From the NCBI GenBank assembly GCA_012512325.1, contig JAAZEL010000061.1:1-60664 (forward strand): a stretch of DNA of 60,664 nt, read 5' to 3'. The notes beneath the pieces were generated by a model. The model saw only the letters and a program-made list of their open reading frames with translations, was not told where the DNA came from and ran no database searches. This document shows, in pieces, positions 1 through 60,664 of this stretch. Origin of the DNA: Candidatus Fermentithermobacillaceae bacterium (lineage in GTDB: Bacteria > Bacillota > Sulfobacillia > Fermentithermobacillales > Fermentithermobacillaceae). The stretch's first letter is position 1. Each line of letters starts with the position of its first letter. The translations under genes were made by a program, and so were the position numbers.

Positions 1-366
1 GCTGTAAACGATACGTACGGCCACGAAAAAGGAAATGATCTCCTCATCCACATTGCCAATCTCCTGGTCTCAAACGTTAGGAGCCAGGACCGGGTGGCAA
101 GGTATGGCGGAGATGAGTTTGTGATAGTATGCCCGCACACCAGTCTCTCGCAAGCCGTAACGCTGGCAAGAAGGATCCTCAAGACAATAGCGAAGCAGCC
201 CTTCACGTCCAACGGGATCGAGATCCCTTTCGGTCTGAGCATGGGGGTGGCTTCATGGCCTGATCACGGTGACACCGTGTTCGATGTGATCCGCATGGCC
301 GACCGAGCGATGTATTTTGCAAAAAGGCGCGGCGGAGGAAGGATTCACTCAGCCGCAGATCTGTGA
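1..366 (+). CDS. Diguanylate cyclase (GGDEF domain), 5'-truncated by the window edge
   Basis: Frame 1 is open from base 1: AVNDTYGHEKGNDLL...RVARYGGDEF...SMGVA...ADRAMYFAKRRG, the classic GGDEF motifs. Confidence 0.93.
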   Translation, partial: AVNDTYGHEKGNDLLIHIANLLVSNVRSQDRVARYGGDEFVIVCPHTSLSQAVTLARRILKTIAKQPFTSNGIEIPFGLSMGVASWPDHGDTVFDVIRMADRAMYFAKRRGGGRIHSAADL

Positions 367-505
367 CTCCTCTTCCCTCTAGAGCTTTCTCCTGACATTA
401 CCCGGCCGTGACACGGGACAAACCCTTTAGGCGAAGTCGTGCCTACTCCGGATCATGTGTGTCTTAGAACCCTGAAAAAAGGCGGCTTATATAGCGAACA
501 AGAGC

Positions 506-728
506 GGAGGATATGCAGCTTCTCCAGCGAAGGACCATGGATGATATACAGCCTCTGCTGCGAATGGCCACAGATGATATGCATCTTCTGTAGCGAGCAA
601 CTGTGGAGGATGTGCAGCTTCTAAAGGGAACAACCATGATGGAACATGGGGCTTCTGCAAACAGCCATGGAGGGTGTGCTGTTCTGCAGCTTCTGTGGAG
701 GACATGCAGCTTTTGCAGCGAATAGGAT
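506..728. repeat. Degenerate 33-bp tandem repeat, intergenic
   Basis: Four in-phase units start at 506, 539, 572 and 605 (e.g. GGAGGATATGCAGCTTCTCCAGCGAAGGACCAT), followed by degenerate units; the last starts at 697. Confidence 0.8.
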
Positions 729-764
729 AGAATTGTCGTTGGCTGAAAATGAACGAGGGCGCAG

Positions 765-1511
765 GTGAACGTTATGAGGATCATTGTATCCGCTGATTAC
801 GATGAAATGAGCAAGCTGGCGGCGGAGGATGTGGCCGGAATAATCCGGGAAAACCCCACGGTAGTCTTGGGATTGCCCACCGGAAGTACGCCCCTTGGCA
901 TGTATCGCAACCTTATCACGATGCACAAACAAGGCAACTTGTCCTTCAGGCACGTCACCACTTTCAACCTTGACGAGTACATAGGGCTGGAACCCGGACA
1001 TGTGAACAGCTACAGGTATTTCATGTACGAGAACTTCTTCAAGCATGTAGACATCCAGGAACAAAACATCAACATCCCCGACGGCAATGCGGCAGATCTA
1101 GAGCAAGAGTGCATGGATTATGAAGCCAAAATCCGGAACGCCGGGGGCATATACCTCATGGTCTTGGGGGTGGGAAACAACGGGCACATAGGGTTCAACG
1201 AACCGGCTGACCACTTCCCCATAGCCACCCATGTGACCCGACTAGATGAAAGCACCATCCGGGCAAATGCCAGGTTCTTCCGAAGCCCTGATGAGGTGCC
1301 TAGACTTGCGGTTACCATGGGCATAGGCAGTATCATGAGATCCAGGCGAATACTGCTTCTGGCCAGCGGAAATGCGAAGGCCCGAGCCATAAGCGCCGCC
1401 CTTGAAGGGTCTGTCACACCGGCACTTCCTGCATCCATCCTTCAATTCCACCCTGACGTTACTGTGATACTCGATGCTGAGGCGGCGTCGCTGCTCACAC
1501 GCAACCCCTAG
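765..1511 (+). CDS. nagB: Glucosamine-6-phosphate deaminase
   Basis: LGLPTGSTP, TFNLDEY, LGVGNNGHIGFNEP and TMGIGSIM motifs. The start may be ATG 774. Confidence 0.95.
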   Translation: MNVMRIIVSADYDEMSKLAAEDVAGIIRENPTVVLGLPTGSTPLGMYRNLITMHKQGNLSFRHVTTFNLDEYIGLEPGHVNSYRYFMYENFFKHVDIQEQNINIPDGNAADLEQECMDYEAKIRNAGGIYLMVLGVGNNGHIGFNEPADHFPIATHVTRLDESTIRANARFFRSPDEVPRLAVTMGIGSIMRSRRILLLASGNAKARAISAALEGSVTPALPASILQFHPDVTVILDAEAASLLTRNP

Positions 1512-1550
1512 GTCCGTGGTATCGTTCAGCATCGATTTCGCCCCATTCAA

Positions 1551-1578
1551 GCAGGAAAAGCGGGCCTATGTTTAGAAT
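1551..1578 (+). promoter_or_regulatory. SigH-like promoter
   Basis: GC-AGGAAAA-N15-GAAT upstream of the flavodoxin-family gene. Confidence 0.45.
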
Positions 1579-1706
1579 TGTGTAAGATGCAACAGCTGTG
1601 ACCGATGATTGTGACCGATGATCAAGAGGTCCGGTGTCCATCCATGGTGCATGCCCACGATAATGGCGCCCATGGCAACAGCAACGGAAGATACGGAGGT
1701 ATTCAG

Positions 1707-2276
1707 ATGAACATATTGGCTATTTCCGGCAGTCCCAGACCCGCCAGGAATACCGCAGGCCTTATGAAACTGATCGTAGAATCTGCCAAGGCACACGTTT
1801 CAAACGTGGACGCAATGTGGTGCAACCTTAACGACATGACCTATTCCGGGTGCCAGTCATGTCTCGCTTGCAAGGAACCTACTGCAAGAAGCTGCGTCCG
1901 AAAAGACGCCCTGGCTTTTGTCCTGGATGTGATGGTGGCGAGCCAGGCATGGGTGATCGGAACCCCTGTCTATATGGGTCATGTGAGTGGGCAGCTCAAG
2001 CTCCTCCTGGACAGGATGTACGGCTTCATCGGCCCAAATTGGGAAAACCGCCTGCCTGCGGGCAAGAGAGTGGTTGTCGCCATAACCCAAGGTGCAGGTG
2101 AGGAATGTCATAGAGACCTAGCGGAAGAGCTTGCAGAATTGCTTGGCCGGAGGGGGCTTGAGACCCGGGTTATCCGGGCTTGCAATATGCGCGTTGACGT
2201 GCCTGTGCCTGAGTTCAGCCAGGCAGTTAAGGAAGAAGCGGCCGCACTGGGAAAGTGGCTGGCGGGCGCCCTGTAA
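1707..2276 (+). CDS. Flavodoxin-family / iron-sulfur flavoprotein (NADPH-dependent FMN reductase-like)
   Basis: MNILAISGSPR, CQSCLACK...C cluster, GTPVYMG and LKLLLDR motifs. SD GGAGGT at 1695 supports the start at 1707 rather than 1605. Confidence 0.88.
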   Translation: MNILAISGSPRPARNTAGLMKLIVESAKAHVSNVDAMWCNLNDMTYSGCQSCLACKEPTARSCVRKDALAFVLDVMVASQAWVIGTPVYMGHVSGQLKLLLDRMYGFIGPNWENRLPAGKRVVVAITQGAGEECHRDLAEELAELLGRRGLETRVIRACNMRVDVPVPEFSQAVKEEAAALGKWLAGAL

Positions 2277-2411
2277 CATCCGACGCCAAGCCATGGAAGT
2301 ATGTAGACGAGACGCCCTAGAAAAACAGCTGGCGGGCGTCCTGTGGAATCCGGCCGACAACGCGATGTTTCCGTAAGAGACACCTAGGATGCGCCCTAAC
2401 ATCGGGATATA

Positions 2412-2440
2412 GCATTAGCCCTGTTAGGGCTATGTTTTTT
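2412..2440 (+). terminator. Rho-independent terminator
   Basis: TAGCCCT-GTT-AGGGCTA stem followed by a T-run. Confidence 0.7.
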
Positions 2441-2490
2441 GTGGGACGCCGGCCAGGTTTCATAAGAATTTCAATATTCTCATAATCATA

Positions 2491-2519
2491 GAAGGAGTCT
2501 CCGATTCCGCCTAGAGTAC
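2491..2519 (+). promoter_or_regulatory. SigH-like promoter of membrane cassette copy 1 (GAGT at -10)
   Basis: GAAGGA-N14-CTAGAGTAC, with the same spacing as GAAGGA-N14-CTAGAATAC upstream of copy 2. Confidence 0.4.
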
Positions 2520-2911
2520 TATGCCCTGAGAGTTACTCACGGTTGATGAGCGGTTGAGAGACCAGTATTTCGAAGCACCATTTCAGACCCGTAGACAGCT
2601 TCATCCAATCAATTCCTGAACTTGAGCAGCATGAGCCAAGCAATCCGTGAAGGTCGGACTACTAACCTATGCGGGGGTGATGCTAGCTCGGACACCTCTA
2701 CGCCCAGTTGGTTGCTTATCTGAAGCAATGCTCTCTTGCCAAGAAACCTCAGCATTTGCATCAGTCTTCATCATCTGCCCACTCCAGTAATGATGCCCGT
2801 ATGGCCGGAGAGGGTCCCGCAACAACGCGTTTCTGCACGCACAGCACCCATCTGTCACATGTTCCATGCAGCCGATATCTGATTTCTCAGCAAACCTGGA
2901 GGTGAGTCTAA

Positions 2912-3488
2912 TTGACCATGGCTCTACTGGCGGAAGAAGCTCCGAAAGGTGTCTTCATTTTCGCCCCTGAAATGCTTTGGGACTGCATTGTGATCTTGTC
3001 CTTGTTCATTTTGGTATTCCATTAACTTCACCCGGTTGCATTACGGCAACGTGGCAAGGCAGAGGCCCAAATGGATATACAGCGCCATAGCCCTGGTGGC
3101 GATGGTGCTTACATGTATCATTACTTTGGCTGACGGCGTCAACGGGGAAATTGCCGTGTTCTTGTACGATAACATTGCCAACAGGATTGACAGTGCCATC
3201 TACGCCCTCTTGGGTTTCTACGTGTGTTCAGCTGCTTACCGTTCTTTCAAACTTAAGAACCTTGAAGCAGGTATTTTGCTTGTGTCTGCAGTGCTCCTAA
3301 TGCTTGCCCAGGCACCCATCGGTGATGCCATGTTCCCGGGCATATCCAAGTTGGGTGAGTGGATCTTGAACGTTCCCAACTCGGCAGGTATGAGGGGAAT
3401 CCGACTGGGCGCAGGAATTGGAGCCTACGCTGCATCCATCAGGGTCATCCTGGGCCTTGAGCGCAGCTGGACCGGCTCGGGTTCATAA
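2912..3488 (+). pseudogene. Cassette membrane protein B, copy 1, frameshifted near 3010-3020
   Basis: SD GGAGGTGA at 2898 opens a frame that stops at 3023-3025. A second frame (…INFTRLHYG…AYRSF…MLAQAPIG…PNSAGMRGI…LGLERSW) is clearly paralogous to 56282-56914. Confidence 0.65.
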
Positions 3489-3505
3489 AGGAAGGAGGGT
3501 GTGAC

Positions 3506-4344
3506 ATGGATTGGGAGAAACTGCAACGGATTGACGTAAGGATCCTGTACGTGATCATCTTACTCTGCATGGCCATACCCATGTTCAAGCCGTTTGGCTT
3601 GCCTGTGGCTATCTCCGAGAACTCCAGGAAGGTGTACCAGGTCATCGAAGACCTGCCCGACGGTTCGGTGATATGGGGTCTCACGACACCGGCCCGGGAA
3701 ACGCTCCTGAACTTAACCCGATGATAACAGCGCTTGCAAGGCAAGCTTTCCGCAAGAACTGCAAACTGGTAGGGACTGCTTTCTTCAATGAGACTGTAGG
3801 GCCTACCTTGCTATATAACCACATAAACGAAGTGGCACAGGAAATGGGCAAGGAATACGGCGTCGATTGGGTCAACCTCGGGTACAGGCTTAACGCAGAG
3901 GCATGCATGAAGGTAATGGTAGACGATGTGTGGGAAGGCGTCGGCGGTGTTGATTGGACCGGCACCCCTCTTGACAACTTCCCGTTGATGCAGCAGGTTA
4001 GATCCATCCGCGATGATGTGGCCCTTCTTTTCGTTACTACTGTAGGAACTCCGGGGTACAGCACCTGGATGACATTTGTTACCCAGCCCTTGAACAAGCC
4101 GCTGACCGGTGGCGCGTCACTTACCATGTACTCCGGTGTGCAGCACTACATCCGGTCAGGACAGCTAAAGGGCTTCCTAGGCGGTCTAAGGGGAGCGGCC
4201 GAGTATGAACAGCTGGTGGGATACCCTGGTCAAGGGCTGGCCGGCATGGATGCGCAGTCTATGGGACACATTACAGTGCTCGTGTTCTTGATCCTCGGCA
4301 ATATCGGCTACTTCATGGCGCGCGGTAAGAACAGCCGGCGATAG
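3506..4344 (+). pseudogene. Cassette protein C, copy 1, with a 1-nt deletion frameshift at about 3675-3680
   Basis: ORF 3506-3724 joins ORF 3673-4344 at TGGGGTC. The joined protein aligns end to end with 55403-56272 (PGNAxE, EYGVDxVNLGY, LGGLxGAAExE, MDAQS). Confidence 0.8.
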
Positions 4345-4359
4345 AAAGGAGGCATTGCT

Positions 4360-4959
4360 GTGGAACAGTTCGGATATATCGTCTCCTCCATCTGCATATT
4401 GATGGCGTGGTCATACCTGATTAAGGAGAACGCCGTTTACAACTTCGCTGAACATCTCTTGGTCGGCATGGCAGTAGGCAGAGGTATTGCCTACACAATA
4501 GAAGTCCAGCTGAAACCCAGAATCGTCGACGGCATGATCGGCCAAGGGCGTTGGAGCCTCATTATCCCGGCTATCATCGGCTGCCTCATCTACTTCCGAT
4601 TCGTTAGAGGTTACGAATGGTTAAGTAGAATTTGTATGGCCGTGTGGATTGGTTACGGCGCCGGTAACGCTCTGGCGTTCAACCCCGCAACCTACATGCC
4701 GCAAATATTCGATAGCTTCATCAAGCTGGACAGCTTCGACAACATAATCTACTTCTTAATAGTCATCAGCGTCCTGTGGTACTTCATCTTCACAGTGCGC
4801 AAAGACTCAGGTTTCGGGCAGCAGTTTTCAAGGGCGGGCAGGTACGCGCTGATGGTAGCGTTCGGATCTGCTTACGGATCCATTACCATGTCATACTTGT
4901 CCTTGATCATCGGGCAGCTCGAGATAATCCTGAGGGATACATTGCATCTGGTGAAGTAG
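4360..4959 (+). CDS. Cassette membrane protein D, copy 1 (hypothetical, multi-pass)
   Basis: KENAVYNFAEHLLVG and LMVAFGSAYG match 54810-55406; SD AAGGAGG. Confidence 0.8.
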   Translation: MEQFGYIVSSICILMAWSYLIKENAVYNFAEHLLVGMAVGRGIAYTIEVQLKPRIVDGMIGQGRWSLIIPAIIGCLIYFRFVRGYEWLSRICMAVWIGYGAGNALAFNPATYMPQIFDSFIKLDSFDNIIYFLIVISVLWYFIFTVRKDSGFGQQFSRAGRYALMVAFGSAYGSITMSYLSLIIGQLEIILRDTLHLVK

Positions 4960-4982
4960 CAAGGGGTGCTTCGGGTAATTAC

Positions 4983-5016
4983 GAGGCCGGGAGGCTGGCA
5001 CATGGCCCCCCGGCCT
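4983..5016. terminator. Stem-loop between convergent genes
   Basis: GAGGCCGGG...CCCGGCCTC inverted repeat. Confidence 0.5.
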
Positions 5017-5100
5017 CTAACATTTGTCGTCGCGCGTAAGTCATACAAGTGATCAGCACAGGCGTGAAACGTGACCGGAGCTCTACCGGTCCCTTTGTTA

Positions 5101-6441
5101 TCAGATCTTGTTCGTCCGCCTCCATATGCTCATCTGCTCGGCGTGGCGGATCAGGTCATCCCTGAAGTCAGGATGGGCAATGGAAATGAGCATCTCTGCT
5201 CTCTCCCAGGTGCTCCGGCCTGCCAGGTTGACCATCCCCCATTCAGTTACGATATACATGGCCTGGCTCCTGGGATCCGTGACTATGCTCCCGGGAGACA
5301 ACACCGGCACCACCCGGGATTTTACTTCCCCCGTACGTGGATTAGTGTACGTGGAAGACATGCACACGAAAGCCTTCCCTTCCCTGGACATGAGCGCACC
5401 TGTGACAAAATCCAACTGGCCGCCGGTACCGCTTATGTGCCGGGTACCAACTGATTCGGCGTTAATCTGGCCGTACAGGTCCACCTCTATGCAGCCATTG
5501 ATGGCGACCAGACGCTCGTGCTGGGCCATTACCCAAGGGGAATTGGTGTACTCCACCGGATATGATGCAAGCCCCGGATTGTGATGCACCCAGTCGTAAA
5601 GCTCCTGGCTACCCAGGCCAAACGACCACACTCCCTTACCCGGGTCAATAGTCTTTCTCCTGTTGGTAAGCTTCCCCGCCCTGTACATGTCCAGGTAAGC
5701 GTCGCACAGCATCTCAGTATGCATTCCGAGGTCTCTTAGGTCAGATTCGGCGAGCATCTTGCCGACGAGATTCGGCATGGCACCGATTCCAAGTTGGATT
5801 ACGGAACCGTCCTGCACCTGGCTGCAGATCATCTCGGCTATCTTCCTATCCGCCTCTGTAGGCTCCACAGGACTCAGGACAGCTAAGGGTTCATGGGGCC
5901 CTTCCACCACTGCGTCAACTTCCGAGATATGAACCAGCTCACCGTATCCACCGCACGCCCACGGGAGATGTTCGTTGACTTCCAGGATGATCGTCTTGGC
6001 CTTGTCCAATACGGCCCTGGTAGAAGAGTTGGTAAGGGAAAGATTGAAGTACCCGTGTTTATCCATGGGTGTAACTGCAATGCAAGCCACGTCGACTTCG
6101 AGATACTTGCGGTAGAAGGTTGCCTGGCTGCGATATGTCATGGGTAAGTAATTGCACAGGCCTTGTTCGTGGTACCTTCGCTCAGGCGTACTGAAATGCC
6201 AGCTGTTGTATGTGAAACTCTTGCGCTCGGGATCAGCCTCCACTATATTAAGGAGCTTTGGCATGACCCCGCCCCGGACCTTCACGTCCCTGAGTTCACC
6301 CACCCGCTTGGACAACGCTTCATCCAGGAGTTCCGGCATATTGTGGTTCATCCCGTAATCCACCCAGTCGCCGCTCTTAATCAGCTGTACCGCTTCATCC
6401 GGGGTCTTCAATTTCCGCTTGTATTCGGCGTAATAATCCAT
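5101..6441 (-). CDS. Acetyl-CoA hydrolase/transferase family, butyryl-CoA:acetate CoA-transferase (But)-like
   Basis: MDYYAEYKRKLKTPDEAVQLIKSGDWVDYG N-terminus, QLGIGAMPN, GMHTEM (catalytic Glu) and SGTGGQLDF. An SD supports the start at 6441. Confidence 0.88.
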   Translation of the reverse strand: MDYYAEYKRKLKTPDEAVQLIKSGDWVDYGMNHNMPELLDEALSKRVGELRDVKVRGGVMPKLLNIVEADPERKSFTYNSWHFSTPERRYHEQGLCNYLPMTYRSQATFYRKYLEVDVACIAVTPMDKHGYFNLSLTNSSTRAVLDKAKTIILEVNEHLPWACGGYGELVHISEVDAVVEGPHEPLAVLSPVEPTEADRKIAEMICSQVQDGSVIQLGIGAMPNLVGKMLAESDLRDLGMHTEMLCDAYLDMYRAGKLTNRRKTIDPGKGVWSFGLGSQELYDWVHHNPGLASYPVEYTNSPWVMAQHERLVAINGCIEVDLYGQINAESVGTRHISGTGGQLDFVTGALMSREGKAFVCMSSTYTNPRTGEVKSRVVPVLSPGSIVTDPRSQAMYIVTEWGMVNLAGRSTWERAEMLISIAHPDFRDDLIRHAEQMSIWRRTNKI

Positions 6442-6572
6442 TGCAGTTTTCCCCTCTCCCCATACGTTATTTTGGGTCAAGTAGCTGGTAAACACCTTTT
6501 CCGGGAAGTGCTGAGCTCTTGGTTTCCCGGCCTCCCGGTTTCTTGGCTTCCCGGTTTCTTGGGCGGAAGTAT

Positions 6573-6600
6573 ATTCTATGCTTGTCACAGAGAATCCTCC
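6573..6600 (-). promoter_or_regulatory. SigH-like promoter
   Basis: Minus strand GG-AGGATTC-N15-GAAT upstream of the CoA-transferase. Confidence 0.5.
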
Positions 6601-6731
6601 AGTAAAGTCAAAAACCTCCATTACTGCAAAAACTACACTGCAGCACAACAGTGTTATGGCCTTGAGCTATCCGCGTCCGGCAGGAAAACACAATGCCCCA
6701 CCAGAATGATGAAGCCCAAGGGGGTTCCAGG

Positions 6732-7379
6732 ATGATATCGCAAATAGTCATGAGCCCGATAGGGTTTCTTAGGCTGACTGTGGAGGACGGTCGCGTCACC
6801 GGGCTTGAATTCGTCAGAGGCGCCGACAGGATGAATCGGACCACCAGTACATCGTTTACTGGGCCATCTGCACGCCCGTCCAGAGGCTCATCTAGAGGGC
6901 CGTCTGCACACCTGCCAAGAGGCCTATCCGGTGGCCCATCTGCAGGTCAATCTGTATGCTTGTCCAGCGGCCCGTCTACAGGCCCGCGGGTAGTTCCACT
7001 GCACACCGAATCCTCGGCTGACGGGAACGAAAGGGACCGGAATGCTCTGGCTCAGGCAATCCAGGAACTGGACGCATATTTCGCAGGCCGGTTGCGGAAC
7101 TTCAGCGTGCCCATCAGGCTTACCGGAACGAGATTCCAGCAATCGGTGTGGGACGCCTTGCGACAGATAGGTTGCGGAGAAACCAAGACCTATCGTGACG
7201 TTGCTATGGCGGTGGGTTCCCCCGGGGCTGCCCGGGCTGTAGGAAACGCGTGCGCAGCAACCCCTGTGGCCATTATCGTTCCCTGCCACAGGGTTGTGGC
7301 CCAGACAGGGCTTGGAGGCTTCGGAGGCGGCCTGGATACCAAACGGTGGTTGCTGGAGCTGGAAAGCAGGCATACATAA
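6732..7379 (+). CDS. ogt: Methylated-DNA--protein-cysteine S-methyltransferase with an internal repeat insertion
   Basis: SPIGFLRL, GTRFQQSVW, ARAVGNAC and the active-site IIVPCHRV motif. Confidence 0.9.
   Translation: MISQIVMSPIGFLRLTVEDGRVTGLEFVRGADRMNRTTSTSFTGPSARPSRGSSRGPSAHLPRGLSGGPSAGQSVCLSSGPSTGPRVVPLHTESSADGNERDRNALAQAIQELDAYFAGRLRNFSVPIRLTGTRFQQSVWDALRQIGCGETKTYRDVAMAVGSPGAARAVGNACAATPVAIIVPCHRVVAQTGLGGFGGGLDTKRWLLELESRHT
6861..6980 (+). repeat. 36-bp (12-aa) degenerate tandem repeat inside ogt
   Basis: Units at 6861, 6897, 6933 and 6969 encode GPSARPSRGSSR / GPSAHLPRGLSG / GPSAGQSVCLSS / GPST. Confidence 0.8.
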
Positions 7380-7418
7380 GAGGCGCTGATCAAGATAAGG
7401 ACAAGCATATAATATGTG

Positions 7419-7442
7419 AGGGCCGGGGATCCGCCCGGCCCT
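7419..7442. terminator. Stem-loop between convergent ogt and the M20 gene
   Basis: AGGGCCGGG-GATCCG-CCCGGCCCT perfect 9-bp stem. Confidence 0.6.
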
Positions 7443-7489
7443 GCAATTCTTGATCTACCAGGCTTATGGCTCACAAAGTGAGCCTAGGG

Positions 7490-8905
7490 CTAGCTGAAGA
7501 ACCTATCCAACGGGAACTCCTTGCCCTTGGGAAATGGGCATTTGTAAGGGGAATCCTTGGTCTTTTCCCTGAATTCGTCCCAGGCTTTCTGTATGAGGCC
7601 TGGGTTTTCCACAAGATTGAGCCCGCACAAGGCCATGGTCTTAGCAGCTACCAGCATTCCCTTGTGGCCTATGGAGCTGCCTGACGAAGCGCAGTGTTGC
7701 CACGAATGCCCGGGGCAGCCAATGGGCACTGTTGCGGCTGACATCTGGACAGTAGGCACTATCCAGCTTACGTCGCCTACGTCTGTTGAGCCGCCGCCTG
7801 ATCTACCCTTGCCCCTTGGAGGCAACAGAGAGGTATGAAGCACTTGTTGCCTGAGATCAGGGAACTCCTGAAAATCCTGGCTCTTGTACAAGTTCTCTAT
7901 CTGGGACTTGTCGAAAGTCTCGGCCAGGCTCTTGGCGAATTCCAGGTCCTTTTCATCGAATTGAGGCGGACCCACCTGCTGCAAGCAGTCCCACATGACG
8001 TCAGCCAGAACCTCGTTGAGAAGCACCTCATAGCATCCGGTCAGGAAGTCAATCTCAAAGGCGGTTTCTGTCATGAGTGCAGCGCCTCTTGCAACGTTCA
8101 CAAGCCTCTCGTAGATTTCTTCCACCTGAGCCCTCCTGGGTGCCCTCACAAAATACCATACCTCAGCAAAGGCAGGTACCACGTTAGGTTGCCCGCCGCC
8201 TGAGGTGATCACATAATGGATGGTAGCGTCCTTTATCACATGTTCACGCAAGTAGTTGGCGCCCACGTTCATGAGTTCCACGGCGTCCAAGGCCGAGCGG
8301 CCGCTGTGGGGATCCCCTGCTGCATGGGCAGTCTTCCCGAAGAACTGGAACTTGGCTGAGCTCAGCCCGGTCCCGCTGCCTAGCCTGACGGTATTCATCG
8401 AGCCTGGATGCCAGGTGATTGCCACATCCAGATCTGAAAACAGGTTCTCCCTGGCCATATATACCTTACCCGCCAGGAGTTCCTCGGCAGGACAGCCGTA
8501 GTAACGTACGGTGCCCGGGAGCTTCCTCTTCTCCAAAACTTCCTTGAGAGCAACGGCTGCTCCCATGGCAGCTGTGCCAAGGAGATTATGCCCGCACCCG
8601 TGGCCGGGGCCCCCTTCTACCCTTGGCTTTCTCTCAGCCGATACTTCCTGGGATACGCCTGCCAAGGCATCGTACTCACCCAGAAATCCTATGTACGGCC
8701 TTCCTTCTCCCCACTCTGCCACAAAGGCGGTGGGGATTCCTCCGGCTCCCATTGTAACCTGAAAGCCTTGTGCTTCAAGATAATCAGCCTGCATTTTCGC
8801 CGAGCGCGTCTCTTGGAAACCCAACTCAGCGAAATCCCAGATGGCGTCTGCAATCCGTATGAGATCCGGTGCTTTGTCATCAATTGTCTTCAACACATCC
8901 GCCAA
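7490..8905 (-). CDS. M20 family amidohydrolase (AbgB-like)
   Basis: ELGFQETRSA, GEYDALAG, GHGCGHNLLG, CPAEE, GKTAHAAGDP and GSTDVGDVSW motifs. The TTG start at 8905 follows a GGGAGG SD. Confidence 0.9.
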   Translation of the reverse strand: MADVLKTIDDKAPDLIRIADAIWDFAELGFQETRSAKMQADYLEAQGFQVTMGAGGIPTAFVAEWGEGRPYIGFLGEYDALAGVSQEVSAERKPRVEGGPGHGCGHNLLGTAAMGAAVALKEVLEKRKLPGTVRYYGCPAEELLAGKVYMARENLFSDLDVAITWHPGSMNTVRLGSGTGLSSAKFQFFGKTAHAAGDPHSGRSALDAVELMNVGANYLREHVIKDATIHYVITSGGGQPNVVPAFAEVWYFVRAPRRAQVEEIYERLVNVARGAALMTETAFEIDFLTGCYEVLLNEVLADVMWDCLQQVGPPQFDEKDLEFAKSLAETFDKSQIENLYKSQDFQEFPDLRQQVLHTSLLPPRGKGRSGGGSTDVGDVSWIVPTVQMSAATVPIGCPGHSWQHCASSGSSIGHKGMLVAAKTMALCGLNLVENPGLIQKAWDEFREKTKDSPYKCPFPKGKEFPLDRFFS

Positions 8906-9004
8906 AAAGTATCGCCTCCCCTGAATCTGGCAGGACCCGTTAAACACATTTGGTAACCAATCGAGCCGGCAACCAACGCCTCGACATTTGGCCGGCTCCA
9001 TGAT

Positions 9005-9031
9005 CTTCTCCGTTGAACTAGGTTTTCCTGC
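9005..9031 (-). promoter_or_regulatory. SigH-like promoter (GAAG at -10)
   Basis: Minus strand GC-AGGAAAA-N14-GAAG. Confidence 0.35.
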
Positions 9032-9054
9032 ACTATTTTTGGTTGCGGACTAAC

Positions 9055-11178
9055 CTACGCCAACCCAAGCACACGGATGGCCCCTTGGAGCAAAGCAAGT
9101 ACGGTGCAAGCGAACGTCAACGGTATTATGATAGACAGCAGCGCCCACTTCTTGCTCCCAGTCTCTTTGTACACAGTGTAAACCGTGGTGCCACACGGAA
9201 AGTGGAGCAGCGCAAACAACATGGCTGACAAGGCAGTTGCCCACGTCCATCCGTTTGAGAACAAGACCGATTGCATAGCGCCCAATGAGGCAGGCTGGGA
9301 CATGGCGTTTTGAGAAAGATAGGCCATGAGGGCTATGGGGATCACAATCTCATTTGCAGGAAATCCCAAGATGAAAGCAAGCAGGGTGACACCATCCAGG
9401 CCCAGCATGAGTCCGACAGGGTTGAGTAAGGCAGCAGCTTCTCCCAGCAGAGTCCGCCCTCCGAACGAAGCGTTGGCCAAGAGCCACGTTATTGCGCCGC
9501 ACGGCGCTGCCACAAGAACCGCACGCTTCAGCACAAACACCGTCCGATCCTTGAAAGCCCGGATCATCACCTGGAGCACCTTGGGTTTGCGGTAAGGAGG
9601 GAGCTCCATCACAAAGGAGGACGGGACCCCTTTGAGGATTGTCTTGGACATCAGATACGACACAGCGAAGGTACTTAGGACACCCAAGGAAATAGAACCT
9701 AAGACGGCAGCTCCCGACACTGCAGCCGACACAGCAGCTGAGGTCGGCGCCTTCCGGATGCCGTGATAAAACATTGACCCAAACAGGAGTAAGCTTGGAA
9801 ACCGCCCGTTACATGGAACAAAAGTGTTGGTCAATATGGCAATCAGCCGTTCCCTGGGCGACTCTATGATCCGCGCGGCGACCACACCTGCGGCGTTACA
9901 TCCGAAACCCATGGCCATGGTCAGGGCTTGCTTGCCGTGGCCATGGCATTTTTGAAACAGGTGATCCAGGTTGAAGGCCACCCTGGGAAGATATCCCGCG
10001 TCCTCAAGCAACGTGAACATGGGAAAAAAGATCGCCATGGGAGGGAGCATCACCGCGGCTACCCATGCCACCGTTCTGTACACGCCCAGTACCAGTATCC
10101 CGTGAATCTGGGGGGCGATGCCCAAGTGCGTGAAGACAGAAGTCAGGTAAGCTTCGATTTGAGAAAACAAGGAAAACAGGAGGTCAGACGGGTACCGGCT
10201 TAGGTATAAGGTGATGAAGAACACCACGCCCAACAACGCCAGCATCAGGGGCACACCAAGCTTTCTTGAGGTTACAAGGTTGTCGATGGTTGCTGTCAGG
10301 TCTTTGTGTGGGCCGGGCGATTGTGAAACGGCGCGAGCGGCCACCCTGGAAGCTTCCAGGTAAATTTCACGGATCTGCTGTTCCACATGATGGGAATCAC
10401 CCATACAACCGATCGGCAGGATTTGCTGCTCCACATGGGTATCACCTATATGACCGATAGCTTGGATATGCTGTTCCGCTTTGCTGATATCATCCACATG
10501 GCCCATTGGTTCCGACCCTTCTGTATTACTGCAGTGCCTGTCGGAACCCCCGACGGCTCCCCCACCCTGTCTCGTCCGAGAATTCCCGGCCTTCCGGGCA
10601 ACAGATGCAATGATGTCCATGAGTTGCCTGAGACCTGTTCCGTCACGGGCCACCGTTGGAACCACGGGCAGGCCCAGCTCCTGTTCCAAACGCCCGGCAT
10701 CTATCTGAATTCCTTTGGTTGCGGCTTCATCCATGAAATTCAGGCATATCACGCAAGCCGGCGTTAGATTCCTTAGCTGAAATACCAGGTTTAGGTTTCG
10801 TTCCAGATTGGTGGCATCCACAACGCAGACGGTGACGTCGGGGGCCTCACTTACTATGAAGTCACGGGCGATCCTTTCTTCAATGGATGATGCGCGCAAT
10901 GAGTAGGTGCCGGGCAGATCTACCAAGTAATACTCCTGACCCTGAAACCGGACCATTCCGCAGAAGAGATCCACTGTCTTTCCGGGCCAGTTGCCGGTGT
11001 GCCTGTTCAACCCCGTGAGCGAGTTGAACACCGTGCTCTTGCCCACATTTGGGTTGCCTGCCAAAGCCACGACTACCGACCGGCCTCCATCGTCATTGTC
11101 CCCGATCTGATTGTCCTCGAGCCCGAAACCGCCCTTGCGGGCTGCCGGTTCCTGGGCGTTCCTCCCCACTATGTTCAT
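9055..11178 (-). CDS. feoB: Ferrous iron transporter FeoB
   Basis: GNPNVGKS, GNWPGKTV, DLPGTY, NFMD G-motifs, plus GYLPRVAF, GFGCNA, PCNGR and MELPPYR membrane motifs. Confidence 0.93.
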   Translation of the reverse strand: MNIVGRNAQEPAARKGGFGLEDNQIGDNDDGGRSVVVALAGNPNVGKSTVFNSLTGLNRHTGNWPGKTVDLFCGMVRFQGQEYYLVDLPGTYSLRASSIEERIARDFIVSEAPDVTVCVVDATNLERNLNLVFQLRNLTPACVICLNFMDEAATKGIQIDAGRLEQELGLPVVPTVARDGTGLRQLMDIIASVARKAGNSRTRQGGGAVGGSDRHCSNTEGSEPMGHVDDISKAEQHIQAIGHIGDTHVEQQILPIGCMGDSHHVEQQIREIYLEASRVAARAVSQSPGPHKDLTATIDNLVTSRKLGVPLMLALLGVVFFITLYLSRYPSDLLFSLFSQIEAYLTSVFTHLGIAPQIHGILVLGVYRTVAWVAAVMLPPMAIFFPMFTLLEDAGYLPRVAFNLDHLFQKCHGHGKQALTMAMGFGCNAAGVVAARIIESPRERLIAILTNTFVPCNGRFPSLLLFGSMFYHGIRKAPTSAAVSAAVSGAAVLGSISLGVLSTFAVSYLMSKTILKGVPSSFVMELPPYRKPKVLQVMIRAFKDRTVFVLKRAVLVAAPCGAITWLLANASFGGRTLLGEAAALLNPVGLMLGLDGVTLLAFILGFPANEIVIPIALMAYLSQNAMSQPASLGAMQSVLFSNGWTWATALSAMLFALLHFPCGTTVYTVYKETGSKKWALLSIIIPLTFACTVLALLQGAIRVLGLA
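10373..10477 (-). repeat. 45-48-bp tandem repeat encoding a His-rich linker in FeoB
   Basis: Units encode EQHIQAIGHIGDTHV / EQQILPIGCMGDSHHV / EQQI. Confidence 0.75.
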
Positions 11179-11186
11179 AATCCCAC

Positions 11187-11564
11187 CTATCTCACGATGT
11201 TTGCTCCGTTGTCCCGGTGCCTGCTTTCTCCTCCTTGGGGCCCTTCTTGATATGGCGGAAGGCCTGTGAGGCTCGGGACAATGAACATCTTTGCTGCATC
11301 GGTATGTCTAATCGCCATCACCGTGCCGCGTACCCGGACGGCCATCAGCTTCCCCCTTGGGCCTTTTCTCACCATTTCAAGGAGGACGCCGGGGGTAAAG
11401 CCGAGATCCATCAGCCTCAATCGAGTGAATCCTGTGAGCTCCATGTGGTGAAGCAGTCCTGTTTCGCCAGGCAAGAGCTCGGACAAAGCCGTGCAGGAAT
11501 CAAACGGTGCCTTCAAGGTATTTTCAGTTCTTTGCAACGATACAGTTCCTTCCATGGCAATCAC
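11187..11564 (-). CDS. feoA: FeoA family protein
   Basis: LSELLPGETG...RLRLMDLGFTPG...KGPRG...VRVRGTVMAIR; lies directly upstream of feoB. The start is uncertain. Confidence 0.88.
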   Translation of the reverse strand: MIAMEGTVSLQRTENTLKAPFDSCTALSELLPGETGLLHHMELTGFTRLRLMDLGFTPGVLLEMVRKGPRGKLMAVRVRGTVMAIRHTDAAKMFIVPSLTGLPPYQEGPQGGESRHRDNGANIVR

Positions 11565-11730
11565 CGGTCGGCATGATCACGCGCTGCGATCACGCGGTAC
11601 GCTTGCTTCACCTGCCTTGATGCTCAGAGGATCTTATGAAGAGGAAAGGCAAAAGGTGCAAGCAGCCAATCTTGTCGACTGCCTGCACCTTACGGTCCGC
11701 ATCTACTCAATCCACATCACCGGTCTAAGT

Positions 11731-13089
11731 TCATCCCAATTTCAGTATTCTGGTCGCCACTGCAAAGTAGATTATGAGGCCGGTGGTATCCACAATCGTG
11801 GTAATAAGAGGAGCAGAAAGCACAGCCGGGTCCACCCCGAACCGGCTGCCAATCAAAGGCAACACCGCCCCGATGGTCGAACTCACAATCATGATGACCA
11901 CGAGGGTTATACCTACCGTAAGTGCAACTGCCTGGGAACCACCGACCACCCACGAAAAAGTGAAGCCCACGGTGCCCATGACCAAGCCCAGTGCTCCACC
12001 GATTCTGACTTCTTTCCAAAGAATGCTGGCCAGATCTTTGAGAGTCACTTCGCCTAGAGCCATCGCCCTGATGACCAGGGTCGAAGCTTGGGAACCTGAG
12101 TTTCCGCCTGTGTCAGTCAGCAAGGGAATGAAGAATGTGAGCGCCACTACTTGTGCAAGCACATCTTCATAGCTCTTCAGAATGTTCCCAGTAAACCCCT
12201 GGCCCATGAACAACACCAAGAGCCAGCCGATCCTCTTCTTAATGAGGTCAAACATACTCGAGTTCAGGTACGGTTCGTCCAGCGGCAAGCTTCCGCCCAA
12301 CCTGTGGATGTCTTCGGTGTCTTCTTCTTCGATGACGTCCAAGATATCATCTACTGCGATGACACCTACGAGACGTCCCGTATTGTCTGTTACCGGAAGG
12401 GCCACAAAATCGTAGCTGCTCACCAACTTCGCCGCTTCTTGTTGATGCGCCTCCACAGGTACCGACACAACCTTGGTGTACATAATGTCTGAAACGAGCG
12501 TTCTAGGATCGCTCAGCAGCACTTCCTTGAGAGAAGTCACCCCGACCAGCCGCCCTTGACCGTCAACCACGTAGATATAGTTGGTAACAGTTGCTTTACT
12601 GCCTACCTTCCGAAAATGATTGATCACCCGATTGACGTTCCAATCTTCCCTTACCGCGATGTAATCAAGGGTCATGATGCCGCCGGCAGAATCGGCCGGA
12701 TATGTCATGAGGAGTTTGATGCCTGCGATGTCTTCCTTGGGAACCCGCCTTAGGATTTCTTGAGCTTGACGCGGGTGGATAGCCAGGAGCAAGTCCGCGA
12801 CGGCGTCATCGGACATGCGCGCCAACAAATCCCGGGTAACTTGGTCCGCCGAATGATCCAGCAAGCTGTATTGGTCGTCGTAATCCAGATGTTCCAGTGT
12901 CTCTGCGGCGATGTCAGGATCCGACAGGGCCAGTATCTTAAGCCGGTCCGGTTCTTCAAACTCCATCAGCACCGTGGCGATGTCGAAGGGCTGCAATTCA
13001 TGGAGCAACTCCATGAGCTTATCGTCATCCGCAGCCGAGAGCAGATCTTGGATAGTCTGTTTCAGGGAACCGTTGACCAAGTGCTTCAA
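11731..13089 (-). CDS. mgtE: Magnesium transporter MgtE
   Basis: N-domain, CBS pair (SAGGIMT, GRLVGVI) and DTGGNSGSQ, VDPAVLSAPLITT...D motifs. The SD supports TTG 13089. Confidence 0.94.
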   Translation of the reverse strand: MKHLVNGSLKQTIQDLLSAADDDKLMELLHELQPFDIATVLMEFEEPDRLKILALSDPDIAAETLEHLDYDDQYSLLDHSADQVTRDLLARMSDDAVADLLLAIHPRQAQEILRRVPKEDIAGIKLLMTYPADSAGGIMTLDYIAVREDWNVNRVINHFRKVGSKATVTNYIYVVDGQGRLVGVTSLKEVLLSDPRTLVSDIMYTKVVSVPVEAHQQEAAKLVSSYDFVALPVTDNTGRLVGVIAVDDILDVIEEEDTEDIHRLGGSLPLDEPYLNSSMFDLIKKRIGWLLVLFMGQGFTGNILKSYEDVLAQVVALTFFIPLLTDTGGNSGSQASTLVIRAMALGEVTLKDLASILWKEVRIGGALGLVMGTVGFTFSWVVGGSQAVALTVGITLVVIMIVSSTIGAVLPLIGSRFGVDPAVLSAPLITTIVDTTGLIIYFAVATRILKLG

Positions 13090-13483
13090 GGGAATCACCT
13101 CCAGGTTGCACGCACAAGCTCAAAAGGCTGAGCCCGCACTTGTCTTGTTTAGTATGGTTAAACGGAAAACAGCCTAACGTGACTCCAGGAAGTTGTGCTG
13201 CAAGGTCTGCAAAGGGATGCCAGTACAGCCGGAAAAAAGTCTCTGGTTGTCGCTGTCCACCTGCTATGCAGGCCTTTCGGTGTGGCGGTTTACATCTTTA
13301 GAGACCAAACACGAAAGGCAGCAGTTATGGCGCAGACAACCTCCGAGAACCAAAATACGCCACAAACTCCGGATATAAACGCGCATAGCCGGAATTTCTG
13401 ACTACTAGGCCCAGGGTCCACTCCATACCACCACCTTTCCTGCCTTAAATGCCCATTCATGGGGAGTTCTCCATACCTTATCA

Positions 13484-13511
13484 ATTATATAACACTATCG
13501 GGCTTTATCAA
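13484..13511 (-). promoter_or_regulatory. SigA-type promoter upstream of mgtE
   Basis: Minus strand TTGATA-N16-TATAAT. Confidence 0.5.
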
Positions 13512-13523
13512 GGAGTAGTTCGG

Positions 13524-14279
13524 TTAGAGAAAGCCCAATACCTTGGCAAACCCTATTCCGATGAGGATGACTCCTGCCACAGCCTGCGCTCCCTTTGAAT
13601 GTTTCCAGGTGCCCTCTGCCTTGCCTGCTGCGATTCCGAGATACACGAAGGCAGGAGAAGCAAGAGCGGACACTGCCGTCACAAACACCGGAAATCCCGC
13701 CACTGATGCTCCCAGCCCCGCTGCAAAGGCGTCAAGCCCTAGGGCAGCACTTAACACCCAGGCTTCATGGATGTCGATGTCGCCGGACAAGTCCCTGTCG
13801 GCCTTGAGAGGTTCTTTGAAGACCGCCAAAACTGCTCTTATCGCATCAACGATTCTGGCACGGTGAAACGTCGTTGCTGTAAGCGGTTCTACAGACCCTG
13901 CTTGCCCCGGTAGATCTCCAGGCACCGTGTTTGCCAATGGGTTCTTCCGGTTGGTGTCCGTGTCCATGGATGAACTCAACCCCTCAAGGATTTGCTTGTC
14001 AGGAGGCGCAGACTTCTGCGCCAGCTGCCATATCCCCAGGCCGACAAGGATTGCGCCTCCCATGACCCCCTCTATTCCATCGGGCATGGCTAGAGCCATC
14101 AGCCCCCCGGCGAACATGGAGATACCCATCATCGTGCCCGTACAAATCCCGATTATCCAGTAGTGATGAGGGCGAATCCTCAGTCCTTTGATGGCGTAGG
14201 CCATGCCCGCCATGAACCCGTCGAGGCTTGAGGCAAACACAACTCCTGCCGATGCCAAGAACCACTGCCACAACCCCAA
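13524..14279 (-). CDS. ytaF: YtaF/MntP family membrane protein
   Basis: Two repeated SxD[GA]F motifs (SSLDGFMAGMAY; LGLDAFAAGLGAS) and KEPLKADRDLSGDI. TTG 14279 follows AGGAGG. Confidence 0.75.
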   Translation of the reverse strand: MGLWQWFLASAGVVFASSLDGFMAGMAYAIKGLRIRPHHYWIIGICTGTMMGISMFAGGLMALAMPDGIEGVMGGAILVGLGIWQLAQKSAPPDKQILEGLSSSMDTDTNRKNPLANTVPGDLPGQAGSVEPLTATTFHRARIVDAIRAVLAVFKEPLKADRDLSGDIDIHEAWVLSAALGLDAFAAGLGASVAGFPVFVTAVSALASPAFVYLGIAAGKAEGTWKHSKGAQAVAGVILIGIGFAKVLGFL

Positions 14280-14315
14280 GTCAAAACCTCCTGCCTGCAT
14301 TGGCGAAATCTATCC

Positions 14316-14342
14316 AATGTATGGCAGGAGGTGCTCTAAGGT
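14316..14342 (-). promoter_or_regulatory. Mother-cell sigma (SigK/SigE-like) promoter
   Basis: Minus strand AC-N17-CATACATT just upstream of the ytaF SD. Confidence 0.45.
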
Positions 14343-14373
14343 TACCTAATCCTCGACTTGTCGAAACAATGGG

Positions 14374-15738
<1,365 letters not shown>

Positions 15739-15749
15739 TCAGGCTGCGC

Positions 15750-15881
15750 CTTTCCAGGGATTGGACTACATCCTTTTGGGTATAAGATTGCGTCCTTTCA
15801 GGTATCGGACTATCTCCTGCCAGGTATTAGACTGTGTCCTTCTGAGTGCCAGACTGTGCCCTTTTCAGTATCAGACCGCCG
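15750..15881. repeat. Six 22-bp degenerate tandem repeats upstream of purA
   Basis: Units start at 15750, 15772, 15794, 15816, 15838 and 15860; approximate consensus CCTTYCAGGTATYAGACTRYGT. Confidence 0.85.
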
Positions 15882-16073
15882 GCCTCCAACATGATTACGA
15901 TAGCCTAACCGTTCACTCCGTGCAAGGACAATGCAAGAGGCCTGAGGCCTGCACCGGCGATTTCGCTTACCCTGGGATTACGTATTACCATCTGTTGGCA
16001 TATGATAATATCTATCCGAGCCTGTTCCGTATCTTCATCCTCGGCCCGGCGCTATGGGCCTATCCTTGTCGGC

Positions 16074-16532
16074 CTACCGCTCTTGGTTGCTTTTCCGCGA
16101 AACCCTGCATTGGTCTTTCTTGATCTCTTTGATGGCCAACTCAAGGGCAAGTGCGACCGCCTGCTTGCACTTGGGGTTTATCTCCGTAGGCTGGCCCTCC
16201 CGTCTCGGCCTGGTCCAAGGCGCGTACCCCAGTATATCCTGGCACAGCTGTGAGCCCATTCCGTTGACGAAACCTCTCACAATCTCACGGCTGATTGCAC
16301 TACACCTTGTTTTGGCTTCCTCATCTTCCGGTTGGGTTCTCCCTGTATACACGCCTGCGGCAGCGACTGCACCGCAAAGGGCGCCGCACACCGAACCGCT
16401 GCCACCGATGCCTCCCCCGAAGTCGGCGGCACAGGACACCGTGACATCAAGGCCTACGCTACGGGTTACGCCCCAGAACACTGCCTCTGCACAGTTGAAA
16501 CCGGATAATCGCTTGGTGCGGACTTCCTCCAT
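16074..16532 (-). CDS. C-GCAxxG-C-C family putative redox protein
   Basis: FNCAEAV...GGGIGGSGSVCGALCGAV...G...LCQDI...KC pattern. Confidence 0.88.
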   Translation of the reverse strand: MEEVRTKRLSGFNCAEAVFWGVTRSVGLDVTVSCAADFGGGIGGSGSVCGALCGAVAAAGVYTGRTQPEDEEAKTRCSAISREIVRGFVNGMGSQLCQDILGYAPWTRPRREGQPTEINPKCKQAVALALELAIKEIKKDQCRVSRKSNQER

Positions 16533-16900
16533 TATCCGGACCAGCTCTCCGTAGTCTATGGTTCACCCTCCCTGTTCGAGCTCACAGACGAGATCGCCGG
16601 CAGTTTCCATCCAAACGTATTTTTTGTCTGCACAAGAATTATACACCGTGTAACACAGCCTGTATGGAAATCCGACAAATTTCCCGAAGAGCCGCAGCCT
16701 CATAGACCATGCCGGATATGGGGCCAAGAGTTGAAACACACCCATATCTGGCACGACGATAGGTCCGTGAAGGTCAAGCCGGAAAGCTCTCGCGACAATA
16801 GGTTGCGAGGGACAGAAGGCCTTGGGTAGTGGGAGGCTCTCGTATTCCAGCTCTCCGCCTGAATAGTATGGTATATTTTCTCGGTAAGGACGGTGATAGT

Positions 16901-17551
16901 ATGAACTACTACTTAGTAAGACATGGACAAACCCCGGCCAACAGAAAAGGTATAATCCAAGGACACTTGAACGTCCCTCTCTCCGATCGCGGGCGGCTTC
17001 AGGCCAAACTGGTCGGTGAAGCGTTGGCGAAGGTCAAGATAGACGCCGTCTACTCCAGCGACCTTGACAGGGCGAAGGACACTGCCATGGAAATAGCCAA
17101 ACACCACAACTGTAAGCTGGTGTTCGACAAGCGTCTCAGGGAAGTTCATTGCGGCAGCATGCAGGGGAAAACCATGGCGCAATGTAGGGAGCTGTTCCCT
17201 GAGTTTTTTGAAGCTCGCAAATCCAATCCTTACCTGGTGCCCAGGCCCGGTGGCGGTGAATGCGACCGCGATCTTTATGAAAGAGTGATGCGTGCTTTCT
17301 TTGATATCCAACGGGAATGTCCCGGTTCTGACGTGGCCATAGTCACCCACGGCGGACCGATAAGGTGTCTTTTGTCGTATGTCCTGAAGGGTGAGTTCGA
17401 CCCCGGCTTGCCCACGGTGGCCAACACGTCGGTCAGCGCGATTTCGAACCGCGGAGGCAAATGGGAGGTGGTGAAATCAAACGAAGTGGCTCACCTTGAG
17501 CCCATCGGTGATCATAGGGTGAGCACATCCAATGATTTTTACCGCTGGTAG
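16901..17551 (+). CDS. Histidine phosphatase family protein
   Basis: LVRHGQT, YSSDLDRA, LREVHCG and VTHGG motifs. Confidence 0.9.
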   Translation: MNYYLVRHGQTPANRKGIIQGHLNVPLSDRGRLQAKLVGEALAKVKIDAVYSSDLDRAKDTAMEIAKHHNCKLVFDKRLREVHCGSMQGKTMAQCRELFPEFFEARKSNPYLVPRPGGGECDRDLYERVMRAFFDIQRECPGSDVAIVTHGGPIRCLLSYVLKGEFDPGLPTVANTSVSAISNRGGKWEVVKSNEVAHLEPIGDHRVSTSNDFYRW

Positions 17552-17746
17552 TTTGCCGGTTTGGTGAAACCGGTGAACCAGGTTCAACAAAAGGGTTTGG
17601 ACGAGGACACACAGGTTCAGAAAAAGAGATCACTTCTTGTTGACTAATGACGATTGCTGCGATATCGTTCGGGGTTGGAGGAAGTCGAGCCTCCTGGTTG
17701 GGACAGAGGTGATGAAACCTACTGTAACAACTAAACGCAGGTCCGC

Positions 17747-17776
17747 ACTTAATTAAACCGTGCCAGCGAGCACGGT
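17747..17776 (+). promoter_or_regulatory. PyrR-binding-type RNA hairpin
   Basis: Perfect stem ACCGTGC/GCACGGT with the CAGCGA hexaloop (CNGNGA consensus), a 5' CTTAATTAA, and the uraA SD 3 nt downstream. Confidence 0.6.
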
Positions 17777-17793
17777 ATTAAGGAGGAAGATAC

Positions 17794-19026
17794 ATGGAAA
17801 TTGACTGGACTAAACGCATCTTGTTCGGGTTTCAACATGCCCTCGCCATGTTCGGAGCCACAGTGTTAGTACCCTACCTCACCGGCCTCGACATTTCAGT
17901 TGCGCTGTTTACTGCAGGAGTGGGAACGCTGCTTTTCCATCTGATCACCAAGAGAAAGGTTCCCGTGTTCCTCGGAAGCTCTTTCGCCTTCATCACCCCC
18001 ATACTGAGTGTTAAGGCCATGTATGCAACCCCCGGCGATCCTGATGCCGGCCTTCCTTACGCCACAGGCGGCATGATCGTCGCAGGACTTGTGTACGCTC
18101 TGACCGCAGGACTGATCAAAGTATTCGGCCCGGATGTCATGAAAAAGCTGCTGCCTCCGGTTGTTGTAGGCCCCATTATCATCACCATAGGCTTGACGTT
18201 GACACCTGTCGCGTATGACATGGCCAAAGACCATTGGGGAGTCGCCATCATTTCCATGCTAACGGTAGCCCTGGTGACCGTGTTCGGCAAAGGGATTTAC
18301 AAGAGCCTTCCAATTCTGTTGGGTGTGGGTACAGGCTACGCCGCATCTTTGTTGCTTAAGCTAGTGGACGTCCAGCCTATACTCGATGCCGGGTTCCTGG
18401 CTCTGCCGAAGTTCATGGGACCGAAGTTCTCCTTGGATGCGATAACTGTGATTGCACCCATTGCCCTTGTAACCATGGTTGAGCACCTGGGAGACATCAC
18501 AACCATAGGCGCTACCGTCGAGAAGGATTTTATCGCAGACCCCGGGCTTCATCGGACCCTCCTGGGTGACGGCCTGGCTACGTCTTTGGCAGGCCTCCTA
18601 GGCGGGCCTTCAAACACTACCTACAGTGAGAACACCGGAGTGCTGGCAGTTACCAAGGTCTATGACCCCTCTGTGCTTAGAGTTGCCGGTGTGATCGCGA
18701 TTCTCATGTCGGTATTGGGCAAATTCGGAGCTCTGGTGTCCACGATTCCCACCCCCGTCATGGGTGGGATCTCAATCATCCTGTTCGGAATGATAGCATC
18801 GGTTGGAATGCGGGTTATGGTCGAAAGCCGGATCGACTTCTCCAGCGGACGCAACATGTTGATAGCTGCATTCGTCTTGACCATCGGCATGATGTCAGTA
18901 CTGGGCGACAATAACCCGGCTGTTATTGACCTGGGATTCATCGAGCTCAAGGGGCTCAGTTTGGCCACAATAGTGGGTATTATCCTCAACCTGATTTTGC
19001 CTGAGGAGAAGCCGGAGTCTAAGTAA
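17794..19026 (+). CDS. uraA: NCS2 family uracil permease (UraA/PyrP)
   Basis: QHALAMFGATVLVP, FLGSSFAFI, EHLGD and NTTYSENTGV motifs. Confidence 0.9.
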   Translation: MEIDWTKRILFGFQHALAMFGATVLVPYLTGLDISVALFTAGVGTLLFHLITKRKVPVFLGSSFAFITPILSVKAMYATPGDPDAGLPYATGGMIVAGLVYALTAGLIKVFGPDVMKKLLPPVVVGPIIITIGLTLTPVAYDMAKDHWGVAIISMLTVALVTVFGKGIYKSLPILLGVGTGYAASLLLKLVDVQPILDAGFLALPKFMGPKFSLDAITVIAPIALVTMVEHLGDITTIGATVEKDFIADPGLHRTLLGDGLATSLAGLLGGPSNTTYSENTGVLAVTKVYDPSVLRVAGVIAILMSVLGKFGALVSTIPTPVMGGISIILFGMIASVGMRVMVESRIDFSSGRNMLIAAFVLTIGMMSVLGDNNPAVIDLGFIELKGLSLATIVGIILNLILPEEKPESK

Positions 19027-19041
19027 GCACGGACAATACAG

Positions 19042-19074
19042 ACAGGCCCTCTCTGCACCTGCGGGAGGGCCTGT
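19042..19074. terminator. Stem-loop downstream of uraA
   Basis: ACAGGCCCT...AGGGCCTGT inverted repeat. Confidence 0.55.
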
Positions 19075-19261
19075 TACAACTCCTACGGATAGCCGGCCTA
19101 TGTGGCCCGCGGAAGTTGGCTTCTTCCTTTTCATCCGCCCTTTTTCCTCTGTTTTTCGCCCTCACCTACCCGGATGAGTTCGATGAGGATCCATGGTTCT
19201 TGCGCTTTTTCATTTGTCTTTCGCCGTTATCTACAGCTGTTGAAGGCCCGAGGTGAGCCTG

Positions 19262-20461
19262 TTAGAGCGCCACAACCGGTACCGGCTCTTTCCTCTCGTA
19301 TACAAGTTCTCCTTCGATGAACACCTTCTCTGCGACTGACAAGGTCTGGAACGGGTGGCCGCTCCAAATCACCACGTCTGCATCTTTGCCTGCCTCGAGG
19401 CTGCCTACCCTGTCATCTATGCCGATGATCTGAGCGGGAACGATGGTTATGGCCTTGAGGGCGAGGTCCACAGGCATCCCCTCCCGTACTGCGATACCTG
19501 CATAATTTGCCAGCCAACGGGTGTTCCTGGTAGTGTCGCACTGTATGGCAACTGTAACTCCGGCCTTGGCCAGGATGCCAGGATTGGCAAGGCTTACATC
19601 GATGAGCTCCATCTTGGAGCGACTCATGAGGAGAGGCCCTACGGTAGCCCGGACTTTCTTCTCGGCCAGAACGTCTGCAATCTTGTAGCCCTCGGTGCAG
19701 TGTTCGATGACGTAATCCAGGTTGAACTCCTCGGCGATACGTATGGCGGTCATGATATCATCCGCCCTGTGGGCATGCATCCTCGCCTTGATCTCGCGCC
19801 GGAGGACCCTGGCCAATGCCTCCATCTTGAGGTCCCTTTCAGGATAATCGGGAGTCTCCCCTGCCTCTTTCTTCTTATTGGGCTTCTCGACCTTATTAAG
19901 GTAGTTCTGGGCTTTGACAAGAGCTTCCCGCAACACCGCAGCATTGGCCATGCGGGTCTTGGGTGTCCTCTTCTGCATATCTCCGTAGACTCTCTTCGGG
20001 TTCTCCCCAAGGGCCATCTTCATGGCTTCGGTATTGGGAATAACCATCTCATCCACGGTCCTGCCCCTGAGTTTCATGGCAAAACCTGTGCCGCCTATAA
20101 TGTTGGCACTTCCGGGACCTGTGAAAACGGTTGTAACCCCACCTGTTAGCGTGTCGGCGATGGCGGGATCTTCAGGGTTCAAGGAATCAACACCTCTGAG
20201 ATGAGGCGTCACCGGATCGCTGGTCTCGTTCCCGTCAGCATTGGCCCACACAGAGGGTTCTCCGAAAACCGCGAGATGGCTGTGGGCGTCGATCAGCCCA
20301 GGAGTAACGAGTTTGCCCTTGGCATCGATGACCTTAGCGCCATCCGGAATCCCGATATCCTTACCGACAGCCTTAATCTTGCCGTCCTCGATCAACACGA
20401 TACCCTCATCAATAGTGCCTTTGGTGATGGCAAGCACTTTGCCGTTGACGATTGCTAACAC
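19262..20461 (-). CDS. Metal-dependent amidohydrolase
   Basis: PGLIDAHSHL (HxH), KMALGENPK, HAHRADDI, HCTEG and GSLEAGKDAD motifs. Confidence 0.9.
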   Translation of the reverse strand: MLAIVNGKVLAITKGTIDEGIVLIEDGKIKAVGKDIGIPDGAKVIDAKGKLVTPGLIDAHSHLAVFGEPSVWANADGNETSDPVTPHLRGVDSLNPEDPAIADTLTGGVTTVFTGPGSANIIGGTGFAMKLRGRTVDEMVIPNTEAMKMALGENPKRVYGDMQKRTPKTRMANAAVLREALVKAQNYLNKVEKPNKKKEAGETPDYPERDLKMEALARVLRREIKARMHAHRADDIMTAIRIAEEFNLDYVIEHCTEGYKIADVLAEKKVRATVGPLLMSRSKMELIDVSLANPGILAKAGVTVAIQCDTTRNTRWLANYAGIAVREGMPVDLALKAITIVPAQIIGIDDRVGSLEAGKDADVVIWSGHPFQTLSVAEKVFIEGELVYERKEPVPVVAL

Positions 20462-20604
20462 CTGGCAACAAACCTCCTTTTACCGATTAAGTACCTATTA
20501 CCCTTTGTACTGATTAGCTCTTGAACGCCCACCGGCGTTCGAGTACGATCACCGCCAATCCTGCAATTGCCATTCCTATGGCTCCCTTTGCCGGTCCTGC
20601 GAGC

Positions 20605-23232
20605 TTACTCCTCAACTTCATCCATACCTAACAAGCAGTTGAACAGTAACTTGAAAGTCCCATGGGTTTGGGCACGGAAAAGAGGCCTGAACCCGAACAA
20701 GACCGCTTCCCCTTCGCCGCACCTGACTGACACTATACACGGCTTCTTGGCGATGAGTTGCTCACCGATGAGCCATCCGCTTTGAAGCAAGTGTTTGTCT
20801 GGATATTCAGCAATAACGGTGTAGTCGTGGGCCGCATGCATGTCCTTTACCTCGAATGCCTGTCCGCCCCAAACAAGGGCAAGGAACTCACGCGGCATAC
20901 CGTATGCCAGGGAGTGTGCCGTATTCGCTCTAACCCTGAGGGTAGACCCGTGACAGTAGTAATCTTCAAATGTAAGCCCTTCCACCACGTTGGTCAGTTT
21001 GAGTTTGCAGGTGTCTATTGCGAACTTACACGATGCGTCGAAAGCTACGAGCCTGCCACCTGACCGCACGAACTCCGCAACCGCCTCTGCGCCTTCCTTG
21101 CCGATGCCGCTTCGGTATTCCGGCGGAACCGCTGATACATCGAGCCAGCCAAGCCTATCCTGATCCGCCTTGGGCCCCAGTATGAACTCAGGCTTGTCGC
21201 TGGGTAGGATGAGCGCATCCACTTTTTCGTTCAACTTGCCGTCCTTGAAATCGTCGTCCTTCAAGGTGAGGTACGGAAAACCGAAATTCTCCAGTACCAG
21301 CCTGCTCCATCCTTCATCAAAGCTGCCGCCCCAGTATCTCCGGTAGATACCGACCCTCAGCCGCCTAACCCTGTGCCTCGGTACTTGGGCGACATAAGCG
21401 ACCGGGTGGAAGGGAACGCCCCGTTCCCTGCAGAGTCCTGCCAGCCTTGAGGCCGTGTCCCCGGTATGCTCGATGAAGAAGGCCCCAGGGGGCATATCGG
21501 GATAGTTGGGATGCTCCTCGGAGCAGATAGCTTCTTCAAATCTCCATATCGGCACGTCCTCGCCGTCCGCCCCGGACAAGAAGCAGTTCACCACGGCATA
21601 GGTATCATTGAGCCTTGGATCCAGTACGTATCCTTGGATCTGGCAATAGATGCAATCAGGCCCCTTGTCAGGTTCAGACCACCCGGGCTCAACTTGCCTG
21701 ACGATTTCCAACTGTTTTTCGGGAATGTCCAGATTATCCGCAGGTTCGACTCTGACGCCCATGAACTCGGCGATGGTGTCGGTGGCGGTATCGTACATGA
21801 TCGGCGAACCGTCCGGATTTCTGGTCCAGTAGTTGTCCGGGAAAAAGGTTCTGCCCAGAAGAGCCCTGATTACACCCATCTTGGGCTGAGCCAGGGACGC
21901 AACAAATGACCCTTCGGGGTACACTCGCCCGCCAGCCACAAAACTGCTTTCAGCACGCTTGACTTCGATGCCTTGGTCAAGCAACAGTCTTACCAGTTTC
22001 AGGGCGGTCAACCGGTCGTGCTGTTGGCCCGAAATTACGTAGGCCTTAGGAGAACCTTCGGCGCCCCGCTGTGTCTGGCGGGAAGCCTTGAGATATGCGT
22101 TCCACAAGATCTTTTCCCGGAACCGGGCGCAGATTTCAAGCAACGACCATGCTGCAATCTTCTGCTGCTCCACTATGTCACGCAATGTCCACCATCCGCC
22201 CGGCCACGGGTTTGGGAAGTTGGTCTGGGCTCGGTACTCTGGCATGGTCTTGGGGCTTGCGCCTTTGAGCTGGTGTGGGTGGATGTAAACCGGAGTGGCC
22301 AGTTTGGCAGAAGCTGATTCGGTGAGCATGCCTGCGATGTTGTGGTGATTGGCGATCCAGTGGAAGCCGAAATGCCCCCATCCCGGATACTGGGCGCCGT
22401 TGAGGATCCCGGTCTTGCCCGCCTGCTCAAGGGAATACGCCATATGTCCCCCGTACCATGCAAGCTCGCGCCATACCAGGGGATCAGCGTACGGCCTGAT
22501 TACGTCGGAATACGGCGCAACGTAAAGCCTTGCACCTGTACTCCCCATATGATGGTGATCCTGGAACGCGTGGGGATGCCATTCAGTGAAAAGCAACCGG
22601 GCAACATACTTGGATTCAACAAGGTTCAAGGCGAAGGCGTCACGGTTGTTATCGTGCCCCGCATACTTGTGGTACAAATATGGCAGCATGGTTCCCTCGT
22701 ATTCGGTGCCGAGGTACTTGTTGTACCAATCGGTCACCATGATTTGGCCGTCTGGGTTGAAGCACGGCACCATGAGGAAGATCACGTTATCCAGGATCTC
22801 TTTGGTTGTGTCTGAATCGCACGAGAGCAGGTCATAGGCTAATTCGGGTGCCATCTGTGTTCCGCCAACCTCGGTGGCGTGGAGGCTCATGGTCTGACAT
22901 ACCACGACCTTCCCCTCTTGTACCAGTTGCCTCCCATCTTCATGTGATAATCCCCTGGGGTCTGCTAGTTTGGCGCTGATCTGTCGGTAATGCTCCAACC
23001 TGGCAAGATTATCGGGAGATGAAATGATAACCAGCAAGAACGGATTGCCTTCCGTGGACTTGCCCATCTCGATAACCTTTATCCTGTTTGACTCACGTTC
23101 AAGTTTGTAGAAGTACTCGGTTATCTTGTCCCATCTTGCAAGCTTGCGGTCACTGCCGAGCTTGAACCCAAAGAACTCTTCCGGCGGTGTTACATTCGAT
23201 ATTGCTCTTGATCCGCGGTTTGCTTCAGCCAT
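20605..23232 (-). CDS. M14 family zinc carboxypeptidase with a C-terminal GATase-like domain
   Basis: SLHATE (HxxE), GHDNNRD, QDHHHMG and MLTES motifs; the C-terminus has LILPSD...VRSGGRLVAF. No signal peptide is visible. Confidence 0.82.
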   Translation of the reverse strand: MAEANRGSRAISNVTPPEEFFGFKLGSDRKLARWDKITEYFYKLERESNRIKVIEMGKSTEGNPFLLVIISSPDNLARLEHYRQISAKLADPRGLSHEDGRQLVQEGKVVVCQTMSLHATEVGGTQMAPELAYDLLSCDSDTTKEILDNVIFLMVPCFNPDGQIMVTDWYNKYLGTEYEGTMLPYLYHKYAGHDNNRDAFALNLVESKYVARLLFTEWHPHAFQDHHHMGSTGARLYVAPYSDVIRPYADPLVWRELAWYGGHMAYSLEQAGKTGILNGAQYPGWGHFGFHWIANHHNIAGMLTESASAKLATPVYIHPHQLKGASPKTMPEYRAQTNFPNPWPGGWWTLRDIVEQQKIAAWSLLEICARFREKILWNAYLKASRQTQRGAEGSPKAYVISGQQHDRLTALKLVRLLLDQGIEVKRAESSFVAGGRVYPEGSFVASLAQPKMGVIRALLGRTFFPDNYWTRNPDGSPIMYDTATDTIAEFMGVRVEPADNLDIPEKQLEIVRQVEPGWSEPDKGPDCIYCQIQGYVLDPRLNDTYAVVNCFLSGADGEDVPIWRFEEAICSEEHPNYPDMPPGAFFIEHTGDTASRLAGLCRERGVPFHPVAYVAQVPRHRVRRLRVGIYRRYWGGSFDEGWSRLVLENFGFPYLTLKDDDFKDGKLNEKVDALILPSDKPEFILGPKADQDRLGWLDVSAVPPEYRSGIGKEGAEAVAEFVRSGGRLVAFDASCKFAIDTCKLKLTNVVEGLTFEDYYCHGSTLRVRANTAHSLAYGMPREFLALVWGGQAFEVKDMHAAHDYTVIAEYPDKHLLQSGWLIGEQLIAKKPCIVSVRCGEGEAVLFGFRPLFRAQTHGTFKLLFNCLLGMDEVEE

Positions 23233-23296
23233 TGGGTTTGGAGCTCCCTCCTTTCAAATGGATGGCTTCGGGCTGCGGATGGAGTTACGGATACTC

Positions 23297-23323
23297 ATTC
23301 GCTACGGAAGGCGAAATTCCTTT
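23297..23323 (-). promoter_or_regulatory. SigH-like promoter, full consensus match
   Basis: Minus strand AA-AGGAATT-N11-AGC-GAAT upstream of the M14 gene. Confidence 0.6.
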
Positions 23324-23421
23324 GGACCACTCCTTTGCTCTATCGGTTTGCTTGCCCGGTGCGCCAGATACTTGTATGATGATAGAAGGGTTATTTTGTA
23401 ATACGAAATACAGGTGATAGG

Positions 23422-24933
23422 TTGAACCGACCGGATTCTGTGACTGACCTTGTGGATGATGCCCAAGTGGACAAGACTCAATTGGATGAGACTGGAGTGG
23501 ACGAGACCCGAGTGGACGAGGCCCATGTGGATGAAACCCGGCATCAAGGACTATCCTTGAGGGAACGGGTCCGGGCCCGTCCCAGGTATCTCGATCTTGA
23601 AAACCACACAATAGAACAAAACATCCTGGTGCTTGCATTGCCTCTGATGGCTGAGAGGATCCTCCACGCATTGGTCAACGCCGCGGACATAGCCATGGTG
23701 GGGCGGGTTGGAGCAGCCGCCGTGGTAGCTGTGGGCCTCTCAAACCAGGTCTCCATGATTGCCACCGGAGTCTACGATGCCATCCGTGTGGGGACTACTT
23801 CCGTTGTCGCGCGCCGCATCGGGGCAGGCCAAGATGACGAAGCCCAGCGAACTCTGAGGCAATCCTTGCTTGTTGCCGTAGTCATTGGTACCCTTGCAGC
23901 CCTTCTGATCGGGGCGTTCGCCGGCCCAAGCCTCAAGTTTATGGGGGCAGAACCCGACGTCATCCAGCAGGGGATCCCTTACGCCCATTGGAAGGGCTTG
24001 TCCATGTTGTTCCAGTTCATCACCATGACCTTCACCGCAGCCCTCAGAGGTGCCGGTAATACCCGTCTTCCAATGTTTTCCGGGATGCTGGTCAATATCA
24101 CCAATGTCTTGGGCAACTACGCGCTAATCGGCGGAAACTGGGGCTTCCCCGCCATGGGGACCGAAGGGGCGGGGCTTGCCACGGCGTTTGCCCACTTCTT
24201 GGGCATGATAGTGGTGGCGGCGCTCACCATAAGACAACCAAATCCCATAAGTGATTTCTACAAGGGGTCCTTCCTGCCCCATACCGACACTCTGAGGAGC
24301 GTCCTGACAGTCGGGCTGCCTGCGTCCGGCGAGAGGCTTTCGTTAAGAGGGGCACAACTCATTTACGCCCGGGCCATAGCCGGTTTAGGCACTAACGCAT
24401 ACGCCGCACACCAAGTAGCTCTGCGGGTTGAATCCTTGTCCCTTGTGATCGGGTTCAGCCTTGGTGTAGCTTCCACTACACTGGTAGGACAGTACTTGGG
24501 ATACGGTGATACGGACAAGGCGGAAGAAGCGGCGCTGAAGTGTGGCAAGATCGCCGCCATAATGATGGGCTGTACAGGCGTGGCCCTATTCCTGACGGCA
24601 CCTTTTGTCGTCAAGTTGTTTGTTCCGGACAACCCCGAAGTCATGGCCCTGGGCGCCACTGTACTGAGGATAGTGGCAGTAGCCCAACCTGTGATGGGTA
24701 TGAACCAGGTTTTCGCCGGAGGCCTCAGGGGCGCAGGAGATACTGCATGGACCATGCTCATAACCGGAAGCAGCGCCTGGGTCGTCAGAGTTGGGCTCAC
24801 CTACATGTTTGTCGGCTTGCTCGGTCTCCACCTGCCGGGAGCCTGGTATGCCATGGTAATCGACCTGTTTGTCAGATGCTACCTGTTTAGAAGGCGCTTT
24901 AAGGCAGGCCACTGGAAACAGATCATGGTGTGA
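23422..24933 (+). CDS. MATE family efflux transporter
   Basis: ADIAMVGRVG, LRGAGNTRLPM, NVLGNYALI and LRGAGDT motifs; two-fold internal repeat. Confidence 0.9.
   Translation: MNRPDSVTDLVDDAQVDKTQLDETGVDETRVDEAHVDETRHQGLSLRERVRARPRYLDLENHTIEQNILVLALPLMAERILHALVNAADIAMVGRVGAAAVVAVGLSNQVSMIATGVYDAIRVGTTSVVARRIGAGQDDEAQRTLRQSLLVAVVIGTLAALLIGAFAGPSLKFMGAEPDVIQQGIPYAHWKGLSMLFQFITMTFTAALRGAGNTRLPMFSGMLVNITNVLGNYALIGGNWGFPAMGTEGAGLATAFAHFLGMIVVAALTIRQPNPISDFYKGSFLPHTDTLRSVLTVGLPASGERLSLRGAQLIYARAIAGLGTNAYAAHQVALRVESLSLVIGFSLGVASTTLVGQYLGYGDTDKAEEAALKCGKIAAIMMGCTGVALFLTAPFVVKLFVPDNPEVMALGATVLRIVAVAQPVMGMNQVFAGGLRGAGDTAWTMLITGSSAWVVRVGLTYMFVGLLGLHLPGAWYAMVIDLFVRCYLFRRRFKAGHWKQIMV
23452..23541 (+). repeat. 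Six 15-bp (5-aa) tandem repeats in the MATE N-terminus
   Basis: Units encode VDDAQ VDKTQ LDETG VDETR VDEAH VDETR. Confidence 0.85.
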
Positions 24934-25001
24934 GACAAGTGTAAGGCGGATGTGAACCTGCGGTTCGGCCCGCTACCCATTTATCGGCTGCACCCCGGGG
25001 A

Positions 25002-25577
25002 TTACCTGATTATTGCCCCTGCCCCAGCCATTTCAGCTATGGCCTTTTCCCCGTCGCCTTCATTTACGTTCACTGCCCGGATGCCATCTCTGAGCACCGC
25101 AACCTCAAGTCCATTTCCAATACCGTCAAGCACAGTGGCTTTCACGCAATAGTCGGTGGCAAGGCCTCCTACAAAAATACGGGCGACCGCCCTTTGCTTG
25201 AGCCATGTGCCCAGTGTCGGCCCATCAAGGCCACCCACTCTTCCGTCAAAACCGGAATAAGCTTCCGCATCAGTGACGAAGCCCTTGCGGCAGATTTCAC
25301 CCTGCACCACCAGATCCGGATGGAAGTCCGCCCCCTTGGTTCCTTGGACACAATGGGGCGGCCATATCCCGCCGTTTCCAGTAAAGGAGCAATGGTCTTG
25401 AGGATGCCAGTCCTGGGTGTAGATCACAGGCAGCCCTTTCTTGTGAAACTCTCTTATCCACGCGTTGAGGACGGGCACGACCTGATCTCCTTCCGCCACT
25501 CCCAGTGCCCCACCGGGGCAGAAATCGTTTTGTACATCTACAACCACCAGGCAATCGCCTTCTCCGATGTCAAACAT
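25002..25577 (-). CDS. pncA: Nicotinamidase/pyrazinamidase
   Basis: VVVDVQNDFCPGG, TQDWHP, WPPHCVQGT and GLATDYCV motifs; SD AAGGAGG before ATG 25577. Confidence 0.92.
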   Translation of the reverse strand: MFDIGEGDCLVVVDVQNDFCPGGALGVAEGDQVVPVLNAWIREFHKKGLPVIYTQDWHPQDHCSFTGNGGIWPPHCVQGTKGADFHPDLVVQGEICRKGFVTDAEAYSGFDGRVGGLDGPTLGTWLKQRAVARIFVGGLATDYCVKATVLDGIGNGLEVAVLRDGIRAVNVNEGDGEKAIAEMAGAGAIIR

Positions 25578-25694
25578 GCCGAATCCTCCTTGCGGTTGTT
25601 GTTCATAGTTGAGCTCGTTCAATGGCCCAAATGGCTTCCTGTCTGCCAATGGGCTCTTGTCGACACCGCGAATGCTCATCAAAGCCGGCCGGGA

Positions 25695-26459
25695 TCATAG
25701 GACCAAAGTCAGCAATACCCCCAGGAGTATGCCTGCCACTAACCCAATTGTAGGATACTCTCCACGGGCGCAAAAGTGAGCTTCAGGTATCAGCTCATCG
25801 CTTACCACATACATCATGGCTCCTGCGGCAAAACCGAGGCAGACGGACAAGACGGTCGGAGATACCTGGCCGACCCATGCTCCGAGAAAAGCACCCACGC
25901 CTAAAGGCAGGCCCGCTAGCATGGTGGACAAAACCACGCTGCCTCTGCCCATCCCTCCTGCTCTCAGTGGGACTGCCATAGCCATCCCTTCCGGGATGTT
26001 GTGAAGCGCAATTATAAGGGCGACTCCAAGACCCAAGGATTGTTGATGGGCGTAAGCTGCACCGATGGCTAATCCCTCCGGCAGATTGTGCAGCGCGATT
26101 CCCAGTCCTATAAGCAGGCCGGCAGATCTCAATCTGGCAGCTCTTTCCCCGTGATACACTCCTGACTTCGCACGCACAACCAAGGAACTGTGGGCGTGGG
26201 GAAGCACCATATCCAACACAAACAGTATTATGACTCCCAGAAGCAAACCCAAAGCCGCCCAGCCTTTACTTCCTACTTCGACGGCTTCAGGTATCAGTTC
26301 CATGAGGGATATGCTTATCATTATCCCGCCCGAAGCCGCAAGCAGGAAGCTAAGCCCGGCACCTGCACCGAAATTTACCAGTAGGATCAACAAACCTCCT
26401 GCCCCTGTGCCCAAAACCCCCGACAAGGCTCCTACAAAGGTCGCGTGGATGATGTCCAA
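25695..26459 (-). CDS. ZIP family (ZupT/GufA) metal transporter
   Basis: HNLPEGLAIG, HNIPEGMA and DELIPEAH motifs. TTG start after a GGGGAGG SD. Confidence 0.9.
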   Translation of the reverse strand: MDIIHATFVGALSGVLGTGAGGLLILLVNFGAGAGLSFLLAASGGIMISISLMELIPEAVEVGSKGWAALGLLLGVIILFVLDMVLPHAHSSLVVRAKSGVYHGERAARLRSAGLLIGLGIALHNLPEGLAIGAAYAHQQSLGLGVALIIALHNIPEGMAMAVPLRAGGMGRGSVVLSTMLAGLPLGVGAFLGAWVGQVSPTVLSVCLGFAAGAMMYVVSDELIPEAHFCARGEYPTIGLVAGILLGVLLTLVL

Positions 26460-26644
26460 GTGGATCCTCCCCCATCCATGTAGATTGCTGCAGATACGCA
26501 GATGTATGGTACTTGCCAAGCACTAAGTCCGGACTTCCGGGCGACAGGTACTCGGTTCAAGCTTCCACCATTGACAGTATACATCAATTGTTAGATGTAC
26601 CTTATTTCCCAGTGAGACGCAACATGGAAGTCAGGCCAAGCTTC

Positions 26645-26673
26645 TTGACACTGCTCCTCACCGGTCTTATACT
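26645..26673 (+). promoter_or_regulatory. SigA promoter of the marR-RND operon
   Basis: TTGACA-N17-TATACT. Confidence 0.75.
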
Positions 26674-26771
26674 TCTTAGGATACTACAGTGGCTTAATAT
26701 TACTATCATCGAAGCAATCTTTATTCTTGATTGTGTATGTTTGCTTGGTATGTTGCTTGGGAGGTGTGTGG

Positions 26772-27227
26772 ATGAGTCAAATCCAAGGTGTTTTCCCGGA
26801 TCGCAAGACCCTTATCGACCGGATCGATAGACTAATACACCTCATAGCCACAAGATTCAGCCGTGAAGTGGCTCAAGCCATCGAAGGAACCATGTCTGTG
26901 TCCGAGTTTCTGGTGCTCAGGCTTATTGCCCACACGGGACCGTCAAGGGTATCCCGGATCGCCCACAAGATGCAGATAACCTCAAGCGCGGTCACCTTTC
27001 TCACGGATAAACTGGTGGACAAGGGACTAATCCTACGAAAGCGGGGCGAAACCGACAGACGTGTAGTGCTCGTATCTATTACCGAAGAAGGAGCCCGGGT
27101 GCTCAAAGAACTGGAAGCATTGAGAAGGGCGGCAGCCGAACGGATCTTGGAAGGGCTTTCAGACGCTGAGCTTTGGGGAATCGCAGCTATCCTTGACAAA
27201 TCAGCCTCGGGCATCGACACGGCGTGA
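26772..27227 (+). CDS. MarR family transcriptional regulator
   Basis: SAVTFLTDKLVDKGLILRKRGETDRRVVLVSITEEG winged-helix signature. Confidence 0.92.
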   Translation: MSQIQGVFPDRKTLIDRIDRLIHLIATRFSREVAQAIEGTMSVSEFLVLRLIAHTGPSRVSRIAHKMQITSSAVTFLTDKLVDKGLILRKRGETDRRVVLVSITEEGARVLKELEALRRAAAERILEGLSDAELWGIAAILDKSASGIDTA

Positions 27228-27303
27228 GCAGGAATGCTTCCACAAGCTGAAATGTACCAGGCAGTCTTGCTACTGCTAGCTTCCAGACCAGGAGGTATCT
27301 TGA

Positions 27304-30300
27304 ATGCATCTTTCTGAGGTATCGATTAGGCGGCCGGTGGCAGTACTGATGTTGATGTTAATGGTGGTGCTGTTAGGGCTGGTGTCATATTCTCGCCTCC
27401 AGATGGACCTCTTGCCGGAGATTAGTCCGCCTGTGGCAGCCATCATAACAACCTTACCGGGGGCTTCAGCCGCTGAAGTAGCCGACCTTGTTGCAGTGCC
27501 CCTGGAGTCAGTGGCCGTAACCACATCGGGCATAAAGGACATCATGTCCATTTCACAAGAGGGAGTATCCATCATCGTGCTTACCTTCGACTGGGGACAT
27601 GACATGACCGAAGCGAGAAACGACATCACTCAAAAACTCGAGTTGGTGCCGCTGCCCGATGATGCATCGAAGCCCACGGTGATGAAGTTCGACCCGACAA
27701 TGCTACCCGTTATGCAGATAGCAGTCGCCCAATCGGGGGACACAGAACCGGGGTCGCTTACAGAGCTGGCAAGGGATGTCCTCAAACCGCGGCTTGAGGG
27801 AGTAGAAGGAGTCGCCGATGTGGAAGTGCTCGGCGGGCTCACAAAGCACGTTGAAGTTAGCCTCGACCCTGCGAAGATGTCGGTATTCGGTATCACCCAG
27901 GACAGCATCGCCGCGCTGATATCGGCGTCGAACCTCAACTACCCTTTGGGCACCTTGGAAAAAGACGGGCTTCGGTTGGACTTGAGGCTGGAAGGTAAGT
28001 TCAGGTCAATCGAAGACCTCCAGAACCTGGTCGTGGGCTATGTACCTTCTTCCCAGCCTGGTCAATGGGATATCGGGCCAAGCGCCTCCGGACTCAACCA
28101 ACAGGGGATATCTGGCTTGGGTGAAGCTCCCGGGCATCAGCCCGTTCCTTCCCTCCCCTCTGTCCCCGCGGTGGCAATGCAAGCTGTAACTCTGAAGCAA
28201 GTAGCCACCGTCAGCGAAACCTTTGTTGAAACAGCGTCAGTCACCAGGATTAACGGACAGCCCAGCGTTACCCTTATGGTCAGAAAAGAAGGCAGCGCCA
28301 ACACGGTGACGGTGGCCCGAGCCGTCAGGAAGGAGCTGGAGAGCCTTGAATCGGAACTGTCCGGGCTCAAGGCGATTATCAGCTTCGACCAGGCCGAGTT
28401 CATTGAAATGGCCGTCAATTCCGTTACCGACAACCTGCTGATGGGGGCGGCCCTTGCCATCCTGGTGCTGATTGTGTTTCTGAGGGACGTCCGAACCACT
28501 CTGGTGATATCAGTCAGCATTCCCTTTGCCGTCATCGCCACGTTTGTGCTCATGTACTTCGGGGATCTTACTCTCAACGTCATGACTCTTGGGGGCCTTA
28601 CCCTGGGCGTAGGGATGCTTGTAGACAACTCCATCGTGGTCATCGAGAACATATACAGGCGCATTGAGGAAGGTAAGAGCCCCAAAGACGCAGCCTCGGT
28701 TGGGGCAAGGGAAGTGGCCACTGCCATCACGGCATCAACCCTGACTACCGTGGTGGTCTTCCTACCTGTAGTGTTTGTAGGCGGAATCGGCGGCATCATT
28801 TTCAAAGAGCTGGCGTGGACAGTAACTCTGTCCCTGCTGGCTTCGCTGGTGGTAGCGCTAACCATCGTCCCTATGCTGGCATCCCAGTGGTTTTCACGCA
28901 AGATCAAGACCGGTGCTACCGGTGCTTCCACCCGGCAATCCTCTACCCCGTCTTCCGAATCCTTGCCAAAACGGTCCGGCGGGTACCGGCGGCTGGTTGA
29001 GTGGTCCCTCAATAACAGATTCATTGTTTTCGCAATTACGGCAGCACTCATCGCCGGCTCATATTGGCTGGCAAGGGATATGGGCACCGAGTTCTTGCCT
29101 GCTACGGATGAAGGCAGCTTTTCCATCGCAATACACATGCCGGAAGGCTCTCCCTTGGAAAGCACAGACGAGCTGGTGTCCCGGATTGAGGAGATACTGG
29201 ATAGGCACGAATCTGTAGCCATGTACAGCGTTACCATAGGGCAAGGGGACAGCCTGACTTCCATGAGTCTCTCGAGAAACGCCTCTGCCGAGATTACGGC
29301 TACTGTCACGCCCGAAGTTCTAAGGGACAAGACAACGCACTTGGTGATGGAAGATGTGGAAGAGCAGGTGAACAAAATCAAAGGCGATGCTGAAGTTGCG
29401 TTTAACCTGCAGTCCACCCTGTCCACCCTTACCGGGGGCATGGAGGGCTCAGTGGAAGTGTCAGTGTCCGGGCCCGACATCCGCGAAGTTCAAAGCATAA
29501 GCGACACCTTAGTGGAAACACTGAACGGTGTCCCGGGCGTGAAACGGGTTTCTTCGACCCTCACAGAGAGGAAACGGGAGCTCCACCTCACAGTGGACAG
29601 GGAAAAAGCCATCCTCCATGGGCTTACCCCGGCACAGATAGCCGGTGCCGTATCCAGGGCCATCAGGGGGCAGACGGTATCCAGGCTCGAAAAAGCTGAC
29701 ACAACCTTTGACGTTGTGGTCAGATATGACAAAGACTCGGTGAGGACAATCGAAGACATCGGTTCGCTGTTGATTGCCGGACAAACAGGGCCTGTGCCCT
29801 TGAAGGAGATCGCACAAATCGCGGAAGGCGAGGGTCCCAGAACCATAAACCGTATTGACCAGCGATTGAGTGCCAGAATCCAAGCACAGTACTCTAACAG
29901 AGACCTGGGTGTGGTCACGGCTGACGTTTCAGAGATCATTGCCGGGCTGGACCTACCTGAGGGTTACAGAGTGGACATAGGCGGAATGTCGCGGATCATG
30001 AGCGAAAGCTTCGATGACCTCAAGCTGGCCTTCCTTTTGGGCGCTATCCTGGTGTATATGGTTATGGCTGCGTCGTTTGAATCCCTGGTCACTCCGTTTA
30101 TCGTTCTCTTTACGATGCCCCTGGGGGCTATAGGCGTGATCGCCGCCTTGTACCTTTCCGGTCATGCCTTTGGGATTACGGCCTTCATCGGTGCTATTGT
30201 GCTGGCTGGGGTGATAGTCAACAACGGAATAGTCATGGTCGACTTCATCAATCAGCAGCGGGAAGTCGGATTATCTGTGGAAGAAGCTATCTGCGATGGA

Positions 30301-30537
30301 GCGGCAAAAAGGGTGCGTCCGGTGTTGATGACCAGCCTTACAACCATCCTGGGACTGGTACCCATGGCCCTGGGGCTCGGCGAAGGTGCGGAAATAGGAG
30401 CGCCCATGGCCTTGACCCTAATGGGAGGGCTTGCTTCAGGCACCCTGCTTACTCTCATACTGGTGCCTGTGGTCTACAGCGTATTTGCGGGGTACAGGCC
30501 GCCGCAAAGGCATGGAAGGCAGCCGGCCAAGGGCTAA
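27304..30537 (+). CDS. RND efflux permease (AcrB/SwrC-like)
   Basis: SIRRPVAVLM, GMLVDNSIVVIENI, GVIVNNGIVMVD and RVRPVLMT motifs; 1077 aa. Confidence 0.95.
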   Translation: MHLSEVSIRRPVAVLMLMLMVVLLGLVSYSRLQMDLLPEISPPVAAIITTLPGASAAEVADLVAVPLESVAVTTSGIKDIMSISQEGVSIIVLTFDWGHDMTEARNDITQKLELVPLPDDASKPTVMKFDPTMLPVMQIAVAQSGDTEPGSLTELARDVLKPRLEGVEGVADVEVLGGLTKHVEVSLDPAKMSVFGITQDSIAALISASNLNYPLGTLEKDGLRLDLRLEGKFRSIEDLQNLVVGYVPSSQPGQWDIGPSASGLNQQGISGLGEAPGHQPVPSLPSVPAVAMQAVTLKQVATVSETFVETASVTRINGQPSVTLMVRKEGSANTVTVARAVRKELESLESELSGLKAIISFDQAEFIEMAVNSVTDNLLMGAALAILVLIVFLRDVRTTLVISVSIPFAVIATFVLMYFGDLTLNVMTLGGLTLGVGMLVDNSIVVIENIYRRIEEGKSPKDAASVGAREVATAITASTLTTVVVFLPVVFVGGIGGIIFKELAWTVTLSLLASLVVALTIVPMLASQWFSRKIKTGATGASTRQSSTPSSESLPKRSGGYRRLVEWSLNNRFIVFAITAALIAGSYWLARDMGTEFLPATDEGSFSIAIHMPEGSPLESTDELVSRIEEILDRHESVAMYSVTIGQGDSLTSMSLSRNASAEITATVTPEVLRDKTTHLVMEDVEEQVNKIKGDAEVAFNLQSTLSTLTGGMEGSVEVSVSGPDIREVQSISDTLVETLNGVPGVKRVSSTLTERKRELHLTVDREKAILHGLTPAQIAGAVSRAIRGQTVSRLEKADTTFDVVVRYDKDSVRTIEDIGSLLIAGQTGPVPLKEIAQIAEGEGPRTINRIDQRLSARIQAQYSNRDLGVVTADVSEIIAGLDLPEGYRVDIGGMSRIMSESFDDLKLAFLLGAILVYMVMAASFESLVTPFIVLFTMPLGAIGVIAALYLSGHAFGITAFIGAIVLAGVIVNNGIVMVDFINQQREVGLSVEEAICDGAAKRVRPVLMTSLTTILGLVPMALGLGEGAEIGAPMALTLMGGLASGTLLTLILVPVVYSVFAGYRPPQRHGRQPAKG

Positions 30538-30729
30538 AGGTAACAGCGGAATCCGCTGAAGGTGGCCGGCGCATTTTCTCTGTCCGCTTACAGGGTGACA
30601 ATATCACTGGCCGGTAGCAGAAGGCAATTCAGCGGTTGCATATTCTTACGAGTGTGGTTATAATAGTCGTCAATATTCCGGAGTTGCTTGTTGTCTTGAG
30701 CTATCAGGGAAGAGTATCTTAGGGTTCCG

Positions 30730-30927
30730 CGTTGGTTTCGGTGTGACACGGCTGCGGGTTGGGCGGTCCGGTTAACAAGCGGCCCGACCAACGGCAGACA
30801 CAAACCGGTGCAACGGTCTGGTCCGAGCGATACAGCTTTGCATTTAGAATGCAAAGTACACCGTGGGTAGAAAAGGCCCGTGCGGCAAGTTCCTTGAGAA
30901 GTTGCGATGGAACTGCCCACGGGTCTT
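30730..30927 (+). other. Two long imperfect hairpins in the leader of the NSS transporter
   Basis: Hairpins at 30730-30815 and 30873-30927 (AAGGCCCGTG.GGCA.GTTCC / GGAACTGCCCACGGGTCTT). Confidence 0.45.
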
Positions 30928-30981
30928 CGCATAGACGCAGGCAACTTATCAAACGTTTGAAGAAAGGAGAATCATGGCGTC

Positions 30982-32373
30982 ATGGCAATAGCTGACAGAG
31001 CAGACGCTGTACCAACTAAAGGCGCAGTGTCGCGGGACATTTTCACCACGAGACTCGGCGTTATCGCTGCTACTCTTGGGTCGGCGGTAGGCTTGGGGAA
31101 TATCTGGAAGTTCCCGTACCTCACAGGAGCCAACGGCGGGGCGGCATTCATAATAATATACCTGCTCTGCACCTTGGTAGTGGGCCTCCCGGTCATGATT
31201 ACCGAACATATGATAGGCCGGGCGGCAAGAGAAGATGCCATAGCGACCCTTAAGAAACTGGCACCGGGAAAAAGCTGGTGGTTGATAGGAGCTTCAGGAA
31301 TACTCGCTGCGTTCCTCATAATGGCTTTCTACACTGAAGTTGCTGCATGGGTTTTTGCTTATATCGTCAAAGCCGTACAAGGTGCCGTGTTATCAACTGA
31401 TCCTGCGGTAACCGAAGCGGCTTTTGCCGAGCTTATTACAAGCCCTGTCCAATCACTGGTGTGGCAATGGGTAGTGTTGGCATTTATAGCGTCAATCATA
31501 GCACTTGGCGTGTCAAAAGGCATCGAGCGCATGACCAAACGGCTTATGCCGGCGCTTTTCACTATCCTGGTTATCGTATGCATTAGGAGCATTACCCTGC
31601 CCGGATCATGGCAAGGACTTGAATTTCTCCTCAAACCGGATTTTTCAAAGGTAACGGGTGCCACCGTCCTCACTGCAATGGGACTGGCTTTTTTTAAACT
31701 GTCTGTGGGCATGGGCACCATGATCACGTACGGAAGTTACTTCTTGGAGGACCAGGACCTCCCTGCAACAGCAACACGGGTCATGCTTTCAGACCTTGCG
31801 GTTTCGTTCCTTTGTGGGTTGGCCATCTTCCCCGCCGTATTTGCCTTTGGTTTTCAGCCTGAGTCAGGTCCCTCCCTGCTGTTCATCACAATTCCGGCAG
31901 TGTTTAGTTCCATGCCTTTTGGCCAGATATTCATGATTCTCTTCTTTATCCTGGCAGCCATAGCTGCAACAGGCGCCATGTTGTCCCTGTTTGAGGTGCC
32001 TGTCGCGTACCTTGAGGGCACGTTGAACTGGAGCAGAAAAAAGGCTACCGTGGCCGTACTGGTAGGCTTGGCGCTGGTGGGCTCGACGGCTGCCCTGTCA
32101 AACAGCTTGCTTGCACATGTTGTATTCCCTGGAGTAGGTACGTTCTTCGACTTGTGGGACTACCTCACATCCAACATATTGCTGCCGCTAGGAGGCCTGT
32201 TCTTGAGCCTGTTCGCCGGACGGGTCCTGAAGTGGGATAACATAAAGACCTGGCTGACAAACAAAAGTACCCTGCAAAATGAAGGGGCAGCCCGGGCATT
32301 CTACTTCGTAGTCAGGTTTGTTACACCCGTCTTGATATTCATAATCCTGCTTTCAGGGCTTAACGTGTTCTAG
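30982..32373 (+). CDS. Sodium-dependent transporter, NSS/SNF family
   Basis: GSAVGLGNIWKFPY, FFKLSVGMG...TYGSY and GPSLLFITIP motifs. Confidence 0.94.
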   Translation: MAIADRADAVPTKGAVSRDIFTTRLGVIAATLGSAVGLGNIWKFPYLTGANGGAAFIIIYLLCTLVVGLPVMITEHMIGRAAREDAIATLKKLAPGKSWWLIGASGILAAFLIMAFYTEVAAWVFAYIVKAVQGAVLSTDPAVTEAAFAELITSPVQSLVWQWVVLAFIASIIALGVSKGIERMTKRLMPALFTILVIVCIRSITLPGSWQGLEFLLKPDFSKVTGATVLTAMGLAFFKLSVGMGTMITYGSYFLEDQDLPATATRVMLSDLAVSFLCGLAIFPAVFAFGFQPESGPSLLFITIPAVFSSMPFGQIFMILFFILAAIAATGAMLSLFEVPVAYLEGTLNWSRKKATVAVLVGLALVGSTAALSNSLLAHVVFPGVGTFFDLWDYLTSNILLPLGGLFLSLFAGRVLKWDNIKTWLTNKSTLQNEGAARAFYFVVRFVTPVLIFIILLSGLNVF

Positions 32374-32480
32374 CAGTGATCCCTGGGTTTAACTCACAGA
32401 CTCACAAGGGTTGCCTGAAGGCTTCTTGGAGCGGCCAGGCAACCCTTATCTTCTCTGTCCGCCCCTTCAGCGTGCGCCCC

Positions 32481-33866
32481 TTACCCGTCGGCATATTCCC
32501 TTTGCTCCTGGAGCAATCGCCTGCACGCAGGAAGGCGCTTGATCATCACTCCTCCGATGAGAGCTTCAACACCTGTCCCGGCAGACAACCCAATTGTCCC
32601 TATGGCCGCTCCCATGGCCGGATAGAGTTTTGCCAGGATAACAACGGTAAGTGAACTTATGAGCATGTTCCCGGACTTGGCTACCGTAACCCAAAGCGCT
32701 TGCCTGCCCAGCATGAGAATACCTTCAAAAAACTCAGCCAGAGACGCAAAAAAGGGCATTAGGGCCACAAAGGCCACGGCTTTGAGGGCTTCAGGGATGA
32801 CTTCCTGAGGAACCTTTATGACAGATCCGAAGATCCACGTACCTATCTGCGGCACAACGCTGATCCACAGGCACACCAGAGCTGTCGTGCCCAACACGGC
32901 GGAAAAGGTCCGGATCTGCTGAAAAGAACCTCGGTCTTTCACGTATACGATCACCAATTGGTAGATGTTGTATGTAAGTGAGATAAAGATAAAGGAGAAA
33001 CTGGTCGCCACCTGGTAGCCTGCAAGGGCAACTTCGGGGTTGGCAGTCTGGGACAGGGCAGCGGTGATTATAGGCCTTCCTAGTGTCTGCACCGATGAAG
33101 CAATTGCCAAGGGCAAACCAAATCGGAGCAGCACTGAAGTTCTTGGCATCAACTCGTCAGGAGCCTCTTCCTCCAAAGGCTCCACTATCTTGGTTGATGC
33201 AACCCATGCAAGCACGGCCTCAGTCCCTATTCCCAGCATCAATATAGACGCCCCGACGGGACCCACAGGCCACAATCCCGGAAGGATGGCAGCAGCCGCA
33301 AACATCACCATTACCCTTACGACCATGTTGATCGTAAGCCAAACGGTCTGCTTCTTTATGACAATGGGAACCTGGAACACAGACCTGACGCACGACCATA
33401 CAGGCCACAACATGAACACTCTCATTGACGGCACTGCCATCCGGTATACCTCTTCCGAGACCCCCAGCATATCTATGAGCACATGCCTTGACAGCGGGGT
33501 CCAACAAATAACCGACAGGGCCGCGAGCAACACACCCAGGATCACGAAGGCTACCTGTGCAGTTTTTCTGAAGGATCTTCTACTTTGCGTAAAAGTAAGG
33601 CACATGCGCCCCATACCGTAAACAGGTGATTCCAAGACAGCCACTATGCTGTAGGATGCAGAATATGCTGCCAGGGCAACTGTAGGGTACAACGTCCTTG
33701 CTATAGCGCCGCTGACCACCGAATGTGTCAACATCATCAACATCGAAGCGGCTGCCAACGGCACGTAGAACTTGAGCAGCACCGCTAGAGGTTGCCGGGA
33801 TGAAGATGGCGCATTGCTTGTCTTAGATGAACGCTTCAAAGGCGGTTCCTCTCCCTCCGATTGCAA
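32481..33866 (-). CDS. MOP/MATE-superfamily membrane protein (atypical)
   Basis: About 12 hydrophobic segments in two similar halves (FYVPLAAASMLMML...ALAAYS / FGLPLAIASSVQTL...ALAGYQ). Confidence 0.6.
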   Translation of the reverse strand: MQSEGEEPPLKRSSKTSNAPSSSRQPLAVLLKFYVPLAAASMLMMLTHSVVSGAIARTLYPTVALAAYSASYSIVAVLESPVYGMGRMCLTFTQSRRSFRKTAQVAFVILGVLLAALSVICWTPLSRHVLIDMLGVSEEVYRMAVPSMRVFMLWPVWSCVRSVFQVPIVIKKQTVWLTINMVVRVMVMFAAAAILPGLWPVGPVGASILMLGIGTEAVLAWVASTKIVEPLEEEAPDELMPRTSVLLRFGLPLAIASSVQTLGRPIITAALSQTANPEVALAGYQVATSFSFIFISLTYNIYQLVIVYVKDRGSFQQIRTFSAVLGTTALVCLWISVVPQIGTWIFGSVIKVPQEVIPEALKAVAFVALMPFFASLAEFFEGILMLGRQALWVTVAKSGNMLISSLTVVILAKLYPAMGAAIGTIGLSAGTGVEALIGGVMIKRLPACRRLLQEQREYADG

Positions 33867-34041
33867 TCATCATATGAAATCATCACATTAGATGTATTGT
33901 ATCATTAATCATCCACAAGCCCATCACATAAAACTCGCAGATAGCGGCCCCAAGAAGCAAGAGAGGCCCGGCATACCCTATCTGTGAATCTGTCTGCAAG
34001 CAAAGCCGATGTGTGCCAGACAGGCTGTGTACATGCAGGCA

Positions 34042-35025
34042 CTAGGCCTTAGCTTTCACATAAAGGGGTTTCTTGTCGAGCCGATGGCTGGCCCGGACGA
34101 TGCGAACGGTCCCGGTGGCGCCGCGCATGACGATTGAATGGGTCTTCGCGATAGAACCTATGTAGCGCACCCCTTCGAGGAGCTCGCCGTTAGTAACGCC
34201 TGTAGCCGCAAAGATGACGTCATCGGTTTTCACAAGGTCGTCCATGGTTAGTTTCCGGCGTACATCTGAAATGCCCATAGTTCGCGCCCTTTCCGCTTCC
34301 TCCGGAGACGTGGGCCAAAGCCTGGCCTGCATCTCTCCTTCGAGACAACGGAGAGCCGCTGCAGCCAGCACTCCTTCAGGAGCACCGCCTATGCCGGCAA
34401 GCACATCCACCCCTGAATCCTCAAAAGCCACGGCGATCGCAGGCGAAAGATCGCCGTCGGGAATCAACTGTATCCTCGCCCCGGCCTTCCGGACACTGTC
34501 GATAAGATGCCGGTTCCTAGCGCGGTCGAGGATTACCACCACAAGATCGAACACGTTCTTCTGGAGACCCTCTGCTATGCTGCGCAGGTTTTCCTCGATA
34601 GGCAAATCTAGGTCTATCCGCCCCCTTGCTTTGGGGCCTACTGCAAGTTTATCCATATACATGTCAGGGGCATGAAACAGGCAGCCTTGTTCAGCCACGG
34701 CTATCACCGCCATAGACCTGGGCAACCCCTTGGAAAGCACCGTGGTACCCTCGAGGGGATCAACCGCTACATCTACCCGCGGCCCCCGCCCGGTACCCAC
34801 CTTTTCCCCTATGTACAGCATTGGTGCTTCGTCCATTTCCCCTTCGCCTATCACAACCGCTCCGTCTATGTCCACCGTATCAAGGGCCCGCCTCATAGCT
34901 TGAACCGCTGCCTCGTCACATGCTTCCTTGTCCCCCATACCCATTAACCTGCCGCAGGCAAGGGCTCCCGCTTCGGTGACCCGCACAAACTCAAGGGCAA
35001 GTTCTCTTTCTATCTCTTTCTGCAT
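34042..35025 (-). CDS. glpX: Class II fructose-1,6-bisphosphatase
   Basis: VIGEGEMDEAPMLYIGE, VDPLEGT, PDMYMDK and GAPEGVLAAAAL motifs. Confidence 0.95.
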   Translation of the reverse strand: MQKEIERELALEFVRVTEAGALACGRLMGMGDKEACDEAAVQAMRRALDTVDIDGAVVIGEGEMDEAPMLYIGEKVGTGRGPRVDVAVDPLEGTTVLSKGLPRSMAVIAVAEQGCLFHAPDMYMDKLAVGPKARGRIDLDLPIEENLRSIAEGLQKNVFDLVVVILDRARNRHLIDSVRKAGARIQLIPDGDLSPAIAVAFEDSGVDVLAGIGGAPEGVLAAAALRCLEGEMQARLWPTSPEEAERARTMGISDVRRKLTMDDLVKTDDVIFAATGVTNGELLEGVRYIGSIAKTHSIVMRGATGTVRIVRASHRLDKKPLYVKAKA

Positions 35026-35096
35026 GTGTGTCACCTCACAATAATGCTGCTAATGCCAAAATTAGCGATATAATTGGCCGAATTCCTGCTCACGCG

Positions 35097-35128
35097 AGAG
35101 GAATTCTACAACGGTTCGTAGAATTCCT
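35097..35128. promoter_or_regulatory. Palindrome forming SigH-like promoters in both directions (opp / glpX)
   Basis: AGGAATTCTAC-N8-GTAGAATTCCT perfect 11-bp inverted repeat, read as AGGAATT-N15-GAAT on both strands. Confidence 0.5.
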
Positions 35129-35404
35129 AGATTGAGAATCTAGTATAAGCACGACTGGATGATTTGATATCACGGTAGTACCCTGTCTCAGCGTTGTCTA
35201 AGAATAGCCGCCTTGGAGTACAAGGCCGTAAAAGGAGGTGACCTCAACACGAAAAACGCCCAGATCGACACGCTACTATATCAGGCAAACATCCCAGGTA
35301 TGACGAAACACACCCCGAAGCAGCCTTCACCACATATGCTTCTGAGCTGACAACTTTCAGATCAGCCCTAGTTTTCCACAGAATTTTCCTGAGGAAGGTG
35401 TCTA

Positions 35405-37291
35405 ATGTTGATGAAAGCAGTAAAAAGAGTGTTGCCCTTCTTGCTGCTGGCCGTGGTTTTGCTGGCCGGATGTACACCAGAGGCTGAAGAGTCTGATACC
35501 CCACCCGAGTCCAAACTCAGGGAATCAGGGGACGTCTACAGCGTCTACTCAGGCGAGATCACAACTATCAACTACCTGGTGACGTCCACAACAGCTGAAT
35601 TCTCGGTGGCAGCAAACACAGTGGACTGCCTTGTAGAGTACGACAATCTGGGTATTGTCAGGCCTGCGCTCGCCGAATCCTGGACAGTTTCCGATGACGG
35701 TCTCGTATGGACCTTCAAGATCCGGGAAGGCGTGAAGTGGTACGCCTATGACGGTCAGGAATATGCTGATGTCACTGCCCATGACTGGGTGTCCTCTGCC
35801 AAGTACCTGCTCAATCCTGACAACGCCTCCGCAACTGCCAACATCTTCTACAGCGTGGTCAAGAACGCCGAAGAGTATTTCCTCGGCGAAATCGATGATT
35901 TCGAGTCAGTTGGCGTAAAAGCCCTTGATGACTACACCTTGGAGTACACGCTGAAACAGCCCGTTCCCTACTTCCTGAGCATGCTCACCTACTGCCCGTT
36001 CATGCCCGCCAACGGCAAGTTCTTGGAGGAAGTGGGCAACGAGCAGTTTGGAACCGATCATACAAAGCTCCTGTACTGCGGCGCTTACATCCTGTCAGAG
36101 TGGCGTCACCAGGACGAGCGGATCTACGTAAAGAACGAGAATTACTGGGATGCTGACAACGTACACATCAAGAGGATCGTGTCCAAGTACAACAAGGAGG
36201 CTTCAACCCTGGCGCCTGAGATGTTCCTAAGGGGCGAAGTAACCGACGCAAGCATACCCACTGCGTCGCTTGACGAATGGATGAACGATCCTGAGAAGGC
36301 CAAGATGGTCCGCCCGGCCGAAACAAGCTTCTACTCCTACTGGTATACGTTCAACTTCGACCCGCACTTCCCGGAGGAATACGAGCCTGAAAACTGGAAG
36401 ATAGCAGTCAACAACAAGAACTTCAGGAAGGCCATTTTCCACGGGCTCGACAGGATCTCCGCATTGCTTTGCTTGGATCCCTATGAGCCTGAAAGAATGC
36501 TGAGCAATACGATTACCCCGAAGAACTTCGTGGCTGCCGGCGGCAAGGACTATACCATGATAGGTGACCTCGCCAAGTGGACCGCCGGCGACAGCTTCAA
36601 TCTGGAGCTTGCCCTTGAGTGCCGCGACAAAGCCAAGGCTGAACTCGAAGGCAAGTGCAAGTTCCCGGTCAAGATCATGATGCCTTACAGAACCGCTGAC
36701 ACCTGGTGGGCCAACGAATCCCAGGTAGTCGAGCAGCAGTTGGAATCCCTCCTGGGTGAGGATTTCATCGACATCATCCCCGTAGGGTTCCCGGCCTCAG
36801 GCTTCCTGGATTCAACACGTAGGGCCGGCAACTACGCCCTCCAGAACTGCAACTGGGGTCCTGACTACGCCGACCCCGAGACCTATACAGAGCCTTTCTG
36901 CCCCGACGGGACCTACAACTGGCCCGAGAAAGCTACCGACCCAGCCTATTTCCTGGAAGACGGCAGGACTGTCTACCAGAAGATGGTCGACGACGCCAAG
37001 GCTGAGGTCATAGACATAGAAAGACGTTATGAACTATTCGCCGCGGCTGAAGCGTATGTGATCGAAGAAGCATGGGTCATACCGTTGCGTGTGGGCGGCG
37101 GAGGCTATGTCGCCAGCAAACTGGAACCCTTTGCTTCTCCCTATGCCCCGTTTGGAGTCTCCTCACTCCAGTACAAGGGTCAGATCGTGATGGAGGAGCC
37201 CATGGGCATGGAAGAGTATAAGGCGGCGCAAGCCAAGTGGGAGAAAGAGCGGGCTGCTGCACTCGAGGCAGAAGCTGCCAAAGGCAGATGA
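35405..37291 (+). CDS. oppA: Oligopeptide ABC transporter substrate-binding lipoprotein
   Basis: Lipobox LAGC, ALAESWTVSDDGLVWTFKIREGVKW and WGPDYADP motifs. Confidence 0.93.
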   Translation: MLMKAVKRVLPFLLLAVVLLAGCTPEAEESDTPPESKLRESGDVYSVYSGEITTINYLVTSTTAEFSVAANTVDCLVEYDNLGIVRPALAESWTVSDDGLVWTFKIREGVKWYAYDGQEYADVTAHDWVSSAKYLLNPDNASATANIFYSVVKNAEEYFLGEIDDFESVGVKALDDYTLEYTLKQPVPYFLSMLTYCPFMPANGKFLEEVGNEQFGTDHTKLLYCGAYILSEWRHQDERIYVKNENYWDADNVHIKRIVSKYNKEASTLAPEMFLRGEVTDASIPTASLDEWMNDPEKAKMVRPAETSFYSYWYTFNFDPHFPEEYEPENWKIAVNNKNFRKAIFHGLDRISALLCLDPYEPERMLSNTITPKNFVAAGGKDYTMIGDLAKWTAGDSFNLELALECRDKAKAELEGKCKFPVKIMMPYRTADTWWANESQVVEQQLESLLGEDFIDIIPVGFPASGFLDSTRRAGNYALQNCNWGPDYADPETYTEPFCPDGTYNWPEKATDPAYFLEDGRTVYQKMVDDAKAEVIDIERRYELFAAAEAYVIEEAWVIPLRVGGGGYVASKLEPFASPYAPFGVSSLQYKGQIVMEEPMGMEEYKAAQAKWEKERAAALEAEAAKGR

Positions 37292-37303
37292 TCTTGTAGA
37301 TGG

Positions 37304-37328
37304 CAGGCCCGGCTAAATGCCGGGCCTG
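37304..37328 (+). other. Intercistronic stem-loop after oppA
   Basis: CAGGCCCGGC-TAAAT-GCCGGGCCTG. Confidence 0.6.
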
Positions 37329-37467
37329 TTGACCTAAGTGCCGGAAGAGAGATCACACAGGACCTTCTCTTGCGGCATCGGCCCCTCACACAAGCTTGTG
37401 ATAGGGTCTACAGAACAAGCTGAGCAGCGCTCGAAAGGATAAGCCACGTGGGAGAGGGTATTAGATA

Positions 37468-38427
37468 ATGCTAAGGTATAGTATAAGAAGGCTATTGCAA
37501 TCGGTAGTAACAGTTTTCATAGTTATTACCCTGGTATTTCTTCTGATGAGACTCCTGCCTGAAGAGGGATATTTCGGCGACAGTTACGATAAGTTAACTC
37601 CGGAGCAGCGCGAAGCAATACTCCGCAAGTTCGGCTTGCTTGACCCCTGGTACATTCAGTTGAGAAACTTCTACTCCTCGCTTCTAAAGGGCGACCTTGG
37701 TACATCCATCATCTATCGCCGGGATGTACCTGTTATTGACATCATAAAAATCAAGATCCCGTTCTCCGTTTCCTTCGGCTTGGCTGCCATTGGCGTGTCG
37801 TTGCTGTTTGGGTTGAGCATGGGGATTCACATGGCGCGCAACAAGGGCAGGTTCTGGGACCAGATCTGGTCGGCTTACGTGGTGTTCATCAATGCGGTGC
37901 CGGCAGCGGTATACTTGCTGTTTATCCAGCTATACGTGACCGGCCTTAAATATCGGGGCCGCCCCATCTTCCCCATGTTGTTCGACCGGTATAACCCCCG
38001 GAGCTGGATCTTGCCGCTTATCTCCATGTCCCTGGGAAGCATAGCGGGTTACGCAATGTGGATGAGACGCTACATGGTTGACCAGCTCAATCAGGACTAC
38101 ATCCGGCTTGCCAGGGCGAAAGGAATGTCAGACAAGCAGATCATGGTCAAGCACGTGATGCGCAATGCTTTTGTGCCAATGGCTCAATATCTGCCCACCT
38201 CAGTGCTGCTGACCATTTCAGGTTCCATCTACATCGAGTCCTTGTATTCAATACCCGGAATGGGCGGACTCCTGGTAGATGTAATTCAAAGACAGGATAA
38301 CCCGTTGGTGCAGGCACTGGTCCTAATCTACTCAAGCCTGGGGATTTGGGGGCTCTTCCTGGGAGACGTCTTGATGGCCATATTCGATCCCCGCATCAGG
38401 CTTGAGAGAAGAGAGGGGGCCAGGTAA
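37468..38427 (+). CDS. oppB: Oligopeptide ABC permease
   Basis: LKGDLGTS and QDYIRLARAKGMS (EAA-like) motifs. Confidence 0.93.
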   Translation: MLRYSIRRLLQSVVTVFIVITLVFLLMRLLPEEGYFGDSYDKLTPEQREAILRKFGLLDPWYIQLRNFYSSLLKGDLGTSIIYRRDVPVIDIIKIKIPFSVSFGLAAIGVSLLFGLSMGIHMARNKGRFWDQIWSAYVVFINAVPAAVYLLFIQLYVTGLKYRGRPIFPMLFDRYNPRSWILPLISMSLGSIAGYAMWMRRYMVDQLNQDYIRLARAKGMSDKQIMVKHVMRNAFVPMAQYLPTSVLLTISGSIYIESLYSIPGMGGLLVDVIQRQDNPLVQALVLIYSSLGIWGLFLGDVLMAIFDPRIRLERREGAR

Positions 38428-39396
38428 ATGACGCACAAAGAACAACAGGTTATTCAGGCGATGGAAGACGAAGCCTTGTTTACTTTCGCCGAATATGACC
38501 CGGAAGCTGCTGAAAGGGTCGGGTACTCTGACTACTCATATTGGGGTTCGACACTGAAGATTTTCCTCAAGAACAAGACGGCGATTTTCTTGCTTTGCCT
38601 GATGGGGGCCCTGATACTCTTCACTACCATCCAACCATATTTGCCAAACCAGAAATCTCCTATCAAGATCCATACGGACCCTGCAACGGGATACCCTCTC
38701 CGAAATCGTCCCCCCAGTGATGAGTTTTGGTTTGGCACTAACGTGATCGGCCAGGACCTCTGGGCCCGGCTTTGGAGCGGTACAAGGACATCCTTGTTGA
38801 TAGCCATCATTGTGGGCATATGGGAAGTGTGTTTCGGGATATTCATAGGAGCGGTATGGGGCTACGTCCGTCAGATTGACGCTTTCATGACGGAAGCGTA
38901 CAACGTGATAAACAACATACCCACCACCATCCTGCTCATGTTGCTCGCATATATCTTGCGGCCCAGTTTCAAGACCATGGTGATCGCCATGTGCTGCACC
39001 GGATGGCTCGGTATGGCTCGATTCGTGCGTAACCAGATAGTGATTATCAGGGACCGTGAGTACAACCTGGCCTCGCGGTGTCTGGGCACGCCGACCTACC
39101 GGATTATCACCAAGAACCTTCTGCCGTATCTTGTATCCGTAATCGTAATGCGCATTGCGTTGTCAATTCCCGGGACCATCGGGTGGGAAGTATTCCTTAC
39201 CTATATCGGATTGGGTCTGCCGATAGACACCCCTTCACTGGGAAATCTGCTGAACGAGGGACGCCAGGTTATGATGGCGCCTGCCCTCAGGTATCAGCTG
39301 GTTTTCCCGGCAGTAGTGCTTTCTGTAATAACCATATCGTTCTATGTGCTGGGTAATGCGTTTGCCGACGCTTCGGATCCCAGAAACCACTACTAG
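38428..39396 (+). CDS. oppC: Oligopeptide ABC permease
   Basis: WFGTNVIGQDLWARLW and REYNLASRCLG motifs. Confidence 0.93.
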   Translation: MTHKEQQVIQAMEDEALFTFAEYDPEAAERVGYSDYSYWGSTLKIFLKNKTAIFLLCLMGALILFTTIQPYLPNQKSPIKIHTDPATGYPLRNRPPSDEFWFGTNVIGQDLWARLWSGTRTSLLIAIIVGIWEVCFGIFIGAVWGYVRQIDAFMTEAYNVINNIPTTILLMLLAYILRPSFKTMVIAMCCTGWLGMARFVRNQIVIIRDREYNLASRCLGTPTYRIITKNLLPYLVSVIVMRIALSIPGTIGWEVFLTYIGLGLPIDTPSLGNLLNEGRQVMMAPALRYQLVFPAVVLSVITISFYVLGNAFADASDPRNHY

Positions 39397-39408
39397 GAGG
39401 CGGATCAA

Positions 39409-40449
39409 TTGACTGAACCAATCCTTTCAGTAAGAGACCTGGTCGTCAAGTTCAGCCTACGGGGCCAAATCTTGACGGCAATAAGAGGAGCATCTTTGGA
39501 CCTGTACCCTGCAGAGACCGTGGCAATCGTCGGAGAATCGGGTTCCGGGAAGAGCGTGTTCACCAAGACATGGCTAGGGATGCTGGATGCTAACGGATGG
39601 GTTGATTCCGGGTCCATCCTTCTTGAAGGCAAGGACCTTGCCAGGTACAGGACGGAACGGGAATGGCTCACCATACGCGGCAAGAAGATCGCCATGGTAT
39701 TCCAAGATCCCATGACCGCATTGAACCCTCTCAGAACCGTGGGGATGCAAATCCAGGAAGTGCTCGAGCTTCATCATGGGATGCGCGGAGAAGAAGCTAA
39801 GGCGAGAACCATAGAGATCTTGGGCGAAGTAGGCATTGACATGCCTGAGGCTCGCTATGACCAGTACCCCCATGAGTTTTCCGGTGGAATGCGTCAAAGG
39901 GTGGTGATAGCAATTGCCGTGGCGTGTAATCCCAAGATCTTGATTTGCGACGAGCCCACAACCGCACTTGACGTGACCATCCAAGCCCAGATTTTGGAGC
40001 TCATCAGGAGCCTCCAGAAGAAGCTGGGCGTTACCCTTGTATATATCACCCACGACCTCGGTGTTGTGGCAAACGTGGCCGACAGGGTAGCTGTGATGTA
40101 CGCGGGCGAGATCATAGAGTACGGCACGGTGGAAGAGATTTTCTACGACCCCAGGCATCCGTACACCTGGGCGCTGCTCTCGTCTCTGCCGCAGTTGGGA
40201 GTCAAGGGACAACCTCTGTACTCCATTGCAGGTACACCGCCTAACTTGTTTACGGAGATCAACGGTGATGCTTTTGCCCCGCGCAATCCGAAGGCGCTGA
40301 AAATCGATTACGTGAAGCGGCCTCCGTTTTTCCAGGTCAGCCCCGCCCATTCTGCCAAGACGTGGCTCTTGGACCCCAGGGCACCCAAGGTAGAGCCGCC
40401 GGAAACCATCAAAGCTCTGCAAGCTAAGTACGAGGGGTATGCGCAATGA
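39409..40449 (+). CDS. oppD: Oligopeptide ABC ATP-binding protein
   Basis: [26 protein letters not shown] and HPYT motifs. Confidence 0.95.
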
Positions 40450-41387
40450 CAAACACTGAACGGGAAGTAATCATAGAACTCAAGAACCTGACGGTCGAGT
40501 TCAAGGGCAAAGGCAGGAAGCCTTTCAAGGCTGTGGACGATGTGTCTTTCAGAATCTATAAAGGCGAGACCTTTGGGCTGGTCGGGGAAACCGGTTCTGG
40601 CAAGACCACCATCGGAAGGGCTATAGTGAGGATTAACCCGCTTGCCGGTGGTGAAATCCTCTTTAAAGGCCGAAGGATAAGTGGGGTTATCCCGAAGGAG
40701 CTTGACCGCGAAGTCACCCGCAAGATACAGATGATATTCCAGGACCCCATGGCTTCCCTGAACGAGCGGGCGAAAGTCGACTACATCGTATCAGAGGGGC
40801 TTTACAACATAGGCGGGTTCAAGGACGAACAGGACAGGGTGGCAAAGGTGTCCAGAGCCCTATTAGAAGTGGGCCTGTTGCCTGAGTTCGCCTCCCGTTT
40901 CCCCCACGAGTTCTCCGGAGGCCAGAGGCAGCGAATAGGCATAGCCCGCGCTCTGATTATGGAGCCGGAGTTCATCGTGTGCGACGAGCCCATATCTTCC
41001 TTGGACGTGTCCATTAGGGCACAAGTGCTTAACCTGATGTCTGATCTCCAGAAAACCAAGGGGTTAACATACCTGTTTATCTCCCACGATCTTTCGGTGG
41101 TGCGCTTTATCGCTGACCGCGTAGGAGTCATCTACAAGGGCAAACTTGTGGAGTTGGCTGAAACCGAAGAGCTTTTCGAACATCCCTACCATCCGTACAC
41201 AAGGGCGCTGCTCTCAGCGATTCCCATTCCGGACCCACGTCTGGAGAAGAAAAAGAAGGTACTGGTCTACGACCCCAGCTGTCATGATTATTCACAGGAC
41301 AAGCCAAGGTGGGTGGAGATCACTCCAGGCCATTTTGTGCTTGCTAATGAAGCGGAAATCAGACAGTATCAGGCAATGGCCGGATGA
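40446..41387 (+). CDS. oppF: Oligopeptide ABC ATP-binding protein
   Basis: [25 protein letters not shown] and HPYT motifs. Confidence 0.95.
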
Positions 41388-41464
41388 GGCAGGCTATCGC
41401 CGGCTTTCCGAACCGGGGCGTGCAACTGCAAGATACGGTTGTACGCCCTTTCATTCGCGGGGTG

Positions 41465-41989
41465 TCAGAAATAAAAGCTGGCACCTATACCTAACCAGTG
41501 GTAGAGCACAGTAGCCAGGATGGCAAGCTGGCAAGCCGACCAAAGCAGGATTCTGATGGCCCTCCCATGTGAGAAGGGCGACTTCCTGTCACCGTCCGGC
41601 CCTGGTTCGCCGCCCATGACCTCCCCCTGTTCGGCTTCTGCCTTGAATATAAAGCCTGCTTCGTCCCGCAAGTAACGGAGTTCCTTGCCCGATGCCTTGT
41701 CTTCTGGAAGGTCTCTGGCTAATTCGCTCTCATAGTGTCCAAGCACATTACCGGAAGGCCTTCTCCGCCCAAACCACGCAAAGGCCCCTTCATGCCTTAA
41801 GTAGATGAACCAGGCGACGGTCACATAGAAGACCATGCATATTGGGAGGAGCTGTGCCATGTAATACATGTTCTCAAATCCCCATCTTGCCAAAGCAAAA
41901 GAAACCAGCACTGCAAAGCTCGTAGGAAACAGCGCGTACACAAACGTTTGAACTGCGTTCCGACCTTTCACAGGCAAATTCCCCTTCAA
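41465..41989 (-). CDS. Hypothetical membrane protein (about 3 TM)
   Basis: 174-aa ORF directly downstream of nagA on the same strand, with hydrophobic N- and C-terminal segments. Confidence 0.55.
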   Translation of the reverse strand: MKGNLPVKGRNAVQTFVYALFPTSFAVLVSFALARWGFENMYYMAQLLPICMVFYVTVAWFIYLRHEGAFAWFGRRRPSGNVLGHYESELARDLPEDKASGKELRYLRDEAGFIFKAEAEQGEVMGGEPGPDGDRKSPFSHGRAIRILLWSACQLAILATVLYHWLGIGASFYF

Positions 41990-41997
41990 GTTAGATA

Positions 41998-43266
41998 CTA
42001 GTCCTTCTGGTTGGCAACCTCAACAATGTTGCCTCCAACCATGGTGAACACCACGTCAAACTCCTTGTCCAGCACGACAAGGTCTGCATCCTTTCCCGGT
42101 GTCAGGGAACCTTTGCATTCCGAAACCCCCGCCACTGTCGCCGGATTGGCGGTAGCCATGGGAATTATGTCCTCCAGGGATCTACGGGTCCAGCGGATCA
42201 GGTTTTTGACGCCGTCCAACAGGGTTGCGGTGCTGCCGGCAAGGGTCCCGTCTGCCAAGTACGCCCTTCCCTGTCGGTGTACGGTGATCTCATGTCCAAG
42301 GGAACTATAGCAACCCGGAGGCAAGCCTGCAGGAGCCAATGCGTCAGATACAAGGTATATCCGATCAGGGCCTTTGCAAGCTACTACCACCAACACAGCA
42401 GCTGGGTGAACGTGAACACCGTCGCATATGACTTCTGCCCAGATCCGCGGGTCTGTTAGGACGGCACCTACGACACCCGGTTCCCGATGGTGGAACCCCC
42501 TCATAGCATTATACACATGGGTGGCTGCGGTCACACCCCAACCAACGGCGTCTATCGCTTGTTGATAATCGGCCATTGTATGGCCTGCGGCGACGCATAC
42601 ACCCTCGCCCGCCAGGAACGAGATAAGTTCCTGTGCTCCTGGAAGCTCCGGGGCAACGGTGACGTGTTTGATGGCCCCCTCGCCGAGTTCCATCCACCGT
42701 GCCATAAGCTCAACGGATGGCTCAAGCAGATGGGCCTGGGCCATGGCACCCCTCTTGTCGGGATTGAGAAAAGGCCCTTCCAAATGTAACCCTAGGATCT
42801 GGGCGCCTCCTAATGCCTTACAAGGCTTAGCATCGTCGACAGCATAGTCACGGCGCGTGGACGTCAATCTGCTTACACACGCTATAACTTGTTCAGTTAG
42901 ATCTACGGGCATGGCACCTACAGTTGGCAAGAAAGACGTAACCCCGGTCTTGGCCAAGTGCCTCGCCATGGAAGCTATCTCTTCAGGATCAGGCGACGCT
43001 ACGTCGAAGCCGAAAAAGCCGTGTATATGAAGATCGATAAGCCCGGGGATGACTGCATTATGCCCGACGTCTATGATCCGCGAGCCGGACATATGCTTCG
43101 GGGGCGTTCCCTCTGCCGTTTCCGCGATCCGACCGGCCGACACCCTGATGTAGCCGGCAAAGGGCGGAGCATCACCCGGGTATATATGCTCGGAAACGAT
43201 GATTACATCCGACGGATCCTGACAGCCCAGCCCATTCCCGTAAACATCATGGCGCGGTCGTCTCAC
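41998..43266 (-). CDS. nagA: N-acetylglucosamine-6-phosphate deacetylase
   Basis: PGLIDLHIHG, LHLEGPF, VAPE, GHT, THVYNAM, DGVHVHP and LAGS motifs. Confidence 0.94.
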   Translation of the reverse strand: MRRPRHDVYGNGLGCQDPSDVIIVSEHIYPGDAPPFAGYIRVSAGRIAETAEGTPPKHMSGSRIIDVGHNAVIPGLIDLHIHGFFGFDVASPDPEEIASMARHLAKTGVTSFLPTVGAMPVDLTEQVIACVSRLTSTRRDYAVDDAKPCKALGGAQILGLHLEGPFLNPDKRGAMAQAHLLEPSVELMARWMELGEGAIKHVTVAPELPGAQELISFLAGEGVCVAAGHTMADYQQAIDAVGWGVTAATHVYNAMRGFHHREPGVVGAVLTDPRIWAEVICDGVHVHPAAVLVVVACKGPDRIYLVSDALAPAGLPPGCYSSLGHEITVHRQGRAYLADGTLAGSTATLLDGVKNLIRWTRRSLEDIIPMATANPATVAGVSECKGSLTPGKDADLVVLDKEFDVVFTMVGGNIVEVANQKD

Positions 43267-43865
43267 GACAAATCCCTCCCCGAACCTACTTGTACCTTGC
43301 TTTGTGGAATCTTGCTCCTACCGCCGTGGGAGTACTTGCGGTGCTCACTCCGAGACTCGGCAAGAAACAAGCTTGCAACTATAGCTACACATATTCTGAT
43401 CAAGAATGCAAGGTCAAGAGCTGATGTCATTCCTCCCATTACCCGGTATAGGGACACTCCCACCACAGGCTAAACTACGATGTAGGCTGTTGCCTGTTGT
43501 CATAACGGTCAATCAGGACCGCAGATGGCACCTGAGCCAAAAAGTTTACCAGGCTGGAAGGGAGGTGAGCAGCCCTACCATATAGTCTGAAGCACCCAAC
43601 TGCACGGCAAAGGCGCCCCAGAAAGGTCCGCTTCCGCTCTACGCTTGCTTGCCGCCAACTCATGCAAACCTAAGATGCCATTCTACAACGGTCAGAATTG
43701 TCCTGCTCTTGCATGACACACACAGCGTCGAGAGGCTGCAGCCACCTGCTTGAGTCCCATGCGTAACCCCCTCGATCTGGTAGCCCCATGGGATTGTCTC
43801 GGGATTTGCTTTCCGCGCCTGAAGTAGTGGTACAATATAACATAGCGTAATCCGGAGGAATCTGT

Positions 43866-44402
43866 ATGCGGACAACCGTACATGACAAGCCATATCAGCA
43901 TAATGTCCCGTTCAGGCCATTTACTGAACTCACATGGCAATTGGTGGCATCAATGCTGTACAAGGGCGAAGCCACGCCTGAAGAAATCGCATCGCTGCTT
44001 AACAGGGATGTGGACGACCTAATGCGCCGGGTTCAAGAGGCGTATGACTCTGGGCACCTGCAAAAGGTCATACGCAGCCTCCCCGATGATGTACCCGAAC
44101 AAAACTACCGCGAGTTTGCTGCAAGGATGCTGGCAGACACATACAAAGGCGCAATCAGGACCAACAAGAAGCGGAAGCAGACGGTAAAGGCATGCGCGGC
44201 GGCGGTAAAGACGGCAAAAGAGAAAAAGAACTTCATCGATTCAGACTGGGCGGAAGTCCTGTGCGCAACCGCAAATATTGATTACCAAGCTTACAGGGAG
44301 AAAATAGAGGGGCAACTGAGCAAGTTCTGGCAGCACGCGGATTGCCCTTTGGCCAGGAAAGCTCCACAGTGGTTGGAAGCGGACGCCCGATCGCAAGAGT
44401 GA
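43866..44402 (+). CDS. Hypothetical protein with a possible N-terminal HTH-like segment
   Basis: 178-aa ORF with a GGAGG SD and an extended -10 TGGTACAAT at 43828-43836. Confidence 0.65.
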   Translation: MRTTVHDKPYQHNVPFRPFTELTWQLVASMLYKGEATPEEIASLLNRDVDDLMRRVQEAYDSGHLQKVIRSLPDDVPEQNYREFAARMLADTYKGAIRTNKKRKQTVKACAAAVKTAKEKKNFIDSDWAEVLCATANIDYQAYREKIEGQLSKFWQHADCPLARKAPQWLEADARSQE

Positions 44403-44441
44403 CTTCAGGTTCTTCGAGTTTACCTGGCTCAGCAAGGCCCT

Positions 44442-45485
44442 TCATCCGGAGAACCTGTCTGCATAAGCCCTTCCTATCTCCAAGGGAGAAAAGATGCCTC
44501 TGTCTGTCGCGATGGCTCCAATCAAGGTAGGCGGGGTTATGTCAAATGCAGGGTAGTAGCCCTGCACACCCGGGGCTCCGGTACGCACCCCTCTGCAATA
44601 TAAGACTTCTTCAGGATCCCTCTCTTCGATTTCAACGTCTTGGGCTCGCGAAGTCTTGGTCTGGGGGCCGTCATATCCCAGCACTATGAAAGGAATCCTG
44701 TGGTAATTTGCACAGATGGCGTACTGGTAAGTGCCCACCTTGTTGGCAATGTGCCCATCCATGGTAATCCTGTCGCAAGCCGTAATGAACTTGTGTATCT
44801 TGCCCTGGGCCATGAGAAACGCGCCCATATTGTCGGTCACAACGGTGACAGGGATCCCGAGCTTGTGTACTGAAGCAGCGGTCAACCTTGCACCTTGCAG
44901 GTAAGGCCTGGTTTCGCTGCAATACACCCTCGCGTGCTTTCCCTGCTGCCTTGCGTAGTCAAGCATGTACAGGAGGGCGCCTCCTGGGTAGCAATGGGTC
45001 AAAATGCCGTCCCCATCATCTATCATGTACGATGCGTACATTCCGCATTTCCTGGTGAGTTCGTCATCTTCTTCCATAAGCCGAACGGTCGTGTTGACTA
45101 CGGCAAGCGCAGGGTCTGAACCCGTCTCGTGAGTTTCAACGGCAAGATCAAACATCTTGTCAACCAAAGGAACCAGATATTCGCCTGTTGGCCGGGTAGC
45201 CTTCAGTCTCTTAGCCGCTTGGGCCAATTTGCGCTTGAACTCGGCGTTGGGCAGGCCGGCGCAGCAATGGGCGGCAAGGGCTAACCCGAAGCACGCGGCA
45301 AAAGCCACGCTCCCCGCCCCCTGGATTACCATGTCTTCTATGGCAGAAGCCACTTGTTCGTATGTGGAATACCGTTGCCACACTTCTCGTTCAGGAAACT
45401 CACGTCTGTCAAGCATCAGCACACGGTTGTCCTCATATTTCAGGGTGTTTGACGTGCGGATCAACAGAGCATCATCCAAGCCCAT
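44442..45485 (-). CDS. mtnA: Methylthioribose-1-phosphate isomerase (MtnA/eIF2B-like) family
   Basis: ATRPT, ILTHC, ETRPYLQGARLTA, DRITMDGHIANKVGT and PAFDITP motifs. Confidence 0.8.
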   Translation of the reverse strand: MGLDDALLIRTSNTLKYEDNRVLMLDRREFPEREVWQRYSTYEQVASAIEDMVIQGAGSVAFAACFGLALAAHCCAGLPNAEFKRKLAQAAKRLKATRPTGEYLVPLVDKMFDLAVETHETGSDPALAVVNTTVRLMEEDDELTRKCGMYASYMIDDGDGILTHCYPGGALLYMLDYARQQGKHARVYCSETRPYLQGARLTAASVHKLGIPVTVVTDNMGAFLMAQGKIHKFITACDRITMDGHIANKVGTYQYAICANYHRIPFIVLGYDGPQTKTSRAQDVEIEERDPEEVLYCRGVRTGAPGVQGYYPAFDITPPTLIGAIATDRGIFSPLEIGRAYADRFSG

Positions 45486-45594
45486 TCCCTATCCCCCTTG
45501 CGCTTGTGACTGATATACTCAATTCCGGCATACCGAAGTAAAACCCTCTCTTCTGTTCCCTGTCAACAACACCGGTTGAGTCACCGGGCACTGT

Positions 45595-46197
45595 CTATCC
45601 CTTCAGCACAGGCGATAAGCGTTTGTAAACCAACACCGCCACCACAGATGCAGCCAGGCCTTTCAGCAAGTTGAACGGTACTATGGAAAACAGGAGCAAG
45701 GCTGTGTAATCCGCCACCAGCCCGTTGCCCGCGCTTGCCAGGCTTACCAACGTATCTCTGTCTATGCCGAAGACCTTGCCGTACAGCGGAAACATCACAA
45801 AGTGGTTGTTGAGGGTCGCAAACACGGTCATTGAAATCACTCCTAACCCCAACCCTAACAGCGCACCTTTGAATGTCCGGTTTCTCTTGTAGACCCAACC
45901 GGCGGTATATGCCATGACACTGCCCACCAGAAAATTGGTAAGCTCCCCGATTCCATTGGTGACGGTACCTTCAACCACCACATTGAGGAGATTCTTGATA
46001 AGCGGTACCCATATACCCGTCACCGGGCCCATGGCGAAAGCACCTAGCAATGACGGTACGTCAGCGATATCCAGTTTCAAGAACGGAAGGGTGAACCACA
46101 CAGGCGTCTTGAAGAAGGTGAGTACGAAAGAAATCACGCCAAGCACCGAGATCTTAACCAGAGTGTGTACCGTCCAAACTTGTTTTTCCCGAGTCAT
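45595..46197 (-). CDS. ribU: ECF S-component, riboflavin transporter RibU
   Basis: FLKLDIADVPSLLGAFAMGP and GIGELTNF motifs; lies downstream of an FMN riboswitch. Confidence 0.9.
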   Translation of the reverse strand: MTREKQVWTVHTLVKISVLGVISFVLTFFKTPVWFTLPFLKLDIADVPSLLGAFAMGPVTGIWVPLIKNLLNVVVEGTVTNGIGELTNFLVGSVMAYTAGWVYKRNRTFKGALLGLGLGVISMTVFATLNNHFVMFPLYGKVFGIDRDTLVSLASAGNGLVADYTALLLFSIVPFNLLKGLAASVVAVLVYKRLSPVLKG

Positions 46198-46237
46198 ATT
46201 TTTCCGTCCTCCCCCGTTGTTTTGAGCCTCGCCCAAG

Positions 46238-46268
46238 AAAAAAACCCCGAAGACGAATCTTCGGGGTT
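46238..46268 (-). terminator. FMN riboswitch expression-platform terminator
   Basis: CCCCGAAGA/TCTTCGGGG stem with a 7-T run on the minus strand. Confidence 0.85.
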
Positions 46269-46290
46269 GTTAATGCCCAGATAACCTCTT

Positions 46291-46406
46291 GTATCTTCTC
46301 CCATCCAGACTGTTACCGTCGGCCCTGGAATTCCACCAGGTCAACCGGTTTTTCGGCTCGCGGGCTTTTACCGCCGGTGAGGAATTGCACCTCGCCCCGA
46401 AGATAC
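46291..46406 (-). ncRNA. FMN riboswitch (RFN element)
   Basis: Minus strand GTATCTTCGGGGCGAGGTGCAATTCCTCACCGGCGGTAAAAGCCCGCGAGC...GGAATTCCAGGGCCGACGGTAACAGTCTGGATGGGAGAAGATAC. Confidence 0.97.
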
Positions 46407-46454
46407 ATCCATCCTTATCATTGTGAGCTTACATGCACCCGGAAGTCAAGGGCA

Positions 46455-47882
46455 TTATCGGGCCAACGGCACGCTCACGAGACTGTACTCGGCCCCGTCT
46501 TTCATGTCTATCAGGTAGATTTCCAAGTCCATGGGCTCAGCTGAGTCCAGCAGACGGGCATCGATGCACAGCCCAAAAGCTCCCCATCCCAGGCCGTTAG
46601 TTGCCGCGGTGCAGTTCTCCGGAATCACATCAACTCCTGATGCAGTCCTGACCCTCCAGTTGACGTTGGCCTCAAACGCGGTTGCAAATCCCACGGCAAA
46701 CACATGGGAACCGTCCCACCTAAACCCGGGTTTCGGACCTACAAGAAGTACCCGATCTCCCTGAACCCCCTGCATTCGCGTGAGGATGGCACAAGCCTCG
46801 GCCCTGGTGAGGGTAGCCTTAGGCTGGAAAGTGCCGTCAGGATAGCCTTGGACGAATCCCCGTTTAGCGCATTCTCTTACCGCCTCCACATACTTGTCCT
46901 GAATCTCGGCTTCATCCTTGAATCCCAATACCGTCTGCTTGGCCTCAATGACCAAGTCGGGGTGATTTGCCAGGTAAACATCTGAAGCCTTAACCAGCAA
47001 GTAGCATGCTTCTTCCCTGGACAGAAGTTCGTCCGGGCCAAAGCTATTGCCGTAATCCTGGACGGAAATGAGTCCTGCATCAAGTGCCCTCTGGACGTAA
47101 TTATGGCACCAGTGGGCTTCCACATCGTCAAAGGGAGGCGGTTCCTGAGCTCCACCTGAATGCGGCAACCTGGCTGCCTCCACCAGCATCTTCAGGAATT
47201 CAGCACGGGTCAGGATCCCATGCGGCTGGAAGGTCCCATCGGGGTAACCGCTGACAATATCTGAAATCTGGAGTATGGAGATTGCTCCTCCTCCCCAGTG
47301 CTGTGCGGCGTCGGGGAACGTTATAAATCGACGGATGTCGCTTTGGTCCTTGCCGAGGGGTTGTGAAGTATCCACATGCCCCGCCAAGGTCTCGGCGGCC
47401 TCTCCGTCAATGAGAATTCTCACCGAATCTATGTGATCGAACTGACACAGGGTCTCAACCATCGCATAGAGCAAGGCCATTTCCCCAGCCGCGCCCACTG
47501 AAACGCCCCTGATATCACCTGAGAAATCCACCGTACATACGCCGTGTTCCACGGTAATGTCGAGTACTTCGGTTTGCTTGGGCAGGGAGACAACCATCAT
47601 TCCCGAAGCCTTGGCAATATAGTCCGGCAAGCCTGCAATGAAAGCCTCTATCGCTTCCCTGGCAGGGTCCGTCGTTGCCGGCACAATGTACTCAACGGGC
47701 AAGAGATACACATCGGTAACGAGGCTCAAGGGGAAGTAGACGAAGAACCTTGATATGTCCGGGGCGGACCAAGCCACACGGTCAAACGCTGACAACATGG
47801 GTGTTGCGATGAACACAAAGGCGAGAAAAGCAGCTGCAACTGTTCTCAGAAGGCCGACATATCTCATGCTGACATCTTTCAC
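46455..47882 (-). CDS. Exported protein with GerMN, three SLH and Gmad2-like domains
   Basis: N-terminal TM; VYFP...AIEAFIAG...CTVDFS...ETLCQFDHIDSVRILIDGE; SLH motif GYPDGTFQP...LTRAE; C-terminal GFATAFEANVNWRV. Confidence 0.82.
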   Translation of the reverse strand: MKDVSMRYVGLLRTVAAAFLAFVFIATPMLSAFDRVAWSAPDISRFFVYFPLSLVTDVYLLPVEYIVPATTDPAREAIEAFIAGLPDYIAKASGMMVVSLPKQTEVLDITVEHGVCTVDFSGDIRGVSVGAAGEMALLYAMVETLCQFDHIDSVRILIDGEAAETLAGHVDTSQPLGKDQSDIRRFITFPDAAQHWGGGAISILQISDIVSGYPDGTFQPHGILTRAEFLKMLVEAARLPHSGGAQEPPPFDDVEAHWCHNYVQRALDAGLISVQDYGNSFGPDELLSREEACYLLVKASDVYLANHPDLVIEAKQTVLGFKDEAEIQDKYVEAVRECAKRGFVQGYPDGTFQPKATLTRAEACAILTRMQGVQGDRVLLVGPKPGFRWDGSHVFAVGFATAFEANVNWRVRTASGVDVIPENCTAATNGLGWGAFGLCIDARLLDSAEPMDLEIYLIDMKDGAEYSLVSVPLAR

Positions 47883-48087
47883 ATAAGACACCTCCATACG
47901 AAGACTTTGCGGTACATGGGTATTAAGCTGTTCGGTCACCGCCGGCTGTCCACAACCGGCGCATCGAAACAACTTTATCCGTCGAACTATACCACGATAC
48001 CGGACCCGTACAAGTTCCTGTGCATGCCAAGTGATTTTGCTGCAGACCCTTTACTTTCCTGCCGTAACCTGATATATTCTTCGAAAG

Positions 48088-48352
48088 CCAATGATGGGGA
48101 CAGGTAACCCGCTGTAAGGCCCAGAGAGTCGCCGGCCGGTGAAAGGCGATGCCACAAAGCGGGTGATAGCACCCTTGAGGCGTCGGCACAAAGGGCAGTG
48201 CGTTAACGCCACAGCCTGAGTATGCTGGACCGGCTCCCTCCGTTATCCGGGATAGAGGCTTTGGGTATGCCAGCTCAGTGGCAGACCCAGGGCAAACCAA
48301 GGTGGCACCGCGGGCAGGCGTGTCTCGTCCTTGAGACGGCCTGCCTTTTTGT
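48088..48352 (+). ncRNA. T-box riboswitch, Ser (specifier AGC)
   Basis: Stem I with AG box (CAGAGAG) and GGTGAAA loop; specifier AGC at 48168-48170; T-box AAGGTGGCACCGCG at 48299-48312; terminator GGCAGGC...GCCTGCC plus T-run. Confidence 0.92.
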
Positions 48353-48376
48353 ATGATTACTGAGGGGGGTTCAAAT

Positions 48377-49645
48377 ATGTTCGATGTGGCATTAATCCGT
48401 AATGACCGCAAGGCTGTCGAGGAGATGCTGGCCAAACGGAACACAGACGCACCGCTGGATACCATCCTCTCCCTTGACGACAAGAGGCTGGAGCTCGTCA
48501 GACACATTAACACCCTGCGCGAGCAAAGAAACAAGGTTACAGAGCAGATCCCGGCCTGCCAAGATCCTGAAGAGAAACAATCCCTAATAGGGTCTAACCG
48601 CAAACTCCGCCAGCAGATCCTGGGCTTGGAAGAAGAGCTACGTGGCGTAGAACATGAGCTGCGAGAGTTGATCCTCAGAGTACCGAACATGATAGCACCT
48701 GACGTGCCCTACGGCGAAGACGAATCGGGCAATGTGGAAATCAAGAGATGGGGCGAACCCAGGGATTTCGGTTTTGAGCCCTTGGACCACGCTGAACTAG
48801 GAGCCCGTCTGGGGCTTATAGACATTCCCAGAGCGACGAAAATCATGGGGTCCAGGAGCTATGTGCTTACAGGCGACGCCGTTTACCTTGAGTTCGCCTT
48901 GGTAAGGTTTGCCCTTGACCTGCTGTCAGCGGAAGGGTTTACCCCGGTGATCCCGCCTGTGTTAGCCAAGGAAGAAGTGCTGGTGGGAACCAGACATTAT
49001 CCCTTCTTCAGAGATCAGGTATATAGAATCGAAGGGGAAAACCTAGGGCTGGTGGGGACGTCTGAGATTCCCTTGGCTGCACTGCACAAAGATGAAATCC
49101 TGTCAGAGGAACAGCTGCCCATCAAGTACGCAGGGTTTTCGTCGTGCTTCAGGACCGAGGTGGGTAGCGGCGGCAGGGACATCAGGGGACTCATCCGGGT
49201 CCACCAGTTCGACAAGGTTGAGATGTTCGTATTCTCGGAGCCGTCCAGGTCTGACGAGATGCACGAGTATATGCTCTCACTGGAAGAACGAATCTACCAG
49301 TCACTCAACATACCCTACCGGATAATGAAAATGTGTTCCGGGGACCTGGGTCCTATCGCTTACAAGAAGTATGACATCGAGTTCTGGCACCCGTCAGAGC
49401 GTGTATACCGGGAAATCACATCGTGCAGCAACTGTACTGACTTCCAGGCAAGGGGACTAAACATAAGATGCCGCCCTCAAGGCGGGGGTAAGCCCCAGTT
49501 CGTACACACATTGAACGGAACGGCCATTGCCATAGGCAGAACCCTGGTTGCCATCCTTGAAAACTATCAGGAAGAGGACGGGAGCATTACCGTGCCTGAA
49601 GTGCTGCGGCCGCACATGCCCGGCAATAAGGCACGGATTGGGTGA
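48377..49645 (+). CDS. serS: Seryl-tRNA synthetase
   Basis: VGTSEIPL, CFRTEVG, GLIRVHQFDKVE, EITSCSNCTDFQAR and HTLNGT motifs. Confidence 0.97.
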   Translation: MFDVALIRNDRKAVEEMLAKRNTDAPLDTILSLDDKRLELVRHINTLREQRNKVTEQIPACQDPEEKQSLIGSNRKLRQQILGLEEELRGVEHELRELILRVPNMIAPDVPYGEDESGNVEIKRWGEPRDFGFEPLDHAELGARLGLIDIPRATKIMGSRSYVLTGDAVYLEFALVRFALDLLSAEGFTPVIPPVLAKEEVLVGTRHYPFFRDQVYRIEGENLGLVGTSEIPLAALHKDEILSEEQLPIKYAGFSSCFRTEVGSGGRDIRGLIRVHQFDKVEMFVFSEPSRSDEMHEYMLSLEERIYQSLNIPYRIMKMCSGDLGPIAYKKYDIEFWHPSERVYREITSCSNCTDFQARGLNIRCRPQGGGKPQFVHTLNGTAIAIGRTLVAILENYQEEDGSITVPEVLRPHMPGNKARIG

Positions 49646-49803
49646 GACATCCACGGCTTCGGCAATGAGCCTGCAGTTTATCGAGATAGCCTTAGGGGAG
49701 ATGTCCGGCCAACACAAGCCCGGATAAACCGAAAGCGGCCTCAGGTGCCATATCATCACGTCAAGAGGCATCTGGGCCGCCTATGCTCTCCCCTTTTTCG
49801 GCC

Positions 49804-50700
49804 TTATCGCTTCCCCGGGTCTCCTGGGGTGCCAATGGTTCTGCCGCCCAAACCCTCAGTAAGGTCTCTGGCAGTCTTGGTGACGGCTATGCCTCCCATA
49901 GCCGTTTCCCTGAGGGCTTCGGGCAACATCTTTCCCACCCGGAACATGGCCTCAATCACTTCATCGGCCGGAATAACGCTTTGTTGCCCAGCCAGAGCCA
50001 TGTCAGCACTGATGATCGCGTTGACAGCCTGAGAGGTGTTGCGGAACGCACACGGCAGCTGCACCATGCCCGCCACGGGGTCACACACGAGTCCCTTGCA
50101 GTTCATAAGAGCTATGGCAATCGCATTGGCACAGGCCTCGGGAGTTCCGCCCGCCAAGGTCACAACTGCAGCCGCTCCCATGGCAGCCGCCGTACCGCAC
50201 TCAGCCTGGCACCCGCCTTCGGCACCGGACACAGTGGCATTCTTGGTGATCAGTGCACCCACACCTGCTGCCACCAGCAGGGCGTCAAGCAGTTGTTGCT
50301 TTATACAACCCAGTTTTTCACCGGTGCCCAAGAGAACCGCGGGCAAGACGCCGCTGGCCCCTCCTGTGGGAGCGGCGCACACCAAGCCCATGGACGCATT
50401 CACTTCACTGGCGGATAATGCCATGGCCATTACGCTGTTTAGGTACTTGCCGACCAAAGGGGTCTCGTAGGCGTACTGCTTGGAAGCTACCCCGGTCACC
50501 AGTCCCCCTATCATCTGCTGTGGCTGAGTCAATGCTTTCTTCGCACTGGATACCATGACGTCATAGTGGCGTTCCAAGAGCTCATACACTTGTTCCTCAG
50601 TCTTGCCAGTAAGTGCCATCTCGTTTTCGAGTACGATTCGATGAAGGGGCAGTTGCCGACCGGTGGCTTGCTCAATCAAGTCTTGTATTGAAGAGTACAT
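49804..50700 (-). CDS. sdaAA: L-serine dehydratase, Fe-S-dependent, alpha subunit
   Basis: CAAPTGGASGVLP, SGAEGGCQAECG and GLVCDPVAGMVQLPC motifs. Confidence 0.95.
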   Translation of the reverse strand: MYSSIQDLIEQATGRQLPLHRIVLENEMALTGKTEEQVYELLERHYDVMVSSAKKALTQPQQMIGGLVTGVASKQYAYETPLVGKYLNSVMAMALSASEVNASMGLVCAAPTGGASGVLPAVLLGTGEKLGCIKQQLLDALLVAAGVGALITKNATVSGAEGGCQAECGTAAAMGAAAVVTLAGGTPEACANAIAIALMNCKGLVCDPVAGMVQLPCAFRNTSQAVNAIISADMALAGQQSVIPADEVIEAMFRVGKMLPEALRETAMGGIAVTKTARDLTEGLGGRTIGTPGDPGKR

Positions 50701-50712
50701 TGTTCCCACCTC

Positions 50713-51372
50713 CTACTGGATCACTGTAACCCACAATACATCATCCAGCGCAGCTAACCGATCTATAACCTCAGGTCGGATTCTCTGGTCAGTCTCCGGC
50801 ACGCTGGTCGCCACATCACGCTTCGCCACCCGGGAAAACCGCATGAGCCCGATATTGATGTTGTTTTCCGCGAGCACCCGGCTGATTCGGGCGATGACCC
50901 CGGGCTTGTCCAGCTGCTGCATGATGAGGGTTGGCTGTTCTGCCGACACTTCGACATTGACGCTGTTGATCTTAGTGATCAAGATCCGGCCTCCGCCCAC
51001 GCTGCATCCGACAATTTGAGTTGACGTGCCATCATGGTGGTCAAATGTGATCACCGCAGTGTTCTCGTGAACGTCATCCAGCTCCACTTCGTGGAAAGCG
51101 TAAGTGATGCCCCGCTCCTCAGCGATGTCAGGGCTGAGTTTTATCCTTTCGTCCTCTTCGGTAATGCCCAGCACTCCGGCGAGGAGTGCCAGATGAGTGC
51201 CGTGGCCTGTTCCGGTCTTGGCAAAAGAACCGTGCAAACCGAAGTCAACGTGTTTGAACGGCTTGCCCGCTATGAGGGCAGACACTCTTGCCAACTTGAC
51301 TGCGCCAGCGGTATGGCTGGAACTGGGGCCTATCATTATGGGCCCGATGACGTCGAAAATGCTGATGTTCAA
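50713..51372 (-). CDS. sdaAB: L-serine dehydratase beta subunit with ACT domain
   Basis: SIFDVIGPIMIGPSSSHTAGA, GSFAKTGTGHGT and DKPGVIA motifs. Confidence 0.95.
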   Translation of the reverse strand: MNISIFDVIGPIMIGPSSSHTAGAVKLARVSALIAGKPFKHVDFGLHGSFAKTGTGHGTHLALLAGVLGITEEDERIKLSPDIAEERGITYAFHEVELDDVHENTAVITFDHHDGTSTQIVGCSVGGGRILITKINSVNVEVSAEQPTLIMQQLDKPGVIARISRVLAENNINIGLMRFSRVAKRDVATSVPETDQRIRPEVIDRLAALDDVLWVTVIQ

Positions 51373-51461
51373 GAATCTGTTCCTCCGTCCGTGACTGTTA
51401 TTTCAACGCCAAGCTCAACTCTATGGTACCAATAAGGTGCGTTCAAATGAAACGTCATGAG

Positions 51462-52007
51462 TCATTCAACAAACACCGCAGAGTACCAGTTGGCCGTTTC
51501 ATCTTCGCTTTTAAGCGTTTCAATGGGCAAACCGAATTTCCTCACAGTCTTGAACACGTCTATACCTACACTGTGGAAGGCAGGCCTTGCCCTCCTTGGA
51601 TCCACACACGGCCTGCCGTGAAAGCCTGCGCATTGCTTGCAAATAGCGCAGTCGCTCATGGAAAACGCAAAGTAATAACCTTTGAGGAACGCCTCCCTTT
51701 CGAGAGCAAAAGAAACCTCGTGGGATACCCTCTTATCTGTGGAATGCACGATAACACCCCAGGAATAGCGCCTCAGTATGCGCTCGTACTCCCAAGGCTT
51801 AAGGGAGCCGGGCCTGGACGGGCAGGTGTGTCCATATCCCCAATCCCCGCAGCCGTACATGCATTTGAGAAGAGTTCTCGGGTCAAAAACGATATCATCA
51901 ATCTTGAATGGCACTGCGTGGTCCGCGCCTAATTGATATGCCATGCCCACAAGATACTTGGCGAGTTCTGCGTTCATACTGTTGTGCCGCATAAATTCCT
52001 GCGGCAT
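51462..52007 (-). CDS. DUF2284-like metal-binding protein
   Basis: KCMYGC...TCP, CAICKQC...C and RPAFHSVGIDVFKTV motifs. Confidence 0.8.
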   Translation of the reverse strand: MPQEFMRHNSMNAELAKYLVGMAYQLGADHAVPFKIDDIVFDPRTLLKCMYGCGDWGYGHTCPSRPGSLKPWEYERILRRYSWGVIVHSTDKRVSHEVSFALEREAFLKGYYFAFSMSDCAICKQCAGFHGRPCVDPRRARPAFHSVGIDVFKTVRKFGLPIETLKSEDETANWYSAVFVE

Positions 52008-52158
52008 CCATCCCTCCTTCTCGCCCTGGATTAGCCATCGCTGGAATGCCGTGTTAAAGCAATCCTACGGCCGGTATACCAATAATTTATCATTACGAAA
52101 CCGAGATCCGAAACCATTTACGGTTACTGCGTCGACCTAGTATAAGGGGGTTATCCTG

Positions 52159-53160
52159 ATGAAACACAATACCGGGCGATGGCCGGTTATCTTCTTGCAA
52201 ACCTGTCTTGCTCTTCTTGGGTTGTTGTGCCTTACGGCGCTTTCCGGCTGTACCTGCGGTGTCCCTGGCACAGGCGACCCCGGTATCCCTGGGCCAGGCA
52301 AACCGGAGCCGGTGTTCTATGAAAACACCATCTACGGCTTCAGGTTTTCCTTGCCTGAAACCTGGAAAGGACATTCAACAGTGGAAGAGCGCTGGACTTC
52401 CTCTGACGGGGAATACTCAGGCCCGGTCATCAACATACGGCATCCCCTGTGGACTTCAGACCAACCAAGGCAAGACATCCCGATTATGATCTTCAGTCTC
52501 GACCAGTGGGAAGCTCTCCAGAAGGGCGAATTCCACATCGGTGCGGCGCCTGTAGGCCCTACCGAAATTGACCGGAACAGCAAGTACGTATTTGCCCTTC
52601 CAGCCCGGTACAACTACGGGTTTCCCGAAGGCTACCAGGAGGTGGAGGAAGTACTGGAAGGTAGGCCCCTTGAGCCCCTTGAAGGCTGGGAAGGCCCTGA
52701 GGAAACCCCAACGCTGGGGGGCATCGGTTTGGGGGCTTCCCAGGATCAGGTGTTAGGTATTCTGGGCGACCGATACACTGAAACCATCCATCAGGACCTA
52801 GGACATATGATAGGCGAGGATTTGGTTGTGTGGACCTTTGACCAGGGCATCGAAGTGACCTTCGGCAAAAGATCAGGCAGGGCCATAAGGGTTACCGTCC
52901 AAGACCCCGACTTTCCCACGAACCTGGGAGTCAAGGTAGGCGACCACGCCCAAACCGCCCTGGACAACTACCGGGATTCATACCAGGAAGCCAGGAGCAG
53001 ACACTACGATACCGTGCTTGAAGGGTGGTTTCTTCTTGAAGAAGGAGCCGTGCTGATCCTCGATTTTGATGCTTCAGACGGAAGCCTGGTGAACGGCCCA
53101 ATCCAGGCCGGTTCATCGATCGAACAAATCGTGCTCGCATACTGGGAGCATTTTGACTGA
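52159..53160 (+). CDS. Hypothetical lipoprotein, two domains
   Basis: Signal peptide with LSGC lipobox; YENTIYGFRFSLPETW domain, an acidic linker, then a second domain. Confidence 0.7.
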   Translation: MKHNTGRWPVIFLQTCLALLGLLCLTALSGCTCGVPGTGDPGIPGPGKPEPVFYENTIYGFRFSLPETWKGHSTVEERWTSSDGEYSGPVINIRHPLWTSDQPRQDIPIMIFSLDQWEALQKGEFHIGAAPVGPTEIDRNSKYVFALPARYNYGFPEGYQEVEEVLEGRPLEPLEGWEGPEETPTLGGIGLGASQDQVLGILGDRYTETIHQDLGHMIGEDLVVWTFDQGIEVTFGKRSGRAIRVTVQDPDFPTNLGVKVGDHAQTALDNYRDSYQEARSRHYDTVLEGWFLLEEGAVLILDFDASDGSLVNGPIQAGSSIEQIVLAYWEHFD

Positions 53161-53317
53161 ACCTGACTGAAAGGGGGCCGGTTCCGTCACCCCTGGTCGC
53201 CCATCTCAGGGGGCTTGAGAGTTCTTAAAGATGTTGGAAGAGATTCCCGCAGAAGCCTGTATGAAGCGGCGTCATAGTCTGGAGAATCCCTCAGGATGCC
53301 GGGGGCACTAAGATTAG

Positions 53318-53348
53318 AGGCAGGCCCGTGGGACCCACGGGCCTGCTT
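53318..53348. terminator. Stem-loop between convergent genes
   Basis: GCAGGCCCGTGG-GAC-CCACGGGCCTGC. Confidence 0.7.
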
Positions 53349-53356
53349 GCCATCCC

Positions 53357-54541
53357 CTAGTTCTGATCCCTTCGGGCCTGTTCCAGGTAGTCCTTAGCCT
53401 GTTTCAGGAGCTCAGGCTTGTAGATGAACTCCATGGCCGACAAGGCCAGCACCTTTGCCGCCATCAAGGTGGCGTCAATGGCTCTGGGCTTGATGGTGTC
53501 GGCTGCCATCTCCCTGGAGTGGCCGCGAGCGTCGGTCATGCTGAAACCGATCTGGATGCAGGGGGTTTCCCAGGTAACGCTGCCTACATCAGTGACCCCT
53601 CCGCCTCCCCGGGGCATTTCCGGGAGTTCCTGACCTAGGTACTCGAAGTTCTTCCTGGCAAGCTCCCTCAACACCGGATGCTCCAGGGTTTCCTTGAAGA
53701 GCGGTTCGTAGTGGCGGAATTCGACTGTGGCCCCAATCGCCGCGGCCGCCCCTTCAGCGATCTGCCTGACCTTGGGCAAGACTACCTCTTCGAGATAATG
53801 GGAGCTCTTAGACCTTACGGTGAACCTTGCCACTGCGCGATCGGGAACGATGTTCGGGGCGTCGCCGCCGTGGGTGATGATACCTGCAAGTCGGACATCG
53901 TCACGCAGATGGTTCTTCATCATACGTATGGCCGTATACGCTGACACGCAGGCGTCGAGCGCGTTTATACCTTCCTGGGGATTCCCGCCTGCGTGGGCGG
54001 TCCGGCCTCTGAAGGCGATCTCGATGGGATGAGACGCCCAAGACGAGCCGCCCAGAGAATTCAGCTGGCCCGGATGAGCTATGAAGGCTGCATCTATGTC
54101 GGAAAACACACCTGCTTCCGCCATGACCACTTTTCCGCCGATCGTCTCTTCAGCGGGAGTCCCCAAGACAAGCCACGTAGCTCTTGCCTCTTCAGGCGGG
54201 AACGCGTTTTTCAACCCTATGCCCGCAGCAAGAGCAACGGCCGCCATGAGGTTATGCCCGCATCCGTGGCCGATTTCAGGCAGAGCATCGTATTCGGCCA
54301 GGAATGCAATCCTTGGCCCCTGATTCCAGGCTTGAGCCTTGAACGCTGTGGGCATGCCGGCTATCTCTGTCTCCACGTGGAAGCCCTTTGATTCCAGGAT
54401 CCCTGTGAGCTTCGACACTGCAAAGACTTCTTGAAGCCCAAGTTCAGGGTTTTCGTACAACGACTTGGCCACATCTTCAACAACAGGTCTCAGGGAATCG
54501 ATTTCCCGGACAAGTCTTTCCCCTCTTTCTTCGAACGTCAT
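53357..54541 (-). CDS. M20 family amidohydrolase (Acy1L2/AbgA-like)
   Basis: NPELGLQE, AEYDALPEIGHGCGHN, GTPAEE, GRTAHAGGNPQEGINALD and TDVGSV motifs. Confidence 0.9.
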   Translation of the reverse strand: MTFEERGERLVREIDSLRPVVEDVAKSLYENPELGLQEVFAVSKLTGILESKGFHVETEIAGMPTAFKAQAWNQGPRIAFLAEYDALPEIGHGCGHNLMAAVALAAGIGLKNAFPPEEARATWLVLGTPAEETIGGKVVMAEAGVFSDIDAAFIAHPGQLNSLGGSSWASHPIEIAFRGRTAHAGGNPQEGINALDACVSAYTAIRMMKNHLRDDVRLAGIITHGGDAPNIVPDRAVARFTVRSKSSHYLEEVVLPKVRQIAEGAAAAIGATVEFRHYEPLFKETLEHPVLRELARKNFEYLGQELPEMPRGGGGVTDVGSVTWETPCIQIGFSMTDARGHSREMAADTIKPRAIDATLMAAKVLALSAMEFIYKPELLKQAKDYLEQARRDQN

Positions 54542-54624
54542 GTCAGATACCACCCTCACTTTCGAGTATGCCAACAACAGCTTCATAGCTAGAACAAGTC
54601 AACTTCAGAGCTAGCTTTTCCGTG

Positions 54625-54652
54625 TTTCTACAATCAACTCCTATTATCCTTC
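54625..54652 (-). promoter_or_regulatory. SigH-like promoter (GAAA at -10)
   Basis: Minus strand GA-AGGATAA-N15-GAAA upstream of the M20 gene. Confidence 0.35.
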
Positions 54653-54757
54653 CTCATTGTTGATGAGGTTTACACGTCCTACAGGCGGGCAACGGTCATG
54701 CAACTACCCGTGCCCTTCAGCCAGGCACCATCAGCCCCTCAACAACAAGCTGGCAGC

Positions 54758-54790
54758 AAAAAGGCCGGCTCCGCAAAAGAGCCAGCCTTT
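54758..54790 (-). terminator. Rho-independent terminator after cassette copy 2
   Basis: Minus strand GGCTGGCTC-TTTTGCG-GAGCCGGCC followed by TTTTT. Confidence 0.7.
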
Positions 54791-54809
54791 ACGTCAAGAA
54801 CGGTCCATG

Positions 54810-55406
54810 TTACTTCATTATTCCTAGCCAGTCTCCAAGCACAAACTGGATCCGGCCAATAAGCAGTGCCATTCTTCCCATTACCGTTGTGCCGAAGGCG
54901 GCGCCGAAAGCCACCATCAGGACAAGCTTACCCAGTTGAGGCACGGAGCTCAACGGCCCCTTGATCTCCTTTGAGAAGAAGAAGTAGCTCAGAGAAGCGA
55001 TGACGAAAACCAGCAACAGGATGTCGTTTACGCTGCCCACACTCACGGTGGCTGCGATTTGCTGGGTGAAGTCGCCGTGGATGGCTCCTCTGACGGCAAC
55101 TCCCGTTCCTATACCGACCATGACGGCTATAGGATACCTGGCAACCCAAGCTATCTTCTTGAAGTACCTCGTATAGAGCAGCACGCCCAGCAGGATGGGA
55201 ATGATCCATATAAGCTGGCCTTCCTCCTGCATTGGCTTTGCCGCTGTGTCTCTGATGTTGCCCCATGCCACTACCACTGCGTGGCCGGCACTGATCCCTA
55301 CGTACAAGTGTTCAGCCGAACGGTATAGGGGATTCTCTTTCCACACGTGGCTTATTATAGCGAGAGTAACTAAGCCCGCTACCCAAATGCCAAAATCTAG
55401 ACTCAT
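54810..55406 (-). CDS. Cassette membrane protein D, copy 2 (hypothetical, multi-pass)
   Basis: About 6 TM segments; KENPLYRSAEHLYVG; paralog of 4360-4959; overlaps the upstream gene by 4 nt. Confidence 0.85.
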   Translation of the reverse strand: MSLDFGIWVAGLVTLAIISHVWKENPLYRSAEHLYVGISAGHAVVVAWGNIRDTAAKPMQEEGQLIWIIPILLGVLLYTRYFKKIAWVARYPIAVMVGIGTGVAVRGAIHGDFTQQIAATVSVGSVNDILLLVFVIASLSYFFFSKEIKGPLSSVPQLGKLVLMVAFGAAFGTTVMGRMALLIGRIQFVLGDWLGIMK

Positions 55407-56272
55407 GAACGCCCTCCCCTTCCTGCATGGTGTGTCCTATCGCTCATCGATTGAGCACGAGCTTCCTTTGCTCCGAAGAAGTTGGGGATATTCCTGAAAG
55501 CAATCAGAACGATAATCAGCAAGTGAGCCAACGACTGAGCATCCATCGCCGCCACGGCCTGGCCGCGTTTCTGCACCAGGATTTCGCACTCGGCCGCACC
55601 GGGAAGGCCGCCCAGTATTCCTTCGATCTGGCCTGCCTGTACATACGGTGCCACCTGGGTAATCGCTACTGCAGGTACGCCGGCGATAATCCTGGTCTTG
55701 TAAGTGCCGTATACCTGGCGGACATAGTCCTCAGGACCAGGCTGTCCAGGTGCGATGGTGATGATCATGTCGATATCCCCGGCAGTCTTGATACCCTGCA
55801 TAATAGGGAAAGACGAACTGGGCTTGCCTGAATAATCGGTGCTGAAGGTTCCGGGAATGTCTGTGGCGAAAGCCGCAACTGCCGCTTGTCCGCCCGCCCT
55901 GTAACCGAGATTGACATAGTCTACGCCGTATTCCTTCTCAGCCCAACTGGTGTTGGCAAATGCCTTGGTAGCCATCTCAGGACCCTGAACCTGGAACGAG
56001 ATGCCTATCACCTTTACCTGCTTTTCGGCAAGGTGTTCCAGGATAGCCAGGGCTTGAGGCTCCATTTCAGCGGCGTTGCCCGGTGAGTAGTCGAAACCGA
56101 ACACCACAACTGAACCGGGAGCCAGGCTGTCTATCGCCTGGAAAGACTTGCTTACCTCTTCGCTTATTGGAATAGGTATTCCAATAGGCTTCAAGAGGGG
56201 ACCTGCTAACACAACCACCAGAATTACATATATCCATGCTTTCGGTATCGATTGCAAGCGTTCCATTTGCAC
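55403..56272 (-). CDS. Cassette protein C, copy 2 (terminal TM anchors with a large soluble domain)
   Basis: Hydrophobic termini; DYSPGNAAE, EYGVDYVNLGY, GILGGLPGAAE and MDAQS; paralog of 3506-4344. Confidence 0.85.
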   Translation of the reverse strand: MQMERLQSIPKAWIYVILVVVLAGPLLKPIGIPIPISEEVSKSFQAIDSLAPGSVVVFGFDYSPGNAAEMEPQALAILEHLAEKQVKVIGISFQVQGPEMATKAFANTSWAEKEYGVDYVNLGYRAGGQAAVAAFATDIPGTFSTDYSGKPSSSFPIMQGIKTAGDIDMIITIAPGQPGPEDYVRQVYGTYKTRIIAGVPAVAITQVAPYVQAGQIEGILGGLPGAAECEILVQKRGQAVAAMDAQSLAHLLIIVLIAFRNIPNFFGAKEARAQSMSDRTHHAGRGGRS

Positions 56273-56281
56273 CCCTCCTCC

Positions 56282-56914
56282 TCAGTCATGAAGCCCCAGA
56301 TAGGTTCTATCCAATCCCAGGAACATCTTGACTGCACTGGATACCACACCGAGAGCGGCGCCCATCACGATGGCGCGCATACCTGCGGTGTTGGGTATGG
56401 CTTGTATCCAGTCAGCAGCTTTGGGAAAGATATCTGAAATGACGGAACCGATAGGGGCTTTACCTAGCATAACGATAACTGCAGTGATCAAGAGCACCCA
56501 GCTTTCGAGGCTCTTGGCTGAAAAGGATCTGTAAGCCGCAGTGACAATGTAGAACGCAATCGACGCGTACATTGTGGCTGAGGCAGGAGAAAGAATGTTG
56601 TTAAACAGAAAACTGTACGTCGGGTTATCTGTCCCGGATGCTATTCCGAGAACCATAACTACCAGCATCGAACCAAGCAACAAGACGCTGTAGAAAGCTT
56701 CAGGCTCACGCCTGGAAACGGCTACAGTGTGCCGCCGCAACAGGTTAACAGCACCGAGACCCATGGCGAACGCAGCTATGACGATACCCCATGACCTTAA
56801 GACCAAGCCCGATGACTTAATCCACTGTACCGACGGAGCGTCAGCCACGAAGAAGTCCAGTATGATCAACAGCGCGATCACTGTCATTATCAGCACAGGT
56901 AGATACGTCTTCAA
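56282..56914 (-). CDS. Cassette membrane protein B, copy 2 (hypothetical, multi-pass)
   Basis: About 5-6 TM segments; AYRSF, MLGKAPIG and IPNTAGMRAI; paralog of 2912-3488. Confidence 0.85.
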   Translation of the reverse strand: MKTYLPVLIMTVIALLIILDFFVADAPSVQWIKSSGLVLRSWGIVIAAFAMGLGAVNLLRRHTVAVSRREPEAFYSVLLLGSMLVVMVLGIASGTDNPTYSFLFNNILSPASATMYASIAFYIVTAAYRSFSAKSLESWVLLITAVIVMLGKAPIGSVISDIFPKAADWIQAIPNTAGMRAIVMGAALGVVSSAVKMFLGLDRTYLGLHD

Positions 56915-56944
56915 ATTACTTCACCTCCGAATGTTGACTAGAGT

Positions 56945-57730
56945 CTACTTCGTAATCAGCTGCAGAATTGCTTCGCTTCCGAAAGCCAGAAAAATGGAAC
57001 CTACACCCATCAGCGCGATCACAACTGCCTTGGCGATGTCTTGTCCCTTCACAACCGCCAGTTCAACGGGGTTCTGTGACAGGTAAGCGCTGGCCGCGTA
57101 GATTTCCTCACCGATGAGACAGTAGTCAGATGCCACGACCAAGAAGGGCAACTGAGCCACTGTGGCAGAACCGGTAACCTGGATGCCGCCTGTCTGGGCG
57201 CCTGCTTCCGTAAGCAAGAGCGCTTCCGCCAACCATGATCCAATCATGATGTTGGCAGCTACCTGTTCGCGGTGCATGATGCCTACGGCAGCGGCAGCGT
57301 ATGCGAACTGTTCCGCACCGATAAAACGGACCATTTCGCCTCTGTACCGGTCCGGCTTGCCTTCTTCCAGAAAACTCTGCTTAACGACCTCTTCCGCAAC
57401 CACATAAACGTCAGGTTTCATAATGGTAGTCACCAGGTCAGTGTCATACCTGGCACACAGTTTCGCAACGTAAGACAGCACCGAGAGTCCTGCCAGAGTC
57501 TGAGCTGAACGCTCGTGGGTAAGTTCTATGATGCCGGGGCTGAAGTGGACAGGGCGTCCTACCTCTGTAGCCCTTCCCACTGCTTCTTCAATGGCATCCA
57601 GTGCGGGCAGCCTTCGGATTTGCGGTACGTTACCTCTTCTCGCTTGACGAATGCAGCACACGAACAGAACAAGCAATAAGAAGAGTGATGCAAAGGAGAA
57701 TTGTTTGCCTAGTTCTATCAACACGTACAC
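56945..57730 (-). CDS. Cassette protein A, DUF6754-like
   Basis: IRRLPALDAIEEAVGRATEVGRPVHF, QFAYAAAAVG and IGEEIYAASAYLS. Family recalled from memory; HMM confirmation needed. Confidence 0.72.
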   Translation of the reverse strand: MYVLIELGKQFSFASLFLLLVLFVCCIRQARRGNVPQIRRLPALDAIEEAVGRATEVGRPVHFSPGIIELTHERSAQTLAGLSVLSYVAKLCARYDTDLVTTIMKPDVYVVAEEVVKQSFLEEGKPDRYRGEMVRFIGAEQFAYAAAAVGIMHREQVAANIMIGSWLAEALLLTEAGAQTGGIQVTGSATVAQLPFLVVASDYCLIGEEIYAASAYLSQNPVELAVVKGQDIAKAVVIALMGVGSIFLAFGSEAILQLITK

Positions 57731-57856
57731 CTCCTGGGATGCTCGAACGTTTGACCGGCTCTACAGCAACGAGAACTCTTGTCACGCTCCAGATCCTGCC
57801 TTATATTCACGTTTTACCGCCCCCTCCTCATTACTGAGCAACATGCCCAACAATGA

Positions 57857-57885
57857 GTATTCTAGATCCGTCTGTGAAGTCCTTC
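57857..57885 (-). promoter_or_regulatory. SigH-like promoter of cassette copy 2
   Basis: Minus strand GA-AGGACTT-N14-GAAT. Confidence 0.5.
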
Positions 57886-58170
57886 ATAAATGAGTCGTTG
57901 ATATGAGCATATTTTTCCCAAACTGATGTCCGACTGCAGTCTCTATTGTACAATAAGCACAAGGGACAAACCCATGTCAGTTTAGCCCTAAACTGCTGCT
58001 AGACGCATGAATCGCTTGTTATTGCCGCGTATGGTACTAGTTTCTCTGTGTGATTGCCCCACCGACTGATCTCCTTACCAACTGCTTTACCTGTGGGAAC
58101 TGTGTCAGGGGATTGGCAGACTTCCCTGGATGGTCTACCATGGTTGTGAGCAACGTAGCGGAGGTGCACA

Positions 58171-59115
58171 ATGACTGGAACAAGCGGTTCAGGGACTGAC
58201 GGAAGAGGATACTGCACTGAGATCATGAACAGAGAAGGACTGAGTGTTCACAGGTTGACGCTCCCGGCACCTGCGCCTGGTTTTGCCAACTTCATCACCC
58301 CGTGGGTGCTTCAAACCAAGCGCACTACCTTACTCCTAGACCCAGGCCCTTCTTCTACAATCCCTTACCTCGTGGAACTCCTGGAGGAGCAGGGAGTGGA
58401 CGTTATAGACTTTGTGCTCCTCACCCATGTACATATTGATCATTCAGGCGGCATAGGAGATCTCATATCCCTTTTTCCAGGGGCCAAGGTAATAAGTCAT
58501 CCCAGGTCGTTCAAGCATCTCATTGACCCCGGCAAGCTTTGGGCGGGGAGTCTTGAGGTTCTCGGCGACTTAGCCAATCGGTACGGACCTATCAGACCCA
58601 TTCCTGAGAAGGCATTGTTGCAAACTTCCCCAGGAATTGTCCCTGGATTGAGTGTAATTGATACGCCTGGACACTCTTCCCACCATCAATCCTATCTCTA
58701 TACTGATCGGGGCACCAAATTGTTGTTTGCCGGGGAAGCTGCAGGCGTGTACCTGGGTGATAACTACATCAGGCCGGCCACTCCGCCCCGGTTCTTCTTT
58801 GACGTGGCATATGAATCCCTTCAGAAGCTGATTTCCCTTGAACCTACCATCATATGTTACGGGCATTATGGGTTTACCGATGATCCCACATGGCTTGAGA
58901 AGGCCGCCCTGCAAATGGTGCTGTGGAGACAAGTACTGGATGAAGCGATTACAGAACAACCTGATATCAACGCTGAACAAGCCTTAGTACTCTTGGAGCA
59001 ACACGATCCGTACCTAAAGCGTCGCCATAGATTTGATGACCAAGTAGCGTCAAGGGAACGCTGCTTCCTTGAAAACAGCGTTCGAGGGTTCCTGCAATAC
59101 CTCGTCGACGAGTGA
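58171..59115 (+). CDS. MBL-fold metallo-hydrolase
   Basis: LLDPG, THVHIDHSGG (HxHxDH), TPGHSSHH, FAGE and ICYGHYG motifs. Confidence 0.92.
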   Translation: MTGTSGSGTDGRGYCTEIMNREGLSVHRLTLPAPAPGFANFITPWVLQTKRTTLLLDPGPSSTIPYLVELLEEQGVDVIDFVLLTHVHIDHSGGIGDLISLFPGAKVISHPRSFKHLIDPGKLWAGSLEVLGDLANRYGPIRPIPEKALLQTSPGIVPGLSVIDTPGHSSHHQSYLYTDRGTKLLFAGEAAGVYLGDNYIRPATPPRFFFDVAYESLQKLISLEPTIICYGHYGFTDDPTWLEKAALQMVLWRQVLDEAITEQPDINAEQALVLLEQHDPYLKRRHRFDDQVASRERCFLENSVRGFLQYLVDE

Positions 59116-59266
59116 TCCACAGGGGTGTATGGCTCCTCATGGGCGAATGGAAAAAACCTCAACCAGGAACCGGAGCCCATGTCCTATGCGTACTGCATTC
59201 TTGTCGTTGGCAGTAGACAGGGGCGACCGGATTGTCGCTACACCTTCTCATCTTCTCCTGCCGCTG

Positions 59267-60178
59267 TCACTGCTCAAGGTGTTCTTGCAGCGCTTGGTAG
59301 ACCTCCACTGCCGGACGGGCCAAGAGAAAGTCAGGACCGATGACGTACGGCGTTATTCCGCTGAAAAACGCGACAATCTTCCCGGATTGCATAACAGGAC
59401 TCCCGCTCATACCGGGGCCGACCTCCACGTCATCATCAAGCAGTTGTAAAACAAGAAAATGGCCATCCTTCAACGTGGTAAACCCCATGACCTCAACCCG
59501 GATATCTCCTGTGCTCAATGTGCGGATGACCGCTTCTTCTCCAACCTTTATATCTTCTTCCCCTGCGAGTGGAATCGCCTTGCGGTCAGGTTCGGGGCAT
59601 TTCACTTTCTCAATAGCCACCCCCTCTTGGACATCAGCCAACCCCCGTACTTTAGGAGACGGCCCCGCGGGCAAAGCTTCGCTGTCTTCGGTAAGATCAA
59701 GAACGTCGCCGGCTTCTAATCCGCACGAGTGAGCGGCGATAGCGCAGAGGTCATCATCAGGGACATAAAAGCACACGGTTACCCATGACCTTCTCAGTTC
59801 TATGGAGGTGCGCTGTTCAACCAGGGCCGACCATTTGAACAGTTCCCCGCCGGGAACAACTGAAACCTCCAGCGTAGGCAGAGGCTGAAGGGGCCTTTCA
59901 GAAATCATTTCGTAGGCGAACAAGTCTCCTCCAAGTGTATAAACGCACACGCCCATCATCACAACGAAGGCAAGTACCGGCACCCACCAGCGCCTGTGGA
60001 GGGTATAGGCACAATAGCAGAAGAGACCTACGAGAACTGTCAAACGGTGTCCCACTCTTAGGAACTCAAAGGGCAGCACGAACACGGCTGCAACGCACAA
60101 GAGCATCGTCACTCCAGCGGTTATCTTCTTCGCCTTAGGCGAAATCCGGCCGACCAGCCTGTCTGCTTGATCAGACAT
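59267..60178 (-). CDS. Membrane-anchored SpoIVB/S55-type serine peptidase lacking PDZ
   Basis: Three N-terminal TM helices; TVCFYVPDDDLCAIAAH, AIPLAGEEDIKVGEEAVIRT and GMSGSPVMQSGKIV align with SpoIVB motifs. Confidence 0.75.
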   Translation of the reverse strand: MSDQADRLVGRISPKAKKITAGVTMLLCVAAVFVLPFEFLRVGHRLTVLVGLFCYCAYTLHRRWWVPVLAFVVMMGVCVYTLGGDLFAYEMISERPLQPLPTLEVSVVPGGELFKWSALVEQRTSIELRRSWVTVCFYVPDDDLCAIAAHSCGLEAGDVLDLTEDSEALPAGPSPKVRGLADVQEGVAIEKVKCPEPDRKAIPLAGEEDIKVGEEAVIRTLSTGDIRVEVMGFTTLKDGHFLVLQLLDDDVEVGPGMSGSPVMQSGKIVAFFSGITPYVIGPDFLLARPAVEVYQALQEHLEQ

Positions 60179-60385
60179 ACATGATCACCCTTTGTACAAG
60201 GAAAATGCCTTCTTGCGATGGCATATTATGTTTATTGGAGCTGATTCGTCACGCTTTCGGCGGGTTCTTTTTCCATCCGGGGATTGTGCCTCCCCCACCA
60301 GGAGTCCGGCCTGGATTTGATCAGTCTACACCATCCCATGGGTCGAAGGCATTGCGGGAAGTCTTTGCTGGAGCAGTGAGTCTGA

Positions 60386-60462
60386 TGGTGGGCGGTGAGG
60401 GACTTGAACCCCCGGCCTCTTGCATGGCAAGCAAGCGCTCTGACCAACTGAGCTAACCGCCC
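60386..60462 (-). tRNA. tRNA with anticodon GCC (Gly) on a tRNA-Val(GAC)-type body
   Basis: Full cloverleaf GGGCGGT/ACCGCCC, A73, CCA; anticodon arm CTTGC-TTGCCAT-GCAAG. Confidence 0.9.
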
Positions 60463-60469
60463 GCATCGC

Positions 60470-60543
<74 letters not shown>

Positions 60544-60567
60544 ATGTGTCTACCCTAAAGCTAAGAA

Positions 60568-60642
60568 TGGAGCGGAAGACGGGATTTGAACCCGCGGCCC
60601 TCGCCTTGGCAAGGCGATGCTCTACCACTGAGCTACTTCCGC
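60568..60642 (-). tRNA. tRNA-Gly(GCC)
   Basis: GCGGAAGTAGCTCAGTGGTAGAGCATCGCCTTGCCAAGGCGA...TTCCGCTCCA; canonical C2:G71 and U73. Confidence 0.97.
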
Positions 60643-60650
60643 TCGTTAGA

Positions 60651-60664
60651 TGGTGCCGCAGGCC
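60651..60664 (-). tRNA. 3' end of another tRNA, truncated by the window edge
   Basis: ...CTGCGGC-A-CCA end; isotype cannot be determined. Confidence 0.65.

Follow-up and report, generated by a model that had tools for sequence, protein, structure and literature searches.

Among the described systems that lie closest to the locus presented here, AbgT of E. coli follows the same genomic logic: it is a dedicated transporter paired with the M20 amidohydrolases AbgA and AbgB, the importer gene lying next to TIGR01891-type M20 genes whose products cleave the imported amide. AbgT itself, however, is one polytopic protein from a family already known, and our locus bears no similarity to it (no Pfam match). 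The one family name that applies to the locus is DUF6754 (PF20539), which stands in Pfam only as a 'domain of unknown function' and of which no mention was found in the literature searched. Here we describe four genes, A to D, that a preliminary description, made from the sequence alone, had taken for an undescribed four-component membrane system. They lie in a stretch of DNA of 60,664 nucleotides that was analysed as a whole (the window), and the features on which the analysis draws are as follows.

57859..57883, minus strand: promoter-like motif AGGACTT-N-CTAGAAT (AGGA-N17-GAAT, 'SigH-like'), found by pattern match
57730..56945, minus strand: gene A, a DUF6754 protein of 261 aa
56914..56282, minus strand: gene B, 210 aa
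56272..55403, minus strand: gene C, 289 aa from GTG
55406..54810, minus strand: gene D, 198 aa
about 54755-54790, minus strand: intrinsic-terminator-like hairpin 3' of D, found by folding
53357..54586, minus strand: neighbouring M20 amidohydrolase gene (TIGR01891, E=7.8e-57, plus Peptidase_M20/M20_dimer)
3018..4959, plus strand: degenerate paralogous remnant B'C'D', without A', found by tblastn

The four co-directional open reading frames are spaced by 30, 9 and -4 nucleotides (A/B, B/C and C/D), the start of D overlapping the stop of C in the sequence ATGA, and these coordinates agree with the tight operon that had been proposed. The start of C is more likely the ATG at 56266 (287 aa) than the GTG, because the close homologues are 286-287 aa long, and the gap between B and C is 15 nucleotides if this start is used. 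Four metatranscriptomes of biogas or digester origin contain RNA contigs that match A-D at 99% or more, among them contigs spanning each of the three junctions, A/B, B/C and C/D. The operon had also been credited with a promoter of its own, for which there is a candidate motif, GAAGGACTT...CTAGAATAC at 57883..57859, kept in the closest relative (L007). The window contains 16 matches to the general pattern AGGA-N16-18-GAAT, where 6.1 +/- 2.4 are expected, and none of 100 shuffles reaches 16. No sigma-70-like site was found upstream of A, and one RNA contig extends to 57816, downstream of the promoter-like motif. The terminator proposed after D is likewise present as a hairpin with a 13-bp stem and a 5-nt loop, followed by the U-rich tail UUGCU (centroid structure -21.8 kcal/mol; z=-2.06 for a 73-nt fold). 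A strict consensus scan for terminators missed this hairpin, and none of the RNA contigs among the metatranscriptome matches crosses it. The M20 gene, rightly described as adjoining the operon, sits 223 nt downstream of D, is expressed in a metatranscriptome (X25) and is probably a separate transcript from ABCD.

Only A, among the four proteins, belongs to any Pfam or NCBIfam family. It matches DUF6754 with 280.8 bits (E=1.1e-83), exceeding the gathering score of 27 bits, and does so at full length, residues 9-257 covering profile positions 10-255 of 257; the six longer A homologues that were tested all match the profile too (E 1e-108 to 1e-123). What is new here for this family is the invariant partnership with B, C and D and a predicted cytoplasmic core. 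B, C and D have no match in Pfam, NCBIfam, PADLOC or PDB sequences; for B and D the Pfam and NCBIfam searches were empty at E<=1, and profile searches of the PDB gave no match for any of the three. The PADLOC models, which cover anti-phage defence, match none of A-D, no relatives were found on IMG/VR viral contigs, and no natural fusions of A-D genes occur among the loci examined. These searches, together with Foldseek for C and D, assign the system to no characterised family, as the preliminary description had supposed.

A carries a transmembrane helix at each end (residues 9-27 and 232-250), and its core, about 200 aa long, is highly conserved. Across the family there are 4.8 K/R in the 15 residues after the first helix and 1.0 in the C-terminal tail, and because of this charge bias flanking the helices the core is predicted to lie in the cytoplasm. 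A is the most conserved subunit, with a mean pairwise identity of 43.6%; the residues conserved at 99% or more include R39, G52, R53, E56, G58, G66, G164, E169, E175, D202, Y203, E209 and D231, and the charged pair D231/K234 is conserved at or inside a transmembrane segment. In diderm phyla A is extended by a signal anchor and by a segment on the outside that is FN3-like or rich in Pro/Ala.

B and D are both polytopic, with conserved Arg, Asn, Glu and Gln, and have no conserved Cys or His for cofactors; their similarity to each other is no better than that of a reversed-sequence control. B has about six transmembrane helices in 210 aa, with both termini predicted from loop charges to face inwards, and a profile search with it returned 3156 cluster representatives at E<=1e-3. 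R129 and F131 of its AYRSF motif are invariant, R180 of PNxAGMR is conserved in 99% of members, and in some members the outside loop that joins TM3 to TM4 contains a WD40 or TPR insertion. D is a six-helix membrane protein with the motif KENxxYxxAEH, its loop charges predicting both termini outside, and its 3397 homologous clusters are all unnamed. The AF2 model of D (pLDDT 78, pTM 0.45) found no specific relative when compared by Foldseek with the PDB (best E=0.78).

C consists of an N-terminal transmembrane helix, a Rossmann-like alpha/beta domain of about 200 aa and a long C-terminal transmembrane helix (AF2 model with pLDDT 94.4 and pTM 0.86). Since the N-terminus and the C-terminal tail are K/R-rich, the domain is predicted to be extracytoplasmic. 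In the model it is a single generic alpha/beta lobe, not a bilobed binding protein; Foldseek against the PDB gave generic Rossmann matches only, with a TM-score of about 0.3, and no periplasmic binding protein among the 50 matches listed. G116, D118, G123, D146 and E230 are invariant, and the polar residues H250 and N261 are conserved at or inside a transmembrane segment. Between paralogous cassettes in tandem, C is usually the least conserved subunit and A the most; this divergence and the predicted outside location would suit a role in binding or specificity, C having been proposed earlier as the binding or gating subunit. The architecture first proposed, with a conserved core in A, polytopic B and D and a doubly anchored C, needs one correction, namely that A is also anchored at both ends, all of these topologies being read from sequence statistics. 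Most motifs in the original list fall on columns conserved across the family (R129/F131 of AYRSF, R180 of AGMR, G116-G123 of VNLGY, GAAEYE, MDAQS, and N25/E32 of KEN..AEH), but PGNAxE is conserved locally only.

The order A-B-C-D is invariant, across very distant lineages, in 86 of 86 fetched loci wherever the contig allows, and the gaps between the genes are tiny or overlapping. Four co-directional genes A (DUF6754), B, C and D with short gaps, the rule that we propose for the family, are found in the operon of the window and in these 86 loci. The fetched loci are labelled Bacillota, Stahlbacteria/WOR-3, Eisenbacteria, Zixibacteria, Marinimicrobia, Ignavibacteria, BRC1, Cloacimonadota and Bathyarchaeia, and at least 584 ABCD loci are present in species-representative genomes. 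Two to three cassettes occur in 12 of 83 loci, several MAGs have cassettes on several contigs, and tandem repeats always duplicate all four genes. A, B, C and D are a genuine, obligate four-gene unit. A minimal form without extra domains is found in monoderm Bacillota and on archaea-labelled contigs. The carriers are largely uncultured anaerobic lineages, bacteria together with some archaea-labelled contigs.

A gene of the M20, M81 (MlrC-like) or Amidohydro_3 (D-aminoacylase-like) type lies within three genes of the cassette at 13 of the 28 Bacillota and Bathyarchaeia loci (by label, 11/25 and 2/3) and at none of the 55 loci of other lineages, counts in which related genomes are not independent samples. 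The link includes cassettes only about 40% identical to that of the window, and the positions and orientations of the hydrolase genes vary. M20 homologues (cluster 14) are present at seven loci, at six of them within three genes of the cassette, and two Peptidase_C26 genes stand directly upstream of it at two loci (L005 and L006). The peptidase linkage claimed at the outset thus recurs in Bacillota and Bathyarchaeia beyond close relatives, but not in FCB-type lineages, where the count is zero. Among 142 immediate neighbours there are about 10 M20 or amidohydrolase proteins and 5 Opp ATPases; an Opp-type gene lies within three genes at 7 of 83 loci, and most loci have no ABC ATPase nearby. In Marinimicrobia, the cassette stands between the permease genes and an ATPase gene of an Opp-type set, of which a substrate-binding protein, two permeases and one ATPase were seen. 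The neighbours in other phyla (Opp genes, an aminotransferase, an aldehyde dehydrogenase, glycine-cleavage genes, a GlmL-family protein) also point to amino-acid and peptide catabolism. Downstream of the cassette in Stahlbacteria/WOR-3 and Eisenbacteria are ExbB/ExbD-like and outer-membrane genes, named from sequence alone.

The second paralogous copy that had been reported in the window exists and carries the listed motifs, but it has no A', its B' is truncated and its C' is frameshifted. Identity to the operon copy is 37% for B', 33% for C' and 30% for D'. The alignment of B' (3018-3476) begins only at residue 55 of B, the coding sequence of C' runs over two frames (3506-3673 and 3685-4338) with a 1-nt indel near 3673-3685, and D' follows at 4366-4956; the start at 2912 given earlier lies in another frame than B'. 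The remnant, frameshift included, is reproduced without gaps in contigs of two independent metagenomes (X2 and X4), which rules out an assembly error as the cause of the frameshift in C', and because these contigs show the same sequence B'C'D' is a real, pseudogene-like remnant. Decayed and lacking A, it therefore says nothing about a second working system in the organism.

Our tentative reading, in which we place somewhat less than even confidence, is that ABCD takes up peptide or amide compounds as a multi-subunit system of a new kind; the overall interpretation of the preliminary description is partly supported. What we infer about complex formation, transport, direction, substrate and energy source can be put as follows. 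A, B, C and D would be four cognate subunits of one membrane complex, for which the support is that the four genes are inherited and duplicated together. The cargo would be small nitrogen-containing organic solutes, such as short peptides, N-acyl or gamma-glutamyl amino acids and related amides. Anchored through a helix on either side, the outward Rossmann-like domain of C might capture the substrate and set the specificity, while B and D, with their conserved arginines and polar residues, would form the translocation path. The cytoplasmic domain of A may gate or energise this path, or couple it to cytoplasmic partners, and a membrane ion gradient would by default be the source of energy, as there is no ATPase in the core. 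Cytoplasmic hydrolases encoded nearby, here the M20 amidohydrolase, would then release amino acids. Two to three cassettes per locus with a divergent C is copy-number behaviour typical of substrate-specific transporters, and since the carriers are both bacterial and archaea-labelled, a small-molecule function is favoured over one specific to a type of cell envelope. Against an importer, no subunit resembles a known transporter fold or family (Pfam, NCBIfam, PDB, Foldseek), C is modelled with one lobe only, and the hydrolase link is confined to Bacillota and Bathyarchaeia. In Marinimicrobia a second peptide importer would be partly redundant, given that the cassette lies inside an Opp-type set. 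A is conserved more strongly than would be expected of a mere gate, and the extracytoplasmic WD40, TPR and FN3-like domains that some members carry are not obviously needed by a small-solute transporter. Together with the linked genes considered below, these domains suggest a larger machine in many lineages.

Such a machine, of which ABCD would be the membrane module, might include a GlmL-family ATPase (actin-fold, hydantoinase-like), a protein with the N-terminal barrel-sandwich domain of RnfC/NqrA and a small protein, and might work as a novel class of ATP-driven transporter or else serve amino-acid metabolism as a membrane-bound enzyme or an energy-converting complex; in Bacillota the partners would be encoded elsewhere or lost. 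We consider this unlikely. The genes for the three partners (c4, c5 and c7, the set found at FCB-type loci, sometimes next to Opp genes) lie within three genes of the cassette at 20 of 46 non-Bacillota loci and at one Bacillota locus (L032), with operon-like gaps and in orders that vary by lineage: 7-4-5-ABCD, 4-5-7-ABCD, ABCD-7-4-5 and ABCD-4-5. c4 matches Pfam MutL (E=3e-124) and the NCBIfam GlmL family, below both equivalog cut-offs; c5 matches only the barrel-sandwich domain (RnfC_N, NQRA_N), far below the RnfC and NqrA family cut-offs, and is extremely conserved, with 66% mean column identity across 12 aligned loci. The strong conservation of the cytoplasmic core of A is what a docking or catalytic partner would call for, and B and D with the bitopic C superficially recall RnfA/E plus RnfG. 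The partners are, however, missing beside 63 of 83 loci and from the 60-kb window, B and D have no likeness to Rnf/Nqr in sequence or fold, and they lack the conserved Cys or His that cofactors would use. GlmL-family proteins are known to accompany soluble B12 mutases, and the linkage could for this reason mean a shared pathway and not a physical complex. The most far-reaching version is improbable: ABCD as the core of a new transport or energy-coupling machine with an alpha/beta domain on each face (C outside, A inside), driven or regulated in many phyla by the GlmL-family ATPase and the NqrA/RnfC_N-like protein.

Somewhat more doubtful than the larger machine with its ATPase is the reading that ABCD works on extracytoplasmic macromolecules, driven by an ion gradient or as a signalling complex, whether as a stator-like energiser, a machine handling proteins or peptides, or a sensor; its interaction modules would then be C, the loops of B on the outside and the outer extensions of A. 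The outside inserts in B and segments in A, the conserved charged or polar residues in the membrane segments of the bitopic subunits (D231/K234 of A, H250/N261 of C), the ExbB/ExbD-like and outer-membrane genes downstream in some phyla, as named from sequence, and a core without an ATPase are all consistent with it. Yet there is no match to MotA_ExbB, ExbD, any stator family or PADLOC, the system has no signalling output domains, its minimal form occurs in monoderm Bacillota and on archaea-labelled contigs, and several paralogous cassettes per genome with cytoplasmic hydrolase neighbours are atypical of envelope machines. We give little credence to ABCD as an exporter (its cargo peptides, amino acids or metabolites) or as a channel for ions or metals, with the hydrolase neighbours a coincidence. 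The structural arguments for an importer hold equally here, the data fixing neither direction nor substrate, and the invariant acidic residues of C (D118, D146, E230) could bind cations. The neighbours, however, are catabolic hydrolases, Opp uptake genes and amino-acid catabolic enzymes, the usual companions of importers, and the recurrent neighbour clusters include no metal-homeostasis, biosynthetic or bacteriocin genes.

If ABCD is a transporter, it would be a new multi-subunit uptake family with no subunit in a known transporter class; a gap would be closed in the metabolic reconstruction of largely uncultured anaerobes, where the genes are now 'hypothetical', and three sizeable families (B and D with more than 3000 clusters each) would gain a function and DUF6754 a role. 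Should the link to the GlmL-family ATPase mean a physical machine, ATP would be coupled to a membrane process in a new manner; an actin-fold ATPase driving ABCD would be a mode of energising unrelated to ABC, P-type, V/F-type and PTS systems. The invariant four-gene signature can serve as an annotation rule whether or not a function is assigned.

The preliminary description had seen no ATPase, EAA-loop permease, PTS, TRAP or ECF signature, and A-D indeed have no such match in Pfam or NCBIfam. Although Opp genes recur near the cassette, A-D differ from Opp-type ABC importers in having no match to ABC_tran, any NTPase family or BPD_transp_1, and from PTS in having none to EIIC/EIID or EIIA/EIIB. 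The S components of ECF transporters have six transmembrane helices in about 190 aa, as B and D have six in about 200 aa, but there is no EcfT (CbiQ), S-component or EcfA match, and Foldseek of D retrieves no S component. Rnf and Nqr also combine two six-helix subunits of about 200 aa, of opposite predicted orientation, with a bitopic subunit bearing an outside domain, and the FCB-type ABCD loci share with them a linked cytoplasmic protein with an RnfC_N/NqrA_N-type barrel-sandwich domain; there is, however, no PF02508 or FMN_bind match, no conserved Cys, His or flavinylation residue, and no NqrD/E or RnfA/E chain retrieved by Foldseek of D at E<=10. MotAB, ExbBD and TolQR resemble ABCD in their polytopic long-helix subunits, bitopic alpha/beta subunits, lack of an ATPase and conserved Asp at a membrane boundary (D231 of A), but ABCD has no MotA_ExbB, ExbD or OmpA-like match, and whereas stators have two subunits it has four different ones, of which the bitopic ones are anchored at both ends and one has its soluble domain predicted in the cytoplasm. 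TRAP (DctPQM) and TTT (TctABC) transporters differ in sequence and fold, B and D having no DctQ/DctM or TctA/TctB match; their binding protein is soluble or lipid-anchored and bilobed, whereas C is modelled as a single alpha/beta lobe tethered at both ends; their membrane pair is one small and one 12-TM protein, whereas B and D each have about 200 aa; and ABCD has in A an extra, highly conserved subunit, predicted to be cytoplasmic. They nevertheless serve as the working analogy, for they combine, as ABCD would, several small membrane subunits with an outside binding component and no ATPase, and they too occur as multiple paralogous systems per genome beside genes for catabolic enzymes.

Genes A to D encode four membrane proteins and follow one another head to tail on the minus strand, with gaps of 30, 9 and -4 nt and a GGAGG-type ribosome-binding site 5' of each. 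The spacing is that of the tight operon proposed in the preliminary description; the terminator placed after D is likewise present, and the observation as a whole is confirmed and goes far past what chance would give. The features of the operon and its surroundings, the last three of which are unrelated to the ABCD finding, are as follows.

57883..57859, promoter-like motif GAAGGACTT-N-CTAGAATAC, kept in the closest relative, locus L007
57730..56945, minus strand, gene A, 261 aa
56914..56282, minus strand, gene B, 210 aa
56272..55403, minus strand, gene C, 289 aa
55406..54810, minus strand, gene D, 198 aa
about 54755-54790, 3' of D, hairpin with a 13-bp stem and a U-rich tail
start 223 nt downstream of D, M20 amidohydrolase gene (TIGR01891, E=8e-57)
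46289-46408, minus strand, FMN riboswitch
48082-48335, plus strand, T-box leader
60389-60642, minus strand, three tRNA genes

Close homologues of C measure 286-287 aa, and the ATG at 56266 is therefore its probable start. No sigma-70-like promoter was found 5' of A. The AGGA-N16-18-GAAT pattern, to which the motif at 57883..57859 belongs, occurs 16 times in the window against a chance expectation of 6.1 +/- 2.4, and several copies stand 5' of ORFs; from the enrichment and these positions we take the promoter type to be a real motif. The operon's own promoter, as described earlier, is upheld as an enriched motif kept in the closest relative, with a putative SigH label. A second AGGA..GAAT match at 57828..57805 was rejected as a promoter, its -10 part not being kept in L007 and an RNA contig passing through it. 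No Rfam element indicating a riboswitch or leader control was found near ABCD or near the second copy, B'C'D'. A perfect 10-bp palindrome, ATTGTACAAT, lies at 57945-57954, some 60 nt upstream of the promoter-like motif, is also kept in L007, and may be an operator. Elsewhere in the window, and as part of the same enrichment, two overlapping AGGAATTCTAC...GTAGAAT promoter-like motifs on opposite strands (35099-35128) sit between a divergent gene (34042..35034, minus) and a 628-aa ORF (from 35405, plus) that heads a run of five ORFs resembling an Opp operon by layout alone.

Between 64 and 98% of sampled window words were present in 20 bioreactor and anaerobic-digester metagenomes, and contigs of four metatranscriptomes matched the operon at >=99%. 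These are assembled RNA contigs, in which DNA carry-over is possible, and some of them span the A/B (56729-56948), B/C (56108-56303) and C/D (55085-55485) junctions, one extending to 86 nt upstream of the A start. None of the contigs of the four metatranscriptomes crosses the terminator after D, and the M20 gene therefore looks like a separate transcript.

By sequence, A belongs over its full length to Pfam DUF6754 (E=1e-83), and B, C and D have no match in Pfam, NCBIfam or PADLOC. Searches of PDB sequences gave no meaningful match for A and C as single sequences or for B, C and D as profiles, and our literature search found no paper mentioning DUF6754 and nothing relevant on GlmL or Fermentithermobacillus. 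The C model (pLDDT 94, pTM 0.86) begins with an N-terminal helix, continues as a six-stranded Rossmann-like alpha/beta domain and ends in a helix of 45 residues, and in Foldseek it retrieved from the PDB only generic Rossmann-fold proteins at a TM-score of about 0.3. The D model (pLDDT 78, pTM 0.45) is made up of six helices, of which three span 37-43 residues, and gave no Foldseek match below E=0.78. A search for remote annotated relatives of B provided no bridge to a known family, the best 150 of 3156 profile matches all being clear family members; nor did a defence-system or mobile-element origin find support, with no PADLOC match and no relative on viral contigs. Since no subunit could be traced to a characterised family by sequence, nor C or D by predicted structure, we consider ABCD probably new, both as protein families and as a system architecture, with A to D judged by sequence and C and D also by fold. 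To that extent the system is undescribed, as had been proposed.

Homology of B and D as an inverted pair was rejected, the hhalign result (P=0.027) being no stronger than that of reversed-sequence controls (P=0.015-0.019), and of the pairing only the opposite predicted topology stands. A and C gave a co-linear alignment of 87 columns that begins immediately C-terminal to TM1 (P=0.0098; the reversed controls gave 0.08-0.09), a weak hint at most that the two may be homologous. No natural fusion among the four genes was found in the loci, and the long 'C' of one locus (L040) carries an unrelated C-terminal extension.

The families are widespread. Word-indexed searches returned about 90 homologous clusters for C and 3397 for D, and a profile search with B of 1.84 billion representatives returned 3156 representatives of 50%-identity clusters. 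Only three source names of homologues are anything other than 'hypothetical protein' or an uninformative placeholder; they are isolated labels that JGI assigned automatically to B homologues (MnhG subunit, uncharacterized membrane protein, YhgE family). A scan for C relatives, with one genome per GTDB species, gave at least 584 loci, and every one of the best 80 comes from a MAG or an uncultured-lineage assembly. The labels of these 80 include Bacillota (among them Fermentithermobacillaceae), Stahlbacteria, WOR-3, Eisenbacteria, Zixibacteria, Ignavibacteria, Marinimicrobia, BRC1/Sumerlaeota, Cloacimonadota, Latescibacteria, Coatesbacteria, Bathyarchaeia and others, the closest being a Bacillota MAG at 90% identity, from which we take the window itself to come from an uncultured Bacillota of digesters. 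Wherever the contig permits, the order is A-B-C-D (86 of 86 loci), the genes overlapping or standing a short gap apart. Two or three complete cassettes, mostly head to tail, are present in twelve loci, and several MAGs have cassettes spread over several contigs. From the invariant order and the repetition of whole cassettes we conclude that the four genes are inherited and duplicated as one unit, which is the strongest available argument, albeit an indirect one, that A to D form one complex.

The second, paralogous copy in the window, on the plus strand, had been described as a further set of the same genes. B', C' and D' are indeed present (tblastn, 3018-4956), but B' is truncated, its match (37% identity) beginning no earlier than residue 55 of B, C' (33%) is split over two reading frames, and no A' exists anywhere in the window by tblastn; D' is 30% identical. 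The start proposed earlier, at 2912, is in another frame than the B' body. The frame change in C' adjoins a G4 run near 3673-3685. An assembly error was rejected here, as contigs of two independent metagenomes from different studies (X2 and X4) carry the same B'C'D' sequence without gaps; the frameshift is therefore a fixed lesion. A programmed frameshift was likewise set aside; inspection of the sequence there showed no canonical slippery heptamer, and C' is treated as a pseudogene. A higher-depth contig of another organism is about 92% identical over 2455-2498, 2663-2687 and 2868-2986 and diverges from there on, a pattern suggestive of a scar left by recombination or deletion at the 5' edge of B'C'D'. 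The remnant retains the invariant residues of the family, and its decay is thus probably recent. It is useful for spotting conserved motifs and is not a second working system.

Topology was judged from charge statistics over 88-95 family members. A has 4.8 K/R in the 15 residues after TM1 versus 1.0 in its C-terminal tail, and A proteins of diderm phyla have, ahead of TM1, an extra signal anchor followed by about 130 outside residues that are FN3-like or Pro/Ala-rich; both features lead us to put the conserved DUF6754 core in the cytoplasm. Examples with the added segment are found at L019 6689-7978 and L053 8047-9279. In C, both the short N-terminus (consensus D-R-R) and the tail at the other end are rich in K/R, which places the alpha/beta domain outside. 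B is predicted to be N-in/C-in and D to be N-out/C-out. In some B proteins (P0309, P0330) the loop joining TM3 to TM4, predicted to lie outside, has a WD40 propeller or TPR repeats inserted in it. Conservation is highest in A, with a mean pairwise identity of 43.6% over 82 cassettes, and its many residues kept in >=99% of members include R39, G52, R53, E56, E169, E175, D202, Y203, E209 and D231. Conservation is lowest in C (37.6%), which is also, as a rule, the subunit that differs most from one tandem paralogue to the next. The C family has the N-terminal consensus (E/D)(K/R)LxxI-D-R-R-I-I-F followed by a TM helix (residues 4-16 in the window C); the RR, which 79 of 95 members have, recalls a twin-arginine motif, and the window C has P-K-A at these positions.

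Clustering the flanking ORFs of all loci and naming the recurrent clusters revealed two themes, with counts that include related, non-independent genomes and so overstate independent events. An M20 amidohydrolase, Amidohydro_3 (D-aminoacylase-like) or M81 (MlrC-like) peptidase lies no more than three genes away in 11 of 25 Bacillota-labelled and 2 of 3 Bathyarchaeia-labelled loci, in varied positions and orientations, and some of these cassettes are only ~40% identical to that of the window; L005 and L006 have two Peptidase_C26 genes directly upstream. Neighbours of the M20, Amidohydro_3 and M81 types were absent from the other lineages, so that the peptidase linkage proposed at the outset holds for Bacillota and Bathyarchaeia but does not extend further. 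In these other lineages, 20 of 46 loci carry a set of three partners with operon-like spacing and in differing orders: a GlmL-family protein of 605 aa with a C-terminal extension, which matches Pfam MutL at E=3e-124 but reaches neither NCBIfam equivalog cut-off; c5, a protein of 376 aa that is very conserved and contains a barrel-sandwich domain of the RnfC_N/NqrA_N type; and c7, a small protein of ~130 aa. None of the three has an NCBIfam match above the curated cut-off, and the first two have no meaningful match among PDB sequences. The trio occurs in FCB-type phyla, Ozemobacter and one Bacillota MAG, for example at the following places near ABCD.

L001 9583-12911, partner trio
L047 4748-8058, partner trio
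L052 4807-8216, partner trio
L032 3225-5572, partner trio

The resulting seven-gene block in Marinimicrobia has OppA-B-C-like genes on one side and an Opp ATPase on the other, after which come an aldehyde dehydrogenase and a class-III aminotransferase. Two Ozemobacter genomes (L001 1737-5430) have an SBP_bac_5 gene and two Opp-type ATPase genes directly upstream of the block, with no Opp permease genes within 8 kb. Eisenbacteria flank it with glycine-cleavage genes and a lipoate ligase, and Stahlbacteria/WOR-3 have another fixed downstream set, of a DUF4388 protein, unknown proteins and ExbB/ExbD-like proteins (named from sequences only). Because the arrangements vary, we favour selection over mere inherited synteny.

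The most economical reading is that ABCD may take up small peptide or amide compounds as a system of several subunits, a possibility we rate at a little short of even. C would confer specificity on the outside, B and D would form the path through the membrane, A would act as a cytoplasmic gate or coupling subunit, and an ion gradient would supply the energy, as the core has no ATPase. Consistent with uptake are the paralogous cassettes within genomes with C diverging fastest, the hydrolase, Opp and amino-acid-catabolic neighbours, the origin of the carriers in anaerobic digesters, bioreactors and other anoxic habitats, and the presence in bacteria and on archaea-labelled contigs. Of the peptide, amino-acid or amide transporter proposed previously, part is thus supported: the conserved and unassignable unit is borne out, and transport itself would be the best guess. 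The tight linkage in many phyla to cytoplasmic ATPase-like and RnfC_N-like proteins suggests instead a larger GlmL-linked machine, which we consider unlikely; no homologue of the GlmL-family protein, c5 or c7 was found within the window. The outside WD40, TPR or FN3-like additions of some members count against uptake, and a membrane machine with no part in transport is slightly more doubtful again. A transporter working in the other direction or on another substrate would share the evidence for the unit, and we regard it as improbable. Compared with known systems, ABCD resembles no known transporter in fold or sequence, and its C domain, with a single lobe, is unlike known binding proteins; both points weigh against uptake.

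Follow-up and report, generated by a model that had tools for sequence, protein, structure and literature searches.

A tRNA gene at 60386..60462 on the minus strand, near one end of the window (the whole stretch of 60,664 nt analysed here, contig JAAZEL010000061.1 of a Candidatus Fermentithermobacillaceae bacterium), joins a valine-type body to the anticodon GCC, which belongs to glycine. The question is whether this organism carries a hybrid tRNA. A hybrid that proved to be a stable trait would bear on the evolution of the genetic code and of tRNA families, as a rare natural case in which one anticodon change reassigns or mis-wires a bacterial tRNA. The evidence set out below gives a different answer: what the species has at this locus is an ordinary tRNA-Val(GAC) and no hybrid. 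The single-base change seen in this assembly is probably an artefact; if it is not, it is an isolated mutation that probably disabled the gene. The window has a GC content of 54% and encodes proteins with SLH and Germane domains, together with a T-box leader. Its PurA belongs to a 90%-identity cluster named after Candidatus Fermentithermobacillaceae / Bacillota. All sequencing runs that contain the sequence were anaerobic digester, biogas or bioreactor metagenomes.

ARAGORN called the gene Gly(gcc), with a length of 77 nt that includes an encoded CCA. The Rfam tRNA model (RF00005) matched 60386-60462 over its full length with 73.1 bits (E 3e-16), and the molecule is thus predicted to fold as a canonical cloverleaf. 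The minus-strand sequence is GGGCGGUUAGCUCAGUUGGUCAGAGCGCUUGCUUGCCAUGCAAGAGGCCGGGGGUUCAAGUCCCUCACCGCCCACCA. By direct reading, the acceptor stem opens with the pairs G1:C72, G2:C71 and G3:C70, and the discriminator is A73. The anticodon loop consists of U32, U33, G34, C35, C36, A37 and U38 (UU-GCC-AU), and its middle anticodon base, C35, lies at window position 60427, which is G on the plus strand. A preliminary description of the locus had listed the G1-G2-G3 acceptor, A73, the UU-GCC-AU loop and the assignment of position 35 to 60427, and all of these are present in the sequence.

The main determinants of valine identity are A35 and A73, to which C36, G45 and the G3:C70 region contribute, whereas glycine identity in bacteria depends on U73, G1:C72, C2:G71, C35 and C36 (PMC9976931). 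The focal tRNA has the A73 and the regular acceptor helix with G3:C70 that belong to Val(GAC) tRNAs. It also has C36, but position 35 is occupied by C, where all orthologues have A. With Gly(GCC) tRNAs it shares G1:C72, C35 and C36, but it carries A73 in place of U73 and G2:C71 in place of C2:G71. The GlyRS of A. pernix does not need the discriminator, and alpha2 GlyRS enzymes often pair with A73 (PMC9976931; PMC3990555).

The gene is part of a tRNA array. Its next neighbour upstream is tRNA-Cys(GCA) at 60470..60543 on the minus strand (ARAGORN; 67.8 bits in Rfam), in the same order as in the JGI 3300064082 contig and in GCA_050952145.1. A canonical tRNA-Gly(GCC) with G1:C72, C2:G71, G3:C70 and U73 follows at 60568..60642, also on the minus strand (ARAGORN; 75.8 bits). 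The preliminary description had placed such a gene, with C2:G71 and U73, about 100 nt away, and we located it 105 nt upstream. Alignment of the focal tRNA with this Gly(GCC) of the same genome gave an identity of just 60%. In the JGI 3300064082 contig and in GCA_050952145.1, ARAGORN recovered the whole array in the order Val(UAC)-Asp(GUC)-Phe(GAA)-Gly(GCC)-Cys(GCA)-Val(GAC). Val(GAC) is the last gene of this conserved array and the sole GAC-type gene in it. The tRNA-Val(UAC) is located just past the end of the window, ~ 210 nt upstream (12673-12747 in the JGI 3300064082 contig), and the acceptor stem GGGCG/CGCCC-A is common to it and the focal tRNA. An Rfam match to YrlA across the Cys/Val junction scored 19 bits against a gathering score of 69 and was discarded as tRNA-like noise.

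Beside the tRNA lies an ORF of 303 aa (59267..60178, minus strand), to which no function was assigned, and the gene of an MBL-fold hydrolase (58171-59115) is found 1.3 kb from the tRNA. These two and a LysM protein form the neighbourhood of the focal gene, and no second synthetase isoform stands beside it. Within 12 kb, aminoacyl-tRNA synthetases are represented by a single gene, the T-box-regulated serS (48377-49645), 11 kb from the tRNA. Its T-box leader was identified at 48082-48335 on the plus strand with 98 bits.

Conspecific contigs were found by a protein look-up with the product of the MBL-fold hydrolase gene. Three conspecific assemblies reach the tRNA, namely the 105-kb JGI contig (3300064082), GCA_050952145.1 from NCBI, and the Logan contig SRR28714083, and their identity to the window was 99.89-99.92%. 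ARAGORN called the orthologous gene Val(gac) in all three, and the flanks and the position in the array were the same. In a base-by-base comparison, the focal tRNA matched the conspecific Val(GAC) at 76 of 77 positions, and the sole difference was 60427, which is G in the window and T in the others. GCC in the window and GAC in the three assemblies occupy the same locus, an arrangement also seen in alloacceptor anticodon shifts. Judged by sequence and gene order, the focal gene is the orthologue of the ordinary tRNA-Val(GAC) of the species with one base changed. This assignment follows from the array position, the near-complete identity, the stem shared with Val(UAC), an anticodon arm that occurs in Val(GAC) tRNAs, and the low identity to Gly(GCC). 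The preliminary description had regarded the gene as one base away from tRNA-Val(GAC), and the comparison bears this out. It had also proposed a check of relatives, which returned T at 60427, and hence a GAC anticodon, in every other assembly or contig set of the species covering the site (three assemblies and 14 Logan runs).

The 14 public runs with Logan contigs over the site come from at least 10 studies of anaerobic digester, bioreactor and sludge metagenomes; all had T and none had G, and three further runs had no contig over the site. In three Logan runs (X1, X14 and X18), the T was found on contigs anchored in the unique flank of the organism. A 61-nt query, in which all 31-mers contain the G at 60427, was found in no indexed run, and two soil runs each returned just one of four sampled words of it. 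The GCC form of this anticodon arm did not occur in 185,579 species representative genomes. In the same genomes, a scan for the arm with C, G or U at position 35 gave two matches, both with GGC, and six viral tRNAs with the same anticodon arm were all Val(GAC). A scan of JGI metagenome contigs for the arm with a base other than A35 was also empty; it weighs little, because a control pattern made of the species flank with N at the site was equally empty, and the locus is thus absent from that collection. Exact look-ups of two proteins with window-private alleles (303 aa and 178 aa) gave no match. Inheritance of GCC was therefore seen in none of the three conspecific assemblies, the 14 Logan runs, the species genomes or the indexed runs, and the other 76 of the 77 nt of the focal tRNA contain no co-varying change at an identity position. 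G at 60427 is private to this assembly, and it is the only change within the tRNA.

One of the two GGC matches is a true tRNA-Ala with G3:U70, the universal alanine mark. The isolate Heliophilum fasciatum DSM 11170 carries a tRNA with the anticodon GGC (NZ_SLXT01000031.1, 1149-1225, plus strand; GGACAAU...AUUGUCC-A-CCA), which lies 5 nt after a tRNA-Arg(CCG). It has A3:U70 instead of G3:U70, and its anticodon arm is that of Val(GAC) tRNAs. This molecule is either a Val-type body with A35 changed to G, or an Ala tRNA without G3:U70.

Private alleles of the window were scored over 16.5-60.5 kb against the JGI 3300064082 contig and four runs. About 12 such alleles were found in 44 kb, and the window represents a distinct strain. 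Transitions account for 8 of the 12 sites, and the sites divide into four synonymous, five non-synonymous and three non-coding; this spectrum looks like that of natural strain SNPs. A rare allele of the window, 20385-T, was also present in two runs (X31 and X32), whose contigs do not span 59400-60430. At private site 59643, codon 179 of the 303-aa ORF is changed from GTG (Val) to GGG (Gly). Here the window has C, whereas all eight other loci and all four runs compared have A, i.e., the Val codon, and the 61-mers of the C form were found in no indexed run. A link between this substitution and the tRNA was considered and rejected, because the anticodon GCC reads GGC and GGU, not GGG.

Sites 59643 and 60427 are the only two private transversions of the T-to-G type, and both are located in the last 1,022 nt of the window, while the other 10 private sites are spread over 43 kb. 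The Poisson probability of this clustering is ~ 0.02, calculated post hoc, and the concentration of T-to-G changes near the end of the window is only suggestive as an error signature. T/G differences occur also among shared, clearly real polymorphisms (17336, 35098, 53186 and 59665), and for that reason the signature is not a clean one. We must also note the gene of SDH_beta-ACT (serine dehydratase beta/ACT, 50713-51372, 219 aa), which is whole in the window and in a related contig. JGI 3300064082 and GCA_050952145.1 are without one G at window position 51131 (~ 2962 in their own numbering), which splits the gene into two ORFs. This 1-bp deletion is likely a frameshift error or a pseudogene in those assemblies.

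The window contains further RNA elements. An FMN riboswitch (46289-46408, minus strand, 119 bits) precedes the gene of an ECF-transporter S component (45595-46197), and private site 46317 falls inside its aptamer. At 30707-30886 on the plus strand, ahead of the gene (30982-32373) of an SNF-family transporter, we found an aptamer similar to Guanidine-I (ykkC), with 44.4 bits (E 8e-7), which is under the gathering score of 63. One of its stem-loops carries an insertion of 76 nt. The Logan depth of this region was 4-13x that of the genome, and one run (X10) had a form without 73 nt (30737-30811). The element may be a subtype or a variant of ykkC.

The position of the changed base deserves attention. 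Site 60427 is 238 nt from the end of the window, which stops inside the tRNA array, and Logan contigs break there too. In the Logan graphs, an 80-nt unitig (60385-60464) had 3-4x the depth of this organism and was joined to several flanks. In the graphs of many digester runs, the identical tRNA-Val(GAC) sequence (60384-60464) continued into three or more distinct 3′ flanks. This depth and these flanks indicate that tRNA-Val(GAC) is shared among co-resident genomes; as read from the graphs, several of them carry it without a single difference, which makes it a repeat across genomes where contigs end. In consequence, the site is hard for an assembler, and the sequence of the tRNA is under very strong constraint.

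We consider it somewhat probable that G at 60427 is an artefact of consensus calling or assembly, confined to this one contig, with its presumed origin in sequencing or assembly. Either a miscalled base in the contig or a wrong branch taken through the short repeat would produce the G, and the gene of the species itself would then be Val(GAC) with A35, C35 being no property of the organism. A chimeric join with the tRNA of another organism was rejected as the sole cause, since the difference amounts to one base only and a tRNA of this sequence was found in no run. More generally, a simple chimeric join cannot give a one-base difference unless reads with the exact sequence existed, which speaks against part of the artefact reading. 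The window is also good sequence otherwise, and it keeps SDH_beta-ACT whole where two relatives have the 1-bp deletion. Moreover, its other ~ 10 private alleles have the appearance of natural strain SNPs, which makes a real private SNP a reasonable alternative. The preliminary description had counted a single-base error among its options, and this is the one we favour; a one-off mutation of the strain, which it did not list separately, is the other that we retain.

The readings in which the G is real and private to the strain must be taken seriously as a group, although we place them on the improbable side. If the G is real, the likeliest outcome is that the predicted tRNA is charged well by neither ValRS nor GlyRS, being a very poor substrate for the former without A35 and a poor one for a bacterial form of the latter without U73 and C2:G71. 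It would then remain mostly uncharged and act as a null allele of Val(GAC), with GUC and GUU read by Val(UAC); we regard this particular reading as possible but rather doubtful. The loss of A35, a valine determinant, and the absence of U73 and C2:G71 from the glycine set agree with it (PMC9976931). So does the standing of the window as a distinct strain with a natural-looking spectrum of private alleles, in which non-synonymous changes (five) and synonymous changes (four) would be those of close strains not yet purged of mildly harmful mutations. Val(UAC), in the same array, could cover GUC and GUU. Bacillus subtilis is not known to have a Val(GAC) gene, and its Val(UAC) tRNA reads all four valine codons. 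The preliminary description had cautioned that the decoding of GUC and GUU must rely on another tRNA if this gene replaces the only Val(GAC). The concern is less serious, because Val(UAC) belongs to the same array. Nevertheless, the G variant is missing from all other assemblies, contig sets and indexed runs, and the tRNA is otherwise so constrained that its sequence is identical in several different digester genomes. Codon usage, counted over 14,098 codons of the genes of the window, also weighs against a null allele. GUC and GUU make up 41% of the valine codons, and their loss should be costly, and whatever valylation remained would insert Val at GGC and GGU, which make up 54% of the glycine codons.

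That the changed gene yields a working tRNA, charged with glycine or weakly with valine, is improbable even when the two cases are taken together. In the former, which we hold to be very unlikely, the gene would be an alloacceptor shift at its first step, a spare tRNA-Gly(GCC) charged by a GlyRS that is perhaps of the alpha2 type and tolerant of A73. The bases C35, C36, G1:C72 and G3:C70 are available to GlyRS, some enzymes of this kind need no discriminator (PMC9976931; PMC3990555), and eukaryotes offer documented examples of anticodon shifts at syntenic loci (PMC3923123). However, C2:G71 and U73 are both missing, with G2:C71 in place of the former, and the U73 of the genome's own tRNA-Gly points to a GlyRS that reads U73. 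The tRNA carries no second change, the variant is fixed in no other genome, and with a canonical Gly(GCC) nearby the shift would cost the organism Val(GAC) and gain it nothing.

In the latter case, the least probable of all, the molecule would still be charged with valine and would act as a missense tRNA inserting Val at GGC and GGU. It retains A73, C36, G3:C70 and G45, i.e., all valine determinants but A35, and bacteria are known to have tRNAs dedicated to mistranslation, for example tRNAProX of Streptomyces (PMC10404621). Nevertheless, no other valine determinant is as strong as the missing A35 (PMC9976931). No partner synthetase gene is found nearby (serS, at its distance of 11 kb, has an ordinary T-box), and no other genome conserves the variant. 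As GGC and GGU amount to 4.7% of all codons (664/14,098), damage across the whole proteome would be heavy. The preliminary description had also allowed for an alloacceptor shift, a regulatory tRNA or a missense tRNA; these found no support. The variant lacks conservation, none of the other identity positions changed along with it, and it has no partner enzyme. Were the G real and the tRNA charged, we would be dealing with a wild bacterial tRNA that changes codon family by one mutation.

For genome scans, the case suggests that a tRNA whose isotype and anticodon disagree in just one metagenomic contig should be compared with conspecific assemblies before it is interpreted. This applies especially near the ends of contigs and in tRNAs that are shared by co-resident genomes.

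Among known systems, tRNAProX and ProRSx of Streptomyces and Kitasatospora resemble the focal tRNA in combining the body of one family with the anticodon of another (PMC10404621). In contrast to the focal tRNA, which is not conserved across genomes and has no synthetase isoform adjacent to it, tRNAProX is conserved in many genomes, usually lies beside a special synthetase isoform, and has been shown to be charged (PMC10404621). The alloacceptor anticodon shifts reported by Rogers & Griffiths-Jones (2014, PMC3923123) are alike in that the anticodon of a syntenic orthologue has been substituted for one of a different codon family. Inheritance across genomes is a defining property of these shifts as well as of the mistranslating tRNAs. 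Documented shifts of this type are, however, fixed in a species or clade and often come with co-varying changes or after duplication (PMC3923123), whereas the present one is found in one contig, with no other change and with no sign of a spare parental copy in the array. Bacterial tRNA-Gly(GCC) shares the anticodon GCC, G1:C72 and G3:C70, but the focal tRNA differs from it in having A73 rather than U73 and G2:C71 rather than C2:G71, and it is orthologous to no Gly tRNA. With bacterial tRNA-Val(GAC) it agrees in the cloverleaf, A73, G3:C70, C36, G45, the length of 77 nt with CCA and the position in the array, and it differs at position 35, where this single assembly has C for A.
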